DNA from: Thalia democratica
Lineage: Eukaryota
Direction of reading: 5' to 3'
Assembly (NCBI GenBank): GCA_965202585.1
Contig: OZ241828.1
Coordinates: 70,556,001 to 70,620,000 of the forward strand
DNA: 64,000 bases
In this document: in pieces, positions 1 through 64,000 of the stretch
Position numbering within the stretch: the stretch's first letter is position 1
Layout: each line of letters starts with the position of its first letter
Translations under genes and position numbers: made by a program
The notes under the pieces: generated by a model
What the model saw: the letters and a program-made list of their open reading frames with translations, nothing else
Told to the model about the DNA's origin: nothing
The model's database searches: none

Positions 1-3000
1 TTGATGATTAATACATGTTCCTTCATCTAACTTGTGTATATACAAAACCTTTAAATTTTAAAAAAGTAATATCAAACCGCTTTAAAACTTGTTTATTCAA
101 CTAAAAATGGATATTTATAGGTAGGTATGGCAAGTGATGTAGACTAATTAATAATAATTATTTCATGATCTAAACCTACATCTTTTAAAACTATTCATTT
201 TTTAATGTAGTATTTAAGTTAGCTTAATCTTAACATAATAAAATTAAAAATATTATGTTATAGATAAAAGACAGATTTTAAAGTTTTACTTTTTTAAATG
301 ATGTTTTTATTTACCGTAGTATTTAAATTACTAAATTGATAACAAATTGGTTTTGTCAAATTCTGCTAAAATCTTAATCTTAATGTTTTAGTTACTACAA
401 TTTTAAATCTTTACTGTTGGAAATTACTACAAAGAAATAATTATTTAATGGAATAAAAGAAACTGTTATATATCTAAACATGATTCAAAGTATTAAGTAT
501 CATATACTTTTCATTTTTTAGTAATTATTAGGCAAACGAAATTTTCTCAAAGAGCTTTTAAAAGCCATCAAAAGTTTCTAAATTCGAGCAAAACTTTGTT
601 TGCTAAATAAACTATCGAAAGAAATATATATGTTCTTCTATGACAAAGTAGAGATCTCTAACTATTTTCAACAACAAAAATTAAATCCAATTATTCAAAA
701 AATATATACCAGCAATTTAAACATTTTTTTTTGATCTAATCCAATTTAAAAGTTCTGATTTAAAGAAAAGTTTTACTTTGTTTAACATTATTACCGGACT
801 ATAACTAAAATTTAACCCTGGCAAGTGACATTTTTTATTTTGCTAGATAATAAAAAAAAACTTACTACTTACGGTTGTAGTATAACTTTGATAGCGCAAA
901 AACAAACGTTAGACTTTATAATCTTTTCTTTAGTAGTGTTTAAAAAAGTCGGTACAAAAATACTTTTTTAGTAGCATAAATATGTATATACAGTTTTATT
1001 TTATGTTAAATTATGGCAAATATATTATAAATATACTTTTACTAAAAGTACACTACTTTTAATCTAAAATATAAGTCATATTTACCATTTTTTTAATTGA
1101 AACTATTTAAAGTCTACATAACAAAATGCGTAGACTTGGTTTGTACAGATAGAGGTTGTAATAAAGCTGTAAAATAAGCATTTAGATATAAAAAACTTTG
1201 CAATTATGCTTTTAAGCAGATAAATGCGTTTTTACAAAAAAACTTTTGATACAACTGAACATTCTTTTATACCTAAGTGAATCAACTTAAGTTTGATAAA
1301 AAACAGTGAGTAAGTCTAAACCTACATTAATTAAAATACTTGTACTGTAAAGTTTTAGAATCTACGGAATGTGAGTAAAATAAGCTATATTAAGTATTAT
1401 TTTACTATAGCCAACATAGTATAATTACAAAGAACTTTGATCATTTGAGGATTATGGTTGTTTAATTTTTCTAAAATCATTATTAAAACTTTTATGCTAG
1501 ATATTTACGTAAATCAACTTTAGTCTAACACATAAACTTGTTAACAATTATACTAATCTCTTTGCTGAGTTTGAAAACAGCTAAGCAAAAACCAAATTTT
1601 CCACTAATAAAATATTCAAAATTGTCAAGCAATGTTGGATTGTTACGTCACTATTAAAAAATTTTTTGAGACTACTTTTGATAACATTTGCTTGGATAGA
1701 AAATTTTAAGAAGTTGGAACAAAGGTATGTGAATAAAAACTTTTTAAACTTGTTTAAAAAGTTTTGTTTTACCCTATAACTTATGTTTAAATTAATGTTT
1801 AATAACTTACAATTAATTACCAACTACTTGTTGTTTTAAACAAAATATACTGAACTTTTTATTATGAATAGTTAAGATAACCTGTAAATAATAAAATAGC
1901 AAAAAAGTGATAGAGGTAGTTAAGGTTTGTTATATAATACAAACATAGCTTTAAATTTAATTTTTATCATCTAAAGGTAAGTGGCATAGTTTATTTTGAT
2001 TTTTGTACCACAATCTAAGCTTAACAGTTTATTTTATTAGGTAAAAAGTATAAACAAGTAAATTTTGCAGAAGAAAAAACTATATAAGTTTACTATTATA
2101 TGTAATCTTGTAAGCATAATATTATAAAGGGTTAGTTAAAATGAAGTTTATTCATTCTTTGAAATTAGCTTTCTATAATAAATTATAAATCAAGTAATTT
2201 AAATTCAAAATACTTGTATAACTTTTCTATATCTTTCTTGTACCAAAATATTAATTTTAAAGCTGATTTTGTATTTTATTACATACCAAACACCACATCC
2301 TATATGACTTCTTTAAAGCTGCTAGCTATATAGTTATGTTAATTAGCTTGTTATGTTATTTTTTATTATATTATTATGTTTATTTTGTTAATCACTGTTA
2401 TTTCTAAATTTTTGTTTTCAATTACTTAAAGTCACCCCTGTTTTACCAATAAACTATTTATTGCCACTGTGAGCTGTTAAAATTGTCCAAAGGAGATCCA
2501 TATTGCTAACTTGTCATAGACTGGTCAGCACTAAATTCTGATAAAAATTATTCTAAACAAGAAAAACAAAAGTTAGTCATTGAAAAAGATTTTTTAAGCA
2601 CACAGCTCAAGCTAAAACAAATGAAAACAAACTAACTATTGAATAAAATTACAAATGTATTTTAATAACAAAGATTTAATTGAGTTACTATATTATTTCA
2701 CTCATCTGCTACAGTGCCAAAAAGTATATGTTACAAACATTGATAACTATGTAAAAGTTAAGTAATCATTGAAAAAATTAAAAATTTTGTACAACAGTGT
2801 TTAACAGCATTTAATATATTATTAAACAAATGTAAAGTTGTAATAATAAATAGCTAGGTACTCTAAAGAGTTAAGCTAGGATTTCTAGTGAGAGTATTTG
2901 TAAATAAATAAATAAATAAAGTTGAGAAAAATAAAGAAAAATTTGCTAACTAGATAATGTATATAAAGGTTATTGGATAATAAACTAAAAATAGTTTATC

Positions 3001-3299
3001 TGATAGTGTATTAATATTTCTACATTTAGAAAATATGAAGAATGATTTATTTTACCTAAACTATTTTTATCAAAATCTATAGTTACTCTTTACACATAAA
3101 TAAGTCTAAAATTTAGTTATTCTAAACAGAGTATTAGTCAGGGTTGCCACTCTTTGAGCCAAAAAATCTTCCCTGAGTGACCAAAAATTTCCCTGAGTAA
3201 CCTTAAATTTCCCTGAGTTTCCCTGAGTATTTTTCAAATCTTAAAAAAAAAATTTCTCTTCTAACACAAATTATTAATACCTCATTCTTTATTTTAATT

Positions 3300-4466
3300 G
3301 AGGCAACAAAGCTAAAAAAATTCAATTTCACAACTATTAATACATCATCCTTTATAGCATTGCTTATAGTTATAAAATCTTGACCTGGTGGCTGTTTGTA
3401 ACCAGGCAGTTTTTTCCAGTACTGTACCATTTTAACAACATTAGGCCAAATTAAAATGGCTCTGTCAGCTACCTGCTTTGACTTTAACCATCTTGTGGCG
3501 CAAAATGATAAAGGAAAGGTGGTTGACCCAGTTTCAGTTACATAGTTATCTCTTCTGGCCGATGTGTGATCAAATAAGCAATGGAGATGTTTTAAAACTT
3601 TTTTTATTTTCCAAGGTGTAGCTTCAACACCGGACTTGAATGCACCATGAATAATGTGCAAGTTGCAGGACTCTGTGTTAATAAGTTGAGGTAGACCTGA
3701 AGCCTCTCTATCAAAGTCAACTTTTTTTCAAGAGCAACGTTCACATTTGGTCCATCCATTGAAATTTGGATCAAATTTTTTAGGTTTAACTCTTGAATTT
3801 CGGTCAATAGGGTTTTTTTTAAATTATCTGCAGTACAGTGACCTAAAAATGCTGAAGTAAAATATTGACAGTGTACTTTTTTTTCTTCATGCATCTCACC
3901 ACCAAATCTAGTTAAGTTTTTTGCAAGACTTTATTGAAACACTCATCAAATGAAATGGAATAAAAAGACGAGCACAAAAATGTATTTTTTAAGACATCTT
4001 TAAAAAAAGGGGCTATACCAAAGTTTGTTATATATGAATATTTGGTTCTATTCATGCAGAACTTTTTTGCAATTTCACTATCAGGAAACATGGTAGTGAA
4101 TAAAGTGTTATTATTATCGCAAGAGTTTCCTGACCAGTTTTCTTTGGTACACTTGAGAGCCCAATAAATTTCAGCAGCTGTTAAAGAAGTTGCAGCTGAT
4201 ATACTAGTTGAACTATTAGCCCCACCAAAATAAGAAGTAATTGCATTATTTTTACTCTTAGAGGCTTTCAATTTAAGATGTTTTTTCGACATACTGTGCG
4301 ATTTCAATGTCCTTATACCCATGTTGGATAAGGCCATTGGTGTATCATCACCACACCACTTACATTTAAACTTCTCTTTGTCTACATCCTCAAGTAACAA
4401 ATCTTTGAAGTCTTCATGGTTAAGCCAACTTTTTTTAAACAAGGTTTTAAACTGTACTTTACTCAT
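3300..4466 (-). pseudogene. hAT-like transposase, frameshifted and C-terminally truncated
   Basis: ORF pieces 3912-4466, 3604-3894 and 3203-3661 give a BED-like zinc finger (CKWC...H....H), MFPDSEIAKKFCMNRTK, catalytic SFDE, SMDGPNVN and CxxH (SCNLHIIH). The frame then runs into the terminal repeats, so the last catalytic E and the dimerisation domain are missing. Confidence 0.85.
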
Positions 4467-5010
4467 AATACTTAAAAAAGCTTTTAAATTAAATCTGCAA
4501 AAAAGTTGTAAAGTAAATTAAAACATTCACACTAAAAAATTAATTACCATTACTGCTACTACTTTTGAATTTGTTATTTATAAACAAAAATTCAACCTCT
4601 ATTTTTTTAACAAAAGTAATACAACACTAATCTGTATTCATTTTAATTTTTCTTACTGAAAACAAGTAGTTGTAAACAAATAACAAATAACTTTATTATT
4701 TAAAAAATCAGAACTAATAGTACAACATAGTGTTTTTTAAACTACATAAGTAACTAAAAATAAAAAGTTTGTTAGAATTTTTCTATGAATAGTTAACAAC
4801 AACTTTCATTTCTCTAAACTGTTTGATTTTACTCAAGTAAATATAAATTTAAAACTTAAAAAAAACAACAATGTTAATACTAAGAATATTGAAGAACTAG
4901 CCGCAAGGCTAAAAAATTCTAAATAACCACTTAAATAATAAAAATTACTACTTTTGAACAAAATATTGAAACTGGATTAACTAAACCTCATTCTAGATCT
5001 AGAAAAAAAT

Positions 5011-5156
5011 TTCCCTGAGATTTTCAAAAACTTCCCTGAAATTTAGAGAAAAAATCAAAACTTCCCTGAGTTTCCCTGAGTTAAAAGAAAAATGCCAAAA
5101 TTCCCTGAGTTTCCCTGATATTTTCTACAGTTTGAAAATTCCCTGAGTTCCCTGAG
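5011..5156 (+). repeat. Subterminal TTCCCTGAG motif cluster (8 copies here; 4 more at 3169-3227)
   Basis: Direct count of TTCCCTGA(G/A/T) copies near each TIR; probable transposase-binding sites. Confidence 0.85.
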
Positions 5157-6904
5157 TGTGTGGCAACCCTGATTAGTACTTAAAATAAAGCAAGCTTATA
5201 AGCTTTAACACAATCAATTAATTTTAATTATACAGCTACTATAATTCAAAAAAATTTGTTATGATATAATGTTTCACTTTGTAAGTGATCTTCAGTTATA
5301 CCTAAATTCTTATTTAAATAAAGCATTATTTTTTATGTTTTCTTGAATTCTATTGTATATACTAATATGTATGAGACAAAGTAAAGTGTATATAAGTAAT
5401 TAAAGTTTCATGACATAATAGTCAGAAGCTTTAAACTTTTAATGAATTTATAGATAGTAGTTTGATAAAAAGCTTAGTATGTAATTATTTCATTACATAA
5501 AATCTTTGTCATATTGTATTGTAAATAATTTAAACATTAAATAATACTTGATATATACTCTTAGGTTCTTAATTAGTTATGTTTTATATATACAGATCAA
5601 ACTAAAAAGGTTTCAAAATGATTATGTAAAAAAGCTGTAGAAGGAAATTTAAGGATACAGTATTTTTAGCTATGGCCTTCCAGAAGACACCTATTGATTT
5701 CCCCAACTTTGACTCATATTTTTCAAAAGTTACTTTAAATCTTGGGGTGCATTAAAAGCAACTAGCAGCTTGTTTAAAAAGTAGGACTAATTTTAAATAA
5801 AACTGTTAATCCCCCAACCATGGCCTTTAACAATGAATGTGTATAAAAACAAACTCTATATGTTAAAAATGAAGTTGAAGTAAATATAATTTCGACATAG
5901 TAGTTTTTTTTTCAAATGTCTTACAGATTTCATTTTAATTATTTTGTGTCACAGCTAAAACAATTGAAAATATGGACTATGACATTTTCAAATTAAAGGT
6001 TATAACATAATAAAAACAAGTAAAGTTGGAATTCGAAAATAACATACAGGAACTGAATAATATATACTTATAATTTGAACTGAATTTTTTTAAGATTATG
6101 TATTTTATCAAATTGTTTAAATTAGATTATGTTTTATTTTAACGAGCGTCATTCCATTTACGGTACAACTTTTACAGTTTTTACTAAAGTTCTTTAGCTT
6201 TGACGCTCATTCACATCCTTATCTTTACTTCCACAATAATGTTTTGTACATCATCTTTTAGCTTAGAGTATATAGTTTGTGAACTATTATTTTATTTTTA
6301 TATTGGGTTGGTATAAATGGTGCTGTAGCCCATAGAAAAAGTGGTACATTATGGCTTTCTTTCAGTTTTTTTGGAAAATCTAACGATAAACAAATAGTTT
6401 TGACTTGATATTTTTTTTATGCATATAAAATAATATTCTGCTCATTCGCTATGTACGATTTTTTATAAAACAAATTATTTTTTAAGAAAATAGGTGATTT
6501 ATTGTTTTCATTATATTATGGTTTATCTCAATAAATATTCAACTAAAAGTAAAATGAATAAAAGATTCACACAGTACTAATTATTCTGCATTGTTAGCAT
6601 GCACAGTTTTTATTTTAACGAATTACTTTTTGATATATTAAGCATTGAAATTTTCCTTTTTTTAATAACTGTAAGCTACTTAGTCTTTGAAGTACAAAAC
6701 AAACGCAAATGATTTGTTTGAAACTAATTTTCTTAGGTGGCGCTACAGATTATTAAACTAATTTAATACATAATTTGATGCAATTTTTTTTCAACATATT
6801 AGCAAATAGTTTCTTAAATAATTTATTTTATATTATGTCAGTATGAATGGTGCTTTGGGAACGGGTCAGAAAAGAACGGGCGTAACTTTAGTACGGAATG
6901 ACAC

Positions 6905-7260
6905 ATAAACACAAAGTGAAACTTTAGCAAAGAGTGACACTTTAGCACGGAGTGACATATTAGCACGGCGTCACTTTAACTCAGGTAACATTTTAGCACG
7001 GAGTGTCATTTTAACACAAAGTGAAACTTTAGCAAAGAGTGACACTTTAGCACGGAGTGACATATTAGCACGGCGTCACTTTAACTCAGGTAACTTTTTA
7101 ACACGGAGTGTCATTTTAACACAAAGTGACACTTTAGCATAGAGTGACACTTAGGCACGGAGTGACACACTCACACAGAGTGACACTTTCTGTGACACTT
7201 TAGCGCGAAAAGACACATTAATACTAATTGACACTTAAACACAAAGGGAACTTAGCAAAG
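6905..7260 (+). repeat. 18-bp minisatellite (GTGACACTTTAGCACGGA-like) with a 105-bp higher-order duplication
   Basis: Units read directly. The block starting ACAAAGTGAAACTTTAGC recurs at 6911 and 7016 (five 18-bp units plus one 15-bp unit). Confidence 0.9.
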
Positions 7261-7920
7261 AGAGACTCTTTTTTTTTCTCTGTTTTGCTGTAAATAATCA
7301 ATAGTTGGTTCACATGGGTGGGTGTGTTCACACTGTTGAATTAATTTTTTTTTGTTCAGCGCTAGTAGACACTTTTTTTTAGCCACATGATTTTCCCACA
7401 CTTGGTGGTTTTTATCGTGGCAACTTTAATTAAGTAAGTGTCTGATATGCGTCCACCAAAAGGTTTTTTTTTAATTTTTGTTGGTTAGTTAAATTTAAAG
7501 AGGGTAAAGAAGGAACAAATGATGAAGCTTAGAATTTGTTAAACAACATCAATTGTTGAGACAGCTAGCATTATTTTCTGATGTTTTTCTTCTTTTAAAA
7601 TTTATTTAAAACTCTTTTTAAATGTATAAAATGTAATTTATTTCTAAAGCCTAACCAAGTAGTAAGATTTTTCATTCTAATGAATAAATTTTGCGAAACT
7701 AAAAACCTGGCTCTTTCAAAATAAAAGCATTTTATAACTTTTAATTTAAGCCCATGTAGGAAGTGATTAAGTATGTATGGGATCTAAACCATAATTTAAA
7801 TATGTGCTCAGTAAGTATGTGTCTGTGTAAGGTAAGCACCCACATAAGGTACGCACCTTAAGAAATTTGTGTCCGTGTAAGATACGCACCAACTTAAAGT
7901 ACCCATTTTAAGAAGTATGT

Positions 7921-8716
7921 AAGTTTCCATTGTGGTTGTAACTATTTGATTTGTTGTGAAAAGTTGTTTAGCTAATTCAAAATAACTTTTTTCAACAGTC
8001 ATACAGTTACAAAGACACAATCAACAGTATTTTATAACCAAAAGTAAGTCAGTATGATTGTAAAAAAAGCAATTCTGATTAAAAAAAAAAAAAGTTATTA
8101 TTTTTTTTTGTTGATACTAAGTACCAAAATTTAACCATTCAAAAAACAATTATTTGTGCTCTTTTTATTTGTTGTTATTCTCATTATATCACAATTTTTG
8201 TTTGTTGTAGATAAAAAAACATATACTTTTTGTTTTTGATTTGCAGATGTAGAAACTTTATGTTTTGACCATTGTTTTTTAAACTGCTTACATGTGACCT
8301 AAATATGATTAGTTGACAACATAGTTTTTTAACTAAAAGTTTGTACAGCATATTTTAGTTTAATGTATTTATGTTAAAAACAATCAATTGAAAATGTTAA
8401 AATTAAAAACAATTATCTGTTTTTGTTTTAAATTCGATTGAAAGATCCTGTAGCCTGTAGAAAAATAGTTATAGGCACAAATGGGTGCCCATATTACTCA
8501 ACAGAATTCATAGGAACATTTTCGATTTTATTTAATTTTTGAAATATTTTTTGGTGTAAGAAGTACTTTTTGTATAAAAAAAAATATAAATAATATATAT
8601 AAAATATAGTTGATTGTGTCGTTGTAACTGTATGATGTTGAAAAAAGTTTTTTTGAATTAGCTAAATAACTTTTTACAATAAATCAATTAGTTACAACCA
8701 CAGTACAATAGAAACT
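7921..8716. repeat. Nested ~105-bp inverted repeat inside the foldback element
   Basis: 7921-8025 (AGTTTCCATTGTGGTTGTAACT...GACACAATCAAC) matches the reverse complement of 8609-8716 with some mismatches. Confidence 0.75.
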
Positions 8717-10182
8717 GAAATAGTTAGGAAAATCATCAAGAACAACCATGTTAGCTCTGTTGACAACTTAAAATAAAACACTAGTTCATGGATTAACAAG
8801 GGTAAAGGTTACTTTTTTTACAAAAGATGAGACATAGGGTGGGTCCACTTTGATATTTATAAACATATATTTTTGTTGAGTTGTTGTAATGTTGTATGAA
8901 TTTTTAAAATATAGTAGTTTGAGTAAAAAGTTTTCTGTAGAAACATGTGGACTGCAATTTTTTATTTATGTTAATTATAAATCAATATCTTAATTTGCTA
9001 AGACTTTTTTTGGATAAGATTTAAAAAAGTTCAGAAAACGTTCTGCTCGAATAACTTCGCGGCTACTTCAAAGACTTTGTAGCTTGAAATTAAAAAAAAA
9101 GGAAAATTTCAATGCTTAATATTTCAAAAAGTAATTCGTTAAAATAAAAACTGTGCATGCTAACAATGCAGAATAATTAGTACTGTGTGAATCTTTTATT
9201 CATTTTACTTTTAGTTGAATATTTATTGAGATAAACCATAATATAATGAAAACAATAAATCACCAATTTTCTTAAAAAATAATTTGTTTTATAAAAAATC
9301 GTACATAGCGAATGAGCAGAATATTATTTTATATGCATAAAAAAATATCAAGTCAAAACTATTTGTTTATCGTTAGATTTTCCAAAAAAACTGAAAAAAA
9401 GCCATAATGTACCACTTTTTCTATGGGCTACAGCACCATTTATACCAACCCAATATAAAAATAAAATAATAGTTCACAAACTATATACTCTAAGCTAAAA
9501 GATGATGTACAAAACATTATTGTGGAAGTAAAGATAAGGATGTGAATGAGCGTCAAAGCTAAAGAACTTTAGTAAAAACCGTAAAAGTTGTACCGTAAAT
9601 GGAATGACGCTCGTTTTATTTTAACCACTTTTAGCTTGTAAATAATAAAAGGGAAACCACCTAAAATTATTAACTTTTACATATCAGGGATTAAAGCTTA
9701 AATTTAAAATCGAAATAAGAATTATAATATACTTTTTTAAAAACCTTACACACCTTTCAAAACATTTAAACATCTTTACTAAAAACTATTTAAAGCTTTA
9801 GCATCATTTACAATTTTAAAAAACTGCACATAAAGGCGATTGAAATTAAATTAAATGTTGCGACTTTTAAGCATATAATTTTTTTAAACTTTGCTAATTA
9901 TCCGAAGAAAAATATGTTTGTAACATTTTATAATACTTAAGTATAAATAAAATTTTTTAAGTAACTATTTTTTTAAACATTTATTTAGAATCGTTTTTTT
10001 TTTATAATTCTAGGTCTTGTTGAATTTGTTAGTATAAAAAGCTGCTTTGCTAACGAACTGAATGTCCCTTTTCTATTATTTTTTATAGTTAACTTTATAA
10101 TAAGAACATTTTTTATCTCCTAAGACTTCATTAAAAATAAAATATTTTTAAAATTGACTATTCATATTTATTAAAATGATCC

Positions 10183-10430
10183 AGGATCCGGCCAGACTTT
10201 TTTAGATACTTATTTAAAATCAAATTTTGAATTCAGCCGCATCCTAATGAAACAGAATCGATAGATAACTAAAATAAAATAATTTGCTAATTACAGCAGT
10301 GGTCTTTACGGGTTGTTTCGAGTAGCATATTTGTGAGGAGTGCTCTATCTGTCAATATCTGAAATATCTTAAACTAGAAACCATAGCAAAATTTTGACAA
10401 ATACATAGGGTCCGATTCTGGCCGGATCCT
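10183..10430. mobile_element. Degenerate MITE-like remnant
   Basis: Perfect 14-bp inverted repeat AGGATCCGGCCAGA (10183-10196) / TCTGGCCGGATCCT (10417-10430) in otherwise AT-rich DNA; no clear TSD. Confidence 0.4.
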
Positions 10431-10800
10431 AATATTTATGAGCCGGTAGATAACTAATTATCTTAATTTAAATGAACTTGTTTTTAACTATTCTTTTTAG
10501 CATACTGTAAATATCACAGTAAGATATACGAAACACACAAACTTTCTTAATGTCCAATATTTTTAGCAAAGTTAAAGCTTATCAGAAAAATTAGGTTGGT
10601 TTTTATCAAATACGATTTTAAGAGCTCATAATTTTTTCAACTCAAGAATCAGTATTCGAAAATTTATAGTTATAATTTTTTTATTAAACTTTTGTAAGAA
10701 GTAAATAGTTTAAGTTCTGACGTTAAGTTTTATAAACCTATAGTTTAGTAAAACAAAATAAATAAGAAGTTTTGGTAATGTTACTTTATTTATTTGCGAT

Positions 10801-10984
10801 CTAAGTTATGAATAAACTCTCAAAAAACTTTGAATGCTTAAAAAAGAAACATTCATTTTCAGTTTCAAATTGAGTCATTGATCTAGCTTGCTCTAGCAAA
10901 TCGAATGTTGGTTGCGCATGTCTTCTACGACGGGCTTCTTCTCTCAACCGTTGATTTACTGCTGGTATTTTCGGTGGTGTAGTA
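10801..10984 (-). CDS. Last exon: BRD4/fs(1)h C-terminal (P-TEFb-interacting)-like motif
   Basis: QRLREEARRRRHAQPTFDLLEQARSMTQFETENECFF resembles the BET CTD pattern R.REQERRRREAM..TIDMN.QSDL...FEENLF. In frame with the preceding exon (phase 2). Confidence 0.7.
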
Positions 10985-13900
10985 CTATGAAAAATATAAA
11001 CAAAGATAATTAGTTAATTGGAAATGAAAAACTTTTAAAAAGGTTTAAAAAGTTGAGTTATAATACTAACACTACTGAAGAATAATAAAGAAAGTAAGCT
11101 TGATAAATAATCAGTTACTTTTCGAATATTATCATTCTTTTTGTTTTAATTTGAATTGAAATGAGCTATCGAATAGCTTAAACGGCCAAAAATTGCTTTA
11201 TTTTGTTGTAGATAGTAAAACAATAAACCTTGCTTTTAAATACCAGATTATTTTCGCCTTATATATAAGTATCTTTTTTTCAATAAATTCACTGTTAAAG
11301 TAATAGTTTACTTAACTAAACTGATAAAATAGTAATTTTTAAAAATAAACGACATAAAAAATTCTTAAATTTATATAAAGTTAAACTACAAATTATTTTT
11401 TATTATTTTTAACTCACTTTGCAAGTTGATATGTTTGCATATTTCTATCCATCTCATTTTTATCTATTATGTTATGCAATCCGTGTGGTAAGTCATGAGG
11501 ACTTTCTCTCACATTTCTAGTTAAATCATTCTCGTTCGTGTTCCTTCTGGTGTTTGTTGGTTTTTCACAATCCTTGCCTACTATAGACACCAGATTTGTA
11601 TTCATTTGTTCCCCATTCATGCTTCCAGCGGCAACGTTTCCCTCTAAGCTCTGCTTGACGATTTTCTCCTTACTTTTGTTAAATTTCTGTCCATTGCTCA
11701 AATCTCCAAAGGTTTTCTTTTGACTTTCTAAGATCTCATCAGATATTGCGGCCGTTGATTCTAAAATATATTTAGGGTTACGTTGTTGCTGAGTTTATTT
11801 AGTTTTTTTTTTGGACATAACCTACTTGAATTAAAACACTTATTTTTTTGTATTAAGGTGTGCTAAGTAATTTATTAAAGTTTAAATTGACTATGTTAAG
11901 TTAATAGAATAACTTAAACGTACGTTTTGAAACTTTTGTATTGATTTTGTTCGCTTTTACTACTTTGATATCTTTCACATGTTTCTCGCACACCTGTTTA
12001 TATATTTTAAATATTTAAAACATACAAATGAATTTTAGTAAACTAAATGTTTTATATATTGTATATTACAAACCTGTAAATTTAATTTATAATAAAAATG
12101 CTTAATTTTAAAAAGTGCAAATAGTAACCATTCGAGATTTGTTTTTATCAAGGTGTTTTTTAATAAAAATGATGTTAAAAGAACGAAAAGGTTAAGTTAC
12201 TGTACTCTAAGTTTTGTAAATTTTTCAAAAGGTATACAAGCGATCGTTTGTTAAATTGTTTTAAATTATATTAGAATAAAAAACTTCAAGTTGACAATAA
12301 ACTTTTTATTTTTATAGTACAATACTTTAAAAGCTAAATTTTAATCTTGTAACAATGCACATAATAACTTTACTGTATTTGATACTTTATACTTTTTTAG
12401 TATTGGGTGCTATATTTATATATACACATATTAACAGTACCCTTTTTTTAATGCTTAAAATATCTACTCAAATCATTCGCATCAATTTTTATATCTTAAC
12501 CAAATTTACAACAGTAAATTTATTTACCTTTTTAGTCGCTACATCAATGCGGGGTAACTCTTTTAAAAGCGTTTCCTTTTTTGCTTCATTTTCATTAAAC
12601 CATTTTTCATCTATATCAGCAAGTTTAAATGACAAAGTGAATTTTTTATTGGTAAAAGACACTTTCGGAGGGGTAGACGTTCTGTTTTGTTATAAATGTT
12701 TAGAAATATGGAAAGAAGCATGTCGCTTAGAACATGGCTACGATAGTAGATATATTTGAATTGTGTCTTTTGAAACTAAACTTTTTATTTTTTTTTAAGT
12801 TTGTGGTAACATGAAGTTGTGTTTAATTACCATTCATTTAAATACTTATCACTATAAACTTTTGAGAATTTTGTTACGTTAATTTGAAGGACAAAAAGCG
12901 TCAAAAAGGTCGAGTTCTTAAACAGTACTAAAGAAAAATAAATAAAATTACCATAAATAATATCAGTAACTTTTCAAAAACTATCACAATTCTTTTTTTA
13001 TTTTGAGTCAAAAAGATCTAAATAGGTCTTTATTTCGATGAAAAAAACAAAAAAAAAACTCGCTTTTAACAGGCAGATTATTTTTTCAACTCAAATAGAA
13101 AATTCTACTTTTTTGCCAAATATATCAACTTTAAAGCTAGTTTACTTTATAATTAGATAAATCAGAAAAAAAAAATTTAACATGATGTTAAAGTTATACA
13201 TAGTTTTTTCACATTAATTTTATAATCTTAAACTCACTTTTGAAGTCGACTAATAGTTTGCACTTTTTTGACCGTCTCATCTTTATTTATTCCGTTATGC
13301 ATTTTGTGTTGCAAGGCATGAGGACTTACTCTCTTATTTATACTTAATTTACTCCTATTTTTAGTTAAAGCATTCTCGTTTGAATTACTTCTATTGGTTG
13401 TTTTGTCTGACTTTCTGTTTTGTTATAAATCTTAAAAATTGAACAAAAACATTTCACTTAGATTATAGCTAAATTAGTAGATACATTTGAATAATATTTA
13501 ATAAGTATTTTTATTATATTTAAGCTGGTTATTTTTATACTTGTGGTAACATTAAGTTGCGTTATCATTAAACTAAAAGCTTAATATTATACACTTTTGT
13601 GAGTTCCACAAAATTCGTTGTAAATAAATTATGTTTACACTTCTATGCACCTAGTATAATCCTTAAAATTCTCAAATTGTAAAAGTTAAACAGTAGTTTT
13701 TTTTATCCTTAAATGACTTTCAAATTATTTTAGTCAAATTTTTTTTTGTTTTGGCTATTAATTTCTTTTACCATTTTAAGCATTAATTTTTTAAAAAGTA
13801 GAATTTGACTTAGATTTGCAAATATGGCTTTTGATATTGGGAACATGTAATTATATCATTAAACATCCGTTGTTAATGAAATAGAATTTTTGTAGTTATA

Positions 13901-16900
13901 CAAAAAAAATTTTATATGTGATATTACATTCCAAAAGATTTAGTATTAAATCAGTAATAAGACAAACGATGGCTAAAACTTACATTGATTATAAATTAGT
14001 TAGTTGATTAAGTTTAAAAATAATATATTTGTTATTGTATTAACATTTTTAAACCAGCACTATTAAAAAAACAAACAATGTCAAAAAAAAAAACTAGCTT
14101 GTTAAAAACATTAAATCATTAAAAGCTCATATATGTTCATCTAATACCATTAAACACTTTTAGTTAATATAATTAAATCATATACAAAAACAAACTACAT
14201 AAAATATAATTGTTTTACATATACACATGATAAAAGTCTGTACTTACTAAATCTAAAGACGATTTTTATATTCGTTCGACATACAGACGGATATTTTAAA
14301 ACTTTAAAAAATCGTTAGATTTAGTATAAAATTAAAAATTAAAAAAAAAAAGAAAAAATACATTAACTAGTTTGTTCAAAAGCTCTACCTTTGTGTACTT
14401 TTAAATTTATCTCTTGGTCCCCTGTAGCTTTTCTTAAATTTTTCAATTTCTCTACGGTACTTGTTGTACGAACCATTTTTTGCTTGCTTTTTAGCTAAAG
14501 AACCTAAAATGGAAATTAGAATAGTATGTTAATGTTACTGAGTTTTCATCTTAAACTTTTAACTAAACTTAAAATCTAATGTTTGTCACTCTTTCTGAAT
14601 AAACTGTTATTCTTTTAAGTTATTGATCACAGAAACAAAACTTACAGTTTGCAGATTTTTTGTTGACGACGTTTTGATAATTTTTAATTTCTTTTTTTAC
14701 AGGGTTGGTTGTTTTGTTTTGAGAATGAAGAGTTTGACTACTGGAAACCTCTGAATCTAATTTGCCGCTCTGTTTTTTTATTATTTTTGTGAGATATAAT
14801 TTTGCTTCGAACTAACTAAGTCGTTATGTGGCAAAGTTTTTTAATTAATCTATAAACAATTCTGATAAAGTGATTAAAAAACATATTAGTTTTTATGTAC
14901 AACTTAATAAAGTATTTATATTATGATTTTGTTATTACCGTTTTATTGAGCCTTGAACAAAAAGATGAAATATACATTTTTAAATTTTAGATTTCACAAA
15001 CAACAACAATTTTATATTGATCAATCTAACTTTTGATAAAAAACTTACCTTAACAAAGTCCTTTTTGTTTATCTTTCTGATCTTTAATGGCGGTACTTTC
15101 TGTTGATCTTTATCACAATAGTTTTTATCACATTCGATATTTTCTTCAAAATAACTTATTGTAGTAGCGATAGACCTTTTTGGTTGTATTCTAAGTTTTC
15201 TGTAATATTTTTTCGAGACAATAAGTTTAAGAAAACAAATAAAAATATAAAAACTTACTAACAATAAAATTTTAACATATTATAGACGTAAATTTTTTTC
15301 ACTATTTTACGAAATACAAACCATAGTTACCAAAATTTTAAACTGCTTTAGTTTAAACAATGTACATTTGTTTAAATGACAATGTTACTTTTTTAAATAT
15401 TTCGTATAACAAAAACTAAAAATTTTTAAGATTTTGCAGTTTATATTTCGTTATATAGCAACATTTATTTAAAATATGTAAGACAATAAAAACTAACTTT
15501 GGCTTATTTTTCGTTTTCGGTAAAAATTCTTCATCTGACGAATCAAATTTGGCAATAGATCTTTTTTGTTTTCTCTTAAAAAATATTAAAGTTATATAGA
15601 TTTTTTTGATCATATTATATAATATAACTATTTTTATTTTTACATTTTATTGTAATTAGATGTTTCTAAGATTAAACAAAATGTTTCGAAAAAAAGTTAA
15701 AGTATAACTCTTTTAGTTATTAATTTCACAAAAAAAACTGTTCTGAAACATAAAGTAAGAAACAAGACATTATTTATCGTTCCTATTAAATATTTTATCG
15801 GCATTAATTATAAATTATAAACTATAGAATTAAGTTTATATATCGTCACCTTTGTGGAGCTGGTTTTATTTACACCTTCTTCATTTTTTTCCAGCTTACA
15901 AAGTTGTTTCGTTAAAAATCTTCGAAGTACTTGAGCCATATCGACTATTTGGTGTCCATGCTGTTTTGTAATTTTAGGTTTGTAAATTATTTACCTTAAT
16001 TTTAAATAGTAAATATTATAAATAATTGTACATAGTATGTTTCAACAGCCAAAAATCAAATAGTAAAAGTGTTAAATTTTTTAAAAAACAAGAAGCGACA
16101 CATATTAATTGTTATACTATTATATGTTTCTTTTTATTAATGAGTTATAATATTTCTTTTGAACGAAAAAAAGTACCATTTTAAAAATTATTTTGTTTTA
16201 CAAACGAGTTTTTTTTTTAAACTTACAGGATTGTACTCGTAACAGTTGAACATCAATTCAAAATCTGCTAAACATTCGTTAGCATCATTGTACATGTTGT
16301 TGTCAAGCTTTTTCTTTATATCTCCCATGCATATTGGCTCTTTGATGACTTCAAAGTAGTCCTGTAAAATATTCATTTCTTTATTAGCTATATTTTGTAT
16401 TGTGATTTCTAGTCATACCTATCTTAAACTAATTTCAGATTTTAAAATTAAAAATTTTACGTACTTTAAAAAGAACACCTACAAAAAGTACAATCCAAAA
16501 TTACAAATAAAAATACACGTTAAGGCTTTATAGATTTCAAAAGTATATTATTTATAATGTGAACACAGGTTATTTTTTGTTTACTTATGTTTTATTATCT
16601 TGATAGTTCATCATTAATTATTAATCAACTTTATAAACATTTAATTGAAGATTATTTTTGTAATCACAAGTTCTATGAAATCAACTAAGATAAATAGTAA
16701 AAGTTAAGACAACAAATTACAAAAACGTACTCTAAGTTGATTTGTAGTAATATAATAGTAGTTTCAAAATTACTTTAACAAGTCAAAATCATAAATTCAA
16801 TAAAATATAATGAAGTCTGTCATTTAAACTTTACATGCAAGGACTCTTATTATTATGTACGCAATTATTTAGCTTAGATTAATAAAATAGTTGTTTTTTA

Positions 16901-17200
16901 AAATAACTAAAATAAAACTTAAAATTAACATAAAACAAAAATCTTATCTCGGGACAATTTTTTATATTTATGTTTAATTATATTTTATTTATTTTATTGT
17001 TTTTCATATTTATGTTTATCATTTTATTATTTTTATGAGTATTCTAAAACAATAACTAAATTCTGTTTGAATATTTCACAAATACTTACCGGTGTTTTGA
17101 GCGCAACTGGATCAACAGGGTTATGAAATGGCCCGCTCATCCTGTGATGGAGCATTTTAGGCATTATTTCTTTCTTGATGTATTCAAGTTTGTAAGACAT
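10801..17200 (-). CDS. Single-bromodomain BET-like protein with BRD4-CTD-like C-terminus (11 coding exons, 583 aa)
   Basis: Manual GT-AG model: 17200-17090, 16361-16227, 15960-15850, 15574-15498, 15199-15049, 14811-14646, 14503-14389, 13414-13238, 12681-12528, 11788-11418, 10984-10801. Total 1752 nt, all intron phases compatible, no internal stop. Acceptors of exons 6, 8, 9 and 10 are A-rich and less certain. Confidence 0.8.
15850..17200 (-). CDS. Exons 1-3: BET-type bromodomain
   Basis: MSYKLEYIKKEIMPKMLHHRMSGPFHNPVDPVALKTP|DYFEVIKEPICMGDIKKKLDNNMYNDANECLADFELMFNCYEYNP|HGHQIVDMAQVLRRFLTKQL aligns with the BRD2/3/4 BD1 pattern (WPF..PVD...L.PDYY..IK.PMD.GTIKK.LE.N.Y....C..DF..MF.NCY.YN.P...IV.MA..L). 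Acetyl-lysine-binding Tyr and Asn are retained. Confidence 0.92.
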
Positions 17201-17378
17201 TTTTAATTTAATTATTGTGCCACTGTTATTTTACAATTTCTTGTCAGTATTATGTAAACTATTGAGTTATTTTAAAAAACAAATTAAACAAAACACACTC
17301 CTAGTATATTAACAATGAATTGTATGTTTCTAAGTAATGTCTGAATTTATTATTAAGCCTTCGTTAGTTGTAATCAAA

Positions 17379-19208
17379 TATTATTGTCGTGTACATTATC
17401 AAGTGTTCCTAATAAAAACTAAAATAATAATATTTAAAGTATTATGTTGTTCTCGGTGAACTCAAATTTGTGAGATATATTTCAGCTTATTATATTTTAT
17501 CTAGGAGTTGCTACCTAAGTGCATTTCTCCTTTGAGATTATATAAGTGTTAAGCTAACAAATTCTTAGGAGGCACTCCTCACATAATCTTTTTGTCAAGT
17601 TTTTTTCTAAATTAAAAATCATTATTGCCTCTGAAACTTTTATAATTTCCTTTAAAGTATTTCAACTTCTGTTAAATTTTTAAAAGTAAATGTCTTTCTC
17701 TAATTACGATATAAAATTAGATTAAATAAAGACCTATTAATTTTTTAAGAATCTAATTTAAATAGTATACTGTTAGCAGAGAACTATTGAGAATAAAGGA
17801 AAACCAAAAACACATATATAATTTTAACCACTAAATTTTTTTCGAGTAAAGAATGTTCTTTGTAATAATAATCTACGTAAGTTAAAATAAAATTACAGCT
17901 TATCAGAATTTTATAAAATAAATTTGCAACAGCGTAATTTTTTCTTATATTAGATTACTAACTATATTAATATTTATCTAAAACTAAAAAGCTAAAACAT
18001 TTTTTTTTTGTTTTAGTTCTTGATTTTTCAATACTATCAATCTTCTGTAAGGAACTTATTTCTATAAAAAATTTAATAATACTTTTTATTTTTGTTTAAA
18101 TTTAAACTGTTTTATCCAAAATTAAAAGATAGTTTAAACTATTATAGATATTTTTTGCTAACCAATGTTCTATTTTTCATTTTTATAAACAAATTATTAA
18201 TGCCTATATATGTATGAATAAACAACTAGCCTAAAACAAATATATCAGATTGCGTTGAACTTTGTTAAAGATAGTTAAAAACAAAAATAAACTTCTCATA
18301 GAATATAATATTTATAGGAAAACTGAAAATCTTAAAAAAAGTGAATTTCATAAATAGGAATTCTTGTCTGTAATAGTTTTGCGTGCTTGTTTATTTTTAT
18401 ACTTAAGTCAAACAATACCAAATACATATTAACTCAAAGTTTTTATTTTTTAACTTTTTAAACAGTTTTTATTTATTTAAACTTTTAACCTTCTTTATAA
18501 GCATTTTTTTGACCGAAAAGTGACCGACAATAAAATGACCTTAAATAAGTTCAAAAAAAAAAAAGATTAAGATATAAAATGACCATTCAAAGTTCAAAAA
18601 TTTTGCTGTTTTAAAAAAAATATTTGTAACATTCTTATTTCTTATTATGATTAAATTTAAAAGAGTTAAAAAAATTTAAACAAGCTTTATCAATTTTCTA
18701 ACGTAAACCATTTGTTTAAAACGTATAACTATAGCCAAGGGGTAAAAAAGACGTAAACATTATATTTGAGTCACCTAGAACTTTGTTAAAAATATCATGA
18801 CTAAAACGTGTTTTATAATCAGATATCTTTTCTTAACACTATTTAATTTATATATTATTGTCGTGTAAATTATCAAAGTTCCTAGAAGGAGTAAACTAAA
18901 ATATTTATAAAACATAGTTTAAGTATTATGCTGTTCTCGGTGAACTCAAATTTGTAAGATACGTTTCAGCTTATTATATTTTATCTAGGAGCTGCTACCT
19001 AAGTGCATTTCTCCTTTGAGATTATATAAATCTTAAGCTAACAAATTCTTAGGAGGCACTCCTTACATAATCTTTTTGTCAATATTTTTCTGAATTAAAA
19101 ATCATTATTGCCACTGAAACTTTTATAATTTTCTATAAAACATTTGAACTTCATTTAAGTATTGAAAAATAAATGTCTTTGTCTAATTTCAATATAAATT
19201 TAGATTTA
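17379..19208 (+). repeat. ~340-bp direct duplication upstream of the BET-like gene (17379-17722 and 18853-19208)
   Basis: Shared core GTTCTCGGTGAACTCAAATTTGT...CTACCTAAGTGCATTTCTCCTTTGAG...CTTAGGAGGCACTCCT, roughly 90% identical by eye. Confidence 0.85.
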
Positions 19209-20610
19209 ATAATTATTAAAAGTTTTAAAAATACTAAAAAGGTACTCTAAATTTGAAATAAATGTTTTAATAAAAGTTCGAAGTTCTATTTATATTTTTT
19301 CATTTATTTCGTATCTTATATAAATCTCAATTTTTTTAATGAAAAATGTTCTAAACTCTAGGTTCGTAATTTTTTTTGATGGTTTTCGACCAAAATTAAC
19401 TAACAAATATTTAAAAGAAAATGATGTTTAAGCATCAGAAGTCATAGTAACAAAAATTTAGAAAGTACTTTTTTTTAATAAAATTTATATGTACAATTTA
19501 AAAGTCAAAGGTAAAAGTATTCAAATTATACAAGAAAATTTAAAACATTTTTTGAATTTCTTATACCTAACTTTCGTTTTTTCAGACAAAAAAATTGACT
19601 TGATAAATTTTTTACAAATAAACTTTGTTATAACATATCATAACTATGTATACAAAACAAGTTAATAATATATTATCACGCTTTTCAAAGGTACTTAAAG
19701 ACTAGTATTATTAAAATATGACTAAATATTAAAATATTATATAAATACTAAAACTTAATTTGATTATGTTGTTAACAAATCTTATAGTTTATAACGTATT
19801 TATTAATAACTTAATCAAATTAAGTTTAAGTACTTATATAATCTTTTAATACTCTTTTCTGAACTTAGTTAATTAAATTATCATATTTTAAAACTTTAAC
19901 TTGAGTACTCTTTTCAAAACTATGGCAAACTTTAATTTTAATTTGATTTTTAGTAATCACATTATTTTATTTAATGAGTAGTCATTAAATTTCTTTGAAA
20001 ATCGTACTAATATATAAAAAATTTAATTTTAGTAAATGTTTCATTTTAATATCTATATTTTTAGAACTTACAGTTATATCTTTATTGGCAATTATATCAT
20101 TATGTGTTTTACATAAATTAAAATTATATTTGAAATATAAAATTAAACCGGTTTAATTAAACCAATTAAAAACCGGTTCAACTTATGATAATAAAAACTA
20201 AAAAAATTGTTCTAATAATAAACTACTTATATAAAACAATCTACTCTAAAGTACCGTATAAATATCTTTAAATCTTAGAATTTCTTTACAAATTTTTAAT
20301 ACAAAATTTATTCAAAATTTGAATTCATTCTAAATGATGAGTATATACACTGTCATTGTATTTTTTCAAACAACTTAAATTTACTTTCTTAGTAATATGA
20401 ATATAAGAAATAATTGGTTTGAAATTTTAAATATATTGTTACTTTCTATATGTGTTTTCTATTTTATCCTAAAAATAATAAATTAACTAGTTTTCTCAAC
20501 AACGCAAAAATGGTTTACTACTACCTATACCTTTACTCGACAGTATGCTTTTAACTAAATGATTATATAAAACTAATGCTTTAAAGTTATAAATTCTGAA
20601 TTTGTCAAAA

Positions 20611-21920
20611 TACTTTTTTAGGTCAAAATTCGGTCATTTTTAATCCGTTAGAATGTACTTAACTGTGTTTAAATGAAAACTACTTTTTTAGGTCAAAAAA
20701 AGGTCAGTTTTAATGCGCTTTGTTGTTCCTAATTTTGTCAAATGAAAAGTACTTAATTAGGTCAAAAAAAGGTCACTTACGATGTTTTATCATATGTTCC
20801 TAATTTTGACCAAAAGTGTACTTTTTTTGGTAAAAAAGGTCAACTTTTAAAGAGTTTTAATAGCAAAATTAGATGAAAACATTAAAAATCATATTTGTAA
20901 GTATGTTATATGGTTAAATAGAAGTTTATTGTGTAACAATTGTAAACAAAAAATAAACAGTTATAAGCATAAAAGTTAATCTTGAAATAAAAACTATTCT
21001 ATGCACTTTTTGACTTCTCACAACTAAACTATACTGTTTTAAAACAACAAAACAAACTAAATAATGAACTGAATATCTTTGAAAGTTAAGTATATAGTTT
21101 GAATGCTACTAAACAGACACATCAAGTTACAAATCTTCATTAGTTAATGATTTACTTCAAAATTAATTTTAAATATATTTTATTGTAGCTTGAACCACTT
21201 TTATTATAAAGTGATCCTGTTTAAATATTTCTAAAACATCTTTAATGCATAAAGTCGTTTACTCGTAATACGTTGTCATTTTATAAACTATTATAAAACA
21301 AAAATGTTTTCATTTTAATGCGCTTTACTTTTTTAACTAGAACAAACAAAAGCTTTTTTTTTGATCAAAAATAGGTCACTTTAACAACAACATTTTAACG
21401 AAACTTATGAACTTTTTTAAATGTATAAAATCATAATTATAGCATAAGAAACTATTATACAAAAGATATTAAAATTTATATTTTTGATTTCTCACAACAA
21501 AGTATTAGCAAAACTAAATGATAACCTTAACATTTTAGCTAATAAAATAGTTTAATGATAAATATAAAAGCTATACTAAAATCAGATCTTCATTAACTAA
21601 TGAATTTTTACAAAAATAATTAACTTTATTTTGTGTAGTTTGAGTCATTTTTATTACTCAAACTTCGATTAGAATGTTTACAAAGCTTACAACCGAAAAA
21701 TACTTTTTTAGGTTGAAAAAAGGTCATCTTTAATCCGTTTATAAGTTCTTAAATACTTACAATAAAATATACTTTTTTTGGTTAAAAAAAGGTCACTTTT
21801 AGTGTTATTTTATGTACCTAATTATGTATAATTGAATGTACATTTTTCGGTCAAAAAATGTTCGTTTTTAATGTGGTTTTATATTCCTTATTATGTATAA
21901 TGAAAAGTCTTTTTTTATAA
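20611..21920 (+). repeat. Two arrays of a ~69-bp unit (20611-20860 and 21701-21920)
   Basis: Unit TACTTTTTTAGGTCAAAAAAAGGTCA...; starts at about 20611, 20681, 20749, 20819 and 21701, 21769, 21838. Inverted related motifs (TTTTTTGACCGAAAAGTGACC) near 18505-18590. Confidence 0.75.
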
Positions 21921-22167
21921 GTAGGTTAGTTTTGTTAACTATATCATAAATAAAAGTTACAATTTTCGTAAATAGAAAATTGATATTTGACTATTTTAGT
22001 CGCATGAACAGTATAATTTTCCACATTTTAAGCTCCAAAATTATCTAATGTAAGTTTCAAATTGTTCGTAAGCTACACTTAAGTTGAAGGTTTTATTATG
22101 CCCTTTACTTTAAACGTAGGATTGTCCAGTAAATTATTAACTTGCGAGCGTATTTTCATGTTTGCAG

Positions 22168-22252
22168 GCAGCAGGGAATACCTTTGATGAGTTGCAACCT
22201 ATTCAATATGAAAGTGCTCGCAGGTCGCGCTTTGACTCTTCATGGGTCGCAG
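22168..22252 (+). CDS. Orphan exon-like segment, unknown product
   Basis: TTTGCAG acceptor and CAG|GTAACA donor bracket an 85-nt GC-richer open frame AAGNTFDELQPIQYESARRSRFDSSWVA. No partner exons identified. Confidence 0.4.
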
Positions 22253-24309
22253 GTAACATCACTCTATATTAATTTAAGATACTCAGCGATAGCGCATTTG
22301 ATCAAACCTAAAACATTGCTATACAAAATACTTTTAAGAACAAATTAAACGTAACGAAATAAAAAGTTTTCTTACTTGAAAAAAAAGATTCTTTTTTATA
22401 AAAAATATGCTTGTTTTTATCTTATACTTTTAGAATTTAAATTAATATTTATACACGGCTTTTTGATCAGTTTAAACTTTTCCTTAAACTGTAGATTTAT
22501 GTCTAGAAATGATAGTGCTTCTTTCTATAAGATGCTGATAATCAATCGTATAGTTATGTAAACTACTTTCTAAGATTTTCAAAACGTTTTTGCTTAATAT
22601 ATTATTTCCTCTAAACAGTTTTTAATACTAACTTAATTTATAGCCTTAGTACTAATTTTTAAAAGTAAAGAGAGGAAATTTTATTTTAGTTGATCTTTTT
22701 TTTTTCTGAAGAAGTATTCGTAAGTAAAGGAAAAAATTAAAAAAAAACTAATTTTTTCAAATGTTATTCAAGAACTGTTGTTGCTACTAAGTCTATTTTG
22801 TCTAAATTATTACAAGTGTCTAAGATCAGTGAGCTAAAATAAAAATTCAATCTTATTATATTTAGATAGATAACGAAAATCACTAGCTAGGTATTAAAAA
22901 TGAATCAAACTTCAGATTTTAATTAGCTAGTGAAGTTTTCAGATACAAAAAAGAGGCATTAATTTTTTAGTTTGGACATGTTTCGTTTTTAAAAACAATG
23001 TAACACAATTTTCAACTGTTTAAAAAAGTTTTTGGATTTGGTAACAAAAATATTAAGTAAAAAATTATTAACAAGTCTTAGAGATATTTATTGAATTATT
23101 TTTGATAAAAAATATCTGATAGTAAATATTTTAGTTAAAATATAAAAAACTGCATGAAAATAACCTTAAAATTATAATGTATAAATTTAACATTTCTGCT
23201 ATTTACGGAAATCGGGTATGTGCGTTATATTGAAAAATATACGTACACAAAAAGGACACAATGGTGTACATAATAATTAATAAAACTAATAATCAATAAG
23301 GAGAATAAATTATTTTTTTCTTATTCTTTTTTTTTTGATCCGTTTTCAAAAGTAGTTTTGTTTTAAACTAACAGTATTTTTTATGTTTTACATTCTCCTT
23401 TGTCGCGTTTATTCGCAAGCTCCTCCCGCTCAACATAGATGATATTCAAACTATTTATCTTGCGCTTGTAGAACTCTGTTGTGTTGATCATACAATAAAT
23501 AGAACATTTTAGAGTAACTATTTCGTGTACGGTTTATAAAACTTAATATTAGTTAATTTATTTAAGTTTATATTTTATATACTTTTTGACTGTATGAATT
23601 TTTAAAACTTTATCTTCAGTATTTCTTTTAAACAGTTAATTTAAAAAAAAAAACTCAATGTTATATTTCTATTCAGCTAGTCTTCGAAGCCGATTTATTT
23701 TTTTTTTATACAGTTATTTCATTTGTATCTACAATTTGTCGTTCTATTTAAATCTTTTAGATTTTTAGTTTTGATTTAATCTAAATTTAAATTTAACTTC
23801 AAATTAATGCTCTTTGGAAAATTTCATTTGTTAAGTTTTTAACTTTAACTAAAGATGTATGTTGTAAAATTTAGTTTTATAACAGAAGTCTTTGAGATAA
23901 AATATCCATTAAGCTAAACATGCCAACTATTCAAAACTTAACTTTAAAAAAAAACTATTATTTCTAGTAAATATTTATAGTAACCTGCCGCTTCAGTACG
24001 CCTTTTTCAACCAAAAATGCTGTGTTAAAAATGCGTTTGTTTTTACTTTTAAAAATAAAAAAACGGTAAATTAAGGTCACAAAAAATATTTTACTTAAAA
24101 ACATACTTTACGAAATCGAAAACTGAAGGAACCAGAACAAAGTATAAAACAAAATATACTAGATCAAATACTTAAAGCAAACATATTGCAGTTTTTTTTT
24201 TTCAAAGTATTCACAAACAATCCAATTGACATTTGGCTACTTTAATATTAAACATAGTAATTAGAATACTTTATAAGTCGTAGTTAAGTTTTAACAAATG
24301 AAAACAGTG

Positions 24310-25483
24310 AACAGTGAAATTAGATACGATGACGATTGTTTATTTATATCCTTAACAGAAAGTGAAAACGAAGCTATTTAGAAATAAATAAATCCCTTAC
24401 AAGAAAAGATTTCTTTCACTAGAGAAGTAGAAGAGAACTATCTACTGCCTCTTGTAGATACATTGATAACAAAAGATAAAACAAACTTCTTAACGAATGC
24501 CTATAGAAAAACAAATTTCACTCCACAGTATTTACACTATCAATATTTTTGTAGAAAGAAACAAAAAAGAAACAAATAGTAAACCTAATAAAAACACTTT
24601 TTTACCATAGAGCATACAAGATTCGTTTTAAAGAATTACTTCATTTAGAAGTGTAAATGTGGAAAAACATATTTTAATAAAAAATGGAAACCCACCAGAT
24701 TTGATTAATAGGGTTAAGAAATCACATCACAATAATCTAAATCAACCTAAGATATACGGACCGGAGAAGTTCCGAGCAGTTTTAAAACTACCATTTATTG
24801 GAGAATCATTACGAGTATTTGAGAATAAAGTAAAAAATTTAACAACAGCATCTTCTAATCAAGTTAGTCCAAGAGTGATACTTTTCTCAAAACCTTAATC
24901 AAAAGTGCAGTTAAAGGATCCGATATCAGACTAGGACAGAAGTAGTGTACAATTTTAATTGCTCCTGCGAAAAGAGCTAAATCGGTCATTTTTCGTGGCA
25001 TTTAAAAACCAGAATAAAAGAACATCCACCTGCTTGTGTGTTGAAATTCATTAAAAAACAATATAAAATTAAGACAACGGCAACTAAAAACGCAGAAAAA
25101 AGATCTTCAGTTGCATAACATCTAATAAAAATAGATTTTGTGCTAGGAAATATGTCATATCTAGTTTTAAAATAATCCATCATTGCAATAGTGTATTTGA
25201 TCTCGTTAAGTTGGAGGCTATTTCTATATTTTTGAGAAACCAGAATTGTTCAAACAAAAGAAATTTGATTACAAAGTGTCTTTATTAGTTAAATTATCCA
25301 TTTTATTATGTTAGTAGTATTTGAGTTTAATTAATTATTACTTTACACTGATTGTTTATTGCGCTAGTTTATTTGTTAGTTTTAACTGCTTGTGTTTTTA
25401 GTAAAAAATTATTCATAATTTTATATTTGGTTCTACTGTTAGGCTCTGACGAAAATTAGTGAAACACGTATTAGACTATCAAA
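24310..25483 (+). mobile_element. Penelope-like retroelement, 5'-truncated (RT C-terminus + GIY-YIG endonuclease), degenerate
   Basis: Broken frames give RYDDDCLF, TREVEENYLLPLVDTLI, YRKTNFT..YLHY, IKTLF.RAYKI, LIKNGNPPDLINR, LKLPFIGE, LKTRIKEH and SSVA.HL, all typical of Penelope/Neptune RT-thumb and GIY-YIG regions. Confidence 0.85.
25439..25478 (+). ncRNA. Degenerate minimal hammerhead-ribozyme-like motif at the Penelope end (second copy 30359-30398)
   Basis: CTGACGA-N8-GAAAC-AC-GTA core with flanking TAGGCT/AGACTA helix-I-like pairing. Helix II is not well formed and there are two extra nt after the GUA. Confidence 0.4.
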
Positions 25484-25535
25484 GAAAAATATTCTATATA
25501 TTGAATAAGAAAGGTTTTGTAATATAAAAAAGTAA

Positions 25536-26435
25536 ATGTTTGTTGAAGCTGAAATCAAAGCATTGGTTGAGTCCTCCAAAATTGGAAAACAGCTGAAAGA
25601 AAAATTGATTGCAATTGGTAATAAGAAGGACAATGAATTTAGTCGTTTTCAAGCTGAGATGCTTAAATTGAAGGAAGATTATAATGAAAAAAGTAAAATC
25701 ATTGAAAATAACATTGATCAGATTCAAAAAGATGAATTCAGCATTAAGAAAATAGACAATATAGAAAATAAAATTACAGAATTACAAAAAAGTTTCTCAG
25801 AATTTAAGTCTGAATTTTCTTATAAGTTTAACAAGTTTGAAACTAAATTCTCAAAATATGCTGATGCTTTGCAGAAAAGTGAACCAACAGAAATTATCAC
25901 AAACATTAGTACCAAATTAAATTTAGTAGTAGAAAAAGTAGAGGATGAAAATGAACAAAAACTGAAAGAAAAAAAGGCTTTAAATGTAATAATATTTAAC
26001 ATTCCAGAAAGTAAAAATCCAACTATAGTGCACTAGAAAATTGAAAAAATGATCTAAAAATTATTGAACAAGTATTAGGAGAAAATAAAATTGAAAAAAG
26101 AAGAATTTAAGTCACTTTATTGAGTTGGTAAAATTGCAGATAACAAAATCAGACCCGTTATAATCAAATTTAACAATTTAGCATACAAACACAGACTGTT
26201 AAGGCTAAGAGGTTTGAAAATGTTTAATGGTGAAATCGAATCAAAAGTCTACATCAACCATGACAGAACTGTCTTGGAAATTGAAGCATTCAGAAAATTG
26301 AGAAAAGAAGTTAAAATAAAGCAAGCCATCGCTTATGAGAAAAAGTTGAACATAAAATATGTTATAAGGAACAACAAGATAGTCGAATTAACAAGACAGC
26401 CCTTTCGCTACCAATCCCAGGATATCTGGGATTAG
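25536..26435 (+). pseudogene. LINE ORF1 (coiled coil + RRM-like LNVIIFNIPES...RPVIIKF...VYINHDRT)
   Basis: ORF pieces 25536-26036 and 26214-26435 plus intervening broken frames. Confidence 0.8.
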
Positions 26436-26474
26436 TGGAGGAAATCATGAGTCAACGGATATAAATATATTAAC

Positions 26475-29326
26475 TGATAGGATTAATTTTAACGCTAACA
26501 AGTTTTCTTATATAAATTGTAACAACAACTATTTAAAAATTGGTTACACTAATATAAGATCTATTTTAAATAAATTTAATATTTTAGAGAACTATATAAA
26601 TTTGAATAACATTGATTTTTTTTTTGACTGAAACATGGTTGACTAATAAGGTCAACGATGCCACAGTGTGTCCTTTTAAATATAACATTTACAGAAGTGA
26701 TAGGTCTAGTAGGGGTGGAGGTATTGCTATCCTTTTCAAAAATTCGCTTAAAGTTATTAAAGTTAAAAACGATTCTATCTCTACTAGCAACATCAATTTT
26801 GAATATCTATGTGTAGATGTAATTTTTAAAAAGATAAAACTAAGATTTTGTTGTGTCTACCTTCCTCCACTGTCTGCGAGATGCGCACTGACTGTTCAAA
26901 ATGTAATTAAAGTGATTAAAATGGTTTTTCCAAAAGAGTGTTCTTTTAATGTTCTTTGTGATTTTAATATGCCAAACATAGATAGGAGAATTTCTAGCAC
27001 AGATTTCTATAAACCCCATGAGTGTTTACTTAATTTTTGTACAGACAATTTTTTAACCCAAGTAATTGAAAGTTCAACCCATAAGAATGGTAACATTCTC
27101 AATCTCATAATTTGCAATCATTTTGGTCTAGATAGAATCATATCACACTCAACTAATTTTCCATTAAGAAACACTTGTGACCATAACTTGTTTTCACTAA
27201 AAATTAAAATTGAAAATAAAATAGTACCTATTGCTAAAAAAGTCTCATATGACTATAAAAAAACAGATTTTGAAAGCATCAATGATTTCCTGTCAAAAAG
27301 TAATTGGACCTTTTTTTTTAAATTCAGAAAATCTCCAGCATTTCTATGATCAATTCATTAGTTTAATCCAAATCTCAATTAAACGTTTTGTTCCAACTTA
27401 TTCTAAAAACAACAAAAGTAAAAAATATCCATCTCATATTAAAAAGTTATTAAAAGAAAGAGCGAATCTATACAAAAAAAGTAAGACAAACAAATCACTT
27501 TTGATAAAATACAAAAACAAGTCTAAAGAATATCAATTAGCTGTTAAAAAATACAACTTTGAATATGAAAACAAATTCTGTAAAAACCCAAATTTAAAAA
27601 AGTTTTATAGCTACGTGAAATCTAACCTTAAGTTAAATAATTCCATACATCTCTTATATGATAATGATAAAAACAAAACAGTAACCTCGGGTTTTGAAAT
27701 AGCCACACTTACTAACATAAGGTATCAAAAAGTTTTTAAAAAAAGACGAGAGTTACCAGTTTTTTAACCTACCCAAAATTAATTGTAGTAAAATGCAAAA
27801 TTTCTTTTAACTTATGAAGAAATTATAAGTTCAATTAACTACTAAAAGATAAAATCATAAGAACGCCAGAAAACATTTATATTATTTACATTATATCAAG
27901 CATGTTATCCAATCAATAACTTTTCCACTATCATTAATATTTAATTGCTCTCTAGAACTATCTGATGTTCCTTAACAATTGAAAACATCTTTTATTATTC
28001 CTGTGCACAAGAAAGGTAATATACACGATGCGTTAAATTACAGACCAATATTTCTAACAAGTGGCTTCTCAAGAATATATGAACATATTGTATCTGTAAA
28101 AATTCTCATTCACCTCTTTGATAACAAATTATTAACTAACAAATAATTTGGTTTTGTTCCAAACCGCTCATCAACCATTCAAGTGTTAACATGCTTACGT
28201 TCTTGGTTAGTTCCTTATCTCAAAAATGAGTTTACTAAAGTAGTTTATACGGGTATTCAAAAAGCCTTTGATTCAGTATCACACAAAAGATTATTAAAAA
28301 TTTTAAATCAGTATGGGCTACATGAAAACTTAATTGATTGGTTTTATAACTTTTCAAATAATAGATCACAAAGAGTACTTATCAATTATACGCTTTCTGA
28401 CTCTTTAACAATCTACAGTGGAGTACCACAAGGTGGTGTAGTTGGTCCCTTTCTCTTTTTAATTTATATTAATGATATTTGTTCAAACATTGATATTAAA
28501 AGTGAGTTTAGGTTATTTGCAGATGATGCCAAAATATTTAGTCAGTCAAACTATCTTTAGATAATATTTACATATGGTTAAAAACAAGAAAGCTAAACTT
28601 AAATCCTAGCAAATATAAAATTCTAACCATTACCAAAAAAAATCTTCTCCAACTGACCTCTTAATCAATAACATCAAGTTACCTAAAGTTAAAGTTTTTA
28701 AAGATTTGGGAATTTATATTTATAAAGATTTAAAATCGAATGAACATATCAACTATTTATATAAAGTTGCACAAACTACATGTTATCAAACATCAAAAAG
28801 TTTTAAAACTAATTCTGCTTCAATTCTGACAAAACTATTTAAAACAAACGTTCGCCCAAAACTTGAGTTTAGTACCAAAACTTGGTCCCCCCATTTAAAA
28901 AAGGATATTAATAAAACTGAATCTGTGCAAAGGAGTATTACCTGTCATATTTGTAGTCGTTGCAACATATCTTACACATCATATAATGATAGAATTATCA
29001 AATTTGGCTTTGAATCACTGGAATATAGAAGATGGGTATTTGATCTATTAACTCTTTATAAAATTATCAATGGCAAATATAAAAGTTTTTTTAACCAGTT
29101 TTTAAGTTTTTCTCAAAATAAATATCAACTAAGAGGAAATAATTTGAAATTAAAATGTAAAGATGATTTTCTAAACAGTCAGTGGCAATGCGCATTTTTT
29201 CACAGAGCAAAAGCTATGTGGAACAGACTACCTCAGGATATAGTATCTTGTGAGGGGGTTGAACAATTTCGTTTAAAGCTAAAAAGATTTGATTTAAATA
29301 CAATAAATACCAGTAAAGTTCACTAA
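26475..29326 (+). pseudogene. LINE ORF2: APE endonuclease + reverse transcriptase
   Basis: YTNIRSILNK, LTETWL, RSDRSSRGGGIAI, DFN.P, CDH (endonuclease); NYRPI.LTS, KAFDSVSH, SGVPQG..GP.LFLIYIND, FADDAK (RT); ESLEYRR..DL..LYKI, LRG, WN.LP (CR1/L2 C-terminus). Confidence 0.93.
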
Positions 29327-29668
29327 TTTACCACTATAAACAAAAGAAAAAAAATTCTTTTCCCTACGCCCCCCCCCCCCCTACAAACTATTAGTTTACT
29401 TATTTATTTTGTAATTATGAATTTTGTTTTATAATCGATGACTTTAGACAACTTCTTTATTGTGTGTACTAAGTAATATATAAGTTTGAATTTTTTGAAT
29501 TGAATTTTTAATTTAGTCCATTTGTATATCATATTGTGTTTAATTATGTGTTTTCATTTAAATTATGATTTTGTATATATATATATATTAACAAAGCCCT
29601 CAAGGTGGGCTCAGTGTGAAAAATTTAATTTATTAAGTTAAATAACTTAATTCTATATATATATATAT

Positions 29669-30076
29669 ATAATTTATTAAAATGGCGATTTTAAAAATTC
29701 TTGAACATATGTTTCATAAAGCTTTAATTTTTCATAAAGCTCTAATCATCAGCCAGTTATTTTCAAAATAAAAGCACTGTACTAAACAAAGATACAAAAG
29801 TTATGCAAAAAAACAAAAACAGTATGACGTAATATTGTACATTACAAATATTCAGTACAAAAATCGATCTACCTTCTAACTAATCAAACAACTAAAATTA
29901 ACGAAAACAACAGTTAATTGACTATAAAATGCTTCAAAATTTGTTGTGTTTTAAGAGAAGCTTTTTTATATGTCGACAAGACGATATAAATTCGCTTCTC
30001 TTTAATAAGATTTAATAAATAAGCTTTATGAAACATATGTTCCAGAATTTTTAAAATCGCCATTTTAATAAATTAT
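29669..30076. mobile_element. MITE with ~55-bp TIRs
   Basis: TAATTTATTAAAATGGCGATTTTAAAAATTCT(T/G)GAACATATGTTTCATAAAGCTT and its reverse complement; inserted at a (TA)n tract. Confidence 0.85.
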
Positions 30077-30131
30077 TTAAAAGACCTTCAAGTGGGCTCA
30101 GTTGAAAGAGTTTAAGTTTAAACATTATTCT

Positions 30132-30136
<5 letters not shown>

Positions 30137-30177
<41 letters not shown>

Positions 30178-30328
30178 ATAATATATTAATATAATATATA
30201 TATATATATTATTATTTTTTTTAAATTGTTTATTATGCAATGTTAGACTCAGGCATCAAAACCTGAGCCACTTAAACAGGACACACAAAAAGAGAAAAAA
30301 GAAATAAACTTATATTCAAAACTTTAAG

Positions 30329-30359
<31 letters not shown>

Positions 30360-30360
30360 A
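30137..30360. repeat. (TA)n microsatellites
   Basis: Runs at about 30137-30210 and 30336-30360; shorter ones at 29575-29590 and 29654-29670. Confidence 0.9.
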
Positions 30361-31999
30361 GGTTCTGACGAAAAGTAGTGAAACACGTATTAAACTATCA
30401 AAAAAAAGCTTGGGAGAGTGTTTTATGTATGTTATGCATTTTAATAAAAGCTAATAATGCTTGGAGTTTTAAACAGTAAAATTGACATTAACATTCCCTA
30501 TGGTTGAGAAAATGAAAGCAAAATGCATATAAAAAGGCTGTAAGAAATTTGTTAGAAATTTAGATTGTGAAATTGTTTAACGAAAAAGATGATTAATGCA
30601 ACTGAAATTTATTTAGATGTCTTTGATCACTAGTCTTCACGGTAAATTAAATCTGTGCAAACTTAAATAAAACAAAAAAATCAGTTCACCCGAAGTTTAA
30701 AACTCTCCAAAAGTTTAATAGTTATTTTTTAAATTTTTTTAAGAATTGGAGTAAATTTTAAAACACCCCTTAAATGTCATTAAGACTTTTTTTCTCTTCA
30801 AAAAAATAAACTCCAGATTACCTAGTATAAATTTCCAAATGAGTTTCGTACACCTCTACATGAGTTTCAAGCGTTCTAAATTTATTGTGCAGCTTGAATA
30901 AATTTAGGCACACCTTGAAGACCATTGCTTATAAAAACATTTATGTTAGTGTAGCTTGTCGTTCCGGTCTAACATATACTTTTAGTTGTTCGCAAATTTT
31001 TTTTATAAGAATTTGAAAAACTCTTATGAAATAATTGTAGATTTTTTGTTTCATATGTGTTTTTACCAGCAGCTACTTGTATTTCTGCTGAACACAGCTT
31101 TTCTTCTAAAGTGACAGACTTAGTTTAAACATTATTAAGAATATTGGTAGTTTGTAAATTTTTACAATTGCTACCCACGTTTTTTGGCTAATTGATATAA
31201 TGCTTCATATACTATTTGCTGTTCTTCAAAAAAAAACCGGTTGCTTTATGTAATTTTTCTTTTTCGCGCATTTGACTGTTTTCAACATCTATGTATATAA
31301 ATTCATCAAAGTTTTAAAGTATGGCATTGGTTATGAAATTCTTGAAAGGCTTTAAAGTTTTTTGTTTTCAAAAGTATTTGTGATATACTATTTACACTCA
31401 TTTTTAATTGTGCATTTTGAAAGGCAGTTTTGATAGTTTTATAAGTAACCCTCTCCATTGTATTTTAAGCTAAGTTGACTACATCTAGCAGAGTTTATGG
31501 TCTGCCAAAATGATTATCAACATATTTTTTACAAAAGTTAGAACCATTTTTTAATAATTTTAGTTTGTTGTCACAGAACGGCAAAGCATCTTTTGAAAGC
31601 AGGTACTTTACAGATTTTTTTGACAGCTGCGATAAATACTAAGTGCACGGCTATTTATAGTTTGTTAGATTGGTAGGAATATTACGCTCTTTAATTGCTT
31701 CTAATTAACTTGCATCAAGTTTGATGAAGGTAAACAAAGACTAGGTTCACTTGAGTACGCACTTTTGTACTATAATAATAATGCGTACTCAAGCGGCAGG
31801 TTACTTTATTGTTTTTTAATTGATTAATCCTTAACAGGTTATTAGTTAATATCTTAAAAATTGATCAACAGTTTTTTTTTTAAAGTGGCTAACTAATAAA
31901 CAAACACACATAACTTTTAATAAGGAGTTATTGCTATCTACAAAAGTCTAAACAAATCATGACTTTAATAAAAAGTTGTTTTAAGTCTTTGTTTAAAGT

Positions 32000-33712
32000 G
32001 AAAGCTGATATTTTCTAAATTGAAATCATTTCTAACCTGATCAACTCTAACCCCGATAATTTCTAACCCGATTATTTCTAACACGATCATTTCTAACCTG
32101 ATCACTTCTATCCCGATCATTTATAACTTGATTATTTCTAATACGATCATTTCAAACCCGATACAACCCGACTATATTTAACTCAATAAGTAAAAATTTG
32201 TTAATTTTTAATACTTTTTAGATCAGGATCTAACTTAAAAACTAACTAAACTTTAAAAAATTGTTCTTTTTTTAAATTTTAAGTTTATCTTTTCTCAAAC
32301 ATAACAAAATGTTTATTGTGCAATATTTAAAGTGTACTATTAATATTAACTTAATTTCAACTTGTTATTGTTTTAAATTACTTTACTCACTTTGAATTTT
32401 TCATTTATATTAATATCCTTAAATCGGTCTTTTTTTTTTATTTAAGATAAAGTTAACAAAAATCATTCTAAATCAAAGCTGAAATTTTAGACATATTTTT
32501 TGACTCAAAAACTTCAAAAAACTTTTATTTAAATTAAATATAATTACGAGGGAATGATTGTAGAAACTCTTTTTTTTAGAGTAAATTAACTTGTAAAAAC
32601 GTGAATACATTAACTTAAGTACTATTTTAACTCGTAATTAAAGAGATTTAATATTAAATAAACCAAGTGAAAGTTTTTAAGAAAACTAACTAGACGATAT
32701 TTAAGAATTCTCGGACTTGTTATATTAACAAAAAAGCCTGTTTAAGTGTTATATTTAGAAGTTAAGATTTTAAACTAAACTAAACAAAAATATTTAAGTT
32801 CGCATAATATTTGTTTAAACTACATTATTTAAAAAGGTCTATGCAAGTTGTAGGACAATTTGTGCACGTTTCTAAGCTTTAAGTGAAAATTTACCTACTA
32901 TAAAGTAGTAATAAGTCAGTCAACGATTATACAACGCATACGCTAGACTTGCAGCTGCATCTGGACTGTTGAATAAAAATATTTGATTCTGAATGTTACA
33001 TTTATAACCAGTTTAACTTTTAAAATTTACTTGCTTTAAATATAGATTCTAGTTACGTAAATGACAAGAAGATAAAACTTAAACATAGTGATAATAGCTT
33101 AGTTTAAAAATTCAGCAAAGTAAAAACAAAAAAGAAACAAAAAACTACTAAATCTTATTTAATAAAAAAAGGTCAATTTAAGTAATTTGATATAAAGAAA
33201 AAAGACAATTATTGAAAATTAATTTTAAATTATTAATAGTCAATAATAAGAGGGTTATTAAAATTTTATTATAATTAAAACTATATAAACATAAAGTTTG
33301 GTGAAGATGAAGAAAATTAAGATTTAATTTACCAACGAGTATAATAACATTAGTCAGATTTAAAAATAAATACTAAAAAGAAAACAACAAATTTTTACTG
33401 ATCAGGTTAGAAACGATCGGGTTAGAAACAATCGGGTTAGAAATGATCGAGTTAGAAATGATCGGGTCAGAAATGTTCGAGTTAGAAATAATCGGGTCAG
33501 AAATGAACATGTTAAAAGTGATCGGGTTAGAAATGGTTGTTTTAGAAATTAATAGGTTAGAAGTGATCGTATTAGACATGATCGGGTTAGAAGTGTTCGA
33601 GTTAGATATGATCGTGTTAAAAATGACCGGGTTAGAAGTGATCGGATTAGACATGACCGGGTTAGAAGTGATCAGGTAAGAAATGATCGCGGGTTAGAAA
33701 TGATAGTAAACC
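32000..33712 (-). mobile_element. Non-autonomous MULE-like element with 15-bp-array termini (copy B)
   Basis: Perfect 9-bp TSD GTTTAAAGT (31991-31999, 33713-33721). Inverted arrays of (ATTTCTAACCCGATC)n at about 32025-32165 and 33403-33705; right tip GATAGTAAACC, left tip decayed GAAAGCTGAT. Confidence 0.85.
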
Positions 33713-36219
33713 GTTTAAAGTATATTTGAAATAGTTATATTTTGTTTAATTTTTAACATAATTGTTTGATTAGAAAATGTTTAGTTTAACTATTTAAACT
33801 ATTTCTATCGATCAGACAATTATGCTCATAAATTGTTTTGGGTTAGTATAAGATACGATAGTTTCTTGATTTACTTATGCGTTAAAAAATAAACTAAACC
33901 AAAAACTGTAATTTTAACTTTTTTAAATAAATTAAAATTAAGCGTTGCTGATATAGTTTTAAGCAACGTGACTAAGTTTTAAAGCAGTTTAAAATTGATT
34001 TAGGTATTAATAATAAAACCTATTAGTTTCTCTAGAAGTACATTTAAAATTCCCTTAGTACAGCTTAAATGCATATATTTTATATTGCTTATTGAACGAC
34101 CATATAAAAATATGTAAAAAATTTGATCTAAGGACTTACGGTACGAATAAAGCTTTCGGCTATCAAGTTGTACATATTATGCTTTTACAATCTTTTACGG
34201 GATAATAAAATTTAATTTTAGTAAACAAAAGTTTTAAATTTTAAGAAATATAACAATTAATAAAAAAAAAACTCAAAGAAAGTCGACTAAGTTATTAATC
34301 CACTTAGAAAATTAAAAATTAAAATTTATTTAAAAACTTGTAAAATAACTCAGGGACTTGTTTTGACTGGTTTCCTGTGCGCCCCCCAAAAAAAGTATAA
34401 GAAAAAAAAAGCTTGATTACCAATAAAAACATTATCTGACCAGACTACTTACATGTTTAAGAAGATTTTGTTTTGCTTTTCTACAAAACTTTTGAAAATT
34501 TTTAAAGTAATATGACGTATTTTTGTAAGTTTTTATGTTGATAAATACAATGATAAAAAAAAAAAATATAAAAATAATATAAAAAAATAACAAACCAATA
34601 AAAACTCTTCAATAAAACAATTTTTGATTGTTCTTACATCTTAAAAAGTTTTTTTTAAGTTATGAAACTTTCACTTATGCTTATATTTCGTTAAAAAAAT
34701 ATTAATCTATTTTTAATTAAAATTTGATATTTAAATAAATTACTAAAACTGAAACTGTTTGACTTATCTATTTGTTTTGAATATGTTTTACTAATATTAA
34801 GATAAGTTAATTACTATCTTAGATTGGTCATCTTGTTCAGTTTCGTATTTATAAATGTTTCGTCAATCATGTTCGCTTCACAATGTGAGGCAAAATTTTC
34901 ACATTTGCAATAATAAATGACCTATGTCTTTAGTTGTTCTACTAAAGTTTAACAACTGTATTACTTATCAAGATTTTGCATTCTCTTTAAATAGTATCTA
35001 AAAATATACTTAACAAATAAAATTTTAAAAAGTTATATAGTAGACAATCATGAAAACTTAAAAAGTGTTTATTAGAAGCTACCACTGAAATTACTTTGTT
35101 TAAAAAAAAAAGTGCTACTCATTTAAAAAAGTATAGATACGTCCCTGTAATAACACACAAATGAAAAAGAACCTTAGCCTAAAACTTTGATAAATAAAAA
35201 AAAGGAACTAGCATAAAGTTTTCTTTTATAATTATTAGCAAAACGGTTTTAATGTATAATATATTTTAAAAATAAGAAAGTAGTGTTTTGTAGTTTAATA
35301 TAATTTTAGTCAACAATAATTATACACTCTTTTTGCTACTTTAGGAGATAACTGAGATTTTATAAATATTTTTATAAATAAAATCTTAGAACTACTTGTC
35401 TAAAATACGTTTATTTAATATTAAAATACTGAATGTCATTTACTTATTACCCAGTATTTCGTAGTTATGTGAAGTAAAGTTAGTTAGTTAAGCATTACCT
35501 AGACTTGTATATTAATGAAAATGTTTACTTAGTCAATCCTAATGTTCATTATATGTGTGTATAAGTGTAAAGTAAAGTTGGTATTTTAATGACCTTTATT
35601 CGAATGTTATAATACAAATAGTATTAGATCAAATTTTAGAATAAGCGAAAACTAATTAAAACTGTGTTTAGTTTGAAATTTAATTACAGAAGAAAGCTAA
35701 TGCATACTTTGTCAATGGTATTAAATAATTCAGTCATTTTAAAATAACTCTTTTAGTTTACTTGTTTTTTAATTTTTAATTAAGCTTTTTTGATTTTTAT
35801 ACTCTTCTCTTTTACAATTACTCTATTCTATTTTTATAATACAACAACAATTCATTGAGCTAATTTAAAATGTATATACGTCATAATGGTTAACCTTAAT
35901 TAACTTTCCTACTTAAGTGCCCTGTGTTTTAAACTCATAACTTGTTTTACAATTACCGACCAAATACTTAATTGCTAGATTCTCATTTGTTTATTTTAGA
36001 TACATTTTAAAACTTAGTAAGAGTTGTATATAATAATGAAAAAAACCTTGGCAATACGTCATTTATGTACAATTTTAAAACAAGTAACAATGTTATAATC
36101 AATAGAAGTGATAGAAGTCATTTAGTTTAAATTTAAATTATTTTAAATTAAAAAAAAATATTTTAATATTTCATCTGAACAAGCTTAAAAAAATCAGTGT
36201 ACTAGAATCTTCTAAAAAT

Positions 36220-36477
36220 AAACTATATACACCTAGTTTCCTTAACTCATTCTCACAATTGCCCCCTTGTCACAAATAAAAAATCGTCCTGTTTTGCTAA
36301 AAATTGCCAATTTAATGTTTTATCATCAATTTACTTTTTCGATTTCTCACTAATCATTACAAACTGATAGCTAAAATCGCAATGGTCGGGCAATATTGGT
36401 CAAAACAGGACGATTTTTTGTTTGTACCATGGGGGCAATTGCGAGAATGAGTTTAGAAAACTAGGTGTATATAGTTT
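36220..36477. mobile_element. TA-flanked MITE (Tc1/mariner-like), mostly palindromic
   Basis: TATACACCTAGTTT..AACTCATTCTC.CAATTGCCCCC...ATCGTCCTGTTTTG mirrored by CAAAACAGGACGAT...GGGGGCAATTG.GAGAATGAGTT..AAACTAGGTGTATA. Confidence 0.85.
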
Positions 36478-36878
36478 ATGACTAAAATCCTAATATACAT
36501 AGACTTTAAAACACTTTGTTGCTTTACTTATTTTAAAGTTACTGGACGTCTAGGTTAAAATTTAAACACTTTAGTATCTTCTTGTAGTGTTGTACTTCAA
36601 ATACTTTTTTACAGATTAATTCACGGCTTAGAAATGTTTGTATACTTCATAAAGTAGACACTACTATTCAGCTGTTTTTTATATAACTATGTACTTGTTT
36701 CTATACAACAAAGAACTAAAACAATAAAATAAGATATGTTCTAGGTGACTTTTGTCAAGCTATTTATAAAAAAATTAACTGTTTTAATTTTTTAAAATAA
36801 AAAAATTTAAATTTTTTTAAGAAGTTTACAGTTTTTTCTACTCAAGTTTCTTTACGAAAAATTACAACAGTTTCAATC

Positions 36879-39800
36879 GGTTTACTATCATTTCTAACTC
36901 GCTATCATTTCTAACCCGATCACTTCTAACTCGATCACTTTTAACCTAATTGTTTCTAACCCGATCACTTCTAACCCGATCATTTCTAACCCGATCATTT
37001 CTAGCCCAATCACTTCTAACCCAATCATTTTTAACCCGATCACTTCTAACCCTATCATTTCTAACCCAATCACTTCTAACCCGATCACTTCTAACCCGAT
37101 CACTTCTAACCCGACCATTTCTAACCCGATCATTTCTAACCCGATCACTTTTAACTCGATCACTTCTAACCCGATCACTTCTAAACCGATCATTTCTAAC
37201 CCAATCACTTCCCACCCGATCACTTCAAACCCGATCACTTTTAACCCGATCATTTCTAACCCGATCATTTCCAACTTGATCGTTTCTAACTCGCAATAAT
37301 TAATCCGATCTGTAGTAATATGTATATGTATTTTTGTATTAAAGAAAAGATTTGTTTTGAAACAAAATAATCTCAAAAAAGTTTTTTTTTTTTATCGAAA
37401 TTTAGTTTATTTTGTTTAAAGTAAAACTTAATATTTAGACAGATTTAATAAAATTTTATTTTTGATGTTTATTGGTATTGGAAGTTTTTTTTTTCCTACG
37501 CTAGACCAACACATAAAAATCTGGGTTGCTTAAACTTAATAGCACATAACGAAAAGACAACAGTTTTGATATCTTTAAATAAAAAACTACAGTTTTATAG
37601 ATTAACAGCAAAAAAAATCAACACATATATAAGACTAATTAACTTGTTTATGATTCGAAGGAGAATGATTTTAACATACTTAGTTTTAATTTTATAATAA
37701 GCAGCTTAAATATCAACTCTTTTAACGATCAATAACTTCCAATACAACAAAATACAGCTGCACAATCTTTCATTATAAAATTAACTTTCAATTTCTTTTC
37801 AACAAACAACCTTCTTTACAAAATTCAGCAATACATATTGAGAAAAATTAGTAAATTTTTTCTATTATTTTAGTTTAGCAACCAGAAAAAAAGTCTGAAT
37901 TACGCATTTCTACATTAAAATAAGGTTAAGGATTACTCTTATAAAATACTTTAGAATATGCTACAATGTCAGAATTAAAACAAACTACAAAAATTTATGA
38001 ATAAAACTTCTTCTTGTATACATCTACCAGATATACACATCCTAACTTTTATAGTTAGGCTCTGCACATTTGTGCAACCGTTTGGTATTTCATTGTTTTT
38101 TTATCTTTTTTTTTTGTAGCTTTGCCAAAGCATGATCAAAAAATTAAAATAAACATTTTTAAAAAATTAAAGTATAGATAATTTTAAAAAAATCAAAAAT
38201 TTAAATGAATTGATTAACCTCTAAGTTTAAAACCTTAAGTCCAAATCACATTAACAATGCAGGTCAAATAAACATTTATCGGAAACATTAAAGAATGGTT
38301 TATTATCTACATAGAAAAGACAATTCTAATACAATCAAACTATAGAATGAACCAAATCCTACATATTAAATCAATGGTTCATAAGTTCAAATTTGTTAAA
38401 CTACTTAAAGTTTCTAACATAAAGTATTTTATTTTAATCAAGTAAGATTTAATCAGATTTGTTCAACTTTATGCAAAGATTAGTTTTGTTTAAAAGCTAA
38501 CTCCACATTTAAACTGAAAAATACTTATGATTGCATGCATTTTTCGATTTATTTTCGTGGTAATTAATTATTTTAATAGGATTTAAAAAGTTGATTATAA
38601 GTTAACTGTAGTTTTTAGTTTTAATAGGATGAGGAAAAGTATAAGTCTTCTGTATTACAAAGACTAACAATTTAGTTTTATAGACATCAATGTAAGAAAT
38701 ATAATGAGCGTTGCAGCGGTTAAAGACTATTTTTTACTTATTTTTTTGAAGAGATTCTATATGGTTAGTATAAGTTTTAAGTATGGAGACCACATTGGCA
38801 AGTTGCATTTAAATTTAGGGCAAATTTATACGGAATACCATTTTTTAAGAGTATTAGTATGAGTATATATAAAACTTAGAATAATACAGTTAATTATATT
38901 TAGTAATAGTAATTAATATGGTAATTTCATTTAGAATTATCATCATTAAATTCCAAGTTCTTAAAACGAAAGTGTATTATGTTTAATACAAAGTAAAAAG
39001 TAGAGGTAAACGTTTTTTATTTTTATAAATAGACCCTGTCATTTACTAAAAGTTGAATTAGATTTTCTTTCTTTTAGCCAATGGTAAATTATATCTAAAG
39101 ATTAAATAGGAAATATTATATAATAAAATTAAATATAAAAGTTAAGTGTCTAAAGCTTATTAATTTGATTTTTTATATTTCTTTTAAAATGTTTTGTATA
39201 TAGAGCAAAATAAATTTACATTTTTAATAAAAATTTAAAAGTTTTAAAAGATTTTAAATTACAAAAATAATTTAACACGATTAATAGTAAAAACTTCTCA
39301 AAAATTTTCTTGACATCTATAAAAGTTATTATTTTACAGATTTCCAAAAACACAAAAACTTTAAATTATTTAGAGCTCATTATATATGAATTATAAATAT
39401 AAGTTATTAGATTAGTTTATACAACTCAAAAAATGAGGTAAAAAAAGAATAATATTATGCTAAGATAATACTAAAATAAAAATTATACAAAAATAGTTTT
39501 TTACGTAACACATTAAATCATTATGCTTTAAAGAAATAAAAAAATTAACTTTTTTTAATTATTTTAATTACTTTACAAAGATTTGTTTGTTTTCGCAGAA
39601 AATCCTCAAAAAAAAATAAATGTAAATAAACTAGTAAAATAGGTTAGAAACGATCGGGCTAAAAACGATCAGGCTAAAAGTGATCGGGTTAGAAATGATC
39701 GGTTTAGAAATAATCGAGTTAGAATGATCGGGTTAAAAATGATCGGGTTAGAAGTGATCCTGTTAGAAATGATCATGTTATAAGTGATCGAGTTAGAAGT

Positions 39801-40068
39801 GATCGGGTTAGAAGTAATCGGGTTAGAAGTGTTCCTGTTAGAAATTATCGGGTTATAAGTGATCAAGTTAGAAGTGATCGGGTTAGAAGTGATCGGGTTA
39901 GAAATGATCGGGTTAGAAGTGATCGGGTTAGAAGTGATCGGGTTAGAAGTGATCTGGTTAAAAATGATCGGGGTAAAAATGATCGGGTTAGAAGTGATCG
40001 GGTTAGAAATGATCGGGTTAGAATTGATCAGGTTAGAAATGATAGCGGGTTAGAAATGATCGGCTCCC
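36879..40068 (+). mobile_element. Non-autonomous MULE-like element with 15-bp-array termini (copy A)
   Basis: 9-bp TSD GTTTCAATC / GTTTTAATC (36870-36878, 40069-40077; one mismatch). Tips GGTTTACTATC... and ...GATCGGCTCCC; arrays at about 36890-37290 and 39640-40060. Confidence 0.85.
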
Positions 40069-40551
40069 GTTTTAATCAGATATGTGCCTTTAATGAAACA
40101 TTAACTTTTACACTTTTTTCTACTTTTAAGTATTAAGCTAACTTAATAAAATTTTACAACTTTTTGCTTAAAAATTTATTAGCGATAAAACGAAATTGTA
40201 GATTGGTTGAATAAAAAATTAAGATTTTCTTTTATACCACTTACCATTATAGAAAGTAAAAACATTAGCAACAGTCTATCAGGCCAAAGACTGGATTTAC
40301 GTGTGTTGTGAGAAAAGCTCAAGTAGATATATAAATTTTATTTTAACAAAAATGCTTATTAAAAAATTAAACATATAAAAAGTCTATATTATTTTGAAAT
40401 TAAAAAAAAATCGCTCTAAAGTACCAGTTGAGCAATTTTTACTACAAATAACGTTGTTAACGTTAGTAAATAATAAACTTTCATCGAAATTAGATAAAAC
40501 TTAGTTGATTTAATTAGTTTACATATTTTTATAACTAGCATTGTTGTAGAA

Positions 40552-43500
40552 CATGGGTCGGCAGGCAGTTGGTGCTCGCGGGCCAATTTTTCAAGTTTTA
40601 CAACCTTCATGGGCCGCAGTTTTAGTTTTAGTTGCATTTGTATAATGTATTAGTTTTAGTCGTAAAAAACAAAACAAGTTTAAACGACTTTTAGCTACAC
40701 ATAAAGGCCTATAAATTTGAACATACTTCTTGGACAAAAATTTACCTTCAATGACATACTTAAGTCTTAATAAAATTTATAGTTTAATATTAATTAAAAA
40801 TTTTATTTTAATAACTTCAGTATTTTGGTTACCACCTAATTTAAAAAAAAAAACAAGTTTGTAAAACATTTTTGGCTATCTTTTATACATTTTTCATATA
40901 AAGAACCATTTTCAATACGTATTTTTAAATATTACTTATTGGAAATAATCTATGCAAACTAATTAACTTACTCTCTTTGAAAATTTCACTTATCTTTTAA
41001 CTTGTCAACTTAAATAAATTCGTACCTGTTTGTAATATAAAAATGAAAACACATTTTTTAACATAAATAGTGATTAATTACTCTGACAAAATACTTTATT
41101 AACAACTAATGTCGTCTCATCATAGTTGCCATTAAAAATGCCTGAGCTACACCAAACCAGACTAAATTTATTAAACTTGAAAAACAAAAAAAAAAAAAAT
41201 GGACTGACTTACTGATGACGAAATTTAAATAATTGAAAATAGTTTGTCATAAAAAATTACATTATATGTAGCTGGACTACAAAAGCTACAATTTATAAAC
41301 TACAGTTTTTTAAAACATTTAGTAGTTTGAAGACTTATTCAAAGTAATATAAATAGAGAGTTCACAAATACTTTAGTTTTTAAAATTGACTTAAAGCTCA
41401 CAAAAAAAAATAGTATTAAATACATACAGCGAAATCACAAAAGTTTAATTATCATAAATCAGCTCTGAAAGGGCAGAAAAGTTACTAAAATAATATTTTT
41501 TAAGTTATAAAAATTTATTAAGCCATAATTAATGTAAAAAACTTTTTTTATTGAGAATTATGGCAATTCTTCATTGTTGTATCCTCCATTTCAAAAAGAA
41601 TTTGTGGAAATTATTTTAATTAGCATTAAATATACTTTAAAAATTAAACTATTATTAATCAAGTACACATTAAAATTTAATCAAAAAAAAGCACCTGCGT
41701 ATTTTAGTGTGCAATGCATAGGAATTAAATAAGATTGAATTTAACTATTATAAAAAATTAATAAATAAACTTGTGGGTCATGAGAATTCAAATTCAAAAA
41801 TTTCCAATTTCGGAAACGTAAATTCTTAGAAAATATTTATAAGATCATATTAAAAAAGTGATATACATATGAAAATAATAATAAATACGTATTTAGGTCT
41901 TATTAAAATCTACTAGCCACTTTTTATTGTTTGAAAAATTTAAGATATTTTTAGAGATTTTTAAAAAATACTAAAAATAACTATATTTTAAACCTTAATT
42001 TAGCCATATCTAAAACGAAATAATAGACACTTTCCAAAACGTAAAGAATAACTTGTATATTTCTATAAGACCTACATAAACCAAGGATAATATATGTCGA
42101 TAATAGTAAGACCTACATAAATCAATATAACTACAAACATTTTTTTTTAATTTAGTTGTATATTCATTACTTTTTGAGTTGTGGCCTTTTAAAACATTTT
42201 TTTTAAATATTTTAATTGTTGGAATTTAAATTGTTTGAATTTGAATTATTGTGCACCTAAAACATACTCAACTTATGTTATACATTTTTTCAAATGTGTC
42301 TGTACAGTGTACATTTTTAAATATTTTATTTAGAAATAGTCGTAGTAGAAAAGTATGTCTAAATTGCACTGATATTCACGTTTTTATTACATTGTTGCTT
42401 CTCTTTGGTCAAAAAAAACCGGTCTGGCTGTACTTAACATTTTGTAAGTCATCTTTTTCTATTACTTCTTGGAACTTTTTTATTATTTTACCATATCAAT
42501 AACATCAGATCCTTGAATAAAACTGGTTCGAGAAATAAAGTAGAGAAACTAAATGATCTGAAACATTTAGAGGTCTAAAAACTAGCCTGAGCATTTTATA
42601 ACAAAATTAAACTAGCCTTTGTCATGCTAGGCTTTTTTAAATATTCTTAATATATAGAGTTTCTTGAGTGTTTGGCAACCCTGTTAGGCGTTAGTTAAAA
42701 ATATTTTCATAAAAATGCACCAATGTATATTAATGAGCATATAAATTAACTTGTGTTTTTCACTGAAAGTTTCACTTAAAAATCAAAGATATATTTTTAA
42801 CAAAAAAGTGTTTTAAATTATGTTGAATTTTTATTTTGTTTGAAAAGATCATGTTCACAGTTAAATATAATAAGCATATGTGTACATAAGTTGGCACCGA
42901 AAATTGTTAGAAAAATTAAAAGCGTACTCTGAACCTAAAATTTGAATACCTGATGTGTTTTTCTTGTTTTGTTTGAATTGTGTCTGTACAAACAAATAAC
43001 TAAAATAAAAGTTAAGAACAGTTATAGTAGAATATTATGCTTTTTATTCTTACATTTAACCTATATTAATTAAAAGTTAGGAACGTTAAAGTGAGTATAT
43101 GTCGACATAGGTGTGCACAAAAAGTAATTTAAAGTGTTCAGTAAACTCACTTTTATAAGTGAAATTTGTTCTGAAAAAAATATCGTATGTCATATTCGTA
43201 TTTTGTTTGAATTGTGTCGGTACACACTTGAACATAATCAAAAAGAAAAACAACTATAAAACAAATAAATTATGCTAAAATTACACTTAAGTTAACTTAA
43301 GTATTAGTAAAAAATGGATCCAAAAATTTGTTTTGTACAAATTAGAGTGAATAGGACTAAATTTAAAGTGCACAGAAAATTTATTAAAAAAAACAAAAGG
43401 TATTGCTTCAAATGTTTTTGTGCACACTCAAATATAATATATAGTGATAAAGCGTCTATAAGAGTAACTTAAGTCTAAATTACATGTTGAAAAATAATCA

Positions 43501-43981
43501 AGTTGTAAAGGAAGGAGGTATTACTTAACTACAGTTCCTTATATTAAAAGATGCTAAACATTTGCTCTTAGTTTATCTATCTAATAAGTATGTATTACGT
43601 AGTTAATCTTTTTCAAATACTTATAAAACTTTGTTTTAGTTTTTCAGTTTTAATTGTAAGAAGGAAGCTATTTTTTAAACAGAGAAAAACATTCTAAAAA
43701 GCTAATATTTTTTTTCACAGCTTTAAGCCAAAGCAGTAAAAATAATAATGGTTTCAAAATTTTACACAGGGACGTAAAACTAAATTAATCAAATTATAAC
43801 AAATAAACTAAAAAAAAACTTAAATATGATTTTGTCCAGCGGGCCGAATTTACATGCTTGCGGGCCGCAGATTTTTCTTTCACAGGCCGCAATCAATTTA
43901 AAAAAAGCGTGCTCGCGGGCCAATCAAATTTGCCCTTCGAGGGCCGCAATTGGCCCGCGGGCCGTAGTTTGCCGACCCCTG
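40552..43981. mobile_element. Non-autonomous hAT (Charlie-like) element
   Basis: TIRs CATGGGTCGGCA / TGCCGACCCCTG, 8-bp TSD TTGTAGAA (40544-40551, 43982-43989), subterminal GCGGGCC repeats. Confidence 0.9.
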
Positions 43982-46900
43982 TTGTAGAATTTAACTTTTA
44001 TTAATCTCTAAAACTTAAAAAAACATTTTTTAGGATTGACTTAAGACAAATTTTATATTTTTAAGATATAATTACTTATCCTTTCTGAAAAAAAATAAGT
44101 TCTCTAAAGAAAAAACGAGAGTTAAAAAAATGTTTTATTAAATCAAAAGCATATAAAAATGAGAACAAGTTGGCGATTTAAGGAAAGTAATTTAGAAATA
44201 TCAACTGTGGTAACGCTGTAGAAAAAACGATTGTTGTTTTATCATTTACAAAAATTTTAGTAAGGTATATTAATAATTTTAAAACAAATTTAGCTTTTAC
44301 ATTTTATCTCATCAATGTTATATTTATTCAGTGACGTAAGAAAATTAAGCACAAAAGCTAACTTCAAAAGCATGTATATAAACTGTACAATTTTGTGGTT
44401 CTTTATTCAATTATAATATGTCTATTTCTAACTTTTTAATATTGTTGTAAATACGGTACACTAAGTTATATGATTAATAAGGCAAACGGGTAGGTGTCAA
44501 AATTATAAGAAGGGACACTTTTGAACTAAGACACTTTTTTTTAACTTTGATTTTTATTAATTTTAATTTTTTACATTAAAAGTTTACCCCAAACTCATGC
44601 CCTTGGTCGGTAATTTTTTTTTCTCTCCTTTTTATAAATGTTTTTTCAATTAATTAAATTATTTTTTTTAACTACGACTGTTACTTCCTACTATTGGTCG
44701 GTATTATTTTTGTTTATTTATTTTTGTGTTTTGTTTGTTTTCTTTTGTACTTACTTTCACTGTTACCCCTGACCCTTACCTTAGTTGGTAATTTATTCAA
44801 ACTTATGTTTTTAATATTTTTAAATTTTAATTTAAAGCATTTATAGTTTAACTAACCAATTAATGTTGTACCATTAATTTACTTCTGTAGAACTTGATAA
44901 ACTTTTAAAAGTCTACTAGTTTATTTGTTATACCAGTTTCAAATAACAGTTAAATAATTGAGTTTGATTTACTAAAATATTTTTGAAATCTCAAACTTTC
45001 ACCGCGCTGAAAAAGGCTTTGTGACGTTATGTGATAATTAAACGTTGAAATATTTTATGTTCTTATGCATATATACCAAACTAAAACAATTTGCGATCAT
45101 AACTACCTAAAATAAAACAACCTCGAATTTGACAATAATTTGTAAGCTGTATACTATACAGCTATTAAATAAGAGAACTTTCATTCAAATTCTATTATCT
45201 ATTTTTTAATGATTTCGATTAGCCTTTCTAAATATAAGTATATATCTACAAAACGCCGAGTAAATTCGCACTTTTCAAAAAATAAAGGTTTTTAATGTAA
45301 ACTTTCAAAACTGAGTACTTTTCAGTAGTCTAAAATTTTATTTTCAAGCATTTGAAAGTTAAATAAACAAGTTTATTCTAAAAAAAATAATATTTACTTA
45401 TGCTAAATTAAGTTATTTGTGTTATAAAAAATCTTAGTTTAAAAACGCAAGAATGTAAACGCAATTTTCTCATGATATTTTCTGTTAAGTATTTATAAAA
45501 AATATTTTTGAATCAATTACTTTTTGAATCTTTTTTTAATTTGTTATCTAAACCTGCACAATTAAAAACGATTGAAGCTTAAACTTTTCTTAAATTTTTT
45601 TTAGGTAGAAAGTAGTCCTTAGAAATATAATATTTAAACAACAAATACTAAAATTGTAGTGGTTAGCTCTCCATTGTGTTTAGGATAAAAACGTTTTTAA
45701 AATGCAAAAAAAAAAAGACAATTAAATTTTAGTAGTTATAACAGTTTTAAATTACCTTTTGTGTAACTGCGAACAATCAAACATAAAAAAAAAGATGTTT
45801 AATTTGAAAAACTAATAATATTTTACAAATATTTTTTTTTTCTTGAAATGAACCTGTGAAGTGTTTTATGATGTCATGAGTGAAAAAAAAAGCTGAATTT
45901 TTTTAGTTTTCATTAAAAACTAGCAATTAATCTGTTTTGACATCTTTGACTACTTTATTAAACGACTAAACAATTTGTAAGCTGTATACGTTACAGCTAT
46001 TATTTAATTTTTTAACAAATATTTGTATTAACATTGCTGACTTACATTTTACAAGTTTGAGGAGTAATTAACAAGCAAAAGCCTGCAAATAGATACTATT
46101 GTAGAGCCGAGTGGCTTTGCACCTAAAAAAATCTAAACATTTACCTGCCTTGTATATACGCACTTTTATAGTTAGTATTTATCTGTTTTGTTCAGTTTCA
46201 GCACTTTTGACAATAACTTTCAGAATATTTTTTTACAGAAACTTACACTACACCTAACTTACTTCAAAATGTTACAAACGAAAACAGCCAAAATAAAAAA
46301 AAAAACTATTTACCAAAAGAAAAAGTTGTCCATTTTAAAGAAATGTAACTTTAAGAAAAATTAAGGTTAAACTTTTCATATATTTTTTAAATATTTGTAG
46401 TACGTTGCAAAAAGAACTGTTGTGAAAAAAAAAATTTGTATTTTTTACCACAACTCAATTTGGTATAACAACAATAAAATTTTGAAACTCCTTCTAAGTT
46501 AGATAAAAAATTACTTTTATAGTAAAACAAGTTTTTTAAACTTTTAAAAGAATTTTGTACTTATTTAATATATTTATATGTAACTTATCATATATAACTG
46601 TTATTTTAAACCACATGTTAAAAATCATTCTAAAAGATTTCCTTCGACAATTCAATTTTTTTTTACAATTGTCCAGATTAGTTGAAAAGTACTATAATTT
46701 TTACTTTTTGAACAGATAGCTTCTTTAATATTTGTTGAACAATGAGCCTAATTAAAAGCATTCATAAAAAAACATTTTTTTTTCTTAATATGTTTTTACA
46801 AAATCATATTAGCTGAGAATTAGTTCATAATCAGCATATTTGTTTTTATTAGCCTGCGTTGCGTGGTTAGCCGGTCCCACACCTTATTATTAAGAATAAA

Positions 46901-47792
46901 TATTTTAAATAAAAAAGAATTCTGTATAAATAGCAAAAATAATGAAAGTTATGTGGTTGTTAAACATTGTAAATTCAACAAAAAAAAAACTATCACTGGT
47001 TGTATTTGCAAACTTGTTAAAAGAAAACTACTTTTAGTTATGTAAAACTTAATGCAAAGAATAGTTTGATCTTGTTCTGTTTTATAGAATTTCCAACCTT
47101 TTTTTAATTTTTACAAAATTTGTGTTATAAAAGGTAGTAATCAAGATTAATCTTTTAAGTTTATCCTGGAACTTTCCAAAATGACTTATATATTTTAAAC
47201 ATAATGGTAGCTTAATCCATTACTTACTTCCTTGGTAAGATAGCGATTTATGAACTATTTTGCTGTTTAATCTAGGTAGGAACAAATATTGTTTCTGAAG
47301 ACATTGTCTGATAATTATGCACATTTTTTACACTTTTATAGTAATTTTTAAAGTTATCTGGTAACAAATTACATTTAAACTTTAACATAACCAGACCTAT
47401 TTTATATAGATACAGTTTTTAAACATCTAATTTTTTTTTATAAGTTTTTTATTGAGACTCTATATTAGTTTAAAAAATGCTAAGATTATTTCTAAGAAAG
47501 TTGTTTTAACTAGCTATTTGTATTAAATTTCTAAATAACTAATTTCTCTAGCTTTATTTGTGTTGTTTAGACAAAGTTAAACTTAGATGACTTGATAATA
47601 AAAATTAATTGCAAAAACTATCTAAACTGTTCTTTAATTACAATAAATAATTTTCAAAGGGCAACTTTTTTACAGAATAGATATCAATTTTATTTAAATA
47701 TAAAAAAACACACAAAAAAAAAAAAAAAACCTGACATCCATGCTTCATCAGCTTTCATTCTATCAACAGTAAAATATTATAAAATAATTACT

Positions 47793-47942
47793 TTATAATA
47801 CTGATTCTTTTTTATTCTTTTTCTTTTTTAGCTCTTCACAAATTTCGGTTAAAGGGGATTCAATGTGAAAAGTCATATCTTTTGCTTCCTTGTCTTCTAT
47901 AAATTCCGTTATTGTAAATTCTGATACAATTATTTTTTCTTC
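47793..47942 (-). CDS. Putative terminal exon, unknown product
   Basis: ATAACAG acceptor, then a 50-codon frame EEKIIVSEFTITEFIEDKEAKDMTFHIESPLTEICEELKKKKNKKESVL*. A phase-0-compatible candidate upstream exon lies at 50454-50549 (LLVNDYVKWLPTKCKILEERENTRLYETKLEE|GTAATA). Confidence 0.35.
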   Translation of the reverse strand, partial: EEKIIVSEFTITEFIEDKEAKDMTFHIESPLTEICEELKKKKNKKESVL

Positions 47943-48638
47943 CTGTTATACATTAATGCTTTATATACTTAAAATTAATGTAATATTTACATAATGTTTG
48001 TTTTAATGCCTTTTATAAATTCCATAAATATAAATTATGATCTAACTAGTTTTTTTTTTCAATCTATTATATATTAATGCTTTATTTGTTTCAAAATTGT
48101 ACAATATTTACATAATATATTTCTATTCAAAATATAAATTAAAGTGTTTGTTAACAAAAGATCCTAGAGAAACAAGTTTACTGCAATATAAAACTTTAAC
48201 AAATTATACAGTATTCTTCTTTCATTACACTGACATATGTTTCTGTGTCTTAACGAATTAACAAACTTCAACTGAGTTCTGTAAAAAATGAACACTGTAA
48301 AGAAAGAATAAAGGCTATAGTAGATGTATACAGGTGTTTATTAAAATAAAAACAATGCTATAGATTTTTAGAGGTTAATCGTTAATAATAGATAAAATAC
48401 TTAATGTTAAATCCGACTATTATAAAACTGTAAAATATTTGTAACTATTAAGTATAAATTAAATAAAGTAAACTTAAGTACACAATTAAATAAGACATCA
48501 TATTGTAAACTACTTACATGAAATGGAAGGAAGAACTAATTCAAATTATTTACTGATTGCTAATCATTGAAAAAATATATATAATAATTACGTCACAATA
48601 TATATATATGAATTTTAGGACTATCTATTTAATTTATA

Positions 48639-49072
48639 CTACAGAGTTAGATAATTTATTCTTTATGTTTGAAAAAAGCAGTAAAGTGCTCAAATTTAAA
48701 AAAAAGTAGTATGTGTTCTATTGTGAGTTAAAATTAAATAACAAACATTAATTATTAAATCAATTAATTAAACAAAAGTAAAGGTGATAAAAGCCACAGA
48801 AACTTGGTATAATGTATCTTTTATATATCAAATGTTTATAATGTTTAAATTTTAATTAAATTTATAATATTAAAGTTAGATGCTTCCTAATAATAAATAT
48901 ACATTATACCAAGTTCCAGTGGCTTATATTATCTTAACCGTTGTTTAATTTATTGTTTAATAATTAATTTGTTGCTTTACTTTTTACTCACAATAGAATA
49001 CATATTATTTTTTAAAATTAAAGCGCTATACTAGTTTTTCCAAACATAAAAAAAAATTATCTAGTTTTGTAG
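48639..49072. mobile_element. TA-flanked palindromic MITE
   Basis: TA|CTACAGAGTTAGATAA ... TTATCTAGTTTTGTAG|TA; arms pair through CTATTGTGAG/CTCACAATAG and CTTGGTATAATGTAT/ATACATTATACCAAG. Confidence 0.8.
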
Positions 49073-49109
49073 TATTTGAAACTTAAATGCAAATCGATAA
49101 ATTGTAGAT

Positions 49110-49960
49110 AAAGTTTTATAGTACACGATTTTGACGAGTGTGATTATACTTCTACAAAACTATTCTGTGGGAAATAACATATCAGGAGACTCTTAAGGTC
49201 TGTAGTTTAGTAAGGGTATATTTTTTTATCACCAAAACTTAAAAAAATATCAAGCGATAATTTAGATAAAATTATTATTCTGTCCTTTATCAAAGGATAT
49301 GTACTGACTAATACGATCATATTTCTACAACAACTATTTATTTGCAATAGATAACATATTAAGAGACTTCTAATGGTCTGTAATTTAGTAAGGATATACT
49401 TTTTATCACCAATACCTTAAATACCTTAAAAAAAAGTTGTCAAGCTAAAGTTTAGATACAAATAACTTTATGTCCTTTTTAAAAGGATTACGCTGTAACT
49501 AACACAATCATATTTCTACAACAGCTATTTATTTGCAATAAATAACATTAAAACAGACACCTAATGGTCTGTAGTTTAGTAAAGATATAGTTATTTTTAT
49601 CGTATTAACATTTAAAAACTTTAATTTCAAGCTAAAGTTTAGATCAAGTTAGTTTATCTAACACTTGAAAAATAAACGCGCTTTTGACGAATATGATTAT
49701 ATTTCTATAACAACTATTTATAATCAATAAATAACATAATAAGAGACTCATAATAGTCTGTAGTTAAGTTAGATTAACGTTATTTTTATCACAAATAATT
49801 TTAAAAACTTTCTATTTTAAGATAGTGTTTAACTAAAATTAACTTGTCTATCCCTTGTAAAAGGTCACGCTTGTGACAAATGTGATTATACTTATGTAAT
49901 ATGTATTTATTAGCAACAAAAAACATACAAAGAGCCTCTTAATGGTCTGTAGTTTGATAT
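49110..49960 (+). repeat. Diverged tandem array, five ~180-190-bp units
   Basis: Anchor GGTCTGTAG-like motif at about 49197, 49375, 49566, 49755 and 49944, each preceded by GAT(T/C)ATATTTCTACA...ATAACATA..AGAC. Confidence 0.8.
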
Positions 49961-50065
49961 CGCTTATCTGCAAAAACTTAGACTCTACTTTAAACTTGTT
50001 TTGATTTCAAAACAAATTATGCTTAGCCTAAAAATTGTAAGTATTTAAATTACCTTAATCTAAAC

Positions 50066-51538
50066 CAGGGCTCGGCAGGCAATTGGTTCTCGCGGGCCAA
50101 ATTTCAAGTTTCAAATTGTCAGCGGGCCACCGTTTTAGTCAGTTTTTATTTTTTATCGGTTTAGTCAACCTTAGCTACTTATAGGGGCTGAACTATTTCA
50201 AATGTATTTTTTATTTTGCAGTCAAAAATTAATATTTATGTTATACTTATGTTATCTAATATTGTATCTATCATTATTCATAAACTTATTTAAACAACAT
50301 AACATTTTTTTTTGTCATTATACATAGCTCTTTAAAATGAAATAAGCAATTTATCAGACATTTTTTAAAAAGAAAATAAGATATAAAACAATAAAAGTTC
50401 AACTACAAACACAGTGATGCATTAAAACAATTAATAAAATTGATATCTATTACCTCTTCTAGTTTGGTTTCATAAAGTCTTGTGTTTTCTCTTTCTTCCA
50501 GTATTTTGCATTTTGTAGGTAGCCATTTCACGTAGTCGTTTACAAGCAACTCTCACTGACATCAGTAAAAACTAAGCTCAAAAAACAGATTCGGATCTAT
50601 TTGTACACTTTTTATATAATCGACTTTTACTTATTAAGTTATTATTTGTTTTAAGTTGTCGAAAATAATCTTTTTATATTCAATACATTGCACAGCACAT
50701 ATTTAAAGTTTTAGTTACTTTGTTAAGTTAACAGAAATATAAACAAAACTTATATTATTAATTTCATTTTAAACAGCACGAGTTTTTCTTTTAAAACCCT
50801 TAAACACTTTAATAATCTATTCAAAGTTTTTTTGATTGCAACTTTTTGAAACAAAAAAGTTAAAATCAGATACATCAAACCAGTCAGTGTTTTTAAAAGA
50901 TAGAAAAATGTTAAAAAGCCAAGATTGAAAAACTTGTCATTTAAACAAAATAATTTATAAATAAAAAAAGTATCTTAGTATTAGTAAACAGTTTTTGATT
51001 TCTTTTAAATATTTCTTTGCAAATTTCAACATAGTGATAAAAGAAACAATTTTATAAACAAATGTAAAAGCAAAGATCTAGTTTATTAAGAATTGATATA
51101 CTAGTAAAAAATATGTAATCTTTGTACAGTGTTTGTACAAATAAAAATTTTATACTATATAAAATTATTAATTGCATTGTCAATTCACTGAATCTAAGAA
51201 ACTTTCCAATCCAAGTACGTAAGCTTTTGTATACATTCCAAGATGTTGTTGTTTGAAACGAAAAGAAAAATCTAAACTTTAAAGAAGAACTGCTAGAACT
51301 AATGTATGTCTTTTTTGACATATTTAAGCTTAAGCAATGAAGAATAATAATTGGTTTTTAAAAAATATCAAGGACTTTAAAATCAAAATTAAGAGAAAAG
51401 CTGTTTTTTTTGTAAAAGTTAATTTAAAATACAGTATTGTTTAGCGGGCCAAATTCATATGCTCGAGGGCCACATTCACATGCTCGCGGGCCGCAAACTG
51501 CCGCAGTTAGCCCGCGGGTAGCAGTTTGCCGACCCCTG
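50066..51538. mobile_element. Non-autonomous hAT (Charlie-like) element, same family as 40552-43981
   Basis: TIRs CAGGGCTCGGCA / TGCCGACCCCTG, 8-bp TSD ATCTAAAC (50058-50065, 51539-51546), same left-end GGCAGGCA.TTGGT.CTCGCGGGCCAA. Confidence 0.9.
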
Positions 51539-52170
51539 ATCTAAACTAAAAGTTTATACTAATTTAAACAATTTTAATTTTATTACAGTAAACTTCAAAC
51601 ATTAAATAAATAAAAAACAATAGAAGATAACAAGCGATAAAATAATTTGTAAAATGTGTGATAATTAAAAAAAATAATCACATTATCAAAAAATAACTAT
51701 CAGTTTTTCTTATAAGTAGGTTAACTGATTATTTAATTATCACATTTTTATTATAAGATATGTTTTACGTTTATTAAATTTAGTTTAGATATTTTTAAAA
51801 CAGTGTTTTTTTTTTGTGAAAAAGTAGTTAATTGTTTAAGTTTACGGATAATATTACTTTATATATGGAAGTGGTATAATATCAAAATTATTCGACAAAC
51901 AAAATAGTTTAAAAATTTAAAAAGTATTTTAAAGGTTTTTTATCTTTAATACAAAGTTTTTATAATGGAAAGTTTTTTTTTCCTACTACATTTTTTTCTG
52001 TTCTTACAACTAGTTTTGTCTATTTTCAAGCAATGTTTAATATAGTCTTCCATTTTTTGAGCTCAAAACTATTTAAACAAGTAATAAATTTGTAGGTTAG
52101 AGTTTAAATGATACTTAAAATGAAAAAAAAATAATTGACCAAAAAATATGTCAATTTGTTGATATTTTCC

Positions 52171-52245
52171 CATCTTGCTGGTGAATAAACCTCAGACGGT
52201 GGTTCATATCTTCCACCCGTCTGGGGTTTATTCATAGGCAAGATG
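52171..52245. other. 75-nt near-perfect hairpin (~32-bp stem, 10-nt loop)
   Basis: CATCTTGC-TGG-TGAATAAACCTCAGACGGTGG [TTCATATCTT] CCACCCGTCTGGGGTTTATTCA-TAG-GCAAGATG. Confidence 0.85.
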
Positions 52246-52265
52246 CAAAGTGTTTTGACACTTAA

Positions 52266-52339
52266 GTGACTCTGACAAGAATAGAACTTGCAACAGTTGG
52301 TTTACAAGAAAGGCGTCTTAACACAAGAGCCAACGAGCC
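52266..52339 (-). pseudogene. tRNA-Thr(TGT)-derived sequence (tRNA pseudogene or SINE head)
   Basis: Minus strand GGCTCGTTGGCTC...TCTTGTAAACCA...GCAAG-TTCTATT-CTTGT-CAGAGTCA. Anticodon loop CTTGTAA, intact T-arm, partial acceptor stem GGCTC/GAGTC, A- and B-box-like motifs; D and anticodon stems are broken. Confidence 0.7.
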
Positions 52340-53361
52340 ACTTATAAATGTTCATCTTGATAAGCTTATAAAACAAATAGCTAATACTAATGAGAAAGAA
52401 ATTGAAAAGAAGAGAAATAAGAGAGTTCTTGAAACTTTTCTCACAAAAATCCAAATTAGATTTATAATTATTTCTTAAAATGTTTATAAACTAAAATAAA
52501 CTTAAAATGACAGATGTTGTATGAAATAAGCATAAATTAAGTTGAATTTAGATATTTCCAGAATTTTTATTATTATAAAGAAGCTCAACAAAACTTTATT
52601 TTATAAACATGTTTTTTACAGCTTTACTCACGAATAAACTTCTGTAATTTATGTTTATGCAATAACAAAACAGTTATTAAACTAGTCAAAGTTTAAAGAC
52701 TTTCATCATGAAGTTTAAAATAAGTCAGTGTTTAGAAAGTGGTAAACAAAAAGAGGTATTAAAAAAAAATATATGTGAATAACATAAGTCTTTTTATCTG
52801 TAAAATCTCTAAGTTTTTTGTCACTTATTAAGGAATTATGCTTATAAATTTTGATTAAATTAAATTTTAACCTACTTTAACATTTATAAGAACTTGAATT
52901 TCAAAAGAAGTTATTAAATATTTCGAGAATAGTCATGTTTTATGTATTAAAGTTAAAACAGTGAAAGATACTTAAATTTTTTATTTTATTTAATTTTATC
53001 GAATTTAATTATTAAAGATTACAGTAAGAGAAAAAAGTTCACATATTAAAAATTAAATGTAATACTAAACAGTTCCTTTAAAAATTACAAAAAAAATAAC
53101 TAAAATTTATATCATACATTTATAGTTGAATAGCTTAAGTTTTTATAACCTTTAAAAACTAGTTAAAACTATTACTACTACTCCTTATTTTTTTAAAACT
53201 ATTTTTAAAGTTTTTGGTTTCCGTATTTTCCGTAACACTAAGTTAGGTTTTCTTAAAATATCTTTTCGTATAAACACTAGTTTTTATCGAAATCCAGTTT
53301 AAGAGTATAAAACATACTAAATATGAAAGTAGTTACATTATAAACGATAATTTTTTATAAG

Positions 53362-55407
53362 ATAATGAGAGTGTTAATGAGAAGCAAAAACTCATAGAAC
53401 AAAGGAAATACATCAGAAGGAAATTGAAAAAATATGACGTTTCAGGTGAAAATTGCATTTTGACGTCACAGTTGAAAGAAGCAATGCACAAATGAAACTC
53501 CCCACCGAAAACTGGTTGTAGGAACATCAATATTTTTTTAGTTTTTCTAGCATTTGAACTTCTTAATATTTAACTTATTTTTGTCTAACTTTAGCTTTTT
53601 GTTAGATCTTTCTTAATATTTCTGAGTAGAAAATAAAAATACATTTCCAGAATTTAAGACACACCTGAGCATTAAAAATGCATATCTTATTAACAACACT
53701 TACAATTGTTTTTTTGTTCTCAACAAAATTTTATGTTAAGTTTTTATAATTATAACAAAGTAAAGTAGCAACATTTAATTGTTCAATTTAAAATCGTTTA
53801 AAGTTTGTTTTGTCTATAGTAAAAAGGTTTTAATGTCTAATTTTAGGTTAAGCTTTAAGCAAACTATCAACTTTTAATTTATACTACATACTGTTTGTAC
53901 TATAAAAAGTATTCACTGTTTTACATTGAAAAAAATTATTTATGCTTTAGGCATTTCCTGAATCCCGAAAAAGAAGTTGGGAGAAGTTCGAAAAGATAAT
54001 GGAAGAATACCTGAAAGCGAAAAAAGTTGACGCCGGTTTGATTGAAGCTTTCAGGAGATTTGACCCTGACATAACTGGTTAGTTGATCCCTTATATATAG
54101 TTAGTTTTCATTGCTATACTTTAAAAATTGATTAGTTTGTTTTAGTGTTTTGTATTAATTGCAACGTAAGTCAAATCGAACGTTTTAAAACATAGTATTG
54201 TTTAATGATTTTGCAGTATTAGTTTAACAATTTAGATGACAACTAATGGAATTTTTAAAGTAAATTGAATAAGTTTATGCCGTCCGAGTATATTTTTTTG
54301 AATATTACAGAAAAAGTATACTTAAAGCTTGTTTTAATGATATTATGTTATTTCACATAAAGGATCATTTAAGTTCCGGTTAAACTATATTTTTTTTTGT
54401 TTTAAGGTTACTGTTTCCATATCAAGTATAGATTTTAAAAAAATTAAATATTTTACTCAATCATTTTGTTATTTCTTAGTATATATAAAACAAAAAAAAA
54501 ATAGTTGCTTAATTTAAATAGAACTTAACAAAAAAAAAAGTTTAACATTAACAGGATGTTTTAAAAGTTTGAACTAGACTTTAAGCGAATAGTTAATATT
54601 TCTTTTAAAAAAGTTGACCATCTACAGAACTATATTAAAATATTTGTTTCACTATTTCTAAACTTAAAGAACACATGTAGTCTTTTGTCTTTAAATATCT
54701 AAGAGAACAGAAAAGTTTTACATAAAAATAAACTATAAAATATGTGAGCAAAAGGAAAATTATAATCCATATCTTTTTTAATTTATTTTATTTGAAAACC
54801 CTATGTAAAATAAAACATCTCTTTAGTACTTTAGTAATTAATATTTTTTGATTTGCACCTTAATATTAAAACACAGTGTTTGATATGTGTGCTTGTATTT
54901 TAATTAAACTAACGATAATAATATATACTACAATGCTTTAAGAAAAAAATAAAACAATAATTAAAAAATTTCCAGATCAGTTATACTATAAGTATAAACA
55001 TAGTTTTACAGTTCAAAACTGTATAACATTTGATGATTTTTTTTACAATAAACAAATAAACTAAAACTAGAAAGTTGAACTAAAGACAAAACTTTTAAAA
55101 TCAATATGAAACCTGCTTTAAAAAAAGCACAATATATTTGAATAAATGTGTTTTATATAGAACACTTACATAATTTATAACGATTTAAAATTTTAAAAAT
55201 CATAAGTTATAAACAAATTATATTTTTAAAGGATTTGTCACGTGTGCTGAGACAAGAAAAGTTCTGACCTCTTTGGGGGAAGTCCACAATGAAGATGAGA
55301 TGCAGGAATTTCTAAAAGATGCGGATCCGCTGAAGAGGGGTAGCATAAATTACCAGGCGTTCACTCAAGTACTAATTGGTGATGATACAAGGCTTATTTT
55401 TTCATAG
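53362..55407 (+). CDS. Calmodulin/myosin-light-chain-like EF-hand protein (3 visible exons; the first cannot be joined in frame)
   Basis: Exon 53951-54077 (SWEKFEKIMEEYLKAKKVDAGLIEAFRRFDPDIT) splices in phase 1 to 55232-55407 (GFVTCAETRKVLTSLGEVHNEDEMQEFLKDADPLKRGSINYQAFTQVLIG...*). Upstream exon from 53362 reads IRRKLKKYDVSGENCILTSQLKEAMHK and then hits TGA. Confidence 0.75.
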
Positions 55408-55564
55408 GAAAAGACAATGTGGAACAAGTTAACACAGGATGTCAGTAAAAAGCAATAACTTTCCATTAAAGATAAAAAGAAAGGAAATTAAATAAATTGT
55501 TTATAATACTATTCTCATCTAATTACATAATAAATCTTTCAGTTCTCTATTTATGATATTATTT

Positions 55565-55680
55565 TTTTCCCTACGCCTCGCCCTTACATACTATTAGTTT
55601 ACTTTTATTAGTGTTGTGTTTTTTAAACAATGCTTTTGCAAGGTCATCTTTTTGGATGTATTTTTTTATGGATGTGCATT
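55565..55680 (+). mobile_element. CR1 3'-UTR remnant split by the LTR element (continues at about 60876-60910)
   Basis: TTTTTCCCTACGCC...CTACA.ACTATTAGTTT matches 29355-29400; CACTTCTTTTTTGAATGTACTAAGT after the 3' LTR matches about 29450-29475. Confidence 0.6.
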
Positions 55681-56462
55681 TGTAACGCCTCTGGCTTTAA
55701 ATTAAATTCAGCAAAAGAGTTTTCTCTAATTAGGGGTTTTTTGTATTAATTTGTTAACTTTCTAAATTGCCGCCTTAGATTTGAATTATTAGATTTGTAA
55801 AAGCTCAAGCTGAACTTCCTATGTGATAAATTGTGAGTATTGTCATTAATCTCTTATTTTCTAGTTCTGTCTCTTAAATTGAAATTTCTAATAAAGTTAA
55901 ATTGAAGTTAATTTTACTGTGGTTTGCATAAATTTGAATAAATAAACTCTGCTGTTGATAAAATTAAATTGAAGTTAATTGTACTTTTGATTTTGCATAA
56001 ATTTAAATAACTAAACTTTGGTGTTAATAGATCATTATATTGAAATTATCTATAATTTGGTTACATAAAACTGAATAAATAAGCTTTGTTGTGGATAATT
56101 AATTAAGAAGCAAGCTGCTTTTGGTGCTCTTAATAATCTCTGAAATTTACAAATCAAATTTAATTAATTTAAATATCTAAATATCTAAATATCTAAAATA
56201 TCTAAATTTAATTAAACAACTAGTGAGCCACACCTAACTCTTGGTATAGCATGATGAGTAATAGGTCCAAGCCCCCCAAAAAGGATAGTATGTTCTCTAA
56301 AGAGAACATACATCATACTTTAGACAAGGTCAACAACCCCGAAACTCGCTGTGGCCAACGAAACATTGACAGAGGGATCAACAAAAGGGGTGTTGACCCA
56401 CACTCTTCGCGCCGTAGCCAACCTGGTCCATCAGACCAACCACAAGCAACGTGCGAAAGATA
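55681..56462 (+). repeat. 5' LTR (TG...TA)
   Basis: Identity with 60094-60875 ends exactly at GAAAGATA, directly before the PBS. Contains three ~66-bp imperfect U3 repeats (about 55898-56100) and (AAATATCT)x4. Confidence 0.93.
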
Positions 56463-56480
56463 TGGTGACCACGACGTGAG
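56463..56480 (+). promoter_or_regulatory. Primer-binding site, tRNA-Trp
   Basis: TGGTGACCACGACGTGAG matches 16/18 of TGGTGACCCCGACGTGAT, the complement of the tRNA-Trp 3' end, and abuts the LTR. Confidence 0.88.
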
Positions 56481-57393
56481 TGAACACGCTTTAATTGATA
56501 CACAGAGTATAGAAATCAGTGCCGAGATTGACATGAACGTAGGGGGGGATCAGTCAGGAAATAACCAAAAGGGGGAAGAGCCCCAGGCAGCAATGGGCAG
56601 TTATCAACAACCTAGAGACCAGCCTAATCCAAGTGGTCTGCCAAGACAAAGCTACCCACCCCAACAAAATTCTACACCTAGCAACTATGGGCCTCCACCA
56701 AGGGTGACAGGACCACCTAGCAACAGCTCCATTCCTCCAGCAAGAACCTCACCCTTGCCACCCCAACAACAACTCCAACCTAACAACTTAAACATGGACT
56801 ATTCCCTCCAAAACAACAGGAGGCCCCCTATTCAAGTGCCACCTCAAGAACTGAGTGCAGAGGAGATAGTACAGGGGATCAAAGATTTGAAGGAACAAAT
56901 TCGACTGGCTAAACTTCAAGAGGAATTTCGAAGATTACAAAAAGAATTACATGAATTGAGAAGTCCAAATCCATCCACAAGGACAAATCACGACATCTCA
57001 ACTCAAGGTAGACAGAATACATACATGGATCCTCAAATCCAGGTTACCCACCAGGTTTCACACACCTCAAAGGTTCAAGACCTACCAAGGAGCCAGGTGA
57101 TATCTCCGCCTCATGCAAAAAACGAGCTCCCAAACTCTCCGCAGTGAGAGAGAGTGATTGGGGCTACACTATCTCACACCAAAGCTGTCCAGTTTGTAAA
57201 TAAAACCGCCCCTCGACAGCAACCCCCATCTCAACCGAGACCAACCAGAAATGCCTTAAACTGCACTATAAGTCATCCAGGAAATGAAGTGTCCACACCT
57301 TCAAACAAACCGAAGATGACTTTTCATATAAAGCAAACAGCCTCACGTAGTGCAGCAGAAACACCTGATGAGAACCAAAGTTCTGAGCAACCA

Positions 57394-58036
57394 CAGCCAG
57401 CATCACCAGGGCCAGCGTCAACGGTCAGCGCCACCTTAGCCAGCACCTCCACGACAAGCGCCAACGATCCGAGCTACCTTAGCCAGCACCACAACGGGCA
57501 GTCCCAACGGTCAGCGCAAACACAGCCAGCATCACCAGGGCCAGCGTCAACGGTCAGCGCCGCCGAAGCCAGCACCTCCACGACAAGCGCCAACGATCCG
57601 AGCTACCTTAGCCAGCACCACAATGGGCAGTCCCAACGGTCTGCGCAAACACAGCCAGCATCACCAGGGCCAGCGTCAACGGTCAGCGCCACCTTAGCCA
57701 GCACCTCCACGACAAGCGCCAACGATCCGAGCTACCTTATCCAGCACCACAACGGGCAGTCCCAACGGTCAGCGCAAACACAGCCAGCATCACCAGGGCC
57801 AGCGTCAACGGTCAGCGCCACCTTAGCCAGCACCTCCACGACCAGCGTCAACGATCCGAGCTACCTTAGCCAGCACCACAACGGGCAATCCCAACGGTCA
57901 GCGCAAACACAGCCAGCATCACTAGGACCAGCGTCAACGGTCAGCGCCACCTTAGCCAGCACCTCCACGACAAGCGCCAACGATCCGAGCCACCTTAGCC
58001 AGCACCACAACGGGCAGTCCCAACGGTCAGCGCAAC
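57394..58036 (+). repeat. 129-bp (43-aa) coding tandem repeat x5
   Basis: Unit starts at 57394, 57523, 57652, 57781 and 57910; encodes QPASPGPASTVSATLASTSTTSANDPSYLSQHHNGQSQRSAQT. Confidence 0.95.
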
Positions 58037-59262
58037 CGCACCCAGAACCACAACAAAAATCTCTCGACACTACCAATCACAATAAAGACAAAAGTGTAGA
58101 AAAATGGACTTTTCAACTGAATAAATTCCCTGCACCCAAACCGAAGAACCTCCCTCAGAATCTACTATTTTTAGCGGATTCAAACACAAATGTTATCTTT
58201 TTGGTTGACAGCGGATCCGAAATTTCAATCCTGCCGAAGGAATTGACTAACGGTATAGACAAATATTTTCCTAAACAAAGTAGAACCATCCAAGGGTTTG
58301 GTAACAAAACAACCCACCCTATTGGTAGCGCGGATGTCGAACTTCAATTGGGGAATTTAGAACCCATCAACCACTCGTTCTGGGTTATTCAAGAATCACG
58401 CCACTTTGGCATTATTGGCATGGACCTGTTAAGAAAGAACGAACTAGCGATCCTGCCATCTACCTCTCAACTATGCAAGATGGGGTCAAACGAATCAGCT
58501 AGACTGTTCGCACCTGCTGAGTTGCCCACCCCTATAGTCGCTTCAGTCAACCACATCAATCTGGGTGGTAAGAATACGACTCCGTTAAAAGTAAAATGCA
58601 AAAGACTATTAATGGACTTCCCTGAAATTACCAGGAAGCCAACCTACCACGCAAAGCCAAAACACAACTACGAGCTCGAGATAATATTGGATAATTACAA
58701 GCCTGCCATGGTCAAAGCCAGGAGACCTGGTGTTTTTTTGTACAAGCATAGAAAGATATTTGGTACTTTTTAGATGAATACTACTTAAGGGCTTATTCAA
58801 ATAAGCAACAGTTGATTTTCACTGATTATTTTGTACAACACCTAGAAGCTGCTTGCATTTTTTTATATTACTGTTAAATGACTTAACTTTAAGAATTTTT
58901 TTAATTTTGAAATTAATGGGGTTTTTGATTTTATATTTATTTGTACAACCATTAAAAATTGGTATCTTATAGACATGTATTTTTTTTTGTAATTATCTTA
59001 GCTAAAATAGGTACTGTGTGATATTTTATATAAAAATCTAAAATTTTCTATATTGCATTGAGTTTTGGTTGTCTCCTGTTTAGCACTGGGAAAGCTTGCC
59101 AAGCAAATTGTAAAAATCATGGCTCAGTAACTTTCACTCATCTAGTTTGGTGGGGTAAGTCGAACTGCCACACCCCAGAGACCTCAGAATGAACCACCCT
59201 AACAAGAACAGGCTGCCACTACGTACAGCAGAATTGTAGTGACGATGTCGATTCGTCTGGAA

Positions 59263-59560
59263 ATGCATACATGGCAGCACACCTTCGGATGCCATGGGGG
59301 CAATGCCAACCCGTCTGCTGATGATGTCAAGCAGACCCTCGAATCCGTTGGCGTTGATGACGATGGTGAACAACGCCAGGTCGCCAGCGATTAATTCGCG
59401 GAGAAGGACGTCAGTGGAGCCAAACTTCCCGCCAGAGTTCCGGGAGAACCACTACAAGAAGAGCGGCCGCAGCTGGAGCAACCAGAGAAGAGGAGGAGAA
59501 GGCGAGTAAGAAGAGGCCGAGCCTCAACCTCCAGTGTAAGAGTAAGGAACCATCATCATG
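59263..59560 (+). pseudogene. RPLP2: 60S acidic ribosomal protein P2-like intronless copy inside the LTR element
   Basis: With three 1-nt frameshifts corrected it reads M.YMAAHL.DAMGGNANPSADDVKQTLESVGVDDDGEQRQVASD*...GAKLPARVP...AAGATREEEEK, versus P2 consensus MRYVAAYLLA.LGGN.SPSA.DIKKIL.SVGIEAD.ERL.KVISEL...KLASVP...AA..EEKKEE. About 55% GC. Confidence 0.72.
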
Positions 59561-60081
59561 AACGGTAAACATTGACTTTTAAACAAACTTTTGACTCATG
59601 ATTGTAATTAGGAATTTGTAAATTTATATTCAAAAAAAGTCTTTTCTTTACAATTTCTTTAGAATTTCTTTTTTATTTTGTTAAAAAAAGCATTTTTACC
59701 ACACTTAAAAAGTGTCTTAAGCATTTACTACATTTAAATACTTATAGTTTTAATTTTACTTTAAAAATAGCTAGTAGAGTGTTTAAATCCAGATTTTGAA
59801 TTAGCTCAAAAATGTTGTTATATGCAAGTACCTTTTAGCACATAAAGTTGATAATCATAAGTATCTCTTAAAATATTATTTCTGATTATTACATGTAAAT
59901 TACAAAAAGAAAGTTATAAACTTATGTTGCATGCTTATATATCTCTAAGTTGAGTGCTTTAGTGTATAATGGTTTTCACCTGGACTATATTTAAAGTTTT
60001 TTTCAGTTTAACAAACGTTTAACACCTTAAAACTTATATTTATCTAAAAAAACCTAAGTTAAAATTCTAAAAATGTTTAAT

Positions 60082-60093
60082 AAGAGGGGAAAA
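60082..60093 (+). promoter_or_regulatory. Polypurine tract
   Basis: AAGAGGGGAAAA directly 5' of the TGTAACG start of the 3' LTR. Confidence 0.88.
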
Positions 60094-60875
60094 TGTAACG
60101 CCTCTGGCTTTAAATTAAATTCAGCAAAAGAGTTTTCTCTAATTAGGGGTTTTTTGTATTAATTTGTTAACTTTCTAAATTGCCGCCTTAGATTTGAATT
60201 ATTAGATTTGTAAAAGCTCAAGCTGAACTTCATATGTGCTAAATTGTGAGTATTGTCATTAATCTCTTATTTTCTAGTTCTGTCTCTTAAATTGAAATTT
60301 CTAATAAAGTTAAATTGAAGTTAATTTTACTGTGGTTTGCATAAATTTGAATAAATAAACTCTGCTGTTGATAAAATTAAATTGAAGTTAATTGTACTTT
60401 TGATTTTGCATAAATTTAAATAACTAAACTTTGGTGTTAATAGATCATTATATTGAAATTATCTATAATTTGGTTACATAAAACTGAATAAATAAGCTTT
60501 GTTGTGGATAATTAATTAAGAAGCAAGCTGCTTTTGGTGCTCTTAATAATCTCTGAAGTTTACAAATCAAATTTAATTAATTTAAATATCTAAATATCTA
60601 AATATCTAAAATATCTAAATTTAATTAAACAACTAGTGAGCCACACCTAACTCTTGGTATAGCATAATGAGTAATAGATCCAAGCCCCCCAAAAAGGATA
60701 GTATGTTCTCTAAAGAGAACATAAATCATACTTTAGACAAGGTCAACAACCCCGAAACTCGCTGTGGCCAACGAAACATTGACAGAGGGATCAACAAAAG
60801 GGGTGTTGACCCACACTCTTCGCGCCGTAGCCAACCTGGTCCATCAGACCAACCACAAGCAACGTGCGAAAGATA
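60094..60875 (+). repeat. 3' LTR (TG...TA)
   Basis: Same length as the 5' LTR, preceded by the PPT and followed by the CATT TSD. Explains ORF 60667-60951. Confidence 0.93.
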
Positions 60876-62166
60876 CATTAACCACTTCTTTTTTGAATGT
60901 ACTAAGTTATCGCTTTTAGTATTAAAAAATAAGTTTAAACTTAGTAATTAATATATATAACTTTGTTTAATTGTTTGTTTATGTTTAATTTTTATCTTAA
61001 ATTTATAAACATAATTTTATTTTCTTTTTATTTTAGGTGTCCCATTTAAAAGGCTCATGTTTCGATGCCTCAGTCCAAAATTGCACAGTTGTACTTGACT
61101 GTTTAAGTCGCTTTAGTGCTCATTAGTGGATAACATTTTTGTAAAATTAAACATAACATATTTCTCTAATGCATTTCTACAAAAAGTTTTAGTACTCTTA
61201 TTGCCACATCCGGTTCATCCACTGAAAACGCTTCCTACTCAAAATTTAAAAAAATAACGTAAGTTTAATATTTCACTACATTTAGTATTTAGTTAAATTT
61301 TTCGTCTTTGTTGTTTATATAATTCGTTATTGTGTATATTTTGTGATTAGTTTTGCAGCTATAATTTTTATATTTATTTTCGAAAGTGTTTTTGTGATGA
61401 AACATCGTAACGTAAATAAAATTCCACAGAGTTCGTTAAACTGTCTCAATTAAAAGGAGTGATGACTTTAAAAGTGTATTCTTTTATTAAACTAAAATAG
61501 AACCTCACTCTAAATAGACAAAAAACAATATGTATTTCTAAACAATTAAAAAAAAATTTTTTTAAGAAACTTTAAACTAAGTCAAAGGTAAAATCATAAG
61601 TATATTCGGCATAAAAAATACCGTACTGTGTGAAGCTATAACAGTTATTAAGTAAAACCGACAATATAGTCAGTTTAACTAAGTTTTTCAAACCTAAATG
61701 TTTTTAAAAGATTAAGTTCTTTGATATAAACAAAAACTAACTAACTAGAAAAGACCATGTTGATTTATTTTAAACTTACGAATTTAGACTGCAAACTTTA
61801 AAAGACTATACAATGATAAAACGCAATTAGAATTTTTAACAACAATGCATCTCGCATTGACAACTTTTATAGACGTTTATGAGTTTTCTTAAAAATATCT
61901 ATTCAACGGATCAATTTTTTATAAAGCCTTCAAAAACAGCTAACAGAATTTATAAGATTAATGTTCTAGATGTTTTTCATAAAAAAACGATAGATAAAAT
62001 AACTCCAGTTTTTTATCAAATAAAAGTTCGAAATAAAATTCACCATATTATATTATTAAAAGATATCTAAAACATCAAGCATCGTTAACAAGTCACACAG
62101 GGTTAGGCATGTGAAAACTTTTGACAAAGTTTAAAAAATAACGGAATAAAAACATTCAGAAAAGTT

Positions 62167-63451
62167 TTAAAAATAAAAAGTAGACGAATGTGGATTCAGG
62201 TGTTGGTGTAAGCTGAACCATTCTGGATTGAGGTTTGCAGTTGACTTGACTGGATTGGACCATCTGGATTTTGCAAATGTGTTTGGATTCGTGTTGTGAT
62301 GGTGTTGTGGTAAGCTGCTTGAGTCGGAACTCATTGCATGGTTTTGTTGGACATTAAAATTTCCTGAAGTCGGCTGGTAATTGTAGCTTTGTGCGCTTTG
62401 TTGAGCAATTGAGTTTGTCTGCTGCTGAGTTGTTGTATTAAGAGGTAAACTAGAGTTAACCTGATTTGTTACTATCACGTTGCTTTGTTGTGATTGTCTA
62501 GGGTGAACTTGGTTGCTGTAAGCAAGACCTTGTTTTGGTGTTACATTTCCACTTTGGTCGAATCTATTGTTTTGCGGTGGCTGATAAATCTTCTGAGTTG
62601 CTTGACGTTGACTTTGTTGGTAGTTTTGGTTGTAGCCTGGATACTGCATTCCTGGCTGCTGTAATCTATAAGAGTTAGTAACGTTTTTGTTAGGAGCTGT
62701 AGCACCATTTGCACTTAATACATAACTTTGCGTTGCCACTGTCGGGTAGCTTTGAGACATTGCTGGATTAAAATTTAGTCCTGATTGTTGCAATCCAGTT
62801 GGAAATGTGACGTGTTGATTAGATACATATCCAATTTGGTTCCTTATATAACCTGCGTTTGGTATTTGTTGCGGCTGGTAATTCGTCTGAGCTGCTTGAG
62901 GTTGCCCTTGCTGGTAGTTTTTGTTGTAGCCTGATGGCTGTACTTTGTAAGAGTTCGGTACAGTTCGATTGGTATTTAGGCTAGACGCGTAACTATGAGT
63001 TGCTGGTGACTGATAGCTTTGAGACACTGCTTGGTTTAAGCGTTGTGCCAATTGCTGCATTCCAGCTGGGTTTGTGACGTATTGGTTAGTTGTGTTTGGC
63101 GTATAACCAATGCGCTGGGTTTGTTGGTAAATAACCTGAGCTGATTGATATTGACCTTGCTTGTTGTTTTTGTTCACTACTGGATTTACATTATGTGGTT
63201 GTTTTCCAAAAGGTCTTGGAAGTTGAAACTGTTGTACGCTTCTTTGGTATAAAACTTGAGCTTGGTTACCACCTCCTTGCACACCACTTGATGGTTGAAC
63301 TGTTCGCATACCACTTTTGGAAGGTTTTACTGTGTCTTTTAGTGTTGGTGAAATTGGATAATTTTGTTGGTTGCTAATTGATAAGTTTTGTGAGTTTCCA
63401 GTTGCAGAAGTATTTTGCTGGTTTACTCCACTGCTTGTTCCCGAGTTGAAA
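62167..63451 (-). CDS. Terminal exon of a Q/N/S/Y-rich low-complexity (prion-like) protein; upstream exons not identified in this window
   Basis: TTTTTTTCCAG acceptor at 63452, then a 1285-nt phase-2 open frame (FNSGTSSGVNQQ...LNPHSSTFYF*) that includes ORF 62167-63309. Confidence 0.85.
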
Positions 63452-64000
63452 CTGGAAAAAAAATTATAATTTGGATTTTTGATGATTTTTTTTCTGACTT
63501 TGCTCGTAAACTTTTCAGTAGTTTTACTAACTTTTACTTTATAAAATCAAAGATAAAAATAACTACTCATAGTTTTGATCTTTGTGGATCTATATTTAAA
63601 AACCTTCAAAAAACAATTAATACTAAAACCGTAATACTTTAAGCATTTCTTCTATAAACTTAAGTATAAAAATTGTAGAACTAGAATGTTTCAAAACGAT
63701 ATATTATTTGTGATTATATTGCAAAATGATTAGTATCTTTTTAATTACTGTTATTTTTAAACATGTCTTATAAGACCAAAACTTTTAAAAACAGTCCAGA
63801 CATATTTTCTCGACATTGGTTTTAATTTTTCTATAGACAATCGTAATAAATTTATATAGGACTTAGATTAAACAATAAAAATACTAGATAATTAGTCGAA
63901 AAAAAACAACTAAAATAACAAAGAAATTAGCAACTAAATATTTAAACATATATAATCTGACAGAAGATGCAAAAACTAGTTATCAGAAATTAAACATGAC

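Follow-up and report, generated by a model that had tools for sequence, protein, structure and literature searches.

By means of its bromodomains and a C-terminal P-TEFb-interacting domain, BRD4 links histone acetylation to the release of paused RNA polymerase II. Some BET offshoots carry a single bromodomain: the Drosophila testis proteins tBRD-2 and tBRD-3 and the plant GTE proteins keep the ET domain and are without a BRD4-type C-terminal motif. The family described here, from the AT-rich genome of the salp Thalia democratica, has the single bromodomain in common with these offshoots but lacks ET, keeps a BRD4-like tail and is tandemly amplified. Like the BRD4 long isoform, BRDT and Drosophila fs(1)h-L, the predicted salp protein has a C-terminal BRD4_CDT-like motif at its end, and it resembles BET proteins in its BD1-type bromodomain with Asn and Tyr anchors and in a tail whose basic helix is separated by a break from a second helix. 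Unlike BRD4, BRDT and fs(1)h-L, it is without BD2, ET and motif B, has GPF for WPF at the shelf, has a tail that scores below the Pfam cut-off, and exists in dozens of fast-evolving copies. Its length is 583 aa, as opposed to about 1,360 aa for human BRD4 (PMC13622488). Other short motifs engaging P-TEFb are the AFF4 N-terminus and HIV-1 Tat (PMC13622488); the salp tail, like them, has a short helix rich in arginine that may be able to contact the CDK9 C-lobe or cyclin T, but it has only the basic pattern in common with them and otherwise shows no sequence relationship.

Gene structure and the BD1-type bromodomain

The stretch of salp DNA that we analysed, a 64-kb window, contains a predicted minus-strand gene that runs from an ATG at 17200 to a stop codon at 10801-10803 (Table 1). 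Its 12 exons and 11 introns replace the 11 exons and 10 introns counted in the earlier note, whose phase-consistent 583-aa model otherwise holds: all 11 introns have GT-AG borders, phases are consistent throughout, and the frame is open over 583 codons, which would occur by chance with a probability of ~1e-23 (8.6% stop codons expected at the local base composition). The acceptor and reading frame of exon 3 were retained across the 30 copies compared, and use of the middle exons 8-11 in the mRNA is predicted from paralog comparison alone.

Table 1. Features of the predicted gene and its surroundings, in window positions.
Feature	Position	Strand	Remarks
Exon 1	17090-17200	-	Start codon, helix Z, start of ZA loop; GPF codons 17126-17134
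Exon 2	16227-16361	-	Bromodomain core, ZA loop to helix B end; Pfam Bromodomain 45.1 bits
Exon 3	15850-15960	-	BC loop and helix C, then linker start; conserved in 30 copies
Exon 4	15498-15574	-	KRKQK basic cluster and FDSSDEEF acidic serine patch
Exon 5	15049-15199	-	Linker
Exon 6	14646-14769	-	Linker
Exon 7	14389-14503	-	Linker
Exon 8	13238-13414	-	Linker; 3' half within internal duplicate
Exon 9	12528-12681	-	Linker; begins TSTPPKV
Exon 10	11924-11993	-	Linker; GT donor intact in window copy
Exon 11	11418-11760	-	Linker; +183 nt (61 codons) relative to subfamily B
Exon 12	10801-10984	-	C-terminal tail and stop codon; BRD4-PID/CDT-like core at 10858-10953
Candidate promoter or 5' UTR	17201-17700	-	5' flank, conserved among subfamily A copies
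Segment homologous to 19.7-kb tandem unit (C4:97.69-97.71 Mb)	1-20144		Interrupted by insertions

The N-terminal domain is BD1-like, as the earlier note proposed. Exon 2 alone is matched by Pfam Bromodomain, and its best PDB match is BD1 of human BRD4 at 43.5 bits, with BD2 at 34.3 bits. Within the same genome, exon 2 shares 65% identity with BD1 of the canonical BET gene and 42%, over 24 aa, with its BD2; exon 1 shares 45% with that gene's first coding exon and ends at the identical intron position (after L-x-x-P). Given that both bromodomain introns lie at the same positions as those of canonical BD1 (C6:72.45 Mb) and that the exon structure of BD2 differs, we infer descent from BD1 by gene duplication. 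The acetyl-lysine anchor residues of the window copy are Tyr39, Tyr80 and Asn81 (codon 16230-16232), which align with Y97, Y139 and N140 of BRD4. The shelf is G23-P24-F25 in place of WPF, just as had been noticed from the sequence. In the window copy alone, helix B has lost one codon between codons 75 and 76 (about 16247/16248), which leaves a one-residue gap relative to BRD4; the missing residue is present in 29 of 29 paralogs examined, and its loss may destabilise the bromodomain of this copy.

The linker had been described as about 400 aa rich in K, S and N, which agrees with its composition over residues 120-522 (K 17%, N 10%, S 9%, net charge +43); this basic stretch of ~400 residues is probably disordered. 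Part of it arose by internal duplication: the 3' half of exon 8 and the next intron (13347-12893) are an old duplicate of 11524-11037, a stretch that spans the 3' half of exon 11 and the intron after it, and the acceptor flank of exon 9 (12870-12676) is a duplicate of that of exon 8 (13605-13409). Exon 9 has probably diverged from a duplicate of the terminal exon, because its first residues resemble the TTPPKI of the tail exon. The frame would also survive direct splicing of exon 8 to exon 12. In five array copies the GT donor of exon 10 is destroyed by a 1-nt deletion, and a GT three bases further on preserves the frame. A search for homologues of the exon 11 frame returned only one 95-aa ORF, 84% identical, on a 938-bp marine metagenome contig that looks like genomic DNA rather than a transcript.

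The absence of BD2 and ET, also part of the earlier description, extends across the window. Canonical BD2 and ET peptides gave no tblastn match over the 64 kb, in which the bromodomain exon has a single match, and Pfam BET (ET, PF17035) had no match on the 10 exons scanned (1-3, 5-9, 11 and 12). The nine Pfam BET (ET) matches in the genome are all on C6 and C7, with none on the chromosome of the window. On the window search and the confinement of ET matches to C6 and C7, we rejected a hidden BD2 or ET exon.

The C-terminal tail and the BRD4 P-TEFb-interacting domain

The suggestion of a BRD4-CTD-like end stands in part: BRD4_CDT (PF17105) is the only Pfam family matched by exon 12, but the score of 15.6 bits (E 0.011, profile positions 10-42 of 44) is below the Pfam gathering threshold of 27 bits. 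Paralog tails score 15.8-17.7 bits, all likewise sub-threshold, with BRD4_CDT as the sole Pfam match in 5 of the 7 tails tested. The tail of the genome's own canonical BET protein is itself sub-threshold at 23.3 bits, and the family tail profile aligns to it with an hhalign E of 2e-5, collinear to the C-terminus. The core of exon 12 comprises a basic helix, RLREEARRRR, a break, QPT, and a second helix, FDLLEQARSMTQFETEN, and this motif lies at the extreme C-terminus, ending 17 residues ahead of the stop. Two helices are predicted, at tail residues 8-23 and 29-59, which matches the two helices of the BRD4 PID on P-TEFb (PMC13622488). An alignment of nine copies has 26 invariant columns, and the tail is the most conserved part between the two subfamilies introduced below (dN 0.12 vs 0.20-0.22).

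The BRD4 residues contacting CDK9/cyclin T are R1325, R1329, E1332, R1335, L1353 and L1354, with Arg1329, Glu1332 and Arg1335 as CDK9 contacts (PMC13622488). By a hand alignment in which the human sequence was checked only against the residue numbers of that paper, the window copy has A, R, E, R, S and M at these positions, four of six being kept or conservative, and subfamily B has L and M at the last two. Searches with the tail profile found no BRD4 in the PDB, where the only match was a chance one to a ribosomal protein, and no BET protein among 1.84 billion representatives, where the matches were to a 1,440-aa protein, over six short stretches, and to two terminal-exon ORFs of 52 aa. Both ORFs, on AT-rich marine metagenome contigs and adjoining E/K-rich coiled-coil sequence, had no BRD4_CDT match and therefore provide no bridge from the tail to BRD4. 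A protein atlas search with the tail gave no usable match. We regard engagement of P-TEFb by this tail as putative and advance it tentatively, judging from sequence.

A tandemly amplified family, probably evolving by birth and death

The earlier note treated the locus as a single special gene; it is instead a member of a tandemly amplified family, in which some copies are broken. The bromodomain exon has about 89 genomic matches, and at least 33 loci combine a bromodomain with a full-length tail match on the same strand, ~5.4 kb apart. The recurrence of this bromodomain-tail unit in 33 loci, along with the canonical-BD1 intron positions, supports the lineage-specific architecture that had been suggested. 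Family copies are mostly found in roughly 20-kb tandem units, and paralog homology extends through introns and flanks. Two subfamilies can be distinguished, A with 7 copies including the window copy and B with about 26. Subfamily B has the same 12-exon structure as the window copy, with bromodomain, tail and internal duplication, and its exons are 82% identical; at this divergence of about 18%, subfamily B copies keep 12 of 12 exons open and AG/GT at the exon borders. However, subfamily B has Y-E-Y-I-S where the window copy has Y-E-Y-N-P, and has therefore lost the acetyl-lysine anchor Asn that is kept in all seven subfamily A copies. Its shelf reads KPL, RPF or QPL, its exon 11 is 61 codons shorter, and its C-terminus is shorter as well.

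Homology of the window to the tandem unit is interrupted by window-specific insertions at 3138-5212 and 6143-9613, and a 1.75-kb piece of the array units is missing around the window copy. Array units occur in both orientations, and a dispersed repeat (17750-18860 in the window) accompanies both subfamilies and is found elsewhere too. The region around the gene is rich in transposons. A retrocopy origin was rejected, as introns are retained. Exon 1|2 junction patterns of subfamilies A and B had no match in JGI metagenome contigs, and none in the genome itself when up to 3 mismatches were allowed, so that no processed retrocopy was found. When the locus was sought among sequencing runs, no RNA run contained it, and the three runs in which it occurred were DNA-like, with introns and exons covered alike and no joints at the predicted splice sites, a result that says nothing either way on expression.

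The dN/dS check suggested with the earlier note indicated fast change of the exons, at about 0.7-1: the ratio is 0.68 within subfamily A (P 0.008 against neutrality), and near neutral overall (about 0.9-1). Between the window copy and a subfamily B copy there are three exon indels, all in-frame, whereas introns have 24 indel events per kb, of which 88% would shift a reading frame. Relative to the sister copy, the window copy has one in-frame exon indel where 12 were expected (P 7e-5); in the introns, 27 of 29 indels are not multiples of 3. Because introns carry more A/T runs, their indel rate sets the neutral expectation for exons too high. On the whole tree, 5 new stops compare with about 60 expected neutrally (P 1e-19), and from the root to the window copy there are none compared with 14.5 expected (P 5e-7). 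This strong depletion of both frameshifts and stops shows that selection acts on the reading frame. On the window copy's own terminal branch, constraint is only suggestive, with 0 stops vs 2.9 expected (P 0.057) and with 8 synonymous and 27 non-synonymous changes (omega about 0.8). Comparison of complete family loci covered 12 only; among copies examined, two of seven in subfamily A and two of five in subfamily B are broken. The closest relative of the window copy (C4:68.79 Mb) has two premature stops and one lost acceptor, and the window copy is the only one in subfamily A with all splice sites canonical. Its 5' flank is 94-97% conserved among subfamily A copies, vs 90-94% for introns.

Origin of the family, alternative readings and significance

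We consider the locus to be an offshoot of BET within a family evolving by birth and death, with a probability of about 0.8, and the window copy to be an intact and probably protein-coding member of this lineage-specific, BET-derived family. The family would have originated by partial duplication of the canonical BET gene, retaining the first three coding exons (BD1) and the C-terminal P-TEFb-interaction-like motif and losing BD2 and ET. Later segmental duplication in roughly 20-kb tandem units would have amplified it into two subfamilies, followed by turnover through birth and death, with rapid amino-acid change and a reading frame kept by selection. Because the Asn/Tyr anchor is kept in subfamily A, its bromodomain could dock on acetylated chromatin despite the altered GPF shelf, and the two-helix tail would engage CDK9/cyclin T in the manner of the BRD4 PID. 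Such a protein might act as a minimal adaptor between acetyl-lysine and P-TEFb, or might compete with the full-length BET protein for P-TEFb. As the earlier note suggested, it may be restricted to the germline, and the Trp-to-Gly change at the shelf would be expected to abolish JQ1 binding. For this whole explanation, which blends gene identity and evolution with P-TEFb engagement, our confidence is lower and only leans in its favour.

The tail could instead be a conserved basic, amphipathic pair of helices that binds something else, such as nucleic acid or a different nuclear protein, so that its likeness to BRD4_CDT would be compositional. All tails miss the Pfam cut-off, BRD4_CDT does not match the similar tails seen at C2:63.21 Mb and on marine metagenome contigs, PDB and atlas searches were empty, and by the hand alignment against PMC13622488 the Arg1325 equivalent is Ala and Leu1353/Leu1354 are replaced by Ser-Met in subfamily A. 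However, BRD4_CDT was repeatedly the sole Pfam match, over positions 8-42 of 44, the motif is at the extreme C-terminus of a protein with a demonstrably BET-derived N-terminus, and the canonical BET tail is sub-threshold as well while aligning to the family profile; we find another partner somewhat unlikely. Similarly, we think it unlikely that the window copy is a young pseudogene, not yet visibly broken and drifting in a family that may be functional. This reading draws on the broken state of its closest relative, the omega of its terminal branch where the absence of stops is only marginally surprising, its unique helix B codon deletion, two transposon insertions in its unit, and the missing 1.75-kb array piece, but it has to accommodate a fully open ORF with every splice site canonical, a sole exon indel relative to the sister copy that is in frame amid intron indels that mostly are not, and a 5' flank conserved above introns.

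A family carried as cargo of, or amplified by, a mobile element, with the frame kept for the element's benefit, would agree with array units in both orientations, with the dispersed repeat that accompanies both subfamilies and occurs elsewhere, and with the transposon-rich region. Yet the parts of the 19.7-kb unit that were read contain no transposase, reverse transcriptase or terminal repeats, the unit has no ORF of at least 90 aa matching such enzymes, the copies are clustered in few arrays rather than dispersed, and retained introns argue against retroposition, which together make a mobile element improbable. Least probable is a longer, conventional BET gene that includes these exons and in which those for BD2 and ET were overlooked. 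A possible acceptor just upstream of the ATG is compatible with a 5' extension, but the searches for BD2 and ET were empty in the window and matched ET on C6 and C7 only, the tail runs straight into a stop, the canonical first coding exon has a matching ATG and short N-terminus, and the same compact 5.4-kb spacing of bromodomain and tail recurs at 33 loci.

If the BET-offshoot reading holds, a natural protein reduced to the two ends of BRD4 would reveal the minimal parts kept by evolution, and this mini-BET would supply a ready-made tool, or a competitor, for studies of elongation control; if the family is not expressed, it would be no more than a gene fragment multiplied in a large segmental duplication. 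More speculatively, and at rather long odds, a salp 'mini-BRD4' in dozens of copies could be the pattern expected from genetic conflict over transcription elongation, with an intact pocket and a variable shelf in subfamily A (G, K, R, Q or W at the Trp position) and a dead pocket with the tail kept in subfamily B, whose pocket-dead copies would act as P-TEFb decoys. Germline drive, or antagonism of viruses or transposons exploiting BET/P-TEFb, would be conceivable examples of such a conflict. The scale and speed of amplification, with ~33 bromodomain-plus-tail copies and ~89 BD1-type exons, are unusual among core chromatin readers and, together with a dN/dS near 1 and a preserved reading frame, indicate lineage-specific or conflict-driven biology in pelagic tunicates.

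Structure of the mini-BET gene

The mini-BET gene is a single-bromodomain gene that derives from BET BD1 and ends in a conserved C-terminal two-helix motif. Its model, rebuilt from open frames and then script-checked for borders and phases, comprises 12 exons and 11 introns with AG acceptors, GT donors and agreeing phases throughout. The earlier note had the 583-aa product and the phase consistency right, but counted 11 exons and 10 introns. The window is strongly AT-rich (G+C ~25%), and 583 open codons would arise by chance with a probability of ~1e-23 (8.6% stop codons expected from base composition). Conservation of the 500 bp 5' of the ATG exceeded that of the introns.

Coordinates of mini-BET exons (window positions) and of related copies in the genome
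Feature	Location	Strand	Borders and phase, or identity
Exon 1	17200-17090	minus	AG/GT, phase check
Exon 2	16361-16227	minus	AG/GT, phase check
Exon 3	15960-15850	minus	AG/GT, phase check
Exon 4	15574-15498	minus	AG/GT, phase check
Exon 5	15199-15049	minus	AG/GT, phase check
Exon 6	14769-14646	minus	AG/GT, phase check
Exon 7	14503-14389	minus	AG/GT, phase check
Exon 8	13414-13238	minus	AG/GT, phase check
Exon 9	12681-12528	minus	AG/GT, phase check
Exon 10	11993-11924	minus	AG/GT, phase check
Exon 11	11760-11418	minus	AG/GT, phase check
Exon 12	10984-10801	minus	AG/GT, phase check
Subfamily A, 7 copies	window copy; C4:68.79 Mb; five in tandem array C4:97.47-97.73 Mb		bromodomain exon 89-96% identical
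Subfamily B, ~26 copies	C2:11.3-12.1 Mb; C4:15.8-16.9 Mb; C5:77-79 Mb; two small contigs		77-81% identical
Further BD1-type exons, ~50	mainly C5:10.5-11.7 Mb		42-66% identical

The BD1-like N-terminal domain, the GPF in place of WPF and the K/S/N-rich linker described from the sequence were all recovered. Exon 2 alone scored 45.1 bits against Pfam Bromodomain and, compared with human BRD4, matched BD1 best (43.5 bits; BD2, 34.3 bits). The shelf reads G23-P24-F25, and Tyr39, Tyr80 and Asn81 are the counterparts of BRD4 Y97, Y139 and N140. A one-residue gap in helix B, 6 residues ahead of the Asn, was found in the window copy alone among 30 copies compared. Across the family, the shelf Trp position varies (G, K, R, Q, W), while the anchoring Asn is kept in all subfamily A copies and lost in subfamily B (Y-E-Y-I-S). 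The linker (residues 120-522; K 17%, N 10%, S 9%; net charge +43) includes clusters of basic residues and the acidic patch FDSSDEEF.

Usage of the middle exons is predicted. Exon 8 and its intron are related to exon 11 and its intron through an old internal duplication, and exon 8 could therefore join exon 12 directly and in frame. The start of exon 9 resembles that of the tail exon, and exons 8 and 9 have acceptor flanks (window 13605-13409 and 12870-12676) that duplicate each other at 68% identity, both ending ATAACAAAACAG. The three sequencing runs that contain the locus were DNA-like, with no splice joints, and no RNA run contained it; protein and splice-junction searches for mini-BET transcripts returned genomic metagenome fragments only, and the genome yielded no processed copy.

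Descent from a BET gene

The earlier note's proposal that BD2 and ET are missing was borne out: tblastn with peptides of the canonical BD2 and ET gave no match in the 64-kb window, Pfam BET (ET) had none in the 10 mini-BET exons scanned (all save 4 and 10), and the nine ET matches in the genome all lie on contigs C6 and C7. Because it lacks both domains, mini-BET falls by definition outside the BET family, from which it derives as a new architectural variant; no published account of such a single-bromodomain and tail family was found in the literature searched.

The canonical BET gene of this genome (C6:72.43-72.455 Mb) has BD1 introns after '...LP' and after 'YNx', and a BD2 with an exon structure unlike that of BD1. 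Given that the mini-BET introns occupy identical BD1 positions, that BD2 is split differently, and that exons 1 and 2 share 45% and 65% identity with their canonical BD1 counterparts, sequence comparison indicates that mini-BET is a DNA-level partial duplicate of a BET gene that retained BD1. A retrocopy origin was ruled out by the introns at canonical positions.

An unusual ET-repeat arrangement at C7:11.638-11.641 Mb (loci L004/L005/L007) has three tandem ET domains in an unbroken open frame of ~296 aa (Pfam BET 47.7-61.1 bits), and C6:72.417-72.448 Mb (L006, L008-L011) has three tandem ET-domain exon pairs on one strand; the canonical locus thus seems to bear two additional ET units downstream.

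Duplication, decay and selection among the copies

The bromodomain exon had 89 matches in the 802-Mb genome and the tail exon 33 full-length matches, paired on the same strand ~5.4 kb apart; the window gene is one among at least 33 such copies. The tail-exon search found no tail for the ~50 further BD1-type exons. Locus L047 (C5:11.0145-11.0225 Mb) represents a ~36-copy array of a remoter BD1-type gene, with exon 2 53% identical, SSLF for WPF, the Asn retained and no recognisable tail within 6 kb. Homology among mini-BET copies extends through introns and flanks, and window positions 1 to ~20144 correspond to the 19.7-kb array unit, save insertions private to either. Past this point, window 20152-23200 belongs to another local repeat, found also at C4:67.35-67.41 and 70.46-70.74 Mb (77-91% identical).

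A 3.5-kb element (window 6133-9620) with ~553-bp terminal inverted repeats (6143-6695, 9065-9615) recurs on all large contigs in numerous copies (96-98% identical) and appears to be a DNA transposon that was recently active; its insertion is private to the window copy of the duplication unit. Window 3138-5212, an insertion absent from the array unit, has three adjacent minus-strand ORFs (3203-4466), which we would guess to be hAT-type transposase pieces. A ~1.1-kb repeat in the upstream flank (17750-18860), possibly an array-associated transposon, recurs, often as inverted pairs, at a distance of ~10 kb from copies of subfamily B and on C1, C7 and C10 at unrelated sites. The window copy lacks a 1.75-kb piece (junction near 9996/9997) that carries an open frame of 105 aa (array locus L059:662-976; C4:97696262-97696576, minus), which matches the TAZ zinc finger below threshold (18 bits, E 0.004) and lies ~1.3 kb past the stop of mini-BET, on the other strand. 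Each array unit has one such frame (5/5), and elsewhere there is only a weak relative at C10:31.83 Mb.

Twelve complete loci were aligned for frame and splice-site comparison. Premature stops occur in 2/7 subfamily A copies, one of which also lost an acceptor, a third has an open frame and a non-AG exon 4 acceptor, and 2/5 subfamily B copies are frameshifted. Among A copies, only the window copy combines an open frame with canonical sequence at every splice site. Subfamily B shows 12 open exons with AG/GT borders at ~18% exon divergence. Between the window and a B copy, all three exon indels (3, 6 and 183 nt) are in frame, versus 98 intron events in 4.1 kb, 88% with lengths other than multiples of three; one in-frame exon indel separates window and sister copies against ~12 expected (P 7e-5), an expectation somewhat inflated by the commoner A/T runs of introns. 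Under the intron substitution spectrum, 6.4% of random coding substitutions would create stops; 5 new stops were observed in the whole tree against ~60 expected (P 1e-19), and none on the path from root to window copy against 14.5 (P 5e-7). All five array copies have lost the exon 10 donor to a 1-nt deletion, and a GT located 3 nt beyond it maintains the frame. The reading frame has thus been held by selection while the sequence changed fast: dN/dS was 0.68 within subfamily A (P 0.008 against neutrality), ~0.9-1 overall, and 1.4 for the A versus B bromodomain, by rough comparison not significantly >1. The tail changed slowest (dN 0.12 vs 0.20-0.22). On the window copy's own terminal branch (8 synonymous, 27 non-synonymous changes), signs of constraint are thin, with 0 stops against 2.9 expected (P 0.057). 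The family is under birth-and-death evolution with selection for coding capacity.

The tail exon and P-TEFb

The BRD4-CTD-like end described in the earlier note stood in part: BRD4_CDT was the sole Pfam match of the last exon, covering positions 10-42 of the 44-position profile, but its score of 15.6 bits (E 0.011) fell below the 27-bit cut-off, as did that of the canonical BET last exon (locus L001; 23.3 bits). A nine-tail family profile aligned with the canonical tail at hhalign E 2e-5 (35% identity over 37 columns), collinearly up to the C-terminus.

A similar tail (EARRKR.AQPR.DL.EQ..IMN.FE) ends AT-rich marine metagenome contigs and a C2:63.21 Mb locus (L055:972-1253, L056:899-1336, L057:833-1141), the latter with no bromodomain exon within 9 kb. 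One contig is from Tara Oceans project PRJEB4352; in the contigs, an E/K-rich coiled-coil stretch precedes the tail.

In a hand alignment with a human BRD4 sequence that was compared with PMC13622488 by residue number only, the mini-BET tail has A, R, E and R at positions 1325, 1329, 1332 and 1335, and S and M at 1353/1354, where subfamily B has L and M. AlphaFold on the tail alignment placed helices at residues 8-23 and 29-59 with QPTFD between (mean pLDDT 72). In BRD4, R1325, R1329, E1332 and R1335 contact CDK9 and L1353/L1354 contact cyclin T, and the PID on P-TEFb forms two helices (PMC13622488), which the predicted mini-BET helices fit. We infer, with a probability of roughly 0.55-0.6, that the tail represents a P-TEFb-interacting domain that has diverged. 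More tentatively, and at odds clearly below even, the mini-BET protein may link, or compete for, acetylated chromatin and P-TEFb.
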